A stretch of 64,000 bases of DNA, from assembly GCA_028534125.1 (NCBI GenBank), contig CM052816.1, forward strand, positions 101,246,001 through 101,310,000, written 5' to 3'. How positions within the stretch are numbered: the stretch's first letter is position 1; the number at the start of each line of letters is the position of its first letter. The position numbers were made by a program, and so were the translations under genes. The notes beneath the pieces were generated by a model. It made no database searches. It saw nothing but the letters and a program-made list of their open reading frames with translations, and was not told where the DNA came from. Below, piece after piece: positions 1 to 64,000 of this stretch. This DNA comes from Lama glama. Its lineage: Eukaryota.

Positions 1-85
1 CGAGGACATCAGACAGATGACCGGGCAGCGGCCCAGCCTGTACTGGCGGCTGTGCTGGAAGTTCATCAGTCCCTGCTTCCTCTTG
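1..85 (+). CDS. SLC6A3: Dopamine transporter exon 12 (5'-truncated by window)
   Basis: Translates from base 2 as [28 protein letters not shown], matching DAT TM11; donor GTGAGG at 86. Confidence 0.96.
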
Positions 86-1257
86 GTGAGGGCCCGCTCT
101 GCCCAGTCCTCAGGCCACCCCAGAGCCAGCAGTGGCCACACCCAGGCTTGTCCTTGAGCGAAGCATAGCCTGAGGCTGGGGTGGGGCTCAGCGCTGCCTG
201 GGGACCCGGGTCTCTGGACAGCAGTCGGCAGGTCACAGGACGCTGCAGGAGGGCAGGCTGGCCGCTAGAATCCTCTGGTCTCCTGTAGGTGTGGCTCCCT
301 GCTGGACCCACTGAGAAACTTCACATGGGGTGCAGGGGGGTCTCCTACCCGATTAAAGCCGTGTGCATCCTGCTTGGAGGGAAGGCCAGAGATGAGCAAG
401 GCCGTCAGCTGACCTTTGCCTGAAGGACCACGATGGAATTCAGAGCTCGGGGGCGACAGGCACTCAGACCTCGAGGACAGTAGCCACTTGGACTGTCACA
501 GCGCAGCCCGGGGGGCCTCCCCAGGCACAGGCACCAGCGCGTCCAGCACCTGCCTGGTTTCTGCCATCTGGGCAGGGGGTTTGCAAGCTCAGGCCCACGG
601 CCAAGTCCACTGCTCACTTGTCACACTGGAGCATGGCTGTGCAGGGTCATTTACGACTGTCCGGGTGGTTGTGACCCAGCCCGGATGGCTCACGAAGCCT
701 GAACCATCTGCCCTGCCTGGTGGCCACAAACAGCTATTCAGGGGCTGTCCAGGTCTGAGAACAGCGCGTGGGCAGACGAGCACCTCCATGACCCTCCTCC
801 CGCCCAGCCAGCCCAGCAGTGCTCAGGGTGTGCGTGGACTGGGCAGGCAGCTCGGGCAGCCCCCACCATGGCCAGTGGGGGTGCAGGTCCTGGCCAAGCG
901 GCATTACCCCCGAGCTTCAGGACCTGCTCGTCACCCTGCCCACCTGGGAGCCTGGGCTCTGTTTCTCACCCGCTCATCCCAAGGGGTCACTCCAGGCCAG
1001 CGAGCGGTCCTGCTTTTCCTGGGGCGGCAATGTGGGAGGCTTGCAAAGGACAGTGGGAGAATGCCTGCCCCTAAGACCTAAGAGCTGGAGGTTCCGTGCG
1101 CCCCCCGGCCCGGTCCTGCCATAGCCTCCCGCTGCCCAGGTCCGTGTCTGCAGGGCCTGGGCGTGCAGGGGCACCCTCCACCAGAGAGGCCCACTCCTCC
1201 CCACCTCTCCCTGGCCCCAGCCCGGAGTTGCCCCTGACCCCTGTCCCTTGGTTTCAG

Positions 1258-1425
1258 TTCGTGGTTGTGGTCAGCATCGCCACCTACAGGCCCCCACACT
1301 ACGGCGCCTACGTCTTCCCCGAGTGGGCCAACGTGCTGGGCTGGGCCATCGCCGCGTCCTCCATGTGTATGGTCCCCGTCTACGCGGCCTACAAGCTCTG
1401 CAGCCTTCCCGGGTCCTTGCGGGAG
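1258..1425 (+). CDS. SLC6A3: Dopamine transporter exon 13 (TM12)
   Basis: tttcag acceptor; 168 nt; [56 protein letters not shown]; donor GTGCGT. Confidence 0.97.
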
Positions 1426-2825
1426 GTGCGTATTTGGACGGGGCTCCCTTGCCCTGCCCTTCCACCCAGCTGTGAGGCCACCAGCGAGGTCCGGTGGGTG
1501 TCATCGTCCCAGGCTGGCTCCCGCCTGCTCACCTCTGACTGCAGGAGGGCTGGAGAGGATAGCGATCATGCCGGAGACACCGGCCATGGGAGGAAGGGGG
1601 CTGCGCCTGTGTGTCTGCGTGTGTGGCCCTGTGTGTGCTTGTGTCCTCACAAGGGCACGTATGTGTGTGGACTTGCCTGTGTCTATGCCACATGTGTGCA
1701 TATGTGCTCTACAGAGTGTGGTGCAGGTGAGAAGGGCAGAGGTCTGGAGGGGTGGAATCAGGGGGCCCCATGTTCTCTCCTGGGGCCGAGCAGGGCCAGC
1801 GGGACCCCCAGGCTGGAGCCGTCATGTAGACCCGGGGGTTGCTCTGGTCCTCGCAGTCAGGCACCTGCTGGGAGGGTTGAGCTGGTCGCAGGGGTCCCTC
1901 CGCTTCACATCTTGGCACTGAGATTCCTGGAAGTGACAGAGGACATGGGCCTCCTTGGAAGGACCACTCACAAACCTGCTCAGAGCTATGGCTGGGAGTT
2001 CTTGGAAGCTGCTCTGTACCCAAATTCTGCAGTCTCTCTTAGGAACAGTGGGCAGTGAAGACCTGTTGCTGGTCCAAGGACCCCCCCCGGGGCCACGCAG
2101 CATCCCTAGGGTCTAATTGCCCAAGGTGGGTGTCCAGCTGGTCCCACAGCAGTCAGACGGACCAGAGGTGACAGGCATAGCACAGGGCAGGGTCACCAGG
2201 CCCTCAGGCTGCCCCCGCCTTCTTGGGGTCCCCGAAAAGCCAGATGGTGTTGTGTGATAGAGACCCCTCCCACAGCCCCCCTCGCTGGCAAGCAGGGACC
2301 AGCCCTGGAAAGAGCAGATGACAGGTCATCTCTGTGGGAGACCCCTCTGTGTCACCTGGGGAGGGAGGGCCTGACCCTCTGCCAGCCACACCCTGAACAT
2401 AAGCCACATAGAGTCTCAGTGCTGAGACAGGTGAGGCTGCCACTGCCATGTGGGGCAGTCCCTGGGGCAGCGACACCCTGAGGGGAAGCCTGGCCTCAGG
2501 GCCAGAGAGCCAGCTGCTCAGAGACGGCCAAGCCTGAGCTGCTGACGTGGGCAGGAGGCAGAAGGAAAGCTTCCCTAGGGAAGGTGGCAGAGAGCGGGAT
2601 CCTCGCCTGCCCACTGGGAGAGAGCATGGTCCACCTTCACTCAGGCCCCGCAAGCTTCACAGGGGACCAAACCCGCTCCAGTAGCGGCTCCCTTCAGGCT
2701 GGGCTGGACTCTGCTCTGGGGTCTGGGGACACCCGAGCCGACAGCTCCACATCCGAGTGCAGTCCACCTGGGCCCACTCACCCTGCTGGGCGGGGCAGGC
2801 TCCACAGCTGTTCCCTCTCTTCTAG

Positions 2826-2897
2826 AAACTGGCCTACGCCATCACGCCCGAGAAGGAGCGCCAGCGGGCGGACAGCGGGGAGGTGCGCCAGTTCACG
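2826..2897 (+). CDS. SLC6A3: Dopamine transporter exon 14
   Basis: Pyrimidine tract plus tag; 72 nt; KLAYAITPEKERQRADSGEVRQFT; donor GTGAGT. Confidence 0.97.
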
Positions 2898-3169
2898 GTG
2901 AGTGCCGCTCTCCCCATGCCAGTCGCAGGGGCGGCCTGGGTGGGTGCCCCCTCCTCCACCCCCCCAGCGAGGGGCCTGGTCAGGGCACCAGTATCAGCTG
3001 TGGGTGCTGCATGGCTGAGTCCTTCCAGGACATGGACACGTTGACTCGAAACCATGTATAGGGCACGACTGTAGGCAGGGGTGGGGGAGGGGAGGCCTAC
3101 TGGGACAGGAAACCTCCTCTTACGCAGACCGAAGGCGCAGGACACTCGGTCCCCACTGCACTTCCTGTC

Positions 3170-4450
3170 TTGTTAATTTCAGCTGTGTCCTGATTGCTCC
3201 CTTTTTTCATTAGGTCTACTCTGTTACACCTTTACTAACTTCTTAGTTTACACCTTAGATCGTCAATTTTCAACCTTTCTTCTTTTCTAATGTAAGCATT
3301 CAAGGCTAAGAATTTCCCTCAACGTACCCTGTTGGCTGCATTCCACAACTTCTGACAGAGCGTTTTATCATTTAGTTTTCAATGCATCTGAATTTTCACT
3401 GTGACTTCTTCATCCCAAGAGTTGCTTAGAAGTCAGCTTTTGAATTCCCAAGTATATGGAGATGTTTGATCTTTCTGTTACTAATTTCTAAATTAATTTC
3501 ATTGTGATCAGGTACCGTTTCACTCATTCTTTGAAGAACGTTGAGCTTCCTTTATGGCCAGTACCTAGTGGACTCTCGTGCGTGGTGCGTGCGCCTTTAG
3601 ATGTGGTGCGTTCTTCAGCAGTTGATCTCCTTCTGTTCGTTGGGGTAGGCTTGTAGTCATGTTCAGACCTTCTACAACATTGCTGATTCTGGCTCTGTCT
3701 GACCGTTATTAACTGGGAGATATTTAACGGGCTACCCCACCTTGAAAGTGTATTTGTCCAGTTTCCCCAGGTTTTGCTCTATTTTGAGCCTGTCTTCTGA
3801 GACAGAGACATGTTCAGAATCATCACATCTTCCTGGTGACTTCTCTCCCTTGTGATGGTCTTGCCCTGAAACCCTGTCTGTCTGAGATGACCACAGCTGC
3901 ACTAGGTTTCTTCGGAGTTAACCTGAAATATCTTTTGTAACCCTTTAACTTCCAACTTTGCAGTCATCTTAAAACGCAGGTGTCTTTCGCAGACCTCGAG
4001 CACACTGGCATGCCTCCCTCTGGCAGGTGGGCAGGTTGATCCATTTACATGCTGTGACTACCAATACGCTGGGCTTGAGTCTGCTCTTTGTAAGTCTTGC
4101 ATTTTTTAATGTTTATTTTTTGCTCTTTATTGCCTTTTATGATTGGTTTTTTCCTTATTCTACTTTTTCCTCTCTGTTATGAACCTACATACTTTATTCT
4201 ATTAACTTCCTAGTTGTTTTTGAAATTGTACCACGCGTATTTCAAGTATAAAGTTAAATATTTTCTGACCCCCATCCTGAATATTACAAGGACTTCAGTT
4301 TTCCTCCCACAGTTTTCAGCAAATATTCAGAAATATTTGGCTATTGTTTCTTCGATTTTTTTGCTCCGCCCCCTTCCACTTACACACGTATCTTCGGTCG
4401 CCTTATTCTCTCTGCTCTGTGGTTTTATTTTGCTTTCTGTTGCCCTTGTT
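3170..4450 (-). mobile_element. Old LINE-1 fragment (ORF2 endonuclease region), antisense in SLC6A3 intron 14
   Basis: Abrupt T-rich block in GC-rich DNA resembling antisense L1M ORF2; boundaries approximate. Confidence 0.7.
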
Positions 4451-6692
4451 TAGTTCACTAAGTGTTTTCCTCTGCAAAGCCCGACTCTTTGAAAACCCGC
4501 CCAGCACAGCCGCCGTCTCCCACGTGGCGGTTCTCCTCCCTAGAGGCCCAGCTGGGCCCCTTTGTGTCCCTCGTGCCCGCCTACCTCTTGGGACGCGGAG
4601 CGCAGCAGTGGCCACCGGAAGGCCCTTGTGCGCCGGCACCGGTGTCTGTGTCTGTGTCGTGTCCGTCCTGGCTCAGTTTCCTCACAAGGGCTGGATTCTG
4701 CTGCCGCTTTTCGTGTTCAGTCGTTTTTCATCGTGCGCCGCATGTTGTGAGTTTTACCTCGTTAGGTGCTTTCCTTTCGATGCTCGCGAGCTTTGTTCTG
4801 GGACGTTGTTAAGTTACCCGGAGACAGCTTGATCTTTGGGGGACTTGCTTTTTAAGACTTGCGAGGTGGGACCAGAGCAGCGTTTGGTGCGAGGCTAATG
4901 GTTCCCGCTGCTGGAGCGAGACCTTCCTGAACACCGTCCCCAGGACCCCAGCATCCATGTGATACTCTTGTTCACCTGCAGGGGGACACAGCTCCCGGCC
5001 TGTGCATTTCTGAGGTGTCCCCCAAATCCTGCCAGGAGGGTCTCCCTGGCTTTGGGGGCACTGAGAATAGCTGACCCCCGGGGACCCTGCACACTCACTC
5101 TGAAACTCCAGCCTGTGAACTCAGCGGCCTTGGGCTCCCCAGTGCTCAGCCCATCCCATCAGCCTAGGGGGTCACTGGGCCCTACCTGGCCTCTTCCCCG
5201 TGATGAACCTAGAAGGTCCCCGGAGGCCATGCTGGGGGCAGCGGGGTGGCTCACCCGGCTCATCTCTCTGGGCTCTCCGTCCTTTGTAGTCTGACATCCT
5301 AGTCTGGGAAATCATTATTATATGCACTTTGTTCATTTTACGCTGCTTCGGGGGATAGGGTCACTCCATCTGGACCAGCAGCACCTTTGCATGTGGCTCT
5401 GGTCCCTTCCCTCCGAGGCTGCCCAGCACCCGTGTTACGTCGTTACTTAAGCTCCATCTCGTATCCCCTGCCTTGTCCTGTTTCACCGCCAGCCCCATTC
5501 TGACTCCGTCTCTGGAGGCTGCCTCTGGCCTGCTGTTTCTGGTGAGCATCACTGTAAGCCACTCATTTCACTTCTTAAATCGTTTCCTGCATAGCTGCCC
5601 CCAAACCTGACGGCTGGTGCATGGGGGTCTGAGCTGAGCTCTGGTGTGTGCTGATTCACGCACAGTGGGCTGCTGTCCATGTGTGTGGTCTTCTGGTTGA
5701 GGGCCAGTTCAGCTGCGGGAATCCTGAGCGGCCTGTGAGTTCACTTCCTCCAGAGGACCACCTCTGGCTCGTCTGCGGCAGGACAGGGGCTCGGGCCTCA
5801 GCTGGGGCCTGAGTGCGGCTCCCCAGCCCCTGCATGGCTCTGGCGTCACCACGGAGCCACTGCTCTGGCCACAGGGCCGCTCTCGCTGCTCACGGTCAGG
5901 CCCCGCCCACTGGCTCCCTTCGCGACCACGCAGGTGTGTCCTGAGCAGGGCTGGCGGCGCCGCACAGGCTTCTGGGGTAGTAGAGAGCCTGTCGTGGGGC
6001 CAGCGGGAGACCTGGCACCTCCCCGTCCCCCGCGTGGCGTGTCAGAAACAAGCCTTCGTGCTCTCATTTGGAAACGTTTGCAAAACAGTTCTTGCCATTT
6101 TGTGCGATCGAATGGCTTATGCTCAAAAATAGGCTGAAGGAGCAGCTGCGTAATGACAGGCGGTGACATCTGTGGACAACTAAAGAGCGGCCGCCATCCA
6201 TCTCGTCTGCCCCGCGGGGCACACGCGGCCTCATCCACACTGCCTGGGGTCACACAGAGAAGATGGAGCGCAGGGCGCGGGTTTCACGGGGACGATCAGA
6301 GGCCCCAGGAGAGTGGCTGCAGGGGGCCTGGGGCATCACAGGTCCTGTGAGCTGGCGGGGGTGCCCTGAGACCAGCCCAGGCTTGCCAGCACCCAGCGTC
6401 CACCCAGCAGCTGATGTCACGCTGAAGTCTGGGGGTCGCAGAGGCTGCTGGCCTGTGCTCTGGCCCCTCTGTGCTCCCCGATGGCTCTGTGTGCAGCGAT
6501 GACTTCCCTTCATAAGGTTAAAGCAGGCACCCGGTCTGTCGTGTACCGGGAGCAGCGCTGTGCCCCCCGCCCACTCCCACCATCCACTCTGCTGAGGGGT
6601 CCCCAGCGACAAGCCGGGCCCTCAGCCGAGGAGCCGCCCTTATCCAAGCAGCTCCTCCCTTCGCTTCTGAACCAACCCTCTTTTCTTTTCAG

Positions 6693-6716
6693 CTCCGCCA
6701 CTGGCTCGTGGTGTAA
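6693..6716 (+). CDS. SLC6A3: Dopamine transporter exon 15, coding part
   Basis: Long pyrimidine tract plus cag; LRHWLVV-TAA (human LRHWLKV). Confidence 0.95.
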   Translation, partial: LRHWLVV

Positions 6717-7956
6717 GGGAGCAGAGAAGGGAGACCCCAGGCGCCGACCGCTGCAGGACAGACGAAAACGAAGAAGGAAAACCTGAGCTTAAGAGAAAGG
6801 AGGGCTGCTCCTCTCTGTAGCCTCTGCTCCACTGGACACGCGCGTCTCCACCCCTGACGTCCATGCCCTCTCGGCCGCGGGGAGGCGCCCCGCCCGTCCG
6901 CGCCGCTGTGTAACTCACGTAGCCTGTGCTGCTCCGCAGGTAGCAACGCCGGAGTCCTGTGCCGTGTGTGTAGAGCTGGCCCCTCCCCGCCGCACCCACC
7001 CCAGCGCCCCCACAGCCCACACCTGCTGTCACCCGTGTGCTGAGAAGCACCATGACTGTAGATTACAGATTCTCTGCTGAGAATCCCAGCGCTCACAGTA
7101 GCTTCCTGGATCCTTTGTTTCACTCATATTAAAAAACCAAGTGTCTATTCTGCCTGATTGTGCAGAGGTGAGACGGAGGAGGCCGCACAGAAGATGACAG
7201 CGTGGGGCCGCGCATCCCCACGTCACCCGTCCGCTCAGCCCCCACGGGGGTGGGGGCCGGGTGTGCAGTGGGAGCGCTGTCTATTTCCTTGCAGCCGAGG
7301 GAACAGAGCTCCGCCAAGTCCGCGTGGGCTGCCGCCACCCCTGCCCGATGTGCGTCCCAGAGAGCTCTTGGCCACCTCACCGTGGACACCCTGCTCTGGA
7401 GAAAGCGAGCTCCCCGGGAACGGGAGACCGTCCCCCGCGTGGGCCCTGACCGCGCAGACCCTGTCCCGAGGCCGCGGCCTGGACACCCCGACCTCGGGGG
7501 GAGACCCCGCCGGGATCTCTCCGGGCACCTGTCGCATCAGTAACAGCGCTCGTTCCCTTAGGGAACGGCTTTTGGCACTCTGCTTACCTGTGCATCAGAA
7601 CCAGCACTCAGCATCCGGGCTGGTTTCTGAAATCTGCCTGCTCATGTCCTGCTGTTGACGAGGATTTGGACTGTTGACCAAGGACCATTCCCCGCACGGC
7701 CGCCCGGGGGCTGGCCGTGTGCTCTGGGCCGGCTCCAGCCCGCGGAGCCTTCTCGGCCATCCCTGCGAGCGGACCTCAGCCCAGGCGCGGTGGAACCAGC
7801 CACTCGGGGGGAGCCAGCGTGTCAGCCGGAGCTTGCGTGCAGTTCTGGGGGGAACCGGGTCCCTTGTCCTGTCCAGGAGTGCCCCGTGCTCATGTAAAAC
7901 CCTGTGTCGTCCATGTCCATCGGTCTCCACCGGGGCCTCCTGTGGTCGTCACCAAC

Positions 7957-7962
7957 AATAAA
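7957..7962 (+). terminator. SLC6A3: Probable SLC6A3 polyadenylation signal (3'UTR about 1.25 kb)
   Basis: First AATAAA after the stop codon, GT-rich sequence downstream; a variant ATTAAA also lies at 7128-7133. Confidence 0.7.
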
Positions 7963-9119
7963 GAAACCCGTGGGAAAATGGCCGTGGCTCTGTGGCCACG
8001 TTCTTGCTTAGCCCACCGTTTCGCCAGGGCCGGCTGCCTCGGGCCCCACTCCCCTCCCGCCAGAACTGCCTTCACGCGCTTCTTCTGAGCCGAAAGGGAG
8101 CACAGCTGGGGCCCCTGCAGGTCTGCTGGGCTTACCCGGAACCTGCCCAGGGCCCCGCTGGCTCAGTGCTGCCCCGTCCTGCCCCCCCACCCCATCCTGC
8201 CTCACATCCAGACTCCAGCCCTGCAGTGTGACCACCGCCACTGCCCAGCCCAAGTGCCTCTTCTGGGGACATGACACCAGAGTCCCGAGTGGCTCCCTGC
8301 CTTAGGTCCCTAAAGATCTCTTGCCCACTCTGTGGCTAAAGGGGTCCTTCTCTTCACCAGTCAGCTCTGGCCACAGCCCAGAGGAGGCCCCTGTGGTGGG
8401 TCATGGTGCCTGGAATAGACACTGACGCCCCTGCTGTGATCAGTGGTCAGGCAGCTGTGACCCGCCTGATAGGACACTGGTCTCTCTGCCAGGCCCCCGT
8501 CCTGCCCCAGCCAGGGATCCCGCGGGCACACCCATACCGGGCCCACATGATCTTTCTTTTCCCAAATCCCCCGAGCACATCCTCCTTTCCCAGGGACCAC
8601 AGAGCCCACACCAGCTGCTCCTGGCGGCTCCTCCCCACCAGCCACATAGTGATGGGCCTCACCTGGACCATCCAGCACCTCCTGGTGCTGCTCTCCTGGG
8701 GTCCTGTCTGCCCCCGGATGTAGCTCTCCCATCTCCGGGACCTGTCTCCCCACGGTCTGCTTCTGGGTCAGCCTCCAGGTGTCACAGGTGAAGACGTCAT
8801 AGCCAATCCTGGGCTGGGCACAAAACTCACCCCAAGGGGACAAAGGCCTGATCTCAGTGCCACCCAGTCCCCCTCCTACCGCTGAGGTCCACTGTGACTC
8901 ACCGTTCTCAGCCTCTGTGGCGCGGGCAGGACCCCGGCCATTTCTGTCCCTGCGGTCCCCTCACCCCACAGCTTCCTGGAAGAAATTTGTGAGTCAAGCC
9001 CCAGCCCCAGAGGCTTCAGGGGCCTCTCCCCAGGCGAGCGGAGCTGTGAGGATAGAGGCTCGGAGTGGAAAAGACGTCCCAGAGCTCCCAGGGCTGTCCT
9101 TCCTCCATGTCCCCCGACC

Positions 9120-9330
9120 CACGGGGACACACGTGCCCACAGACACACCCCATGCGTGCTGCACTTGTCTTACACACCTCGAGACGTGCTGAACATGGCA
9201 CCCATGCCCACGTACACATGCAGGACACACACATCACGCCCACGCACACGAGCCCCTGCACACACGCACACGCAAGCCCACATGGCCAGCTGCCCCTCAC
9301 ACGCGAGAGTGCACGTGCACACTCAGCTGC
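9120..9330. repeat. Degenerate (CA/CACG)n low-complexity tract
   Basis: Runs such as cacacacgcacacgc. Confidence 0.7.
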
Positions 9331-9584
9331 AGTGCCCAGGGCCTCTCTGGACAGTCTGGGGCCGCTCTGGGGAGCCAGGCTGCCCTGGGACAGCGGGGGG
9401 TTCTTGCCTCCACAGCCCCTGGGTCCTGACAGGGTCTCGCTGGTGTCCCATCCTCAAGTGTCTGAGCTGGGGTCCTGCCCGGGAGCTGAGCCACATCAGG
9501 AAGCGACAAAGGGCTTACAGCCTGCACATGTAAACAACTCCCACAAATCAATAAGACCAAGAAGAACTACGATTCTGAACCCAA

Positions 9585-10353
9585 GTCCAGTGTGTGGGGG
9601 GTTTCCCACCCCTCCGAGCAGCTCTCAGGCGCTAGCTGGGTGTCCGACAATTCAGTTCAGCTCTGATGCTGCCCACCTGGAGGTGGTGTCTGACCCCATG
9701 GGTTCAGGGCTCTGTCCCACACGACTGCCCCGCCTCAGATGCCAGTCACAGTCCAGGCTGTCACCTGTGTTTCCCGAGGGCTCGAGGTCAGGGGTGCCAA
9801 CAACCACTCCTCAGGTTCGATGAACCCCCTGGCCCGGCTCCCGGGACTCAGGAACCCACTGTTCCCACCGCGGCACCAGGACACAGGGGCTTCTGCCTTC
9901 GTAGAGGCTGGGGCCCCAGGGGAGTGTTCTGGGTCCTCAACCCAGAAGCTCTCTGAACACCCTTCTGCAGGTTTTTATGGAGGCTTCATTACACAGACAC
10001 GATTGATTAAATCATTGGCCACTGGGGAGTGGCTCAACCTCCAGCCCCTCTCCCCTCCTCGGAGGTGGGGACTGAAAGCTCCAACCCTCTAGTCTGTGGT
10101 CAGCTCCCGGCCTCCAGCTCCACCTTAGACGCTTCCAAGTCTCTTCATTCACGTCAAGCCCGCTGTGGGGGGAGGGGCTTGGCATGGACAGTGAGACACC
10201 CCCTCGCTGTCCTTGCTTTGAAGCTGCGGACAAGAGACCAAATATCGTCGAGAAAGACGATCCTGCAGCTGTTACTGCCCAGGAAGTTCCGAGGGTTTTG
10301 TGAGCAGCCCTGAGCGGTGGGGGGGAGGCGGCGTGACTGCTCACAGCGTCACA
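9585..10353 (-). mobile_element. MER21-family ERVL solo LTR
   Basis: ttttatggaggcttcattacac...gattgattaaatcattggcca...ccagcccctctcccctcc...ctgaaagctccaaccctcta is the reverse complement of the recalled MER21 consensus; ends in tcaca. Confidence 0.75.
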
Positions 10354-11249
10354 GTCACACGCAGCCGCCTAACAGCCCAACAGGGAAAGGGTAGGACCCT
10401 TGGCCGGGGGCCCGGCAGTGAGCCTGTGTGAGACGCCCGAGCTCGGTCGCCAGCCCTGACAGGATGCCTCCCTCACCCGCCGCCCCAGCCGGTTTCAGCA
10501 GCTGACACCCCGCCAGTGAGCGGGGGCGACAGGAACAGTCACATCTGTACAGGAGAGGCGCCCCGCGGTGAGCGGGGAAGAGCCGGCCTTGTCTGCAGGC
10601 GCAGCCCCGTCACGTGGGGTTCCTCCTGCCGTCGGGTGCGGCCGCTCCCCGCCTGCTGCAGGTGCAGCTCCAGCGCTCGCGCCTGGACCCCCCAGCACCT
10701 GCCAGGTGGCCCGCCCCGGCCACCACTGTCTGAGCCGAGCCTACCATCCCCGCTCCAGGTCTGCTCTGCCGTGGTCCGTGCTCTGGGCTCCCCGTGGGTG
10801 ACACCCCACCACTGAATCGGGGGAACCCCATTTCAGGCTCTGTTTCTCAGGAGTCCCAGCCCGAGAAGGTGCACGTCCCCAAACACAGTTCCGCCTCTAA
10901 CTGCACGCCCAGCAGAACGAGCATGGCCGGCAGTCAGGACACACGTGTGAGAGGGCTCTCGAGCCCAAGTTGGAACCACAGAGACACAGGCCGGTGCCGA
11001 GCGGACACGTTTCAGCTCAGCGAGGCCGGCCTGTCGGCAGACGGCACTGACCAGCAGGGCAGAGCAGGGCGGCAGCCCTCAGACTGTGACCTTGCTGGAA
11101 GCACGTGGTCGTCACTGTGCCGGGAAGCATCAGAGGGCTGGACAGGCTGGAGCCCCTGTTGTCCCGCAGACTCACGACACAGGGGCTGCCATCTTCCAGG
11201 GCTAGCCGTGTGGTGACGGGAGGCATCTTCCCACACAGGCAACGCATGT

Positions 11250-11540
11250 GAGAGGTGGGTTAGTTAAGACGAGCAGCAATGTGCCTGGTGACCTTACAGA
11301 TGGAGAGAGACACAGAGACACACCCAGGAGACGGCGTGTGACCGCCTCCAGAGAGGCCAGAGTGATGCCGGGGTCACCGGGCACCAGACGCTGGGAGGGA
11401 GGGAGGCTGGGCCGCACGCCCTCTCAGGGCCCCACAGGAGGGACCAGCCCCACCCACAGCTGACTTCAGGCTCGCTTCCAGAGAGAACGAATTCCTGGCG
11501 GTCCTGGCCCACGGCCTCGGTGCTCCCAGGACACTGGCAC
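11250..11540 (+). mobile_element. MLT1-type MaLR LTR fragment
   Basis: ctggtgaccttacaga...gacacagagacacac...gagggaccagccccacccacagctgacttcag layout typical of MLT1. Confidence 0.55.
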
Positions 11541-11984
11541 AGACGGCGAGCCTGCCGGACGTCCGGGACCGCCTCGGCACTCCAGACCCACCCGCCTCCC
11601 CTGCTGCCTCCCCCTGCCTGGTGCCTCCCCTTGTTCTCCACCCGGAACAATCTCCTTCGTACTCCCGGCCCCTGCTTTCCAACCACTTACCTCTGCCGCC
11701 ATCACAGCTTCTCTTGGACACCACCTCTGAAAGCCTGCTCCGACCCCTGCCTCTGTGCTGGGCCCCTGGTCAGCGCTCCTCGAACCTCCCCCACTCTCCC
11801 CAGGCCTCCCCAGCAGGTGTCCCATGGGAGGGAGCATGCTCACTGTCTCCCCGGTGTGTGGAGAGCTCCCCTGGGAATGAGCCGGCCCCATTCGCTTCTG
11901 CCAGCGTCTACAATGGACCTGCACACAGCAGACAGTGGGGCTTGATGCGCACTTACAGATGAATGAGTTAAGGGGTAGGTATTT

Positions 11985-12240
11985 AGATGGCTGGGCAGCG
12001 GGTGGATAGGAGGAGGAGGGGAGAAAGGAGGGAGGGAAGAGGGGTGGAAGAATGGGTGGGCGGGTGAAGTCTAGACAGACGAAGGAGGGAGGGAGGGCCG
12101 ATGGCAAGCAGTTGGGCTGATGGGTGGATAAATGGATGAATGGTGGACGGGTGGACGGGTGGACGGATGGGTGAGTGGATGGAGGGGCACTTGGGTGGGT
12201 GGACGGGCAGGCGGGTGGGTGGAAGCACAGATGATGGAAG
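11985..12240. repeat. G-rich (GGAT/GGAC/GGGT)n simple repeat
   Basis: ggtggacgggtggacgggtggacggatgggtgagtggatgga. Confidence 0.8.
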
Positions 12241-15200
12241 GCCCTGTATCGCATCTGAAAGTCTGTAATTCTGGTCCAATCTCACCCCCGGCCGGGCTAG
12301 ACACATGAATGCTGTGTTTGGTGTCTGTTCTCCAAGGAGAGGTAAGGCTGTAACACAAGTGAAATGCGTTCATTTCAGAACACCTGAAGTGTTCTCTCCA
12401 CTGATGCGGCGTGGGAACCAAGCTCCCGGAAGGTAGGGGCTTCCTGCGCCCGGCCTTCCACCCATGGGAGGCCTCGGCGCCTCGGTCCGCGCTGCACTTT
12501 GTTGTCTGATTGACGCTCTTCACCCAGTGACCTTTAGACAGAGTCTGAGTGTTAAAGCCCAGAAAAGCCGTGTGATTTTTTCCTTTGAGAGAAGCATTTT
12601 AGCGAAGGTTTGGCAACAGTGAAACAGGTGATTTAAAGGGTAAACGGATTCCTCCGTGTTTGGCTTTTTCTGTTCTGTTCCCCAATCCTTTAATCTCTCT
12701 GCGGTGCTCCCGATCAGCCACGTCCGTGGCCTCTGCTTGTCTCCCGGTCACTGACAGCAGGGAAAGGTCACCTTTTTCGAGACAGTTAATTAGCAAGTCC
12801 TGTGTTCTGTGGTCCCCTGTGGAAGACGCCACCACGCCCCCTCCTCCGGGCAACCCACCTGCTCCCCTCCTCCCAGGACCCCGGGTCCCTGACACAGCGG
12901 ACAGAGCCCAAGGCACAGGTGCCCCCCAGCAGACCAGGGTCCTGCAGACCGACACCCCACTGGGCACCAGTACCAGCTGGCTGCACAGAGGGCTCGCCCC
13001 AGAGCCGGGAAAACAAAGCCAAGGCTGACGGCCTCACACCGGCCTCCACCTGCCCACCTGCTGGCCCTGAGGCAACCGGGCGGGCTGGCCCCCGAACCAC
13101 TCCCCAGGTGACCTGTGCCCCCCTGGCCCTGGGCCACGACAGGCAAGCTTTGGCGTCATTACATAGAGTGGAAAACGTCAGACTACTTCAGTTTAGTAAG
13201 TCTGGATTGATTTTTCTCTTAATTTAGCAAAACGGAAAATATGAGAGTCAGTGCATCCGAGAAGGGCAAGTTCTGCTTTGGGGAATGTTTCAAGTGTGCA
13301 CCTCGCCTGCGTGAAGGAGAGGCAGAGACCAAAGGTCAGAGACAGAGAACGACAGAGACACAGGGAGATGGGGGGTGGGTGGGGAACGGGGAGGGGAGAC
13401 AGGCCTTCGCAGTTCCGGTCAAAGGTTTGGGGCCCTGTCCTGGGTAGAGTGAGCGACCACCCCAGGCCGCCCTGCACTTCCCCGGATGGCTGGTCACCCC
13501 AGGCTGCAGCCCCACGGGGCCCCTCTGTCCCCCTGTGCGGGCCAGGGCAAGGCGGGCCCAGAGCTGGGGAGGAGGGAGGCCCAGGGCGGGTAGGTCAGCG
13601 GAGGAGCCACGGTGCCCCCCAGGGTGGGGCTGAGGAGAGCAGACTGCATGAGTCCCAGCAGGCGGCGGCCACCGTGTGCCCCGAGCAGAGGGCACTGGGA
13701 CCAGGGCACTGGGTACCGGGCACCGACCTCGTTTCCCGGTGCGGTGCCACACGACCGGCGTGCGCAGACGCCCTCCACCCTCTGCAGTGGGAATGGACAG
13801 CTGGGGGGCCAGGGCCACGGACTCCAGGGCAGGCCGGCCAGGTGAGGGCAGGTGATGAAAATGAGGGCAGTTCAGGGCGGCTCACTCCAGAGAACGTTAG
13901 TCACGTGGAAACACGAGGCCCACGTGGGCCGGGACCTCTGATTCTTTCCTGCGAAGTTAGGTATGTAGCTGTTTACTTAAGTACAAGCTGCCATATCAAT
14001 GGGGTGGCAGCAGTGGCCACCTCTCCTCCACCAGGGGGACACAGGGTCATCACAGAACTGGCTGGGGGGCTGCACCGGGGACGCGGACAGCCAGCCTGGG
14101 GGCAGATCTGCATCCCTGTTGCCCCCACACTGACCACAGCAGAGACCAGTGGCCCAACGCCCAGCCCGTGCCTCCCATAGCCACCACCAGGGCTGAGGCC
14201 ACAGGTGCCACACCAGCCGCAGGGGAGGCTGGCAGGTGATGATGGCTCAGGAACTGCCCTGTCCTCACCACAACCCGTCCCCTGATGGCCCACTGCCCAG
14301 CAGCCCCTGCTCAAGGCTGAGAGCCAGGGGCTTGCCAGGGGGAGGGTCACCAGCCCAGCCAGTCACGATACCCCTTTCTTGTGCCATCATCCAGGGCCAG
14401 ATATCCCGGGAAAACGGGCAGTTTCTTACACAGATGAGAGTCTGAGACCCTTGGGGTTGGAAGAACAGAACTCGGAAACTGGATGTGGTTTGCAGACCCC
14501 TCGACACCCCCCAGGCGCCCATCATCGTCCCCGTGGTGCAGGGACATCCTCTCTTTTCCCGGCCTCCCCTGGGTGTCCTGGGGGCTCGGATGAGTACAGG
14601 GACCCTCGTGACACGGGGCGGCACTCTCTGGGAGGCTGCCCTCTGACCACTGCAGCCTCAAGGGGCCCTCGGAGCGAAGAGGTGGCTCAGAGGAAAACAC
14701 CAACAGCATCGCTTTCTTGGAAAAGTCGCTGTTCCAGACTGAGGGCCAAAGGCCTCCATTTATATGACTGAGCGTTTAAATCGAGTCTGTGTTGACTCGT
14801 GCGCTGAGCCTATTTGCCTAGAATGTAGATAATCTCAAGTACTTATTGCGGAAGCTCAGCTCCTCTTCCCTTAAAGGTCTTTGTCGTGTGGACGAAGGGT
14901 TCCGTCAGGCAGAACGTGTCTCTGCGTTAAGGCCCGCCTGGGGCACGGATCACACACCCGCGCTGCGCCCGCAGAGCCCTCTCACTCCTCGCTGGGGTCT
15001 GAGGGTGATATTTGGGGTTGCTGTTCAATAAATAATTCATTAACAGTGTGTTCAAAGGCGGTGTGATGACCCACCGGCCGTTAAGTGCTCTGATACCCCT
15101 TAAGCCTTTCTCACACAGGGAAGCCAAGTCTGAAATTCTAAAATGCTCCGTTATATCAAAAGAGATCATTCTGAAAGCTCAGAAGGGAGGCAGGAGTCAC

Positions 15201-15674
15201 TGGCAGACTCAGTCCCAAGGCGGCAAAGTAGACGCGGCCCCTGGAAGGTAACCTGTGCGGCCTCGGGTGCTCAGGGCTCTGCCCCTGCAGTGACGCCGGG
15301 CTGCCGGTGCTCACCCCTCACTTTGTCTCCCGGTGGAGCGGTCAGCTGTTGGGGGGCCGGGGGGGCAGGAGGTAAGGGCAGGGCTGGGGCCAGTGAACCA
15401 CTGGCCCTGTGTGGCCCGGGCGGGGTCCCTGGCCGCCGGGCCTCGGTTTGCCGTCTGTTTCAGGGGCTCCCTGCGCCCGCCGCTCGGCTGTGAAAGGATG
15501 GACGAGCTGGAACACAGCAGGTGCTGGGCCGTCCTGGGCGGGCACGGCTGCTGGCGTGACGCGGGTCCGTCGGCCCTCAGCAGCGCCTCAGCCAGCGAGG
15601 TGACAGCTCCCGGTACACTTGCTGGTTGTTGCCAGCATGCAGAAACTTTGTTTTCGTTGTGGTGGTTTGGTTTT

Positions 15675-15783
15675 GGGGGGGTATGTATTTATTTGCTATT
15701 TTTTTTTAACGGAGGTGCTGGGGACTGAACCCAGGACTCGTGTGTGCTAAGCACGTGCTCTACCACTGGCTACACCCTCGCCC
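15675..15783 (-). mobile_element. tRNA-derived SINE (camelid Vic-1-like)
   Basis: Reverse complement reads gagggtgtagcc-agtggtagagcacgtgcttagcac...tcctgggttcagtccccagcacctcc plus A-rich tail; homologous to the copies at 47832 and 59893. Confidence 0.85.
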
Positions 15784-17149
15784 CAGAAAAGTTGTTCCTA
15801 ATCCAGTTAATAGCTCGTTTATCCAGCCCCACCTGACTTCAGAAATGCAAATTTAGTGGAAGGGATGTGTTGTTTCCGCAGCGCGGTTGCCTTGTGGGCA
15901 GCATCAGCACAGCAGGCCCTAACCCCTGCCCCGGGGAGGCCTGCGCTCCAGGGACGTGGGCGCCGCCTCGGCCAGGAGGGGCCTGCTCCGGCTTGCAGCG
16001 TCCACAGCAGCCACCCGGGGCCCGGGGAGGAAGCGGCTCTCTGGCAGGAAGGAGGGAGTGGATGACGCCAGCGGGGCACACGGTCCCCCCCGCTCCGGGA
16101 GCCCCTTGGAGAACCTGCAAACCACAGGCCCCTCACACTCAGCAGACTGAGCGCCCACAGCCTGGGCTCCAAGACCCGGCCCTCGCACCACGTCGGAGTG
16201 GTGGGAAGGCCGTGGACGCGACGCCGGGGGAGATTGGAGGCGCCCGGTGAGTCCCCTGGCCCAGGTGCGGAGTCAGGTTTAAACACCTGCTCTGCGGGGG
16301 TGCTGAGGTGCCTTGCTGGGAAGATCTTCCACCTCCTCGTTGTCGGCTGGAAAAATCCATCCCTGTGTTTGGGCTCAAATCAAGAAACTCTTCCGTATTT
16401 TCTCAAAACAACAGACTTTTACCCCAAAATAGGCTTTCAAATTAAAACTGCACAAAATGAGATTCAAGAAAGGAAGGACTGGAAGGTTCCAGTGGATGGG
16501 GGGTGAGACCACTCTCAGTGTCGGAGCCTCAGCCAAGGCCCACGCCCACATCAGGCCTGTCACCCTGGAGCAGACGGGGCGGGTGGGGAAGGAGCTCGGC
16601 CCCCCGCCCCCCCCCGCCCCCAGCAGAGCCCTGTCACTCTCTGAGCATCGGGCCGCCATCCAGTCTTTCGGGTCCCTGAGCGGCTTCCCCGGGCTGCCAT
16701 CCTCGCCAACAACCAGATCCTGACCCCACGGGTGCGTGTGCACTGGCCTCGCGGGAGCTCCTCCTCTGCCCCCCACTCCGACCCCCTCCGAGGGGCTGGC
16801 TCACATCCCCTCCCCCGAGCTTCGACTCTGTCTCCAGTTGCTGTCAGAGTAGACGTGCCCGGAGCCAGGCCGAGTGACCACCTCCCCTCGCCCTGTGCTG
16901 CCTCTGCTCTGGGCCTCCACTGGGGGTCCAGCCACCCCAAGATTGTCAGCAGTGAGCAGCCTCCTGCCAACAGCCAGCAAGAAAGCCCTGCCCACAGCGG
17001 CGAGAAGCCGCTCCTGCCAGTGAGCTGGGGGCATGGACGCGGTCCTTGCCAGGTCCGGCCCCAGATGGGCGTGGCCTGAGACCCAGAGAGGGGGCTCTCG
17101 ACCCAGGAAACATGGTCTCGCTGTCAGCGGCGCTTCTGAAGGTAAGGAC

Positions 17150-17265
17150 GCCTGCAGATCACAGAGGCCAGAGACGGGCCTGGCACAGACTTCCCCTGAA
17201 GCCTTGGAAGGAACCACCCCCAGTGACACCTTGACCTCAGCCTTCTGGCCTCCAGGACAGGGTTC
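17150..17265 (+). mobile_element. MLT1 MaLR LTR 3' fragment
   Basis: ggaaggaaccaccc...gacaccttgacctcagccttctggcctccagga. Confidence 0.55.
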
Positions 17266-18039
17266 CGCAGCCCCAGCACTCTCACAGCCCCCATCTCTCC
17301 GCTCGGTGAACACCCACACCCTACTGAGTGCCAGGGACCTGTGAGGCACAGCAGGCGCTCGCGGCCACGCCCCGGGGCTCTCTAGTAACCGCACCGGCCC
17401 GGATGCTCCGCTGCTGTGAGGGGGCCTGCCCCAGCGACGGCGGCCAGCACGGCCGGCAGGCAGGGACTGCACCCGCTGCCCGGCCCGAGAGCCCCGCCTG
17501 AAATACAGGAGCAGGGCCTGCAGGTCGTGACCGTCAGTGATGGGGGATCAACACTGAGGGCGCGACACTGCTTCAATAAACTGGAAGGCGCATGCGCGTC
17601 GCGTGTAACAAGGGCGGGAGGTGCTTCAGGGGACTTTTGTTCAGCGGCTCGTGCGCAAGTGACGCGGGCACCGGGCCTGGAGGTAAACCGCCTCCTGCCT
17701 GCAGCGGCGAGTCCGAGGAAGACCGTGTGGATGCGACCGACGGGCTTGTCTGCGTCCTGCTTGGGACGGAGGCTGCGCCTGGGCCCTGAGACGGCCCAGA
17801 GGCCCTCCGCAGCAGGCGCGCCAGGGGACGGAGCCAACGCATCCTCCTCTTCCTGAGCTTCAGCCGCAGGGCAGGCCCCAGGCCGGTCCCGAGTCCTCCC
17901 GCCCGACGCCGGGGCGCCAACTGGTCCACGTCTGACCCCTCTGCCCTGGAGCGCAGGACACCCCTCGGAAAGGGGATTTCCATCAGTGTCACTGGTGTCG
18001 CGGTGGAGACACCCTGTCACAGGGTTAAGTGAGTGGCTC

Positions 18040-18260
18040 AGGCGTGTGTGCCGTGCACGCGTGTGTGCACACGAGCATGTCAGTGCCTTGTGTGCGTATG
18101 CAAGCCCCGTGCACGGGTGTTTGGGCGTGCTGCACGTGTGAGGTGTGCTCTTCCACGTGTCAGAGCTTGTGTGTGCACACATGTGAGTGTTCTGCATGTG
18201 TGTGGAGGTGTGGGCACACACGTGAGCATGTGCATGCGTGTGGAGTGTGTGCTTGCACTG
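18040..18260. repeat. Degenerate (TG/TGCA)n low-complexity tract
   Basis: gtgtgtgcacac/gtgcatgcgtgtg repeats. Confidence 0.7.
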
Positions 18261-19303
18261 GCCCACACGCACTGTTTGGCGCGGGGTTACGGGTGGAAGG
18301 GCCTGGATCTCCTCCCCACACATGGATCGGGGAACCGGAGCCAGAGAGGAGCCACAAGGACACAGCGCTGTCACCGGGCAGTGAGGTCTCGGGAGCAGCC
18401 GTTGGCTGAAGTGAAGGCGGGTGGTCAGCCGTCCAGACAGCACAGCAGTTAGGGCAGCGGCGCGGGGCGGCCGGAGCCTTGGCACAGACCCCACTAGAGG
18501 GGCTTCGGTCCCCCGGCACTCACCCTGCGCCCGTGGGAACCGGAGCCGTGGAGGATCAGCCGCACGTTCATGTGCGAAACACAGCGTGTGCTCCACGAAG
18601 GAGGTACGTCCGGATGGTGCAAACCCTCCGACGTTAGTCTTCCAGGATGCGCTGACGAGGAGGCGGAGGCCCACGCAGCGTTTACAGATCCTGCTCACCG
18701 CAGTGACGGGCAAGGCGCGTCGGACTCAGCAGGACACGAGCATCTCTGCGGGGCCACCAGAGGGCCGGCCACCCGGACAGTCACGTCTGACCCTACTGAG
18801 ACTGCTGCCTGCTCGTCCTGCAGGAGGAGGGGCCCTCGGCCGTCTGGTGCTGGGGGCTGTGCCCACGCTGCTCCCCCCACCGACCCTCCGCCTTTCCTCG
18901 GGAGTGGTGCTCACCAGCCACTGCCCCTTTTCTGAGGTCAGTTTCTCTATAATCGAGCACCTGGGTGACCAGGTGCCCTCGCCAGGCCCCTGTCCATCCA
19001 GATGGGCCAGCACTCCCACTGCCTGGCTGGAGCTCCCCCGCCCCCCCGGCCTGCCCCTTCTACCTCGGCCTCCCTGCCAGGGGGCCGACCATCCACTGGC
19101 CAAGGGTGTGTCGACCCAGCCCAGGTGAGACAGAGGGACAGCAGACCCCGGCCCGACCTGGGTCTCGGGGGACAGTATTTGGACTGCGAACCGAGAGACA
19201 GGACCGTGCCTTAGGAGATGTGTTTTGCACGGAGATGAGTTACAATCCTGAAATTACTCTTATTTATTCTAGAACTCAGCAAGCAGGCAAACACATGGGT
19301 AAT

Positions 19304-19466
19304 CAGAACGGCCGCATAATTTGCAGGCTTGGTACAAAATGAGAACACGGGGCCCTCGTTCCAGACGCACTGAGGGTTTCAGGACGGCAACAACGGAGCG
19401 GTAAACGAAGCCCTTCCCGGCGCGAGGCCCTGCAGGCAGCGTCTCACACCGCAGGAAGGGCCCCAG
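19304..19466 (-). mobile_element. MER45A hAT-Tip100 DNA transposon fossil
   Basis: cataatttgc...caaaatgagaacacggggccc...tttcaggacggcaacaacggagc...gcccttc...ggccctg follows the recalled MER45A consensus over most of its length. Confidence 0.75.
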
Positions 19467-19904
19467 GGAAGGAGGGAGGCGGTGAGAGGGAGTGGGGCTG
19501 CCGTGGGGGGGTCAGCGCACGCAGGGTTTGAACACAGACACGTGCGTGCACACGCGGACAGCTGGGCGGGTGGACGGCGGAGAACTGGACTCAGGTGTGT
19601 GGGAAGCATGTTCTGAGCTCTGTGTCCGAGAGGCTGTGGCACCCGGGTGGGCACAGAGCCCCCCGGAGCCCCAGTTCTTCTCCAGCGAGAGGCTTCGGGG
19701 CTCCTGGGAGAAACCGCTGATCCCTGAGCTCAGGCCCAGAAGGCGGCGGGGAGCCTGGAGCGTCTTGTGGGGCCACAAGCTGAGGATGGGGGCGCATGGG
19801 AAGGACAGCGCTGCTCTGAGGGGCTTCCAAAGGCCACACCGGGACGGTCTGAGCAAAAATCCCCCTCGTAAGGACGGCAGCGACGGACGCCGTCCTCCTC
19901 CCTC

Positions 19905-20180
19905 AGCTCCAGCTGCTGTGACAGACATCACCGCCAGGGCGGTTTATAAACGACAGACACTGGTTTCTCACAACCTTGGAGGCTGGAGGCCGGGACCAGG
20001 GTGCGGGGAGGGCAGGCGCGGGCGAGGCCTCTGTGCGCAGGCGGCGCCGGCCAGCCTCGCACAGTGGAGGGAGAGTCACTGTCCCCCCGGGGGCCCCCTG
20101 CCCAGCCCCATGTAAACCCCATGTAAACCTAATAAGGGGGAGCGCCTCCTGATCCCCCCAACACACGGGTTTGGGGCACA
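19905..20180 (-). mobile_element. MLT1/MST MaLR LTR fragment
   Basis: gctgctgtgacaga...ggtttataaacgacagaca...tttctcacaaccttggaggctggagg. Confidence 0.6.
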
Positions 20181-20559
20181 TGGACGCGCAGGCCAACAGG
20201 ACTAACGCCCAGCGGTGAGCACGCAGCCAGGAGGGAGGCGGAGCCGGCCCCCCGACAGGGCCCTGGCCCACAAGCGCAGCGGGGCCGCGGGCCGACGCCA
20301 CAGCGACCCCCGTTTCAGACGAGGCATCAGGATGTAAAGATCCGAGGGAGAAACAGGACGAGGAGTGAGACGGGCACTTAGTCTCCCACCGAGGAGACGG
20401 ACGGGAAGGCAGCGCCGTCACAGGGGAGCAGGCGCCCGCGCCCCAGGCGGGAGGGCACGCCAACGTGGACGCCGCACCAGAGGCCCCCGGAGGGCCAGCG
20501 TCGCCCCTGTGGGCTCTGCTAGGGGCACATCCCCCACGTGGCCGTGAGGAAACCACAGA

Positions 20560-20815
20560 CCATGGGGACATGACAACTAAGCTCAGTGCGTGTCCCGGCT
20601 TGGGTCCTGGCTCTGAAAAGACGTCCAGATACGGCTGCATCGCCTCGGTGCTAACGGGAAACGGCGCCGCGTCGCTGCGACCCCCGGCCGTGAGCAGCAG
20701 GCTGCGGTGACTGAGACGTCGGCTCCGGGGAGCTGGCTGCAGGCTACGCTGGGATTCTCTGCACGGCTTCTGCACCTTTTTCATAAGTCCTAAATCATTT
20801 CAAAGTGAACAATCA
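20560..20815 (+). mobile_element. L1M (L1MC/MD-like) 3'UTR fragment
   Basis: gacatgacaactaa...tgggtcctgg...ctctgcac...tttttcataagtcctaaatcatttcaaa. Confidence 0.5.
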
Positions 20816-20904
20816 GAACATAAGACTAAAATGAAAGATCCTCTTCTGTCTTTGGAGCATGTCCCACTAAGGGTGCGCACTGTGAGTGCTGGGCTCAAAA
20901 GTCA

Positions 20905-21465
20905 TTCGGAATAATTCCGCTGTTTGTGTGGTTATGTCACGGCCGCCGTGACCACCAGTCACACTGCGTTGAATGGCATCTCCCCAGATTCACATCCGCC
21001 ACATTTCCAAGCTTTGGCGATTACAAGTAAAGCTGCCGTGCGCGTCCACATGCACGTTTTTGTGTGGACATAAGTGTTCACCTCCTTTGGGTAGATACGG
21101 CATGTGACTGCTGGGTCACATGGTAAGAGGAGGCTTGAATTTGTCAAACACTGGAAACTGTATTCCACGAGGCTGGACCATGTTGCTTTCCCACCAGCAG
21201 CGGACAAGCGCGCGTTCCCACGGCTCCACATCCTGGTCAGCGATCGCCGCTGTCAGCGTCTGGACGTTGCTCGTCAACGCTTTAACTCACACACAGGGTG
21301 TGGGGCATCTTCGCACTCAGGTTTGCCATCCGCTCATCTTCTTTGGCAAGGTGTACACTCAGGCCCTTTCCCGTTTTCCACACGGGCTTGCTTGTTTGTT
21401 ACTATCGAGTGCGAAGCGTTCTTTGTGTGTCGGACAACAATCCTTTATCAGATGCAAACTTTTTG
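20905..21465 (-). mobile_element. LINE-1 ORF2 C-terminal fragment
   Basis: Minus-strand translation LPCDPAVTCRIYPKE...KTCMWTRTAALLVIAKAWK resembles the L1 ORF2 C-terminus (LPYDPAIPLLGIYP...AALFTIAKTW). Confidence 0.85.
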
Positions 21466-23327
21466 CAAAAACCCCAGGCCTCTCTTGGGTCTTGTTTCAG
21501 ATCTCCAAGTGCCATCCCGGGGGCCCCCTCCCGGCAGCAGCTGACCCCGCTGAGCTGGGACGTGCTCGACCTCCAACCCCAGTTTAGGCTCGGCATGGAC
21601 TTACACCCCCGAATTACAGGGAAGACGCGGCTTCTGAGTGGGAGGGGAGGGCTCTAAGGCCAGCCCCTTCCTTGCACTTCACACGCCCGGTTTCTAGAGG
21701 ATGTTTCTTCTCTGTGGTCTCCTGGAGCCAAAGGATCCAGAGAGAGGGAGCCTCGGGGGCGTCCTCGGGCGGGGTGCGCCAGGCAGCCCGGCTGCACGTC
21801 GAGGTGTGAGACCAGATCCCCAATCACAGATGCCCAGGGCTGCCACAGTGGTGAGGGCAGGTGACCCATGAGTGCCCGGCCATCCAGAGTGATGACCACC
21901 CTAGGTGCTCTCAACAAAGCCAGGTACCATCCACCCTCCCGCATCTTACTGAAAATTCCTAGAAAAATCAGACTAGGTTAAAAGATGCAAAACTTATGTG
22001 AGTGTGTATGTAATTAATCAGAATCCGGGCTCAAGTTTTCACTGTGCATCTGGCAAGACCTTCCAAACCTCCCTGCGGGCGAGGGCATCCAGCACCCAGC
22101 ACACCCCAACTGCCCTGTCACTGGGGCGACCAGACGAAGGCCCACAAGTGGCCGAAGCAGCCTCTGGGCCTGGTCCCCCCCAGGGAGGGGACCAGGGGCC
22201 TCAGGTGGACAGCGAGGCAGGTGGTGGCAAGGGCAACAGTGGACGTGATTTCCGGGGCTGCCCGACCCGTGGCGGCACCTGGCTTGCAGACCCAACGCTG
22301 GCTTTGACACTGAGGTGGAGCGGGAAGGAGGGCGGGCAGGCGTATTCACACCTCCCAGTATCTGTCTCCTCCCCCCGGCGCGACCCCGGCCTCCCTGCTT
22401 CTTGGCCCAATCCCACCCCGCCTCCCCCTTCCCTGACTCACCCCTCACTCTACTGTGGGGGTGACCTGGGGCCCTTGCCCACCCTGGACGGCGGTCTCCG
22501 CGCCGCGCTGAGCACGATCCCCTCTGCGGACCCTCCCCCCGTCCTAGGTCCCTCTGCTCTCCCTCCTCAGCCTTGGGGCTTCCCACTCCTGTGGGAACCA
22601 GCCTCCTGACCACCCATTCTCGACCTCCCAGCCTGGTAGACCTCCTCGGCGCCCCACCCACTCTCTGGCTGTCCTTCTGGTCCTCTGGGGTCACTAGTCT
22701 AACCACTGCCGCCCCAGCCGTCGGCCAGCTCGGGTTCCCCGACTTCTCTTCAGTGCAGACCCTGAGCCCTCCCCTCAAAGCGTTCAGCCCCTCCCGGGCG
22801 CTCACCTGACAAAGACGCAGCCCTGGGGAGCCCCACCATCCTGCTCCAAAGCGCTTCAAACCACACTCAAGACTCTGAATGCACCACACCCAGCGACCAT
22901 GCTTAACCCTAACGTCACTTTAAAGCCCCACCACCTGAACCCAGCAAGAGCTCCCGCCCACTGCTGTCACAGCGCACACCATCCTCAGACCGTGGGCGTC
23001 CGCGCCCCTACCCCAGGGGCCGCCCGCACACCTGCCTGAGAGAGCAGAGGTCCTCCTCCTCGGAAGGCTTCTGCCCTCTCCGTCCACTGCCCATGAGCTG
23101 TCGCTGCTCCTGCAGAGGCCTCGGCGACCTGTGAGGCCGTCCTCCTCTGCGGGCTCCCCACACCCTGCTCTGCCGTCCCCAGCCTCCCTCCATCATCAGG
23201 CCACCGCGCCCACCCCCTTCTCAGCCCGTCTCCACAGGTGCACCCTCAGGTGTGGGGCATCCAACGGCCGCCGCTCCACGTCTGTCACCATCTGGGCCCC
23301 CAGCAGCCGGCCCTGTCCCCTGGGTCC

Positions 23328-23461
23328 NNNNNNNNNNNNNNNNNNNNNNNNNNNNNNNNNNNNNNNNNNNNNNNNNNNNNNNNNNNNNNNNNNNNNNNNN
23401 NNNNNNNNNNNNNNNNNNNNNNNNNNNNNNNNNNNNNNNNNNNNNNNNNNNNNNNNNNNNN
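23328..23461. other. Assembly gap (134 N)
   Basis: Run of N. Confidence 1.
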
Positions 23462-26348
23462 GAGGCGGGGGTCACTGTCCCACTGTGTGTCCCCGCCCCC
23501 AGGCCTGCTCTATGTCCAGGCACCGGGCGCTTCCAGGCGATGCTCTGAGGCTGCTGCTGGTGCTGTGCAGGGCGAGAGTCCTGGGACCACCCTCAGGTTC
23601 AGTGACTCACCAGAAGGTCTCAGCTCAGCAAAATTGAAGTCCTGACTTATGACAGCCGAAGCGCCCAGGTTACAAGCAGCAGGGGGAGGAGACGCAAAGG
23701 CAGGGCCCAGAGGAGGCCAGACGTGAGCTCCCAGTGGTCCTCGTCCATGAAGTCCTGGACGTGACAACACACTCGAGCACTGATGGCCAGGGCACGCGGC
23801 CCGAGCCCTGGAGTGCAGTCACATGGCATGGCTGACTCGAGTCTGCAGCCTGAGGTCCGGCCGACACCACGTGGCCAGGGAAGCAAGGACGCTGTTATCA
23901 GGCCGGACTCGCCAGGGCTTAGAGCCAGGGCGGACGGCCAGACCTTACTCGGGCAGCATTAACCCTCTGCTGTGCTGGCCAAGCGTGGACGTGGGCTGGT
24001 GGCCCGGTGCCTGTGCCTTGCTGGTTTTGGAGAACCAGGCTGCTTGGTGGTGCCACCAGAACCTCACAAAGACGGAGGTGTGGACAGTGCTGGTCAGATT
24101 CATTCAAGTGGGGACAAGGGACAGGCCACCAGGGCTCCCACTCTTCTGGAGGAAAGACACTCAGCTGCACACACGGCGAGGCCTTAAGTCAGCTTTCAAG
24201 GGGCAAATCTCGAGGTCAAAGTAACAGAGACGTGAAAACCGGAGGCCGCCAGCGGAGAGCTGGAAAGCCTCAGCTTGAAGTCAGGCTGGACGTAGACTTC
24301 GAGGGAAGACGTAAAGGAAGAGAAAGCTGAACGGTTAGGACAAGTCAGCCCGCTGGCTGGCACCGGACATCGTGACCGGGAGCTGCCTCAGAACGCGTCC
24401 AGCTGTGAGCAGCCGTAAGTGAGCGGCCTGGGAAGCCCATCGGGGACGGACGGCTACAGCCGGGCGAGGCTCTCGGACGCAGGGTCCCCCCCGACCCCGA
24501 CAGAGCAGCCCGGCCCCTCCCAAGTGGGTTCCACCTCCCTCAGTCAGTTTCATTGCTGTCAGTCACGTGATTGTGCACCAGCTCTGGGGAGGTGCGGCGG
24601 GGTGACGCCCCTGGGGACGGCATCACACGGACGGTTTATTCAGTGAAATGTATCTGTTTAACAAGCAGATTGTCTCCTGTTCCCCAAGTCCTGGGTGGCG
24701 TGTGGAGGGGTCAGAGTGAACGCTTGTGCCCCCCACACTGAACCCCACGAAGAGCTTTCCTGAGCGGCCGGTCTCGCAGTTGGAGACATCTGAAACTCAA
24801 AGTCCGCTGAGCAAGGGCTGCACTCACCCTGCGACACGATACCAAGGGCTGCCTGAACAGTCTAGCTTGAAAGCAGCCCCTCCGAGAGCTCTCCACGAGC
24901 TTAGCACCTTCGAGGCCCGGCCCGAGGTGGGGCGGTCAGTCGGAGAGGCCGGGCTGGGGGACAGTGCTCCGCACGCCCACCCAACCCCGCAGGGGCCCAG
25001 GCGCAGCCGCCCCGGCCGCTCCCTCGGCTGAGTCTCCTCTCTCCCGCCCTGCCCTGCCCCCAGCTCACACCCTAAGCCCCGACCCTCCTTTCTTTCTGCA
25101 AGTGCGACCTCAGCGCGTGGGGCCCTTACTCTGAACGTGCACGCTGCCCGCAGCTCCACGTGGTCTTGCTGGAGGCCACCTCTCCCCACTGACCACTCTG
25201 GTTTGCAGGGCCTCCTCCCCAGAGGGACCCCCGGACCCGCTGCTTCTGCCACGGGGGGGTGCAGCAGCCCCACGCCTTCCCAGGGCCGCGGGTGGACAGG
25301 CAGACTCCAGGGCCCGCGGCCCAGTCCCCAGCTGTCCGTGAAGGGCCCAGCACCCCCAACAACTCCTCAGGTGCCTCCTCCCGCCGCCTTCCTGGCAGAC
25401 CTTCCTGGCCTCCACTACCCAGCCCTTTACACACTGGCAGGGAGGGGGGCCGTGAGGGCCCTGGGGGCCACAGTGGGCCACGCGGGAAGCTCAGGGTGGC
25501 CAGGAGCCCAGCCCCCAGCCCCAGACGCTCCCTGCCTCCAAACCCTCATCTGCGAACTGCCCATCTGGGGCAGGCTGTGGGTTACTGAGCTGGGTCATGT
25601 CTGCCCAGGTCCCCGCACGGGGCCATCAAACGCATTTATTCTCTTTAAACCTTGGGACACGGTCCTGTCCGGGGCCGCTGGGGCTGGCCCTGCGTAGAAG
25701 CAGCCCCCCTGGGACCCGGGCCCCTGCTCCCCGTGTGCACCTGGCGGTGGGTGTTGTCCGCACCTGCAGCAGGTCTGGGAGCCCGCGGTGCCCTATCCTG
25801 CAGCGACCTCCACCCTTGCAGCTGGGTTTCAGTGTAGAAGCCCCAGAGCTTCTGTGCTGGCCCCAGTCAGGGGGGCGATCATAGCCAGAACAGGGCCTAG
25901 GGCCGGAGCTTAGACAAAACGTCAGAGCCCGAGGAAGGGGACAAAGTGACACAGCCACCCTGAACCAGCCTCTTCCTGCCACCAAGAGCTATTTCCATAA
26001 GCTTCTCAGCCTTCAAGAGCTGTTTGGCTCCCCCACGAGTTCCAGAGAAGAGAATCTAGTATTTGTTCAAAAATAGGTTTCCAATATTGACACCAAGTCA
26101 TATTAGAAGCTCTGTGGGAAGGCTTCCCTGGCGTTTTGCAAGATAATAACAGGGCTGTGTGTTCTGAGGCCGAAACCTGTGGTCTCACTGATTCTCCTTC
26201 CGGGAGGCTGGTCATCAATGAGGGGGAGGCCACAGGGGACAGCCAGCACCTCGCAGACGGCAGAGGGGTCCAGAGGCCACCTCCCGAGCCCCTCAGGACA
26301 CAACCCACACCAGCCCAGTTCAGGCAAGGACAGCACACCGCGGCCCCC

Positions 26349-26361
26349 TGTGAGTGTGTGT

Positions 26362-26395
<34 letters not shown>

Positions 26396-26408
26396 TGTGT
26401 GTGTGTGT
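26349..26408. repeat. (TG)n microsatellite, interrupted
   Basis: About 60 nt of TG with three interruptions. Confidence 0.95.
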
Positions 26409-26630
26409 TTGGGGGGGTCCCCTGGGACCAGCGTGGACCCAGCTGGCCAAGAAGCAGAGGGTGTCGAGCTCCCGCGTTGAGTGAGCGCTGCCCACCCCCA
26501 CTGATCTGCACTCCTCCCGGCCTGTGACCTCATGCACCTCCCCGCCAACTCCTCTAAGCCTCAAAACCGCAGATTTTAGTGACACTCCGAGGAGGATTCC
26601 CAGTGGAATGGGAGCAGGGGAGGGAGGGGC

Positions 26631-26870
26631 TGTTACAGGATGAACTGTCTCCTCCAAATTTACACGCTGACTCCTGAACCCCCAGGACCTCAGGGCGTCA
26701 CTGAACTCGGACAGAAGGCCTTTAAGGAGGTAATCAAGCTGGAAGGCTCACCAGGGAGGGCCCTCGTCCAATCTGAGTGGTGCCATCGGAGGAGAGGCGA
26801 TTAGGGCACGGCAGGGACGAAGGGCACGGGATGTGAGGACACAGGAGGGGGCTTCCCGCCTCCAGGACTC
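26631..26870 (+). mobile_element. MLT1A/MST-like MaLR LTR
   Basis: Starts tgttacaggatgaactg; ggcctttaaggaggtaatcaag...gggccctcgtccaatctgagtggtg...gtgaggacacag. Confidence 0.7.
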
Positions 26871-27649
26871 GGACAAGGGACGTCTGATGCTGAAACGTTG
26901 GAGCCACCACAGGAAACCCACGCGGACCTAGTGCCGGGCCCCCCTCACCCCTCCCTCCAGCCCAGCGACACCTCACAGGGCAGCTGTCCAACAAACGATG
27001 GTCCGACGGCCGGCACGACCCAGCGTGGCCAGCTGCCCCTTCATGCTGGCCCAGGCTGCGGGTCTCCAGTCATTCGCTCCTCCCACAGGCGAATCGTCCT
27101 GATTTCTCAAAAGGTCACACTGGGAGAGGTTACACGACTCATCTGAAAGCCGGGCCCAGCGTCTGGGACTGATCGGTCATGGCAACTTCACTCCTCCGCA
27201 ATGATATCTAGAAAGTCAGGGGACTCCCCCGGGGAAGAGGCGCAGAAGCCGGCACCCCGCCTCCACCTCCGAACTGCTCCTGCTGTTTCTCACGTTTGAC
27301 CCCAGTGGCCCCGACACCGCATTCCCCAGCTTCTCTTAAACAGGGCTTCACTTCTGACTGCATCCTGCAGCGCTTGTCCCCACTGCCCTGGGCTGGGTGC
27401 ACTGTGTTCGGGGTGCTCCTTGAGCCCCTGAAACCCCCAAGTGCAGCACAGACGGCGCACAGAGCAAGCACAGACCCCGTGCCGACGGGGCCAGCCAGCT
27501 CTCGTGATCAGAGAAACACCGGTGAGAACTCTACCGCGGCAGAGCCGCACCCCTCAGGCGGGCTGACGCAGGACCCTGGAGGCAGAGCTCACCCTGCTGG
27601 CAGGGCTCCGAGCAGTGGGCCACCCGGGGAAGGACCAGGGTGGTCCCTG

Positions 27650-30530
27650 GGACGGCAGGTGCATTTACCACCTGAATCAACACCACCACTTCCTAGAGTC
27701 TGTTTCAGAGACGCACCGTCAAAAAATATGAGACAATGCATGTCCCAGCTTATGCATTAGAGCCCTGGTTTTAATTACCAGAGGCTGGAAACCACCCAGT
27801 CGTCTATCAATATGGAGGTCGTTGAATAAACTGTGGTACATCCGCAAAACGGACAACGTGCAGCCGTAAAGAGATATAAAAAACACCTCTACTTACTGTA
27901 TGGTGTTCTCTCCAAGGCATAGGGGAAAAAAGAATTTTAAAAACCCACTGGAAATTCCAGAGACAAAAAATATAACACCCAAAATGAGAAATTCCAGACT
28001 GAGCTTAACAGCGGTTTAGAACTTGCAAGAAAGCATCAGTGGCTTAAACACGGAGATGCAGAAAGCGCTCAGGCCCAGCACAAGATGGGACAGACGCTGA
28101 AAACCTGACAGAGCCTCGGTGGCGCTGGGGCCGCAGGCTGCTGACACACACGCCCCAAGAGGAAGCAGACAGGAAGTGCCGAAGAAATCTTGGCTGCGGC
28201 GTTCCTAAATCTGATGGAACCCACAAATTGAGTAAGTTCGATAAGCCACAAGCAGGACGAAGGGAAAGCATGACAGCAAACTGCCAAACACCAGTGACTT
28301 TTCCAAAAATGCTAAAAGCAGCCAGAGGAAGGACACACACGATGTGCAGCGAAGCAGAGACGCGGGCGGCACAGGTGCTGAGTCTCACCAGAGACGGCGC
28401 GAGGAGGACGGTAGGACAGCACCCTTAACATTCAGCTGGAAGAAAAACTGCCCATCGACCTGGAATCCTACACTTGGTGAAAAATATCTTTCAAAAAAGA
28501 GAGGGCAAATTAAACTCATTTCCATACCCGCATGGCTGGCAGGACTCACCACCAGCAGACCTGCAAACAAGAAACGCTCACAGAGGTTATTGGGGCTCAA
28601 GGAGTAAACACCAGCCAGGAGCCAGGGCGGGCGCGCACAAAGGAGCTGAGACAGCAGGGGGGGGGGTGTGGGGAAGTTAAACATGCCTTTGCTCATTTTC
28701 AATTGACTTACGAGCTAACCGACTGCTCAAAGCAAAAATGACAGTGGAGTTGACGGCACACCTGGAAGTGAAAAGTATGACCAGTAAGCAAGAAACAGGA
28801 GAGCAGAAGTGAGACTTCACGACCTGAAGCTGTCGCAGCCCACGTGAAGAGCTGCAGTAAGGCCTGAAGGCAGACCGTCTCAAGGTAAAGCAGCATACTG
28901 ACAACTGTCCAGCAGGAAAACCACTGAACATAACAGAACAAGGCCTGGCTGAGAGGCCAACAAAGAAGGGACACTTCAACCCTTAAAGTACAAAAATAAT
29001 AAGAAGAAAAGAGGGCAGAAAAATAGGGAAAGGAACAAAGAACTGACGGGACAAACAGAAACCACGCTGATAATGACATCAACTTGAAACGATGTAACAC
29101 CCAAGCTGAACGGCAGCGACTGTCAACCAGAATTTTTTTAAGAGGAGAAACTAACTGTAAACTGCCTACAAGAGACACGTTTCAAACATAAAGACACAGA
29201 GGGCGTGGATGTGAAAGAGGAGGGCGTGGGAGGCACTGGAAAGGGAAAGTTGAAGTAGTTACGTCACTTTGAGACAAAGCAGACTTCAGAACAAAGGAAT
29301 AAAGGACAGTTCAAAACAACAAAACGGGCAACTCACCAAGCAGACATAACACCCTAAACCAGCACACACTAAGTAACAGAGCTTCAAAACCCATAAGGCA
29401 AAAACTGGCAGAAACGCGGGGAACACAAAGCTCTCCTCGTAACACTGACTCACTGGGTATCGTAAGCAGTTGACCCTTTTCCGCTTTGAGAGACAATTAA
29501 GAAGAAAACACAAGCAATGCATTGGGAGGAAGTATTCACAAAACATATTTCTTCCAAAATACTCACACCCAGCATATATAGTGAACTCTCACAGCCTGAT
29601 AACATGGTGGTACACAGCCCCGAACTTCCCCTGGGCGACAGATTTGGAAAGATATTTCATAAAAGAAGATACATGTGTGTAATTCTTCTAATTTCTACGA
29701 TAATCACAATCTGACACTCAGTTGTTTTCCAGTGCTTTTATTTATTTATTTAAACATTTTTTATTGATTTATAATCATTTTACAATGTTGTGTCAAATTC
29801 CAGTGCTTTTATAGTGTAAATATTCTTCCTCCTCAAATGTATTATAATCATTAACGAAAACTGCAAACAAAAAAAAAATAAGATATACGAATGACCAATA
29901 AGCACACAGAAATGCTCACCATCATTAGGAATCAGAAGGATGCAAATTAAAACCACAGTGGGATATCACTGTGGACCTACTCCAAGGAATACACTTCAAA
30001 AGACATAAAACATAATTTTGGTTTTAAAGCAACTGAAACTCTCAAAACTTGTTGGCAGCAATGCTAAAATGGTACAATTACATTGGAGAATTGTTCGGCA
30101 ACCTCCCTGATGTCCATCCACGGGTGAATGGTTAACCAAACTGTGGTACATACACACCAAGGAATTCTACTCAGCAACGGAAAGGTACAAACTCCCGATT
30201 AACGCAACGACAGTGATGGATTCCACACACACCATGCTCAGTAAAGAAGTCAGGCACAAAAGACTGAATGATTCCATGTACGGAAAATTCTGGAACAGAC
30301 TCAGCTGATCATGGGGACCGAAAACAGACCAGTGCTGCCTGGGGGCTGGGCAGGGAGCGGGTGCTGACAGCAAAGAGGCCAGATGGAGCTTTTGAAGGGA
30401 TGCAAATGTTCTCTGTCCTGTTGTAGTAGGGGTTATCTGGGTGAAGACATTTGTCAAAACTCACAGAAATACACACTTAGAATGGGTTTTCTTTATGCAA
30501 ATTATACATCAGTAACTTTGGTTTAAACGG
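27650..30530 (+). mobile_element. Composite of old LINE-1 fragments (ORF2 3' piece, ORF1, ORF2 EN, ORF2 3' end and 3'UTR)
   Basis: A-rich block with L1 hallmarks: aaactgtggtacat, agacaaagcagacttcagaacaa, atgcaaattaaaaccacagtg, ttgtcaaaactcacaga. Confidence 0.8.
29742..29797 (-). mobile_element. Young, severely 5'-truncated L1 3' end with 15-bp target-site duplication
   Basis: Reverse complement tttgacacaacattgtaaaatgattataaatcaataaaaaatgtttaaataaataa; flanked by exact TTCCAGTGCTTTTAT at 29727-29741 and 29798-29812. Confidence 0.85.
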
Positions 30531-32049
30531 GGGACGGCCAGAACTTACCACCAGGATATCTTTTTAAATGAATATAAAATGACCACTCACAGAATCACCA
30601 CCCCCATATCCTCTGCAAGTATCACATGAGTCCAGGGAGAACCGAGGTTGTCTCTCCTCACTGAGGGCGCCGCCCTGCCCCTGGCAGCCCAGGTCTGTGG
30701 CGCTCATTCAGAGCTGCCAAGAGTTAGTCAACCCCAGAGGTGGTGGCGAGCTCTTGGGGCCAGAATATAAGGTAAAAAACATGGGATCATACCAAGAGTC
30801 CTCTTGGCTTGGGGCTCACCATGAAAGAAGGAAAGAAAAGGGAGGGGGCAGGTGAAGATGGGCTCCCTGGACCCTGGACTGCAGCAGCTTCCCCTTTCTT
30901 TAGCCCCCCCCCCATGAGGAAAGGGTGCAGAGCATGGGGCTCTGTGACAAATCTATGTGAGCACGTGAGTTTTGACCTCACACAGCGCCGGAGGGCTGAC
31001 GTTCCAGGGGCCCTGAGAATCAGCCGCAGCCTCTCTCTGGAGAATGACCAGCATTCGAGGGGCCCTAACCAGACCGCCACTCAACAGGGAAGCTCTCTAA
31101 ATACCACCTTACACACCAGCACCAGGAGAGCTGCTGAGAAACGTGAAAGATGTTACGAGTAGCTTTCCAACAGCTGAGTGTTTCTCGCGGGTGGGAAAGA
31201 AAATCCCAAGGGAGCCGCGTCCTCACGTGCAGGACCAGGCGTGGACCCTCGGTGTGACCCGGAGTGCGGAAGCTGGGTAGGCCACAAGCCCCGCCCCCCA
31301 TCAAGGCCGGGTCAGTTCCCAGCTGCACAAACAGCAGGGCTGCCAGCTCTGCGAGACGGCTCTCGTCCCTGCACGCCGGTAACTAGCCGCACCTGGGACA
31401 CAAGTCTCACAGGACCCAAACCGGGCCGGAGAGGCCGGGAGAGTGATACGAAGCTGCACCCCAGAGCCCCTTCCTGAGGCCCAGCCGCATCCTGGCTTTG
31501 GGATGCCATGGGACTCCCCCCCCACCCCGCCCTGGGTCTCCTCTTGTGCTTACGCAGTGGGGTTGGTCTTTGTTCCTCACAGACTAAGAGGCATACAGAG
31601 TTCCCTCCGCTGCGCAGAGAAGTGAGCAAAGCCGCGGAGTATGGCGCCGGCTGACCCTGCAGGGCAGGAGCACAGGGCATGGCGGCCTAGGGGCAAAAGG
31701 CTGGTCAGCCTGCAGAGGTGGGTGGACTTTACCCTCAGTAACAGGAGTCAGAAAAGGGTTTGCAATGAGGGCAGGTGTGCTCCATGGGGCGCAGGTGGAG
31801 ACGGGGTGCAGCTACACGTCATTCCAGTGGCTGAAGCCAGCAGGGCCACATGCAGCGTCTACAGGCGAGAGTGAGCAGATGAGGGTGGAAGAGGCAGGGG
31901 AGAGCCCGCTCCCCGGCCAGGCCTCCGTCCCTCGGCTGTCTCTGCCGCAGCAGTCACGCCCCCATCTCCGAAAATCCTGAGCAACTTTCTAGGCCTTTAA
32001 CAGCACCCAGGCTTTCTGTAAACGCCTCGCAACGCTTCTGGCTGAGTCA

Positions 32050-32900
32050 GCAGAGGCGAGACCCCCCCCCCCGCCCCGACGTACACGAGGGCGGGGCGTT
32101 CTCCAGCGCAGGGCCGGCCAGCGGGCACGGCGGCCCCAGGCAATCGAGGGCCCTGATTCTACCGACTCTTCGATGGAAACAGGAAGAGCGGGTGGGGGCG
32201 GCGGCTGGGGGGCCCGGCGCTCTGGGGGCAGCCCGGCCTCCCGACACCCGCCTTCAAGACACGCGCCGACGCCCCCCAGGACCGGCCGAAGCCCGAACAC
32301 GCGGGCGCCGCAGGGCATGCCGGGAGGGCGGCGCGGGAGGGTGACGTAACACCACGCCCCTGACGTAGCGTGCGTGCGCGGCGGCGGCTGGACTACGCTT
32401 CCCAGGGGGCCGCGCGGCGCGCCCACTTCCGGCGGACGGTGCAGGGCCCGGAAGCGGCGCGGGCGGCGAATCCCGGGGCGACAGGTCGGCGGCGGCGACA
32501 GGAGTATGCGGGGCGGCGGGCAGCCCGCGGCGCGCGGCGGGTTCGTTCCCCGGAGGTGGCGGCGACGCGCGGCGGCTCTCGCGTGAGCGGCGGCGGCGGC
32601 GGCCGGAGCGTGCGGGCGGGCGGCGGGGCCCTCGGCAGTGAGGTGGGCCCGGCCCGGCGGCGGCGCCATGTGGAGCGGCCGCAGCTCCTTCACCAGCCTG
32701 GTCGTGGGCGTGTTCGTGGTGTACGTGGTGCACACCTGCTGGGTCATGTATGGCATCGTCTACACCCGCCCGTGCGCCGGCGGCGGCAACTGCATCCTGC
32801 CCTACCTGGCGCGGAGGCCCAAGCTGCAGGTGAGCGCAGGCTCCTCCCACTTGAGCTCTGACCTCTGACTTCGGGGCGAGGTCAGGGGCCAGGCCCTTCG
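32050..32900 (+). promoter_or_regulatory. CLPTM1L: CLPTM1L CpG-island promoter
   Basis: Dense CpG; CRE-like TGACGTAA 32342 and TGACGTAG 32361; NRF1-like TGCGTGCGC 32371; ZNF143/THAP11-like ACTACGCTTCCCAG 32392; ETS/GABP sites CACTTCCGG 32424 and CCGGAAG 32448; no TATA box. Confidence 0.9.
32668..32829 (+). CDS. CLPTM1L: CLPTM1-like (ER lipid scramblase) exon 1
   Basis: gccATG; MWSGRSSFTSLVVGVFVVYVVHTCWVMYGIVYTRPC...RPKLQ; donor GTGAGC. Confidence 0.97.
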
Positions 32901-33216
32901 CACCTGAACCGGACCCGGACTCCACACCCCGTGTCCTAAAGACCCTTCCCGCACGCGGGCCCCTGGGCCCGTCTTCACCCCGTCTTAAGACGCCCAGAGT
33001 CGGTGTACCCCTGCCCGGCTGATGAAGCGGGTCAGACACTGTAGCACAGTGTCCCTTGCAGCAGGGACGTCCGCTCCGCCATCCTGTCACAGGTGGGAGT
33101 TAAGGTGCACCTTCCCCCGTGGTAGCTGGTGCGTGTCCCTCCCTCCAGTCGCTGTTTGCCGCGTGTGCTTTCCGCCAGGGGTCTTGCCCAGCTGACTTTC
33201 TTGGCGTCCCTTCCAG

Positions 33217-33317
33217 CTCAGCGTGTACACCACCACGCGGTCCAACCTGGGTGCAGAGAACAACGTGGATCTGGTCTTGAACGTGGAGGACTTTGACGTG
33301 CAGTCCAAATTTGAAAG
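33217..33317 (+). CDS. CLPTM1L: CLPTM1L exon 2
   Basis: 101 nt; LSVYTTTRSNLGAENNVDLVLNVEDFDVQSKFER; AG/GT. Confidence 0.96.
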
Positions 33318-34199
33318 GTATGGATGTGGACTGAGTGACGGGAAAACGTCATTATCGTTGAGATGGTGGAAAAGTCAGCATTCTGCATGTGAGGGGTGAC
33401 CTCAGAGAAGCAGTGTCACCTGCCATCTCCTGCTTTACCTGCAGATGTGTGTGGTACACAAACAGTCGGACTTTGGTTTCACTTGAAAGTGGCAGGTGCC
33501 GTTTATCATCTAGGAAGTGGATTACGGCAGCCGACGCTGATGGCCGGGATCAGCGCAGCCATGGGGGTTTCCAGAGGAGCAGGTGCTGTGGCGGGGATGA
33601 AGTTGGGGACAGACCTTGTACAGTTTCCCGCAGCAAACAGCTTGTCTTCCTGGTGCAAGTGGCTCAGTTGGGCCTCCTGTCAGGGAAGGAGAAGGGATGG
33701 AGGAAAGAATTTAGCAGAAAATCGTAATGAAGTGAAATATTGTATAACAACGGACCAAGCAGTGTTTAAGTGTTCAGATGCATAAAGTGAGTTCTTAAAG
33801 TTGCATTTAACCTACGGTTCTCGTGTTTTGAATTTCAGCGAGGTAATTTTTAAAATGGTTAAAAATGATGTGCTTGTCAAGAGTGTACGTCTTTGGGCGG
33901 CAGTGCAGCAGGCAGAGGGCACTCGGGCTTGGAGTTGGCCTGGTTAGCCTGGGCATGCAGTGAGTTCTGACTCCCGAGCCTGGGAAACGGGGCAGGAAGT
34001 GCAGGACTTTCAGAACGTTTCGTAAATGTCCAAGGTTAGGATTTCAGTGGTGTCTAGGCAGGTGGGTTTCATTTTTAGTACTTTCAGCAAAAATTAGTTG
34101 TGCAGTTTCAGACGTTATTTATAAGGGTACTTGAGTGGTCTCCACCGTGTGTGTACGCAGAACGTAAAATGTAGGTGGTTGAATTGTCATTTGTTTCAG

Positions 34200-34389
34200 G
34201 ACAGTTAATGTTTCTGTGCCAAAGAAAACCAGAAATAACGGGACGCTGTATGCCTACATCTTCCTCCACCATGCGGGCATTCTCCCGTGGCAGGATGGGA
34301 AGCAGGTGCACCTGGTGAGCCCTCTGACCACCTACATGGTCCCCAAACCAGAAGAGGTCAATCTGCTCACTGGGGAGTCTGCTACTCAG
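34200..34389 (+). CDS. CLPTM1L: CLPTM1L exon 3
   Basis: 190 nt; TVNVSVPKKTRNNGTLYAYIFLHH...GESATQ; AG/GT. Confidence 0.96.
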
Positions 34390-35730
34390 GTGGGTATCTC
34401 CATCAGGTTACCTACCAGCTGAACGAAGCTGCTCACCCTCCCTGGAGTTCTCGCACGCGTGTCTGCATGTGCAGTTTGCAGCTGGGGCTGGACTGCTAGA
34501 AAGGAAAGCCGTCTGACGTTATTGGTGTGCAAACCTCTCAGCTCAACGATTCCTCATTGTTTTGGAGATAAATTTTACATCAAATTAGTGACATGCAGTT
34601 TAAGGAGTTCAGTGACTTCCTTTACCCAGGTTCCTTCTCAGGCCCCAGAGAGTGTGTGTGTCCCCGGGGGTTCGGGACAGCCTCTTCTGTGGAGCTCAGC
34701 TGCAGTCAAAAACCTTTCCTCTGTCCCTTCTCCTTGCGAGATGGTACACTGTGTATAGGACAGGACAGCGTGTGAATGTTTATTCTGAGGGTATAACTCA
34801 GAACTATGGAAGAGGCATATGTACAAATTATTTCTCATGCACACACACAAGCTCTGTACAAAGAAGGGTGGGAGGCTATGTAAGCGATCGTTAGCAGAGT
34901 GGAGTGTGAAGCAGGAATCCTGGTGTTGGGGCCTGTGTTGAGTGGGAGACGAGGTCATCACAGAGAGAGATGGCAGCAGCGCTCCAGGAAGTGTCTGTGG
35001 AGCTGCCTCATGCTGTGCGCCCTTGGAAAGACCCCTTGTTCCCTTTTCGGGGCCCACGTGACGCTTCATCCCGGGGGCCTTCCTGGAGAGTCAGTGAGGC
35101 GGCGGGCGTGGAGGGTATGAAGGAGTCTGTGACACATATGGGGCTGAGTATACATTAGTTGTCTCTGTTCCTCAGAAAGCCACCTTTTTTGTAAGTCATT
35201 GTAGCTGAACTGTAGGTTTAGGTAGGAGATAAATAAAGTGATAGTGCTTCATAGGACTTATCAATTCCATCTGAAATAAAGGTTTCCTGCACATCAGACT
35301 GTTTCTGAATGTAGTGATGTTTAGGGCTGACATCCAGTCGTGGACACATCCCCCTCCAGGCAGCTGGACGTAGCTGGTTTAGAAGCATCTCCCACTCAGG
35401 CTCCTCGCACACCACAGGCCTCTTAGCTCCAGATTTCCTGCCCCTCCCCCTGCTGGCCCAGGGACTTGTCCTTCTCAGGTCCCTACTCAGAATGAGGACC
35501 CAGACCAGGAGTTGGGAGATACATGTGACAAAAGTTTCACTTCAGCTTCTGCTGAGGGCTGTAGGAGTCCAGGAGCTGGCAGCTGAGGGTCCCCGCTGCT
35601 TCCGCGCTGGTCGGGCATCCTGGCTCGGGGGCTGTTCCAGGGGAGGTGCTGGCCGCCTTGCTGCCCGAGCCGCCCTGCCTCCGCCCTGCGCCCTGGGCCC
35701 CTCCTGCTAAGTCACCCTTTTATTAAGCAG

Positions 35731-35876
35731 CAGATCGAAGCTGAGAAGAAGCCGACAAGTGCCCTGGATGAGCCCGTTTCTCACTGGAGACCAAGGCTGA
35801 CCCTGAACGTGATGGTGGATGATTTTGTTTTTGACGGCGCCTCCCTGCCTGCCGACGTGCATCGATACATGAAGAT
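35731..35876 (+). CDS. CLPTM1L: CLPTM1L exon 4
   Basis: 146 nt; QIEAEKKPTSALDEPVSHWRPRL...HRYMKM; tandem acceptor makes the start uncertain by 3 nt; donor GTAAGT. Confidence 0.93.
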
Positions 35877-36679
35877 GTAAGTGTCGCTGTCCGGCACCGA
35901 GCCTAGGGCCAGGCTGCGGGAGGGACACTGTCAGATGTGCTTTCCTGCCCAGCTCTGAGCCCCACTCATTCACTCCATGAGCTGCCAGCTGGCCCGTTGC
36001 CTCTGACTCGCTTATGGTTGCCTAAACCTTTGTCCTCAGATCTCCTGTCACTGTCAGTTTCCCCCGTAAGTACAGCTGGCAGATGCACCAGCCTGCATAA
36101 TCCCGTGACTCTGCACCATGGGGCCCCGTTAAGTCATGACCTGTCACCTGGAAACAGCTGTGATAAGAACTGTCCCCTTGTTGATTTCCCAGTGGCTCCA
36201 GGGGTCTCGTCATCAGGTTTTCCCTTTTGTAAAATTTAACTCTCATCTTCGAGTGTGTAACGCATTCCCCTAGTTCCCAGTGTGAAAGCAGCAGCCGGAG
36301 CACTGGGGCAAGGCCCCTGCCCGCTCCCGGGCGCCGAGGGTGGAGGCGCTTCTCACCACATCACGGGCCACCCACGTCAGTGCAGGTGGCCCCGTGCTCT
36401 TTGCCACCTGGATGTTGTTCCACCGTGTCCCAGGTCCCCGTTGTCTCACCCTCCTTCTGGTGGCCCTGGGGTCTCCCACCCAGGGCTGCGGCTGGGCGGG
36501 GAAACAGCAGAGCTTGTGAGGACCCCATGCTTCCCTCAGGGAGGCATGTCCTCCACTGTTGTGACAAGTGACTGCAGACGCTGGGAGTCGGGGGATCCTG
36601 AGAGGCACAGCCGGCGTCTCTGAGGCGCCTTTAGTCCTGGGGGTGCAGGTTGTGAGGCGACTCCAAATCTGACCCCCAG

Positions 36680-36758
36680 GGTCCAGCTGGGGAAGACTGT
36701 GCACTACCTGCCCATCCTCTTCATTGACCAGCTCAGCAACCGCGTGAAGGACCTCGTG
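36680..36758 (+). CDS. CLPTM1L: CLPTM1L exon 5
   Basis: 79 nt; VQLGKTVHYLPILFIDQLSNRVKDLV; AG/GT. Confidence 0.96.
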
Positions 36759-38270
36759 GTGAGTGGGTGTCACTCCCTGGACCCGCTGCTCCTGCGTGTT
36801 TCAGGGGGCTCGGGGTTGCTGCTGATCGGCACCCCCTGCCTGTGTCTCGCACGCCCAGTGAAGGGCTCTGGAAGGACCCTTGGTTCAGTGTGTGGATGGC
36901 GGGTGCACAGCTCCTGTCTTCACACGAGGCCACGTGCTCGTCAGGAAAGTCTCGGCAAAGCCTGCCTCCTCTGGGACTGTCCTGCCGTGTTGGTGGCTTG
37001 CTCTCTGTGGAGGTGTGTCCCTGTTGTGCGGGGGCCTGTTTAGGTGACCTCTCCAGCTGAGGTCCCCTACCCAGCGTTTTCTGGCCTGCACCGCGGGCAG
37101 ACCTCAGCTGCACTGGGTTCTGCTGACTCGCACAGTGCCTTGGGTGCGAGGGGCTGTCGGTCACAGCCAGCAAGGCCCTTGGAGCCGGCCCCATGCAGGC
37201 CCTTGGGAGGCTGTGGGGAGAGACAGTCTGCCCGGGTTGCTGGAGGCACCTCTGTTCTTGTGACCACCTGGGGGATGCAGTTTAGTCAAAGGCCTGGCAT
37301 CAGCAGTGCTGTGTTCAGACACAGAGTCGTGCGCACCCAGCGGGCTCCCTCCCAGACCATTTCTCTGGCCAGTAGTCCTTGGTCTCGCTTGGAGCCACCT
37401 TTCAGAGGGAATGCTGTCTTTGGAGAGACACAAGCTCACTGGGGTGACAGGGCCTAGACAGTGCCCCCGGACGGGCCTGGCCTGCCACCTGCCTGCCGAG
37501 GCTGGTGTGCTGCCCAGGGGATGGGGGACCAACGTCAGGGCTGGGTGTCCAGTCCATCCTGGCCCATCTGGTTGCCGGGCTCCTGCCACTCACTGTCTGC
37601 TGTGAGTGTCGTGAGTGAGGTGGGGCCCAGGGAGCAGACCGCACCCTGCCACGAGGTGCCGTGGGACGTGGCGCTCCTGTGGAGGGGTTACTGCTCTCCC
37701 CACTTCCCCCCTTCCCACACACACGTCAGTTCTGTGCACACTCAAGAGCTCAGCTCAGGTGCCACCTCTTCCTGAAGCTCCCGCTGTCCCAGTGCGTGTG
37801 ACTGCCCTGCCCTGCTGTCCCAAGTGCAGCCTCTCCCGAGCGCTCGACCCTATGTGCAGGCAGGGTCTCACAGCCACCCTCTCATGTCCATCCTGGGGAG
37901 AGGCTGAGGCTCCTGCAGGCTGGTGCTCAACCCGGAGACACAGGCTGCTGGTGGTGCCGTGCACACCCACAAAGCCCCAGCTCATGGGGCTGTGACACAT
38001 ATGAGACACACACGGGTCAAGTCATTGAGAGGGGATGAGTGCTGGCCGCTCGGAGAGGGCTGGGAGGGCTTCCTGGAGGAGGTGCCCTGCTTGGTTCCAA
38101 GAGGACAGCATGGGGATGGGACCCCGGGTAGGGGAGGAGGGGCGAAGGTGGGAGACTGGCCTTGGATCCAGCCAGATCCACCGTGGCTGCGTGGGTCTGG
38201 GTCGGAGCAGAGCCTAGGGCAGGCCTGGGGTGTGTGGCCAGATGGCCCTCATGACCGCCCTTCCTGCCAG

Positions 38271-38388
38271 GTCATCAACCGCTCCACCACGGAGCTGCCC
38301 CTCACCGTGTGCTACGACAGGATCTCGCTAGGGAGGCTGCGCTTCTGGATCCACATGCAGGACGCTGTGTTCTCGCTGCAGCAGTTCG
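38271..38388 (+). CDS. CLPTM1L: CLPTM1L exon 6
   Basis: 118 nt; VINRSTTELPLTVCYDRISLGRLRFWIHMQDAVFSLQQF; AG/GT. Confidence 0.96.
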
Positions 38389-38666
38389 GTGAGGACGCCG
38401 GGTGGGCCGCCCTGGGGTGGGGGGTGGTTCCCCGCAAACCTGGCAGGCTGGAGCCTGAGATGCAGGTTCCTCACTCCGGTTCCACTCTGGGAGTGCAGGC
38501 GTCCGTGAGGACGTTCTCCCGGAGCACCTGGGGGTCTGTCTAGTCGCACTTTACATAACAGACCCCTTTTGACTGGGAGCTCCTGCCAACACGGCGCAGA
38601 TCCCGCCTTCGGGGCTCCCACGTCGCTCGTGGTCCCCCGGCTCATGTGGGGTCTCCTTCTCCACAG

Positions 38667-38761
38667 GGTTTTCCGAGAAGGACGCAGACGAGGTGAAAGG
38701 GATCTTCGTGGACACCAATCTGTACTTCCTGGCCTTGACGTTCTTCGTGGCAGCGTTTCAC
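38667..38761 (+). CDS. CLPTM1L: CLPTM1L exon 7
   Basis: 95 nt; [32 protein letters not shown]; AG/GT. Confidence 0.96.
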
Positions 38762-39211
38762 GTGAGTGGTCCTGGGAAGGCCGGGCACGCGTGGGCAGCT
38801 CCCTAGCTGGGCCGTGTGGTCTGCACGCCGGGACTTCCTTCCCCCGCACCTCAGGCCCTGAGCACCTATGGGACAAGGGGTTTTGTCTGCTGGTTTTGGA
38901 AGCCGTTTTGAAAAGAATTCAAAACCAACAAGATGGATGAATGATTTGTAGAACAAGCGTTTGCTTGGGTAGGGTCTAATGTGGCAATTCTCGCAGTGAC
39001 AAACCAGGCCCACCGGTAGGGTCCCTGTGGGACAGGCAGAGGTGTCGCGGGGTGGGGGGGCCTCAAGGCACAGGCCTGGCAGTCGGCCGCCAGTCGGACT
39101 GAGACTGGCCTGAGCTGTGCAGGGAGACGTGGGTTTTCCTGAGCTGTGGCGTCTCGGGGCAGAGCAGCAGGGAGAGCCTGAGGGGCCGCTTGCCGTCTCG
39201 TCTTCCTTCAG

Positions 39212-39296
39212 CTGCTCTTTGACTTCCTGGCATTTAAAAATGACATCAGCTTCTGGAAGAAGAAAAAGAGCATGACCGGCATGTCCTCCAAGGCAG
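39212..39296 (+). CDS. CLPTM1L: CLPTM1L exon 8
   Basis: 85 nt; LLFDFLAFKNDISFWKKKKSMTGMSSKA; AG/GT. Confidence 0.96.
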
Positions 39297-40047
39297 GTGG
39301 GTGCCCAGGGCCCCCGGCCACAGAGCGCGCCCCCCCAGCACCGCAGGCCCGCCGCTTCTCGTGGGGCCTGTGCTGTGTGACCGCCTCTCGTTCACGAGGT
39401 GCCTTGGAGCCCGCGTCCTAACAGCCCGGCCGTGTGAGCCTGCGACCGCGGAGGACGGGGCCCCGCCCGGGTGACAGGTGGCACAGGTGCTGGCTCTCAG
39501 TGCCATGTGTCGGGTCGTGGTCTCCTGTGGCCGCCAAGCTGAGTCTCAGATGAGGGAGGCCGTTCTCTTCATCCCGTGGGAATAACACTGAGGGGTGGTC
39601 TGGGTGCTTGGGTGCCCCCCCGCCCCCAGCCTTTTCAGGCTGTGGCGTGAGCAGTGTGTGTCCCTGGGCCTGACCTCCCCCGAGAGGGGTGCACGGCAGG
39701 GCCTGGAGCACAGCCTGAAAGGACGGGCAGGTTTTAAAACAAACTCGGGATCATAGACTCAGCGTGAAAGCAGGAACGTGTGGGGCTGGACCTGGGGAGG
39801 CAGGGCTGCGATCGAGTCAGGAGCCGGTTTCCTCCGTGGGCCTGTGCAGCTGTGTGTACAAGTGTAACTGCCACACCAGCCGAGTGCCTTCTGCGGTCCA
39901 GCCCTTCAGTCATTTCACACCTCCCGTGGCTGCACGTGGCCCGCTGTTCCCTTTCAGTGGATGGAGGGGAAGCGTGGTTGAAGCTGCACGCGTGCGCCCC
40001 CCACCCCCGCTCAGCCCCGCCCACTCAGCCCCTCTCTCTGCCCCTAG

Positions 40048-40151
40048 TGCTCTGGCGCTGCTTCAGCACGGTGGTCATCTTCCTGTTCCTGCTGGACGAG
40101 CAGACGAGCCTGCTGGTGCTGGTCCCTGCGGGCATTGGAGCCGCCATCGAG
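40048..40151 (+). CDS. CLPTM1L: CLPTM1L exon 9
   Basis: 104 nt; [35 protein letters not shown]; AG/GT. Confidence 0.96.
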
Positions 40152-41026
40152 GTGCGTCGCCCCCAGGGCTTGTGTGGTCTGAGCTCCCATGTGTGGCTGT
40201 CCCTGGGCCTCAGCCCCGGTGCTGTCGGAACCCACATCCCTGGCCGAGGAGGGTGGGGCCCCCTCGGAGGGCACGGGCGCGGCTGCCGGCCAGAGCAGCA
40301 GACTGCCCTGTGTTTCTTGTCGTCTGGAAGCTTGGGCTCCTCCCATCTTCCCGCAGGTCATGTTCACCCCATGGCTCTGGCTGTGCTGGGTGCCGTCCCG
40401 GAGACACGTGGCAGGCAGGCGCCCCGTGACCTGCTGGTTGTATGGGGCTCAGGGAAAGCAGCCTTGTGGGTCTGGGGCACTCGGGGCCGAGAGTGGAGCT
40501 GGGGTTGGGGCACAGGAGCAGTGAAGGGGTGGCCGGCCAGGATCTCCCCGCTCTGCGTGTCCCAGGCCCTGCCTGCGGCTGGCTGGGACCCTCCCATGGC
40601 CACAAGTCACTGCACAGACACCAACCTCACGGGCCGTTGTGCTTGTCCTGTCTTAGCGAGGCGGCCCGTGGGGTCGGTCCTGGAGAGACCCCACAATGGC
40701 AGGACATGGGGCTGGGGTCTCCCAGGTACCAGGGGAAGGTGCTGAGGCTAATTTGGAAGCAGGCAGGGTGGGGCGAGCTGGCTGAGTGCAGAGGAGCAGG
40801 GAGAGAACTTGGCCAGAGGAGGACAGCCCAGCTGGTGCCGTCCCGGTGGCGCCGAGCAGGTGGCTGGGTCCATGTGGGCGGACAGGCTGGATGCCGTGAG
40901 TGTGAGCAGCAGAGGGAAGCGGCGCCATCAGGTGGGCAGGGGTGTGGGGCCCTGAGCCGGCCCTGAGTGTGCCGTGGCCTCCCCCTGGTCCCGGAACCTC
41001 ATCGCCCACTCTTCGTTCCCCCTCAG

Positions 41027-41092
41027 CTGTGGAAAGTGAAGAAGGCCTTGAAGATGACGGTCGTCTGGAGGGGCCTGAGGCCCACGTTTCAG
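41027..41092 (+). CDS. CLPTM1L: CLPTM1L exon 10
   Basis: 66 nt; LWKVKKALKMTVVWRGLRPTFQ; AG/GT. Confidence 0.95.
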
Positions 41093-41983
41093 GTGGGAGC
41101 TCTGCCGTCGGAACCCTCCCGTCCTCCGGGTTCTGCGCCCCACCTCCTCTCCGGCCGGCCCGCTCGCGGGGCCAGGTTGTCTGCTGTCACGTTTCTCAGC
41201 TATGTCCCCAGCGGATGTGGGACGTGAGGGCAGGCGAGCGTCACTTGGTCACTCACTGATCTCTTGTCTGCGGACTGGTGGGAACACAGGCGTCTGGGAG
41301 CGGGGAGGGTGGGGCGGGTCACCGCTCTGCAGCTCTGCCCACCAGCGACCTGGGCGTTCTCACTACCCTGGGGTCCCAGGCCTGGCCCTGCCCGCATGCA
41401 AGCTGCTCTCCCACCTCCCTAACAAGACAGGATGCTGGCTGGCCAGGTGCAGGTGTGGCATCCATGCTTCCCGCTCCTGCAGCAGGTGTGCTGCTGCCCG
41501 CAGCACGGTCCACGCTGGTCCCACACGGCTGTGCTGGGGGTCACTAGCTTCCTGGGAAGATTGGGTGGGGCTGGATGTCAGTATGAGGTTTCTGGTCGGG
41601 GCCCTCACTCCTCTTCTCACGATGGGCTTAAATCAAGGAACCTTAGTCTGCGTGGCCTTCAGGTTTCCAGGTCGAGGGCGGGACACCTGGAGGTGGGGTG
41701 CAGTTTGTTTTGTTCTAAGGCCAGTGACCCACCTTTACTGATTTAAGAGCAATGTTTTCACTGCAAACCCAGCGGGACTGGGGACAGGAAGTGGCCGCGA
41801 GGAGTGAGGCACGTGGCGGGCTGCTTCTGGCCACGTCGGGCGATGGGGCTGGTGGGTCGGGGCCTCTGCGCCCCGTGCTCTGAAGTTGGGGGGCTTCCAC
41901 GTCAGCCACACTCAGCTCCGGGCACAGCCTCTGATGCCTGTTTGGCCAGTTAATTAACACGACTGTGTTGAATGTCACAACAG

Positions 41984-42034
41984 TTTGGCACGTACAGCGA
42001 GTCTGAGAGGAAGACTGAGGAGTACGACACTCAG
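41984..42034 (+). CDS. CLPTM1L: CLPTM1L exon 11
   Basis: 51 nt; FGTYSESERKTEEYDTQ; AG/GT. Confidence 0.95.
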
Positions 42035-42636
42035 GTGGGCGGAGCTGCGCGCTGGGCGGGGTCCTGCGGCGACTCCCCCTTGGGAGGAGGGCGGCTGGGC
42101 CGGTCCCCTGTGTGTGGCTGCGGGCCTGTCACGGGGCCGTGGGCCTCCCAGGGGCCCCCATGTCCTGAGGCCATCGCTTTCCCCACCGTGGGAACCCGCA
42201 GGTTTCAGCTGGATTTCACGTAGCACTTCCCGCACAGGGATGATTGTGTTTTCCGGTTTAGGGGGCATCGCCTGCCTCCTAGTTTTGGGGGGAATTTGAA
42301 AAAGTTTAGATCAGAACAAACAGTGATGAAGCATGTCTGCTAGAAGGCAGTTGGACACCGGCTCTGGGAGCGTTTCTCCAGAGTCCTGTCTGAGACGCTT
42401 GCTCGCTGGCCTGAGGGTTGTCAGTGTGGCCGGTTCTGGCCCCGCGCGGACGCGTCCTGCTGCCATGTGGTCGCGGTGGGGACGCCCTGAGGTCTGGACA
42501 GATGTGCGCTGTCCTCCAGCACAGCCTCGCGCAGGCCGGCCGCTGGGCTCCCGGGCGTGCGCCCTCTGTCTGCAGTGTAGTGAGCGGCGCCTGCGCGGGC
42601 CTGGCGGCGGCGCTGACAAGTCTCTGTTGGCTGCAG

Positions 42637-42719
42637 GCCATGAGGTACCTGTCTTACCTTCTCTATCCGCTGTGTGTCGGGGGCGCCGCCTACTCTCTGC
42701 TGAACGTCAAGTACAAGAG
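42637..42719 (+). CDS. CLPTM1L: CLPTM1L exon 12
   Basis: 83 nt; AMRYLSYLLYPLCVGGAAYSLLNVKYK; AG/GT. Confidence 0.96.
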
Positions 42720-43083
42720 GTGAGAGCCCGCTGCCCGGGTGCCCACAGTGACGGGCCGCCTGCCGCTGTGCGTCGTCGCTGCAGCGTGGACGGTGGCTGG
42801 GCTGACCCCGGGCCTCGCGGGGTCGGGAACATTTGTGGGAGCAGAACTGAATGCACAGCCTGCGGCCCTGACGGCTCTGCGCAGTTGGCTGTGGTTCCCC
42901 TCCCCCTGGAAGTCTTGGGGGGAAAAGCCTGTTGGGGCTGCGTCTCCACCCGCGCCTCGGTGGGCGCTCCCGGGAAGCAGCTGTCACAGCAGCGTCTGGG
43001 CAGGGCCTCGGGCGAGGGCAAGGGGTGCAGCCATTAACTGCCAACATGGGCGCAGCCGCCCCTCACCGCCTCTTCCCTTCCAG

Positions 43084-43118
43084 CTGGTACTCCTGGTTGA
43101 TCAACAGCTTCGTCAATG
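43084..43118 (+). CDS. CLPTM1L: CLPTM1L exon 13
   Basis: 35 nt; SWYSWLINSFVN; AG/GT. Confidence 0.95.
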
Positions 43119-43607
43119 GTGAGTCCTGCGTCTCCCGCCTCAGCCTCAGCGTTGGCCGCATGTTCCTTTGTCGCACTGCTGCGTGACCCCAGGGCGGTGC
43201 GAGGCTCCCCGCCAGGCCCTGCCCCGCCCCACGCTAGGCCCCGTGTGGCCCGGTGTGTCTGCAAGACCAGCCGGGGGCGGCGTGCTCTTCAGGGAGCAGT
43301 TCCCCGGACTGTAAATGCTACCTTAGAGCACAAGGGTCCCAGCCCGCCTGCTCTCCAGGCCTGTCCTGACCACACTGCTTTCTGGTGGCAGTTAGGGGCC
43401 AGCTGGGCCGTCCACACAGCAGGAGGGCCGTGATCACCAGGTGCGGGGCAGGAGCCCTGTCACAGCCCCCAGCACCGGCTCGGCCCCTGGGCGTGGGGGT
43501 GGTTCACTGGGGTGCCCACGCTGCGGGTGTGGGTGGTCCTGTTGCCCAGAGATGCGCAGGTCGGCTGGTCATGCGCACAAGTCTCCGCGCCGCGTCTGTC
43601 TCCCCAG

Positions 43608-43663
43608 GGGTCTACGCTTTTGGCTTCCTGTTCATGCTGCCCCAGCTCTTCGTGAACTACAAG
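43608..43663 (+). CDS. CLPTM1L: CLPTM1L exon 14
   Basis: 56 nt; GVYAFGFLFMLPQLFVNYK; AG/GT. Confidence 0.96.
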
Positions 43664-43737
43664 GTAAGACGCCCCTGTCCCCACGGTCCCTGTCCCCATG
43701 TGCCCAGTCCCTGACGCGCCCTGTCTCCTGTCCCCAG

Positions 43738-43782
43738 ATGAAGTCAGTGGCGCACCTGCCCTGGAAGGCCTTCACCTACAAG
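43738..43782 (+). CDS. CLPTM1L: CLPTM1L exon 15
   Basis: 45 nt; MKSVAHLPWKAFTYK; AG/GT. Confidence 0.96.
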
Positions 43783-44472
43783 GTCAGTGCTTCACCTGCT
43801 GAGGCCACACACACTCGCCCTTGGGCTGCACTCCTGGGGGAATGTCTGGGGGTCCCCCTTAGAAAGCTCTGAAGTTACCGTGGGGACTTTAAAGGTCCGC
43901 GTTTGTCACAGCAGCAGCAGATGTCCCCTTGAGTTAAAAGCCGTGTTGTTTCTCGGCAGTTGTTAGCTGAGGACAGACAAGTACCCATGGCCTGGCGTCC
44001 AGGGTGCTGGCTCCACGTCAACCCAGACAGTGGGTCTGCTCACCCCCCGGCCAGTCTGGGTGCGTTGTGGCCGGTCCCACATGCAGGGAGGCTGGACCCT
44101 GTGGCCCTCTGGTGCTGCTGGGACACATGACCCGGCTGTGAATTAGAGCCTCGGTGTTGGGGTGGGGGGCGGTTAAAATTCCTTCGGTTTTCTGAGCAAA
44201 ACAGCTGTTCCTGGACAGGCTGCACCGTGTCGTCACCCTGGGTTCCCAGGCAGTTCTAGGTCCCGGGTGTGGGGAACCGGGTAGGGAGTACCCGGCTGTG
44301 GGGTCTGAGCCGGGCGGGTGTCAGGGCACCAGGGCCCCCTTGCTGGCTCCCTGCTTTGTGGGGCAGCTCTGAGGCTCGAGTCGGCGGTGCAGGTGCTGGG
44401 GGACGACGCGCCCGGTAGCTCAGGCGGGCGCGGGGGGCAGCACGTCCGTCTCACGGCCCTGCCCCCACGCAG

Positions 44473-44588
44473 GCCTTCAACACCTTCATTGACGACGTCT
44501 TCGCCTTCATCATCACCATGCCCACCTCCCACCGGCTGGCCTGCTTCAGGGACGACGTGGTGTTCCTCGTCTACCTCTACCAGCGGTG
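44473..44588 (+). CDS. CLPTM1L: CLPTM1L exon 16
   Basis: 116 nt; AFNTFIDDVFAFIITMPTSHRLACFRDDVVFLVYLYQRW; AG/GT. Confidence 0.97.
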
Positions 44589-45051
44589 GTGAGCGTGGGC
44601 CGAGGCGCGGCTGTGCGGGGTGGATGGGCGCATCTGCACACGCTCGCACCCGGGCCTGCCCGCAGGGAAGGCAGCTGTTGGGTGGCATGTGTTGCCCAGG
44701 TTAGGGCCCAGTTTCTGTCCGAGTGATCTGTACCCCTGTGAGCGTCTCTCCCCGAAGCGTGTGGCTGGAGCTGCTCTGGCGGAACAGGCAGGCGGCCGCC
44801 GCCTGGCCCCTGTGCTGCGCTCCGCGTCGAAGTCTGTGGGTGGGGGTCCCGGCCCTGCCTCTACTCTGGCACAGCTGTCCTCGTCCTCCTGTGGGCCGTG
44901 AGAGCAGAGCTCGGGCCTGACGGTTACAGAACCACCAGGAGGGCACCAGACAGCCGTACACTCCCAACTGCCGCGTGTTGGTCATCGGGCACTGAGGACT
45001 GGCCTCCCTCCCTCGCCAGCCAGGCTTGACGTGCCCTGGACCCCATTGCAG

Positions 45052-45124
45052 GCTTTATCCTGTGGATAAGAGCAGAGTGAACGAGTTCGGCGAGTCCTAC
45101 GAGGAGAAGCCCCGCACGGACTAG
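45052..45124 (+). CDS. CLPTM1L: CLPTM1L exon 17, coding part
   Basis: LYPVDKSRVNEFGESYEEKPRTD-TAG; the 17 exons sum to 1605 nt in frame. Confidence 0.96.
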
Positions 45125-45533
45125 CTGCGCGCAGCAGGCCTGGGTGCCGGCCGCGCGTCCGGACGCTCTTGGTGGGACTCCTGGACGCCCCCTCTTCTGC
45201 GTTGCCAAAGTCTCCGAAGGCCCTCACGTCGTGTCTGGGACATGCGGGCAGCACTTAGGACGCCCCCAGCGTGCAATGCGTCGCCTGTCACCATGGGCGC
45301 ACCCAGTGTCTGCGGGGGCGGCGCCGTCACTGCCACGTATGCCGCCCGCCCGCCCGCAGACGCCGCGCAGGGAGGCACGGATTCAGTCTCACGCCGTCCG
45401 TGAGTGCTCCCGGAAGGAACGTCAAACGCCTCTTTAAATCCATTCCGTGTAGACTCTGGGGTCAAAGGCTTTTTTCCTTTTTGTTTAAAATTTGGTTGTT
45501 TTAAAGCTTAATGTATGTATGTTTCTATTTTAA

Positions 45534-45539
45534 AATAAA
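45534..45539 (+). terminator. CLPTM1L: CLPTM1L polyadenylation signal
   Basis: AATAAA preceded by a U-rich tract and tandem TGTA (CFIm) motifs at about 45512-45519. Confidence 0.85.
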
Positions 45540-47339
45540 TTTCTCTGGCTGTCACATTTGTGCCAGCCTGGCACTGCGTGGAAGCTGTTTCAGATGCATG
45601 CGTGGGTTCACCGCACTCCTGGAAGTGAGCACACGACGTACGCCTGTGAGAAGGTGCAGATTTAAAGACTGACTCCAAGCCTTCAGGTCGTGGCTGCTCT
45701 TAAGCAATCACGCCTGCTGTTGCATCATCGCACTCGTGAGGAGTCAGATGGACCGGGGCTCTCGGTAGAGAAATGCTCTAGGGTAGCACGGCGGGAGAAG
45801 AGCAGGCAATCCAGTCTCCGTCATCCTGAGGTCACCCTGGCGGGCTGTGGTCTCAGAAGGCCATCAGTGGCCCTGCCCCGGCATGTGTGGCTGAGGTGGT
45901 GGCCGCTGGAGGTGGCCCTTGTGGTCAGGACCATGTGCCCCTCCACATGTCCCCACACAGAACCGACCGAGGGGTCAGCAGCGGCCAGCAGAGCCCAGTG
46001 GCCTCGCTCCACTTGAGAGGAACGTCTGGGGTCTTCCAGGCAGGGCCCCACAGTCGGATCCTCCAGCCAGGCCACGTGGAGGGCACTCGCTGAGGGTCAG
46101 GTTGCCACGGGGTCCCGCCCTCCCCACGCCCACGGGTTTTCAGTCGCTCGTTTTATTTGGGGCTGGGGGCTTCTCTGAGATCCGTGGGGCACTGATGCGA
46201 CTCGTGGCGGACGGAAGCCCGTGCCCAGGGGCTCCGGCACGAGCCACACACAGTGGCGCTCAGGCCTGTGGCCCAGCTCCGTAAAGGTGGCGTCCGGCGA
46301 AGCTCGGCTGTGCCTTGGAAGCCGCGCGGCCGGCCCTCGGCCCTCTCGGCTTCAGATTCAGGGGGAGACGCTGTCGGGGGGGCTGTTGTTTCTGCCGAGG
46401 CACCTGCCTTTGTTCCAGCGGGCATAAAGGTCGTCACAAGCAGTGCTGTGGACCTGACGGCGGGCCCAAGTGCCGGGTTTCCGGACGCGGTGGTGGGGGA
46501 GCCCTGCGGGCAGTCAGCGGGGTGCACGTCCCGCTCCTCGGCCGCTCAGTCGTCGCCAAGAGGCCTGAGCCCTGGGTCTTGGGGCCCCCAGGCTGCAGAT
46601 CCTGTTGCCCGTGGGCCGCCTTGTCGGCTGGCTGCTGAAGTCACGTTCTTTTAAGACATGTTTAGTTGATAGAAAGTCACAGGTTGTTCTTTCTAAAAGC
46701 TGTAATTGCATGTTTATCTTATTTTTTAAGATAAGCAGGACTTTAAATATTTAGGCAGAGTGTGAGAATGAGGCCTTAAGCCCTGCCAGCTTCAGGACTG
46801 GGCATTCTGGCTCCCGATTCGCCGTCAGGCCGTGCTCTCGTCACTGCAGTGTCCTAAGGGTGAATCGGCTGTGCTGAGTGACCCCCCCCCGGCCCGTGCA
46901 GGCCTGCCCACCCCCTGCCCATGGTGCCCGTGCCCGCGGCCTGAGCGAGCAGCCGTCTGGACCCCCAGGGGTCTCCCAGTTCCTCCCAACTGGCCGTGGT
47001 GCTGCCTGGGTGGGTTTTTTCCTGGAGCATCCTTGATCCTCATAACATGAAGGCCATTTGTGATGACTTCAGGGTTTTCAGGAGCACGTCATTCTCAAGT
47101 TGTTTGTTACAGGCCTTAGACACTGTTAACTCTCCTACTCTGAGACAGATTACTGGGGACAGGTGGAAAGCTTGCAGTCGACTAGGACACCAGGGGGAGC
47201 TCAGCTCCTGATTTCGGCCAGGGCTCCACACCTGCCTGGGCAGGTGGGCGCCTCCAACTTGAAGCGGTGGCTGCCCTGAATGAGCGTGGGAGCCTGCCTT
47301 CACCCCTCAGCACACACCACCCCTGTTATAGAAGAGATG

Positions 47340-49260
47340 CTGCTAACTTAGAATTCTTCACAAATGAAAGTGCATCTCAAAATACATTAAAAAATTAGAC
47401 TTTACAGACACGCCAGAGCTGGAAGAATTCACAGCAAATCTGCTCCACAAGAAATGTTGCAGGGAGGTCTTCCAGCAGCAGAGGATGGTGCCAGGTGGGT
47501 GGAAATCTGATCTACACAGAGGACGGAGGGCACCAGAAGCAGTAACCACATGAGTAAGTACTGACTGACTTTCATATCACTTACATTATCTTGCAAAGTA
47601 ACAAACCACTTAAAGCCAAAATAATAACAATGTTTTGTGGGGCTCTTAACGTGTGGGGGGACACATATGAGCGCCAGCACAGACGCAGGAGGTGGGCCAC
47701 GGAGGCTCTCACACCAGGTGTGAGATGCGATGTGATTCCAGGCTGAGCGAGACAGGTTCCAGACACACCATAAACCCGACAGCGACCTCTAGAATAAAAC
47801 GGTCAGTAAAGGAGACACACTACTCAGGACAGGAGGGGAGGGCGTAGCTCAGTGGCAGAGCGCGTGCTTAGCAATCCCCAGTACCTCCATTAAAATACAT
47901 AAATTAATAAATAGATACACCTAATTACCTCCCCTCCCCTCCCAAAAATACTCAATGCAGAAGGCAGAACAATATGGAAAGAGGAGCAGAAAACAGTTGG
48001 GGCAAATCGAAAACCAGCAGCAAAATCACAGATTTAAACCCAGCCATATCAGTAATCACATCAAATGTAAATGGTTTAAACACTGCAATTAAAAGGCAGG
48101 GATTGCCAGACTGACTTGAAAAAGCAAGATCCAAGGACACAGATGGTTAAAAATCAAAGCCTGAGAGGAAATCCACCATGTCAACATCAGGAAACGTAGG
48201 TTTCAGAGAAATAACATTACCACAAAATAGTCGTTCCATAAAAACACAGGCATCGGTTCCTCAGAAGGACCCATCAGGCCTAAATGTCTGTGTGCCTAGT
48301 AACAGAGCTGTAAAGCACACGGAACAAAACTGGTTAGAAATGCAGGGAGAGGCAGTGGAGTCCACAGCTGGAGGAGGTTTCAGCGCCCATCTCAGTAGCG
48401 ACCCACCAAGTGTAAGGTGCTCTCTGTCCGAGCACGGGAAGCAGACAAGGTCGTCCCACGGGACCTGTTTGTAGCCACCCCACCCCCATCAGAAGTACAC
48501 ACATTCTTCTCAAGAGTATATAGCACATTTATCAGGAAAGGATATTCTGGGCCATAAAAGCAGCCTAAGTAAATTTAAAATGATTAAAGTCATGCAAATT
48601 ACGTTCTTTAGCCCCAACAGCAGAAAGACCTGGGAAGATGGCCACGTGTTTGGAAATTAAGTATCACACTTGAAATACACCATGGATCAAAGAAGAAACA
48701 AAAGGGAAATGAGAAAGTACTCTGAATGGAATGAGAATGGAATGAAAATGAAGACGAACACAAAACGCCCAAGGCTGTGTTTCTGGCGGCGGGCCGGAGC
48801 ACAGCTGAAGCACGCAGGGCATCCGCGGCCCAGCAGATGCGCAGTTCCCGCAGCTGCCGCCTCCAACCAAGAGAGCGGATGAGACCCAGAGGCAGCAGAA
48901 GATGTAATAAGTATCAGAGCAAAAGCCAGTGGCAGAACAGACGACACGGAATGCCAATGAGCTCGAAACCTGGCTCTTTGAGAAGACAGATAGAATGAAG
49001 ACGCCTCCAGCCAGACTGATCAGGAGAAAGAGGGAAAACACAGTCATGGTGCCAGTTTTGAGGGAGGAGGCATCACTCCAGATTCTACACATTTAAAGAA
49101 CAGCAAGAGAAAATCTTGGCTTACTTTGTGCCAGTGCAGCCAACAGTGTGGACACGAGGACAAATGCCCTGAGAGACACAAGCCACCAAAGCCCCCACAA
49201 GAAGAAATCGGTGACTGAAGAGCCCTCTGTTCCGAAAGGTCAGCTCCCACCAAGAGAACT
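47340..49260 (+). mobile_element. Old LINE-1 (ORF1 end through ORF2 EN and beyond), degenerate
   Basis: atatcagtaatcacatcaaatgtaaatggtttaaa, tacacattcttctcaag, attctgggccataaa, tggaaattaa motifs of L1 ORF2. Confidence 0.8.
47832..47948 (+). mobile_element. tRNA-derived SINE (camelid-like), internally deleted, inserted in L1
   Basis: gggagggcgtagctcagtggcagagcgcgtgcttagca|atccccagtacctccattaaaa...cctaattacctcccc. Confidence 0.85.
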
Positions 49261-49439
49261 CGAGGGCCAGGTGGCTTCGCGGTGCGCCCACCGGGCACCG
49301 AGGGAAGAAACGCGCCAGCGCTGGCGCCCTCCGGAAGTCTGGGACGGGGGCTTCCCGCCCCCCGGCCGCGTCGGTCAGACGTCATGGGGGGAACCCTGGA
49401 ACGTTGCGCTCGGTCGCCCCCAAACTTTGGGGCTGTTAC

Positions 49440-50250
49440 GTCAGTGTCTTAGCTTGTTTCTTCCCGAGCCTCACGGTGAGGTCTTCCTTCCCCCCACCTG
49501 CTGTCCCTGCTCACGCTTCTGACACCAGACCTGCCTTCTGGAAGCACATCCCTTTGAGATGCGGCTGCTTGGAAACCCCTCCAGGTTCTCTGCAGTCAGC
49601 ACGTCTTGTTTCACCCTCCTTACTGACATTCTCCAGGCAGACAGGCTCCTCCTGGCGCCCGCAGCTGTCTCGGCGTCTTCCCGAGTATCTTGCTGCTGGC
49701 AAGTCCGCGGCGCGCCAGCCCCTCCGTGCGGAGCCGCGTGTCCTCGGCGCCCGGCTCTCCTGCCGCCGCGGGGCACTCCCTTCAGCAGCGTGTCCGCGGC
49801 TCTGTCGCAGGACGGTCGCAGCCAGGCTCTCCCAGACGCGCCCTCTTCTCGCCACGATGTTGTGTCTCTGGCCTCTTGTTCCCAGTCTCCTTGTCCCTCA
49901 CGCTGAGGTCAGGGCTGCTTTTCCACACTGTGGATGTTCTCTGCGTTGGTGCTTGGTTCATTTTACTGAACTTCTTATTGTGGTTCTAGAAGTTCGATTT
50001 GATCCCCTTGCGATCCTCCCGGTTGTTCCAGTGGTCCTGCCCTGAGGTCACACCTTGTCCCCTGCTTCTGTCCTCCGCCAGGAGACAGCTGGGCACGTGC
50101 TGTGGTGTCCCTCAGCGGCCGCAGAGCCTGCGGCCCTGGCCCCGCCGTTGCGGTGCTCATCTGTGTCTGCCCTCACTCGTGCTACTTCGTCCTCCCGCGC
50201 TCTTGGAGGCTTTTGATTGTGGGTTCATATTTCGTCACAACTGATCTGCA
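49440..50250 (-). mobile_element. Probable antisense L1 ORF1-region fossil, highly diverged
   Basis: Pyrimidine-rich strand with L1-like phrasing; GC-shifted; weak recognition. Confidence 0.4.
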
Positions 50251-52179
50251 GGCATCTGGAAGCCTGAAGGGTTGAGGATTCCTCGTCGGGAGCACCAGCC
50301 CCCAGGGCTCTGTGAGCATGAACTGACGTCAGATCTTCCAAGGCCTCGGTTCACAGAAGTGTGCAAGCCTGGGGACCGGCCGGGACCAGGTGACGTCCGC
50401 TCTGGAAGCCAGGGTGAAGAATCTGCATTTTATTCTAGGAGCGGCGAGAAGGCTCTGGGTGGTGTGATGCTCTGGCCTGGGCTCTTCCGAGATGGTCCTG
50501 GTGCTTCCCGGCTGAGTGGAAGGGGCAGAAACCCGGACTGGCGGATTCCGCCTGCCTTTGATCCCGACCAGTGGCGGGGCTGTGTCTGCGAGAAGTTCTG
50601 GCTCACTCCCCTCCCAGTGAGACTTGGGAGCCCTGGCTTTGTGGTTGTCGCCTCTTCCCCCCCACCCCCACCTTGCTCTTGCTCCCGGGAGCTGATCTGC
50701 CCCGAGTTTCTCTGGGACCTGGTGAGGACCTCACAGAGGCACCCCGCCCTGTGCCTGGCCCACCAGGGAACCAGGACGTGGCTGGACCAGGAGTGATTAA
50801 CCGACTTAATTCTGTAAGTAAATTCCACTGTTCAGCAACCGACGGGATAATTTTATCTTACTGCTTTCTTAAATTTCATCAAATAACTTTCAGGGGTGCA
50901 GAAAGTGGAAGTCACGCGTGTGAGAGGAGCTGAACCGTGTTTGCCAAAGTGCAAGGACTAAATACCCCGTTTGGAGGGATTTTTAGTCCTAAGCACTTTT
51001 TATTGGTTTTCATAAGGTGGTTTAAGGTGCTGGAGAAAGTACACAAAGATGTGGAAACGGGTCAGGACGGATTAGTGGCCAAGCCGCCGGGGGAGGAGAT
51101 GAAAGGCCTCGTCCGCTGAGAAAGTGGAAGGATGAGTTCTCCTGGGAGCAGCCCCCACCCTGCCCCTGCCCCCGCCCCCGCCCCTGGCAGCTATGACCTG
51201 GTGGAGCCACGTCCCCCAGCCCCCGGTCCCCTCCCCCTGCACACACACAACCTCTGCCTCTTCTCCTGGCTGACTTCAGCTCCCGGGTGCCAGCCGGCCG
51301 CCATGGGGGACCCCGGACCTGCACTCGGGGAACCTGGGCCTGTGTCCCAGCTCTGCCCCCAAATTATCGGGGCTTTTCAGGAAGCCACCACCTCTGCACC
51401 TGTAAGAAAAGCCGGGGACGCCTGCCCACCTCCTCCCCGGGGCTGCTGGGCGGGCGGGCTGCTGAGCAGGAAGCCATGTGGATGTAAAGCTCTGCATAAA
51501 CGAAGACCCTCCTTAGTGTTGGTTCTCCTTACCGCTAAGATTAAGAACTGCTCCAGTGAGCTTGACATGTGACACACCACCACAAAACACCCACGTGTGA
51601 CTCTGCCCCCGGAGAACAGCCAGTCTCCGGACCGACAGAACCGGGGAGATGATAAAACGGGCTGCTCTGCACCCCCAGGACGGGGAACAGTGGCGGCTGG
51701 GCAGTGGGTTCCCTGGAGGCAGAAACCTGGGAGCCAGAATGGACCACCCTCCCCCCAGGCCTGGCAGGACAGCCGTCCCCTCCCATGCGGGTGGTCCTGC
51801 AGCTTCTGTGTCCTCCGCTCCGTCCCCTTCCCCACAGGCCGCCTGCCTTGCCCTCTGGTGCCAGGAGGAAGTCCAGTGCCTCTGACCCCTTTGCTTCTTC
51901 AGAAAATGCTTCCTAAACGCTGATCCCCAAGCCTGCCGCGGCGCGGTGCCTCCCTGTCTCTCAGCGACTACCGTGAAGGCCAGTGCCCCTTCCGTCGGTC
52001 GCTTACCCCTTCTCAGAGCCAGTCCCGCCTCAGCCGAGCGCAGGTCTTGGGGTGGCAGCCAGTGCCCAGATGCGTGTCCAGGCGCCTCCTCCCGGGCGTC
52101 TCTGGCCCTGCAGGAGTCAAGGCCTCTCAGGACCAGCGAGTTTCTCTCGTCTACACCCCCCTCTGTCAGAGCACCTGCA

Positions 52180-52760
52180 GCAAAAATCAGTGTCACCACC
52201 AAATGCAGGCGAGGACTCGGAGAAACGGGAACTCTCCTAAGTTGCTGGTTGGAATGCAAGTTGGCGCAGCCCCTGCAGAACAGAAGACGAACAAGTGCCT
52301 AGGACATGACCCCTGGACTCGGACCCCAGGTTAGGAACAGTCACGTAATTACGAATACTGCTCACCAACTCCCGGTCAGCTGTCCAGCAGCTGCATCTGT
52401 CGTAGCTCCAACGTGGGAGAGACCCAGGGGCCCCTCAAGAAGCCACGGGGTAACGTAGCTGCACTCCCACGCCTAGAATGCTGTCCTGAGATCCAAGAGA
52501 CAGACGACGACACGCAGCACAGGCCACGGCGAGGGGAAAAGCCAGCGTCAGAGCTCACCTGTGGTACTTTCCACCTTCGTAAGTGTCTTGAAGGGACAGG
52601 GTTTCACCACAGAGCAGGCTCCTGGTCAGCAGGGTGGGGGGTGTGACGGGCACCACACAGGGCCTCCTGGAGATGGTGGGACCGTTGTGTATGCTGATGG
52701 CAGTGCTGGTCACACCAGCCTACACAGGCGACAGAATGCCATCAACCTGTACCCACAGGC
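52180..52760 (+). mobile_element. L1M ORF2 3' end and 3'UTR fossil
   Basis: caccaaatgcaggcgaggactcggagaaacgggaactctc...ttgctggttggaatgcaagttgg. Confidence 0.65.
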
Positions 52761-52879
52761 TGCACCAGGGTCTGGCTCTGTCCACTGAGTCACGCGGGAG
52801 TAACCACCAGGGGCGCTGGGAAAGGGACCCGAGGGCAGAGCTGTTTCCCCTGAGCAGCTGCACTCTCTCTGCCGCCCTG

Positions 52880-53080
52880 AGTGTCGTGGTCAGAGTAATG
52901 CCTCGGGGTGCCCCTTCCTGGTCCCGGAACCTGGGAGCATGACCTCCCGGCACAAGGGACTTTGCAGATGGAGATGATCCTGGGCAAGGTGGACCCTAAG
53001 TCAGTCAGAGGGTCCTTGTCAGGTCAGGGAGGGAGCAGTGGCAACAGAGCAGAGGTTGGAGTCAGAGAGCCTGGAGGGTC
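52880..53080 (+). mobile_element. MLT1 MaLR LTR fragment
   Basis: aagggactttgcagatg...gagatgatcctgg...gtggaccctaa...agggtcctt...gcagaggttggagt. Confidence 0.6.
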
Positions 53081-53096
53081 CTGGCAGGGCCCAAGG

Positions 53097-53100
<4 letters not shown>

Positions 53101-53134
<34 letters not shown>
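53101..53134. repeat. (TC)17 microsatellite
   Basis: Perfect TC run. Confidence 0.95.
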
Positions 53135-53137
<3 letters not shown>

Positions 53138-55029
53138 CCTGCCACTAGTGTCTGGTCCTCAGGCCCCAGCGCTGGGCTTGGGGACACTGTTGGGCTGCTT
53201 GCTTTTACCCCATTGTGGTCAGAAGTTTGCGTGTGTCCCATTGCGTTGTGCTATTGGCAGCCAGTCTCACCAGCTGAGACTGGCTTGGGTCCTGGTGCTG
53301 TCTCGGGTCTTGGCTGCACATCAGAGGCATGGACGCCATGTCCCCAGGGTGCCCAGGTGGTGGAGCAGGCGCCGCACACCAGGGGTGCCGTCTGGTGGGC
53401 ACGGGGGTGCCAGACACCCCACTGCACTTGTCTCCACCCACACGCGGGGCCCTCCCGCACCGGCAGGACTGGGGCACCCCCGAGGCCAGTGGCAGTGAAC
53501 ACAAGAAGCAACATGTGGCCCCACGAAGGACAGCCCTGCTCTCGAACCAACGGCTTAATCAGTAATTTAAACACCAGCCAGGCCCCAAGCCAGGCTCAAC
53601 AGTCGGAGTCTGCGGAGTTCCTTTCTCCCTCCTTTGGGTACATTCATCCTCTTCGCCATCTGCCGTGGCTCCTCACCGACCAGGGACGGCGGCCCAGTGC
53701 CGTCTCTGCAGCCGGGCGGGGACAGCTCCAGGCCCGCAGGCCCGCAGGCCAGCAGGCTCTGCACCCACTCCCGAGAGCAGCCCAGTGTCCAACCGCTGCG
53801 TGCACGCTGTTGGACACCCCTCAGGGTCAGGGTGTGTGTCACTGGTTGGGGGGGCCTGCTAGTCCCTTCAGTGACAATCACACATCAGTAGTTGGCTCCT
53901 GGCACAGAATCCACTCTGTTGGGAAACTTCAGACGTGAAGTGTGATGTCCATCCGTTGACTTCCAGAAGTTCCAGAGTCGGGTTTTGCTGTATTTCATCA
54001 TCAGCCAACAGTAGGAACTGTTGCCTGGGAACATTTCCATGTTTTATGATGCAGCGATTTAAGGCATCGCCAGCTTCCCAGAGACAGACTGACTGACGTG
54101 TAATGTGAAGAGAGGATGCAGAAGGTGAGACATTTCTGGTCGAGCTGGAAGAGGTTCCTCACCGCCAGCACAGCATTAGCCACGCTCGTGAAAGGTTCTG
54201 TCTCTCTTTTTTTTTTCACAATTAGAATTTCCATGCTGGTTTCTCCGGTTTCTTGCTGCTGGAAAAGACCAAATTTCCCAAAGCCACCCCAAATCCTCGA
54301 GTGGCAGAAAGAAGCAAGCCTCAGAGACCTCACGGTGCTCACCCAGTGGACTTCCAGGACAGGCAGCCCTAGTCCCGACTGCTAACAAGCCCAGCGGGCA
54401 GACCCGGAGCAAGCAGGTAAATGGGGAACCTGCCCAGCGGAGGGAGAGCAGAAGCCTGTGTAAATGCTCTGGCCATGATCAAACACCATTTCCAAAGTTT
54501 CAGCAGTTCGGTGTTTGCCAAACTCAGGTGCTTCATCCCCACGAGCCTCCCGAGACTTGCAAGTTTCCCGACTCCGAGGGATTCGAACCTGAACATCCTG
54601 CAGCTCTGGGTTTGGGTGAAAGCTCATTAGGTGAGTGCTCTGAACCATCTTGTGCATGCGACAGTCAAACTGCCCCCCGAATCTGGGGAGGGTCTCTGCC
54701 GCTGGCTGGAAGGCGAGGGCTTCTGGCTCCTCCTGGGGCTGCAAGCCTGTGGGAGGCCCTTGACCTGCAGTCACACCCTCCTCGGGCTCTGGTGTGAAGG
54801 GAGCCATGGGCAGGTGCCAGGAGCCTGCAGACAAAGCCCCCCAGGGATGGAGCCTGCAGGCAGTGCCCCCCAGACACTGAGCCTGTGCCTCTGTCGCCTC
54901 CCCTTGCTTTGGCTGACCCACAGGCTGGGTGATTCAAAGGGAATAGATTTGGGGGTTTCTGTTTAAGGTGGGGACCACAGAAGCCAAAGAATCCTCAAAA
55001 AGAAGCTACAGACCGGGGTGGAGGAGACC

Positions 55030-55614
55030 AAGTCGGCCGCTGCTGCCCACTGCCCGCTGCCCGCAGCCGCGCCAGGAGGAGCTCTGGGAGCAGCGCCGCG
55101 GCCGGGCCTGACCGTCGAGGATGCGCCCGAGCCCTTGGTTTGTCCCGCCCGCCTGGCCGGCGCGGTGGCATCCGTTCTCCTCTTTGCACATCACTATACG
55201 TCGGCTGTCCTGCTCCTTCCAAAGCCCCTGCTGGACCCCAGAGCATCCCTCATGGGCCGGTCACGGCCACGTGATAAAGTGACAAACCAGAAGGACCCGC
55301 CCCCCAGGGGGCGCAGAACTCCGCCCTCAGGGACCCCACGTTATGGTCCCCTCCCTCAGGTACCACAGAGCCTCTCCTCGGTGCGACCCTCGCGCGACCC
55401 CTGAGCCTGGGAGGGGTCGCGGCGCGTGGGTGGGGAGGCGGCCCGGGACAGCTGAGCGGTGGGGACAAGTCCTCGTGGTACCTGTGCGAACACCGGGCCT
55501 CACCCTCACCCGGAGGGCGGGTGAAGGGCGGGGCTGCCGGCCTCCCGCGACCCCGCCCCTTCCTCCTCCCGGCCCCGCCCCTTCCTCTGCGCAGACCCCC
55601 TCCTCTTCCCGGCC
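55030..55614 (+). promoter_or_regulatory. TERT: TERT CpG-island, TATA-less promoter
   Basis: CpG-dense; E-box CACGTG 55268-55273; GC boxes at about 55526, 55551 and 55573; TTCC ETS cores; G-tracts on the minus strand. Confidence 0.88.
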
Positions 55615-55833
55615 ATGCCGCGCGCGCTGCAGTGCCGGGCGGTGCGCTCCCTGCTGCGGAGCCGCTACCGGCAGGTGCTGCCGCTGGCCACCTTCGTGCG
55701 GCGCCTGGGGCCCGAGGGCCGGCGGCTGGTGCGGCGCGGGGACCCGGCGGCCTTCCGCGCGCTGGTGGCCCAGTGCTTGGTGTGCGTGCCCTGGGACGCG
55801 CAGCCGCCCCCCGCCGCCCCGTCCTTCCGCCAG
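55615..55833 (+). CDS. TERT: Telomerase reverse transcriptase exon 1
   Basis: 219 nt; [32 protein letters not shown]...AAPSFRQ; donor GTGGGC. Confidence 0.97.
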
Positions 55834-55923
55834 GTGGGCTGTCCCCAGGGACCCAGGTCGGGGGGCAGGGGGTGGGGAACGATGTACCTCTGTTTCCAGC
55901 GACTCAGGACCCCTTCCACGCAG

Positions 55924-57277
55924 GTGTCCAGCCTGAAGGAGCTGGTGGCGCGGGTCGTGCAGAGGCTCTGTGAGCGCGGCGCGAGGAACGTGCTGGCTTT
56001 CGGCTTCGCGCTGCTGGACGGGGCCCGCGGCGGGCCGCCCGTGGCCTTCACGACCAGCGTGCGCAGCTACCTGCCCAACACGGTGACCGACACGCTGCGC
56101 GGCAGCGGCGCGTGGGGGCTGCTGCTGCGCCGCGTGGGCGACGACGTGCTCACTCACCTGCTGGCGCGCTGCGCACTCTACTTGCTGGTGGCCCCGAGCT
56201 GCGCCTACCAGCTGTGCGGGCCGCCGCTCTATGACCTCTGCAGCGGCGCCGCGGCTCGGCCCGGACTCGCGGGCGGCCCCCAGGCAGGCCTCGGACCTAC
56301 GCGCCAAGCCCGGAACGACGGGGACGCTGGGGGACCCTGGGGGCTGCCCGCCCCGGGCGTGAAGCGGCGTTGGGGCAGCGCAGAGGGTCGTCCGCCTCCA
56401 GCCAAGAGGCCCAGACGCGCTTCGAGGCCGGAGCGAGGATCCAATGGGCAGGCGTCCGGGGCCCACCTGGGCTGGGCTACTGGGCCTAGCGACAGCGACC
56501 CCCGCGCGGTAACAGAGACCAGAGCTGCCGCGGAAGCCGAGTCTCAGGAGGATGAGGTGCCCCGGACCCGTTGCCCCCTCCCGCTGGCGGGTGGCGATTG
56601 CGGTGCCGGCTTGGCATCCTGGCAGCAGTCACGTCCCCAGGGCGTGCCCGGTCCCCGAGTGTGCGTGGAGACCAAGCACTTCCTGTACTGCCCGGGGAGC
56701 GAGGAACGGCTGCGCCGCTCGTTCCTGCTCTGCTCCCTGCCTCCCAGCTTGGCGGGGGCCCGGAAGCTCCTGGAGACCATCTTTCTGAGCTCGAAGCCCT
56801 GGCGGCCAGGGGCTCCCGGCAGGACGCGCCGCCTGCCCGCCCGCTACTGGCGGATGAGGCCCCTGTTCCGGGAGCTGCTTGAGAACCATGCGCGATGTCC
56901 CTACCAAGCGCTGCTCAGGGCTCACTGCCCGCTGCGGACCGAGGCCACCTGGTCAGGGTCAGGCATCCCGGAGCGCGATGGGGTGGACACCTGCACCCTG
57001 GAGAGGCCCACGGCAGCCCCGGAGGGGCACGCCGGCCCGCGGTGCCTGGTACAGCTGCTCCGCCAGCACAGCAGCCCCTGGCAGGTGTACGCGCTCCTGC
57101 GAGCCTGTCTTCACAGGCTGGTGCCTGCTAGCCTCTGGGGCTCCAGGCACAACCAGCGCCGCTTCATGAGGAACGTTAAGAAGCTGGTCTCCCTGGGAAA
57201 GCACGCCAAGCTGTCGCTGCAGGAGCTGACGTGGAAGATGAAAGTGCAGGACTGCACCTGGCTGCGCAGAAGCCCAG
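55924..57277 (+). CDS. TERT: TERT exon 2 (TEN, linker/NLS, CP, QFP)
   Basis: 1354 nt; [28 protein letters not shown]...ETKHFLY...QHSSPWQVY...WLRRSP; frame joins exon 3 through donor 57278. Confidence 0.95.
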
Positions 57278-58759
57278 GTGAGGAGCCCAGGTGAGCAGGT
57301 GCTGGCTGGCCCTGCAGGACCGGACCTCAGGACCTGGGACGCAACAGGGCCCTCTCCGCACCTCGCTCCAGCGCAGTGGGCTTCTTGGTGGCTGTTGGGT
57401 GGCTCCATCTGACTTCTCTGCTCCCGACCCACTCCCACCCAGTTTGCGTGAATCTGCAGACCTTCGTGGACTTGGGCAGGGTCTGGGCGCTGGGTGGGGG
57501 GGCGGTGGCAGAGAGCAGGTGAGCAGGACTGTGACGACAGACAGAGGTGCCTGGGGCTCTCGTGAGCATGCCTGCAGGTTCCTCATTACCCCTTTCCTAC
57601 TTGAAGCTTTATCACCTTGAAATGGTGCCCCACTGATAGAAATGGGGCCTGGGCCAAGAAGCCCCTTTTCAGGGGGGTGGGCAGGGCTCCTGGGTTCCCA
57701 ACGCATTTGGTCGGCGATATGCAGGTCCTAATGTGAGTTCTGACTGCATGTCTGCTAGGCTAGGGCCAGGCACACAGGAGGAGTGAAAAGACGATGTCCT
57801 TGAACGAGGCCCCAAGGTCACCGAGGGCAGAGAGGAGCAGCAGGACGCCCCCCTCCCCCGTCCAGGGAGGTGGGCAGCCCTGCGGGTCCCGGCAGGAGTT
57901 TCTGTGAAGCCAGGCCTGCGGTGTCCCTCCCACTGTGGTTTTCTGGGCTTGCTGTTGGGGTTCCTCTGGTCCAGCCGCCACTTGCCCCTCTCAGTCAGTG
58001 CCCTCCTTGTCAGACCGGAGCCAGGAAAGAAACGGACCAGCCCTCCCTGCTCTCTGCATGGTGGAGCAGCCAGAAGGACAGACCCCGGGTCGGGCCTCCC
58101 CCGAATCCCGAGCTTCCACTCCTTCACGGAGGAGGTGACTGCAGAGCCTCTGTCAGAGTCCGACTTGCCCGCCCAGGATGCATGGGACAGTTTCCTGGGG
58201 TGGGGGCTTTGAAACGCCCAGCCCCAGCCGCCAGGATCATGGTTTCCGTGGTCTCCGGTGGGCACTGGCGCACACTGTTTCCGGCTCCCAGGACACCCCC
58301 AGGCCAGGTGATGTGGACAGCTGGGATGGCCTCCCGGCCGCTCCGTCCACAGCACTGAGCTTCTTTGCCTCTGCTGAGCTGGGCTTGGCCATTGCCTTGC
58401 CCACCGTACTACCCGTTGAAACTCATCACCTCCTTGGTTCCCAGCGCCAGAGGCCAGCCCCCCAGGCTGTCCACATCTGCTGTCCGGTGTGGCCAGAGCT
58501 GTGACAAGAAGGACTCCTGCTTGCTGCCTCGACCCGGGTCCCTGGACTGCTCTTGGCCTCTGGTCAGCCTGTCCCGTCCACGCACATCTGGCAGTGATGG
58601 CTTTTCCTGCCCTGTGGGTGGGGGCGTGCCCCTCCTGCGGAGCCCCTTGGACCATCGAGTGGCTCCCACGTCTCAGCAGGGCTGTCGGCTGAGGTCTGAA
58701 GTTCATCATCTTCCGCTTTCTGGGCCGCCTGCCATTCCTCCTCTGACTCCCAGTCCTGC

Positions 58760-59780
58760 GTTTGCCCCACACTGCGTTTGTGTGATCTCTGCGCCCTGTT
58801 CACTTTGGCTGCACATTTTGATATCAGCCGCTTTTCTGTGTTTTCTGTTCCTTCCGTGATTTCTCCTTTAATCCTGGAGCTATTTGGGCCGTTGTAAATC
58901 ACCTTTGGCGGGTTTCTGACATGGCCGGGTGGTGGTCCGCAGGCTTCCCTGAGCGCTGGAGGCCTGCTTGGCCTTGTGCGTGGGCGTTTGTGCTGCTGGT
59001 CAGGGCATCAGGAGCCCGGGGATGGTGCCGTGTTCTCTACCAGGTGCTGCACAAAACTTGTGTATCCTTCCAGGGGCCACGATGCCAAGGGTGGGCGTGC
59101 CCCTGGGGTGGGTGTGTCCACGTCTCGTCCTGGTAGGGTGCATGCTCTACAGTTTCTCTTCCTGGAAAGTGTCTAGTGACTCTCTTCACCTGAGTCTGTC
59201 TAACTGCTCACGGAGCCGCTGCCCTGGCCTCCTGTGGGTCAGCATTTACCTCTTGGGTCATGTTTCATCTCCTGGTTTTTGTCTGCACCCTCTACGTAGC
59301 CTCAAAGTTGAGGTGTCTTACTAAGAGCAGAGAGCTTTACGTTTATTTTCAACTCAGCCTGACGGTCTTCACCACTTACCAGGTGTCATTTATTTTCACT
59401 GTTCCGTGATGATGGACGGGTTTCGACGCGCTTTCCATCTTCCCAGCGTGTCTGCTTTTCCGTGTCCGTACTTCTGGCTTCCGGATGGATTGTGTGCGTT
59501 TTCTCACTGTGCGTGTTGGCTCTGCCCCGGGGCAGTTAGGTGCACACTCTCCGTTTCTCCTCCCTTGGTGATTACCATCTGAAGCATGGTAATCGGGGTG
59601 CCAGGGTCGGTTCACCACCCACTAACACCGTTGTGTCCACGTTAGACGCTGCTGCTGCTGCTTCTCCGGCCGAAGTTTATTTAGCTTTATCCCCTCGTCT
59701 CTTCTCTTTGTCCGCCATCTGTCTCCTGTCCCAGACCTGCCTCTGGACCCCTTTCTTTTCCTTTGTTTCTTTCATGCCCA
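58760..59780 (-). mobile_element. Old antisense LINE-1 fragment in TERT intron 2
   Basis: T-rich stretch resembling antisense L1 ORF2 EN; boundaries approximate. Confidence 0.55.
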
Positions 59781-59892
59781 TTCCTGGTGGAAAAACCTTG
59801 ACTCTGTCTGTGCTGAGGCTCTGGGGAAACCTGTGCACCTCTGCTCATGACGTTTCTAAGTGCACAGGATAAAACACAGAGGACCGGGTGTT

Positions 59893-60018
59893 GGGAGGGT
59901 GTAGCTCAGTGGTAGAGTGCGTGCTTAGCATGCAGGAGGCCCTGCGTTCAGTCCCCGGTACCTCCATTAAATAAATAAATAAACCTAATTACTACTCCCC
60001 GAAAAAATAAACAAAACA
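59893..60018 (+). mobile_element. tRNA-derived SINE (camelid Vic-1-like) with TSD
   Basis: A-box tagctcagtgg, B-box gttcagtcc, (TAAA)n tail; AAAACACAGAG repeated at 59871-59881 and 60019-60029. Confidence 0.9.
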
Positions 60019-60508
60019 AAAACACAGAGAACTACCAGGGCGGGCGGTCATCTTGGCCGGTGGTGCGTGTTCAGAACCCCTAGGCGTCTGACATCCCTGA
60101 GCTAGTGTCTGACCACCACCCCCCCCACCGTTGTCTAGCCTGGAAAGCCCCAGGCATTTCTGGGTCCTACTGGTCAGTGGCAGTGCCGGAGCTCCACCTG
60201 CGTGTAAACCAGGACAAGTGCTGAATCTCCACGGCATCGCTGCCCAGGAGTAGAACTGGAGTCACGATGTCGTTTAAGTCTTCCAGCAGCCGTGACAAGA
60301 AAGGAACAAAGGTGAAACTAACGTATCGCAGCCCAGGGACCAGTGTCGGCACTTTAGCGCGTAACTGGGCAGAGCTCGCTGCCGCGATCCCAGGTTCTTC
60401 CTCTGCCAAGTCTCTGAGACCCCGCGTGGGTGCAGGCCACGTGCACGCGCATCTCGGTCCAGGCCTGCCGGGCCAGCACAGATGGGGTGAGCGGGCCTGT
60501 CTCCCCAG

Positions 60509-60704
60509 GAGCTGGCTGCGTCCCAGCTGAGGAGCACCGTCTGAGAGAGGCCGTCCTGGCCAAGTTCCTGTGCTGGTTGATGGGCACGTATGTGGTCGAG
60601 CTGCTCAGGGCATTCTTTTATGTCACGGAGACCACGTTTCAGAAGAACCGGCTCTTTTTCTTCCGGAAGAGCGTCTGGACCCAGCTGCAAAGCATCGGCA
60701 TCAG
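60509..60704 (+). CDS. TERT: TERT exon 3 (T motif)
   Basis: 196 nt; ...[29 protein letters not shown]...SIGIR; AG/GT. Confidence 0.97.
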
Positions 60705-61906
60705 GTAGGGTGGTCCTCGGGTGTCACGCGGTCTCTGCTTCCCACCTGTGCAGACGCCAGTAAGCTGAGTGCCGACTCCTACTCCCAGCTCCCGCCGGCC
60801 TCCCCGTGGCTCCGGCTGCACCAGGGGCGTGTGAGCCAGGGTCCTGCACTCGGCATGGACCCCTGCAGCCCCCCTCTTCTTACCCGTAAAGCCCAGGGTT
60901 TGAGCGAGAGGGTCTGAGGGTGTGGGCAGGGGTGCGGTTTGACTGATGGAAACAGCACGGGCGGACCGCTCACTGCTCTCTACTCGTGGGCCTAGGGCGG
61001 TTTCACTCCGCAGAGCAAGTGTGACTGCACGACAGGTGCTGCGGGAATTACCCGGGGACCAGAGTCCCCGAGCAGCAGCGCTTCCAGAGGCTGCCTGCCT
61101 CACGGTGACCACTGGGTTTGTCTCCATTGCTCAGTGGCTGTTTTATATCCCTTTTAAAGGATTGGGCGGATGTGAGCTGCATTGGGATTCAATCAGGATC
61201 GTGTGACAGCCTCAAAGACATGGGCTGAGCTCAGCCGAGGTGCCCAGCATCAGAGGGCGCAGCTGTGCCCTGAGTCAGGACGTCCGCGGAGGGAGCCGGG
61301 CTGGGCCCTGGGCCACATGGGGGTGTCCGGCATCCAGGAGAGGCTCGGAGGCCTTTGTCAGGGCCTGAGTTCGTGCACGGTGCACCTTATTTAAAGTATT
61401 TCACGGCCAGTGGTCCCAAGCGGCCTCTAGGTTCAACTTGCGGGGACCGTGGGGACGTCCTCTGCTGGTGGGCCTTCGAGTTCCATGATGTGCTCTGCTT
61501 GTGAGCCACCCTTCACCCCGGGGCCCCCAGTCCAGGGAGCATTCTCTCCCCAGCTGCCAGGAGGTGGGGGGCACCTAGCCCCTCCTTGTGGGTAGTTTTG
61601 GGGTAAAGGCTGAAGGGAGCTGGCAGGTCCACAGGGACTGCTCAGAGCACCCCCTGCTCGTTCTGTGTGGAGGAAGGCGGAGTCTCTGGCCCAAGGGTCC
61701 CATCCGGCCCCAGCCTGCACTACCTGGGGCTCTGTCCAGAGGAGCTGGGTGTCCTGGCCCCGCCGTGGAGAGGCCTCCAGCAGGCACCTAGCTGCACTGC
61801 CACATCCAGGGTGCTGGGCGCTGGGCACTGGGCTCTGCTGACCGCACAGGCACCAGGGTCTGCCGGGCTTACCCGCCCTGGCTCCCTGCGGGCCTTTCTG
61901 CTCCAG

Positions 61907-62087
61907 ACAACACTTAGATCGCGTGCGGCTTCGAGAACTGTCGGAAGCCGAGGTCAAGCGACACCAGGAGGCCAGGCACGCTCTGCTGACATCCAGACTC
62001 CGCTTCCTCCCCAAGCCCAGCGGGCTGCGGCCAATCGTGAACATGGACTACGTCGCGGGAGCCAGGACCGCCCCCAGGGACAAGAAG
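61907..62087 (+). CDS. TERT: TERT exon 4 (RT motifs 1 and 2)
   Basis: 181 nt; ...[24 protein letters not shown]...DKK; weak donor GTCACC. Confidence 0.93.
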
Positions 62088-62878
62088 GTCACCACTTGTG
62101 TCACTTGGAAGCAAAATACTTTTAAACCCTGGATCTGGCATTGGTGCTGTCAGGATCCACCCCGAGGAGGCCGGCGGCCATGAGGAGGCCAGTGCCTGCC
62201 GCATCTCGGGCCATGGAGGGGCGGGGTTCCCAGGTCCCGAGAGGCGCTCCTGGAAAGGCCAGCCCTTCAAGGTGCTGGACAGGCTCCAGGAGCCCACAGG
62301 GATGTCATGACACGACCCCCTGTGCACCAGCTCCTGGAGTCCTGCAGTGGGGGACCGTGTGCTCTCTGGGATCCAGGGGCAAGAGGGACCACGTGATGAG
62401 CTGTCACCTGCCCTCTGGGGTCCCGAGGACCCTGTAGGACCTCACCCCCGCGGTTAGCCTCCGTGACTCCTCCCCCTGACCACGGCGCCATGTGTCACTC
62501 CTTCCGAGTGCCCCCTATGGTATTTGGGGGTGATTTTGTCATTAGTGGAAGGAAGAGCTGTCGATACTGACAGAGGTTTTGGTTTTGAGCACAGATGAAC
62601 TCCTCACTTGGTGGGGGGGCCCTGGGGGGCAGCATCCCTCCCTGCTGGGTGGGGCCCAGGTAGAGGGGATCAGCAGTGTAGCCAGCTACATTTTTCCATA
62701 CGTGTCCGGGATCCCACGACGGGTCCCTGGGGAGACCCTGGGGGTGGGGGTGGGCAGGGGAGGCCGCAGGGGACACCGAGCGGGATCAGCCTCTCTTGTC
62801 CCTGGGGCGGTCTGACCCTGGGTCCCGTTTGGCTGGGGCCCCTCTGGTGACACTGGCCTTCCTGGGCTGGGCCTGCAG

Positions 62879-63058
62879 GTCCAGCACCTCTCCTCCCGGG
62901 TCAAGACCCTGTTCGCTGTTCTGAACTATGAGCGGACGCGGCGCCCGGGCCTCCTGGGGGCCTCCGTGCTGGGCGTGGACGACGTCTACAGGGCCTGGCG
63001 AGCCTTCGTGCTGCCCCTGCGGGCCCGGCACCCAGCACCCCCTCTGTACTTCGTCAAG
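62879..63058 (+). CDS. TERT: TERT exon 5 (motif 3)
   Basis: 180 nt; [18 protein letters not shown]...PPLYFVK; AG/GT. Confidence 0.96.
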
Positions 63059-63712
63059 GTGAGGGCCAGGCCTCACCCCCGACACCTGTCAAGGGAGATG
63101 GCCAGGCCTCGGGGGCCTGTGGGAGCTGCCCCTGTGGGTGGCCTGCCCCTGTCTAGGGGCGTGGCCGGCCTTCTTCAGGTCCTGTTTGCCCGGATAGGGT
63201 GCCCCTGGTGCAGCCACATCCTTATCCCACAAATGTTCCTGTGAGCAGGAAGTCAGGGGACCCCGTCTGCATATGGGGGTGCCCAGCTCCCAAGGGCAGA
63301 AGCTCTGTGCCTTCCCTGCTGGAGTTGACTCCGTTACTGCACCCCAGCTCCATGGGGTCTCCTGCCCTCGGGGTCCCCTTCAGAGAAGGAAGCCCACCTG
63401 CTCGGATCCCAGCACTGGGCCCTGAGAGCCCTGGCCATCTTCCAGCGTCTCCTGGTCACCAGCCTGCAGCCCAGAGAGGGCGCAGACCCAATCTGGGGGT
63501 GCTCGGAGTCTAGGGGAGTCGAGGTGTCTCCATGAGAGCCCCACGGAGGGTGGGTGTGTGGCGAGGATGGGATGGTGGGGGCTTCAGGGTCTCTCCTGCC
63601 CTCCCTTGTCTGATTCCTCACAGGGTTTGCTAAAGCCAGGTCAGAACTAGCAGGACCTGGGAACTCGGGGGCCAAGGTGAGCGTGTAATCAGGTTCCTCC
63701 GCTCCCACGTAG

Positions 63713-63871
63713 GTGGACGTGACGGGGGCGTACGACGCCCTCCCTCAGGACAGGCTGGTGGAGGTGATCGCCAAAGTGATCCGGCCCCAGGAGAGCACGT
63801 ACTGCGTGCGCCAATACGCTGTGGTCCAGAGGGCCACCCGCGGACACGTCCGGAAGTCCTTCAAGAGACAC
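63713..63871 (+). CDS. TERT: TERT exon 6 (motif A catalytic Asp); gene continues past the window
   Basis: 159 nt; [35 protein letters not shown]...KRH; donor GTAAGG. Confidence 0.96.
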
Positions 63872-64000
63872 GTAAGGCCCGCAGGGCACGTGTTCAGCGG
63901 CAGGGTGTGCACTCCGCGGTGGGGCGCACGATCTGAGGGGCTGTGAGCCCCGTGGTGGGGCGTGCCGTCTGCGGTGGGGGCCTCCGGGTCATCGTCCTCA

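What the first reader, a model, noticed from the sequence alone, without database searches (positions are those of the whole stretch)
12490..13340. Candidate midbrain-dopaminergic enhancer: three perfect Nurr1 NBREs downstream of SLC6A3
Seen: exact AAAGGTCA elements at 12528-12535 (minus strand), 12763-12770 (inside the palindrome AAAGGTCACCTTT) and 13331-13338. They lie in or beside AT-richer unique blocks that also hold TGATTGAC (PBX/PREP, 12507), CTTTGTT (SOX, 12497), TGATTTAA (PBX-HOX-like, 12629), GTAAAC (FOX-like, 12640), TAATCT (PITX/OTX-like, 12691), TGACAG (MEIS, 12752) and TTAATTA (LMX1/EN-like, 12786). About 0.03 copies of one 8-mer are expected per 800 bp at equal base frequencies, and I noticed only two others in the window (410 and 27110). 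Established: NR4A2, PITX3, PBX1, LMX1A/B, FOXA2 and SOX6 specify DAT-positive neurons. Inference: this is a 3' enhancer of SLC6A3. I do not know whether it has already been described.
Basis: partly seen in the sequence, partly recalled or inferred. Interest (0 to 1): 0.7.

Follow-up and report, generated by a model that had tools for sequence, protein, structure and literature searches.

The report
Candidate Nurr1 enhancer behind dopamine transporter
A 310-base stretch just behind the dopamine transporter gene carries two perfect Nurr1 binding sites packed with other factor motifs and is likely, though untested, a switch that helps turn the gene on in dopamine neurons.

Summary
All ten motifs are at the stated places; one further NBRE (49235) was missed. 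The site lies 4.5-5.4 kb behind the SLC6A3 polyA signal and 20 kb before CLPTM1L. In 864 kb of the own genome it is the only NBRE triple within 811 bp; the chance per 64 kb is about 0.25-0.5%, but about 90 such triples are expected genome-wide. The signal is a core at 12490-12800: two NBREs plus PBX, SOX/TCF and homeodomain sites. It is single-copy and shows 6 substitutions in 248 bases against a relative about 5% diverged, versus 51 in 991 in flanks (P 0.04). The third NBRE has no companion motifs. The FOX and PITX matches are non-canonical. No distant ortholog, chromatin or binding data could be reached, so cell type and target gene are inferred. Verdict: probable enhancer (about 0.75), Nurr1-driven SLC6A3 enhancer about 0.5. 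It would be a new member of a known kind. Ten literature searches found no description, but unseen enhancer-AAV supplements may hold its ortholog.

The parts
12490..12800 (.). Core of the candidate enhancer: A+T-richer, single-copy block with two NBREs and companion motifs
   Evidence: GC 0.48 against 0.59 for the 864 kb around it; one match in the own genome; only region with 6 or more of 7 lenient motif classes and 1 of 3 with 4 of 6 strict classes in 864 kb; 6 substitutions in 248 bases at 12576-12823 and no listed indel between 12398 and 12822 in the relative
12497..12503 (+). CTTTGTT: SOX-type site, equally a TCF/LEF-type site (names recalled)
12507..12514 (+). TGATTGAC: PBX/PREP-type octamer, 13 bases before NBRE1 (name recalled)
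   Evidence: 2 copies in 264 kb; the PBX+NBRE composite occurs 7 times in the genome, reversed control 19
12528..12535 (-). NBRE1, perfect monomer site AAAGGTCA
   Evidence: NBRE definition in PMC1636490
12629..12636 (+). TGATTTAA: PBX-HOX-like site (weak, name recalled)
12640..12645 (+). GTAAAC: FOX-like but non-canonical (next base G)
12691..12696 (+). TAATCT: K50-homeodomain-like, non-canonical for PITX
12752..12757 (+). TGACAG: MEIS/PREP hexamer, common (52 in the window)
12763..12775 (+). NBRE2 (12763-12770) inside a palindrome; overlapping one-mismatch NBRE on the minus strand (12768-12775)
12786..12792 (+). TTAATTA: generic Q50 homeodomain site (LMX1/EN-like, names recalled)
   Evidence: 8 in 264 kb
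13326..13338 (+). NBRE3 (13331-13338), outside the core, at the edge of a second A+T-richer block (13141-13360); also DR1/HNF4-like; likely accessory or chance
1258..1425 (+). SLC6A3 coding exon (residues 534-589 of full-length DAT), fixes the gene's identity
6693..7962 (+). SLC6A3 last exon: last codons, stop at 6714-6716, AATAAA at 7957-7962
   Evidence: read
32668..34386 (+). 5' exons of CLPTM1L, the next gene and an alternative target
   Evidence: ATG read; Pfam CLPTM1 E 3e-11 for 34201-34386

Best explanation
The block at 12490-12800 holds two perfect NBREs with PBX, SOX/TCF and homeodomain motifs 4.5 kb behind SLC6A3, and is likely a distal enhancer through which Nurr1 (NR4A2) would activate the dopamine transporter gene in dopamine neurons. 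Shown: the motifs, their local excess over chance, single copy, the position, and a lower substitution count than the flanks in one relative. Inferred: NR4A2 binds each NBRE as a monomer (by eye, no RXR DR5 half-site lies upstream of any NBRE and the spacing is not a NurRE). A PBX-PREP/MEIS complex next to NBRE1 and a homeodomain factor next to NBRE2 would help open the site and restrict it to dopamine neurons. The element would loop about 39 kb back to the G+C-rich SLC6A3 promoter, which has no perfect NBRE in this genome. NBRE3 is at most accessory.
For: Only NBRE triple within 811 bp, and the two shortest of 44 gaps, in 864 kb; chance 0.25-0.5% per 64 kb, 4% for the close pair alone in a 75-kb domain. 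Non-NBRE strict motif classes reach 3 or more in only 1.6% of GC-matched 310-bp windows. Single copy, no coding or Rfam signal. In run X18, 6 of 248 bases differ in 12576-12823 against 51 of 991 in its three other long pieces (Fisher P 0.04; class-adjusted expectation 15.8, P 0.005). From 2 kb before to 1 kb after the inferred start of transcription there is no perfect NBRE and one 1-mismatch site. A human SLC6A3 promoter-plus-intron MiniPromoter (Ple360) gave no dopamine-neuron expression (PMC13000167, passages and supplement), so distal elements are plausibly needed. NURR1, PITX3, FOXA2 and LMX1A are listed as SLC6A3 regulators (PMC9008071, passages).
Against: No distant mammalian ortholog could be fetched. 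Whether the NBRE bases are intact in the relative is not shown (90 rows hidden), and at 5% divergence all 24 would survive neutrally with P 0.24. The constraint test rests on one contig of depth about 4 and 31 calibration changes. The lenient motif score is post hoc. FOX and PITX sites are non-canonical. About 90 NBRE triples are expected by chance genome-wide. The PBX+NBRE composite is not enriched genome-wide (7 against 19 reversed controls). TH has 0 perfect NBREs in 100 kb, and neither TH nor DDC has a comparable cluster. PMC2883569 (passages) reports poor non-coding conservation of the human locus, with 3 conserved regions including 5-kb flanks.
Confidence: 0.5

Rival explanations
1. The core is a real enhancer but works in another cell type or on another gene: NR4A1/2/3, PBX and TCF/SOX act in many tissues, and the targets could be CLPTM1L (20 kb away), TERT (43 kb) or the SLC6-family genes further on.
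For: CLPTM1L starts nearer (20 kb) than the SLC6A3 promoter (about 39 kb). All three NR4A proteins bind the NBRE, and CTTTGTT is also a TCF/LEF site (recalled). NBRE3 fits a recalled HNF4/DR1 consensus at 12 of 13. Further SNF-family exons lie 81-105 kb from the window start. The motifs most specific to dopamine neurons (FOXA, PITX) are the weakest.
Against: CLPTM1L has a CpG-island promoter (GC 0.74 at 32-33 kb) of the housekeeping type. The densest NBRE cluster in 864 kb sits beside the one established Nurr1 target there. The HNF4 fit is reached by 6 of 45 local NBREs. A simple CTCF consensus found no site to separate or join the genes (a weak test).
Confidence: 0.25
2. It is a chance cluster of short words in neutral, A+T-richer DNA (perhaps an unrecognisably old repeat), noticed because it lies next to a famous Nurr1 target.
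For: About 90 chance triples genome-wide; many motifs and genes could have drawn attention; 11 A+T-richer blocks lie between the polyA signal and CLPTM1L; companion motifs were chosen after they were seen; unadjusted constraint P is only 0.04.
Against: Only 2 of 318 other matched 8-mers form such a triple in the SLC6A3 domain, both low-complexity, and none of the other 629 CpG-free permutations of the NBRE does. Strict companion motifs add an independent 1.6%. Substitutions are about half the flank rate. No second copy in the genome.
Confidence: 0.25

Closest known systems
NBRE monomer sites of NR4A receptors (AAAGGTCA; PMC1636490, passage)
   Same: Three exact octamers; monomer type.
   Different: Distal and 3' of the gene instead of in a promoter; binding not shown.
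Described SLC6A3 cis-elements: 5' enhancer E-8.7, 5'VNTR, intron 1 DNPi, intron 8 and 3'UTR VNTRs (PMC9008071, passages); Ple360 promoter plus intron element (PMC13000167)
   Same: Same gene, same proposed factors (NURR1, PITX3, FOXA2, LMX1A).
   Different: All lie upstream of or inside the gene; the passages seen name no element beyond the polyA site.
Dopamine-neuron enhancer-AAV elements AiE0888m, AiE2326m and others (bioRxiv 10.64898/2026.02.23.706695, passages) and cjDAE8 (bioRxiv 10.1101/2025.11.06.687071, passages)
   Same: Compact distal elements of a few hundred bases that would do what is proposed here; candidates were also picked within about 500 kb of marker genes.
   Different: cjDAE8 and cjDAE4 lie in introns of other loci. 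The coordinates of the 105 Allen candidates are in supplements I could not see, so identity with one of them is open.

Membership tests
NBRE (NR4A monomer element) | Exact AAAGGTCA octamer | tested here: met
   3 of 3 sites exact
NBRE (NR4A monomer element) | Bound by NR4A protein in cells | not testable with these tools
   No ChIP or CUT&Tag data reachable
NurRE or Nurr1-RXR DR5 dimer element | Two octamers everted with a 6-base spacer, or an RXR half-site 5 bases upstream (geometry recalled) | tested here: not met
   Sites are 235 and 568 bp apart; the palindromic partner overlaps NBRE2; flanks show no half-site by eye
Midbrain dopamine-neuron enhancer | Clustered sites for dopamine-neuron factors above background | tested here: met
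   met for NBRE, PBX, SOX and homeodomain, not for canonical FOXA or PITX
Midbrain dopamine-neuron enhancer | Non-coding, single-copy DNA | tested here: met
Midbrain dopamine-neuron enhancer | Evolutionary constraint on the motifs | tested here: inconclusive
   Core 6 of 248 against 51 of 991 in one close relative; base-level status of the NBREs not displayed; no distant species
Midbrain dopamine-neuron enhancer | Open chromatin and H3K27ac specific to dopamine neurons | not testable with these tools
   Supplement searches gave no locus-level peaks
Midbrain dopamine-neuron enhancer | Drives reporter expression in TH/DAT neurons | not testable with these tools
   Needs an assay
Enhancer of SLC6A3 | Contact with the SLC6A3 promoter and loss of expression on deletion | not testable with these tools
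   Only position is known

The most novel reading that the evidence does not exclude
This is the missing, mammal-wide 3' enhancer that gives SLC6A3 its dopamine-neuron restriction: a Nurr1-PBX-homeodomain module that explains how Nurr1 controls a gene whose promoter lacks a perfect NBRE and whose promoter constructs fail in vivo. It is undescribed and usable as a 300-bp driver for DAT-positive neurons.
Probability: 0.25. Interest if true: 0.7.

Novelty: new member of a known kind. Interest (0 to 1): 0.4.

Why it matters
SLC6A3 is the marker of mature midbrain dopamine neurons and a risk locus, yet the elements that restrict it are poorly mapped. The review passages seen list only upstream and intragenic elements, and a promoter-plus-intron construct failed in vivo. 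A compact 3' Nurr1 enhancer would make direct Nurr1 control of DAT testable with a few point mutations, give a short AAV driver, and point to a place to look for regulatory variants. The kind of element is ordinary, and its ortholog may already be in chromatin atlases or enhancer-AAV screens.

Tried and rejected
A tighter pattern gave 6 bacterial matches in genome contigs and 0 in viral contigs; plasmids gave no match. Coding exon, structured RNA or tandem repeat: rejected. Young repeat: rejected by single copy; only short weak self-matches at the edge of NBRE3, in a GA-rich run. NurRE or DR5 dimer site: geometry not met. Positive control: the same motif scores over 100 kb each at TH (identity confirmed) and at a decarboxylase gene taken as DDC (by recalled peptide) found no comparable cluster; TH has 0 perfect NBREs and DDC 9, unclustered. 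Transcription: runs labelled RNA cover the stretch, but cover runs across all 30 bins in X16 and may be DNA, so it is no evidence of enhancer RNA. Adding up overlapping contig counts to place substitutions around NBRE1 gave inconsistent bounds and was dropped. The bacterial promoter scan is irrelevant here. Earlier findings: 4 look-ups, nothing. Literature: 10 searches; the phrases 'SLC6A3 enhancer', 'DAT enhancer', 'DAT1 enhancer' and 'enhancer of SLC6A3' were in 0 papers, 'downstream of SLC6A3' in 1 (PMC9097974, listing only).

Full report
Setting. The window is C1:101,246,001-101,310,000 of a 2.35-Gb mammalian assembly. A tRNA-derived SINE at 15710-15779 looks camelid to me (recalled, not tested). 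The exon at 1258-1425 matches the dopamine transporter (E 7e-28; noradrenaline transporter 1e-14). The stop codon is at 6714-6716 and AATAAA at 7957-7962 (read). The SLC6A3 start codon lies about 24.6 kb before the window and a G+C-rich promoter about 26.5 kb before it (by eye; SNF exons). CLPTM1L begins at 32668, and a gene I recognise as TERT at 55615 (recalled). The finding is therefore intergenic: 4.5-5.4 kb behind the SLC6A3 polyA signal, about 39 kb from its promoter and 20 kb before CLPTM1L.

Observation. The window has 6 NBREs, one more than reported, against a shuffle mean of 1.94. The sequence is non-coding and holds no Rfam family or tandem array. Both 12450-12850 and 12850-13450 have one match in the genome.

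Is it more than chance? I fetched 800 kb of flanking DNA. In 864 kb there are 45 NBREs, 1 per 19 kb. The two shortest of 44 gaps (235 and 568 bp) are this cluster; the next is 2574 bp. The Poisson expectation for a triple within 811 bp is 0.0025 per 64 kb and 0.033 per 864 kb. Of 319 matched 8-mers (3 G/C, no CpG, similar count, the NBRE included), 21 of 4147 word-by-tile tests gave such a triple. In the SLC6A3 domain only the NBRE and two low-complexity words did, and none of the other 629 CpG-free permutations of the NBRE. Against this, about 90 triples are expected genome-wide, a rate confirmed by 48 everted pairs at 220-250 bp. The cluster is notable only because of where it is.

Anatomy. 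The companion motifs all fall in 12490-12800 (GC 0.48). With strict patterns it has 4 of 6 classes (NBRE, PBX, SOX, homeodomain), as do 2 other regions, and 1.6% of GC-matched windows reach its 3 non-NBRE classes. FOXA and PITX fail the strict patterns. NBRE1 is 13 bases from TGATTGAC; this composite occurs 7 times in the genome against 19 reversed controls, so it is rare but not enriched. NBRE2 is flanked by TGACAG and TTAATTA and overlaps a one-mismatch copy on the other strand. NBRE3 has 0 companion classes and fits a recalled HNF4/DR1 consensus at 12 of 13, as do 6 of 45 local NBREs. Motif-to-factor names other than the NBRE are recalled.

Constraint. Fourteen runs hold the stretch at 98-100% of words and six at 10-17%. 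I laid 4 of those 6 on 11500-14400. They come from a relative about 5% diverged. In X18 the piece 12576-12823 has 6 differences in 248 bases and no gap; its three other long pieces have 51 in 991 (Fisher P 0.04). Adjusting for CpG and base class from 31 listed changes gives an expectation of 15.8 (P 0.005), a fragile figure. Four short X18 pieces in a simple repeat were left out. No indel is listed between 12398 and 12822. The X16 piece holding NBRE3 has 20 differences in 327 bases, no better than the flanks. The tool hid 90 rows, so the state of the NBRE bases is unknown, and they would all survive neutrally with P 0.24. No distant mammal was reachable.

Controls that did not help. TH (confirmed) has no perfect NBRE in 100 kb. 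The locus taken as DDC has 9, unclustered. Neither has a block like this one. The grammar is thus not a general mark of dopamine genes in this genome. The SLC6A3 promoter region has no perfect NBRE; single ones lie 7.5, 12.6 and 15.5 kb upstream of it and one at 410 in an intron.

Mechanism. Most likely (0.5), Nurr1 monomers bind NBRE1 and NBRE2, helped by a PBX complex and a homeodomain factor, and the block acts on the SLC6A3 promoter in dopamine neurons. Motifs, position, uniqueness and reduced divergence are shown; binding, cell type, looping and target are inferred. Rivals: an enhancer for another tissue or gene (0.25), or a chance cluster (0.25).

Literature. Ten searches found no description of an enhancer beyond the 3' end of SLC6A3. 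I saw passages only, no whole text. PMC1636490 defines the NBRE and cites by title a 2001 paper on a 'novel mechanism' of Nurr1 action on the DAT promoter; that this mechanism is NBRE-independent is recalled. PMC9008071 lists upstream and intragenic elements. PMC2883569 reports poor conservation of the human locus. PMC13000167 shows the failed Ple360 construct, built from chr5:1,444,870-1,446,634 and 1,423,964-1,424,520. PMC4378246 cites Foxa2 and Nurr1 binding at Th and Dat. bioRxiv 10.64898/2026.08.10.744065 notes JASPAR NR4A2 sites in the human and mouse loci without places. bioRxiv 10.64898/2026.02.23.706695 screened 105 dopamine-neuron candidates, some picked near marker genes; 10.1101/2025.11.06.687071 screened 12; 10.64898/2026.01.20.700641 uses AiE0888m. 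Their supplements are closed, so the ortholog may be among them. PMC12237622 (supplement search), PMC10719105, PMC10716911, PMC13001318, PMC10245633 (passages and supplement searches) and 10.64898/2026.03.15.711881 (passages) gave no data on this locus.

Verdict. It is a reasonable, cheap-to-test candidate of a known kind, not a new mechanism. Interest 0.4.

Noticed in passing
G000:C1, window-relative -34017, -39189 and -42042 (loci L002, L003): Three single perfect NBREs upstream of SLC6A3; the nearest is about 7.5 kb before the inferred start, a distance close to the human E-8.7 enhancer named in PMC9008071. Correspondence untested.
   Followed up: no
   Followed up: partly
window 14981-15220: Another short A+T-richer block 2 kb behind the core, with AATAAA and TAAT words; possibly a second element. 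Not tested.
   Followed up: no
window 15650-15790 and 59890-60000: tRNA-derived SINE copies (Rfam tRNA hit at 15710-15779), of a camelid-like type by recall.
   Followed up: partly
window about 9470-10300: An old LTR-like fragment (MER21-like, recalled) between the polyA site and the core.
   Followed up: no
window 3100-4500 and 27700-30600: A+T-rich, strand-skewed stretches that look like decayed L1 fragments (name recalled).
   Followed up: no
G000:C36:1290001-1390000 (L200-L209): The TH locus has no perfect NBRE in 100 kb, where about 5 are expected at the local rate.
   Followed up: partly
G000 contigs C87954, C1016798, C38, C55592, C86843, C129061: The same matches appear twice in opposite orientation within one contig, suggesting mirrored duplications or assembly artefacts.
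   Followed up: no
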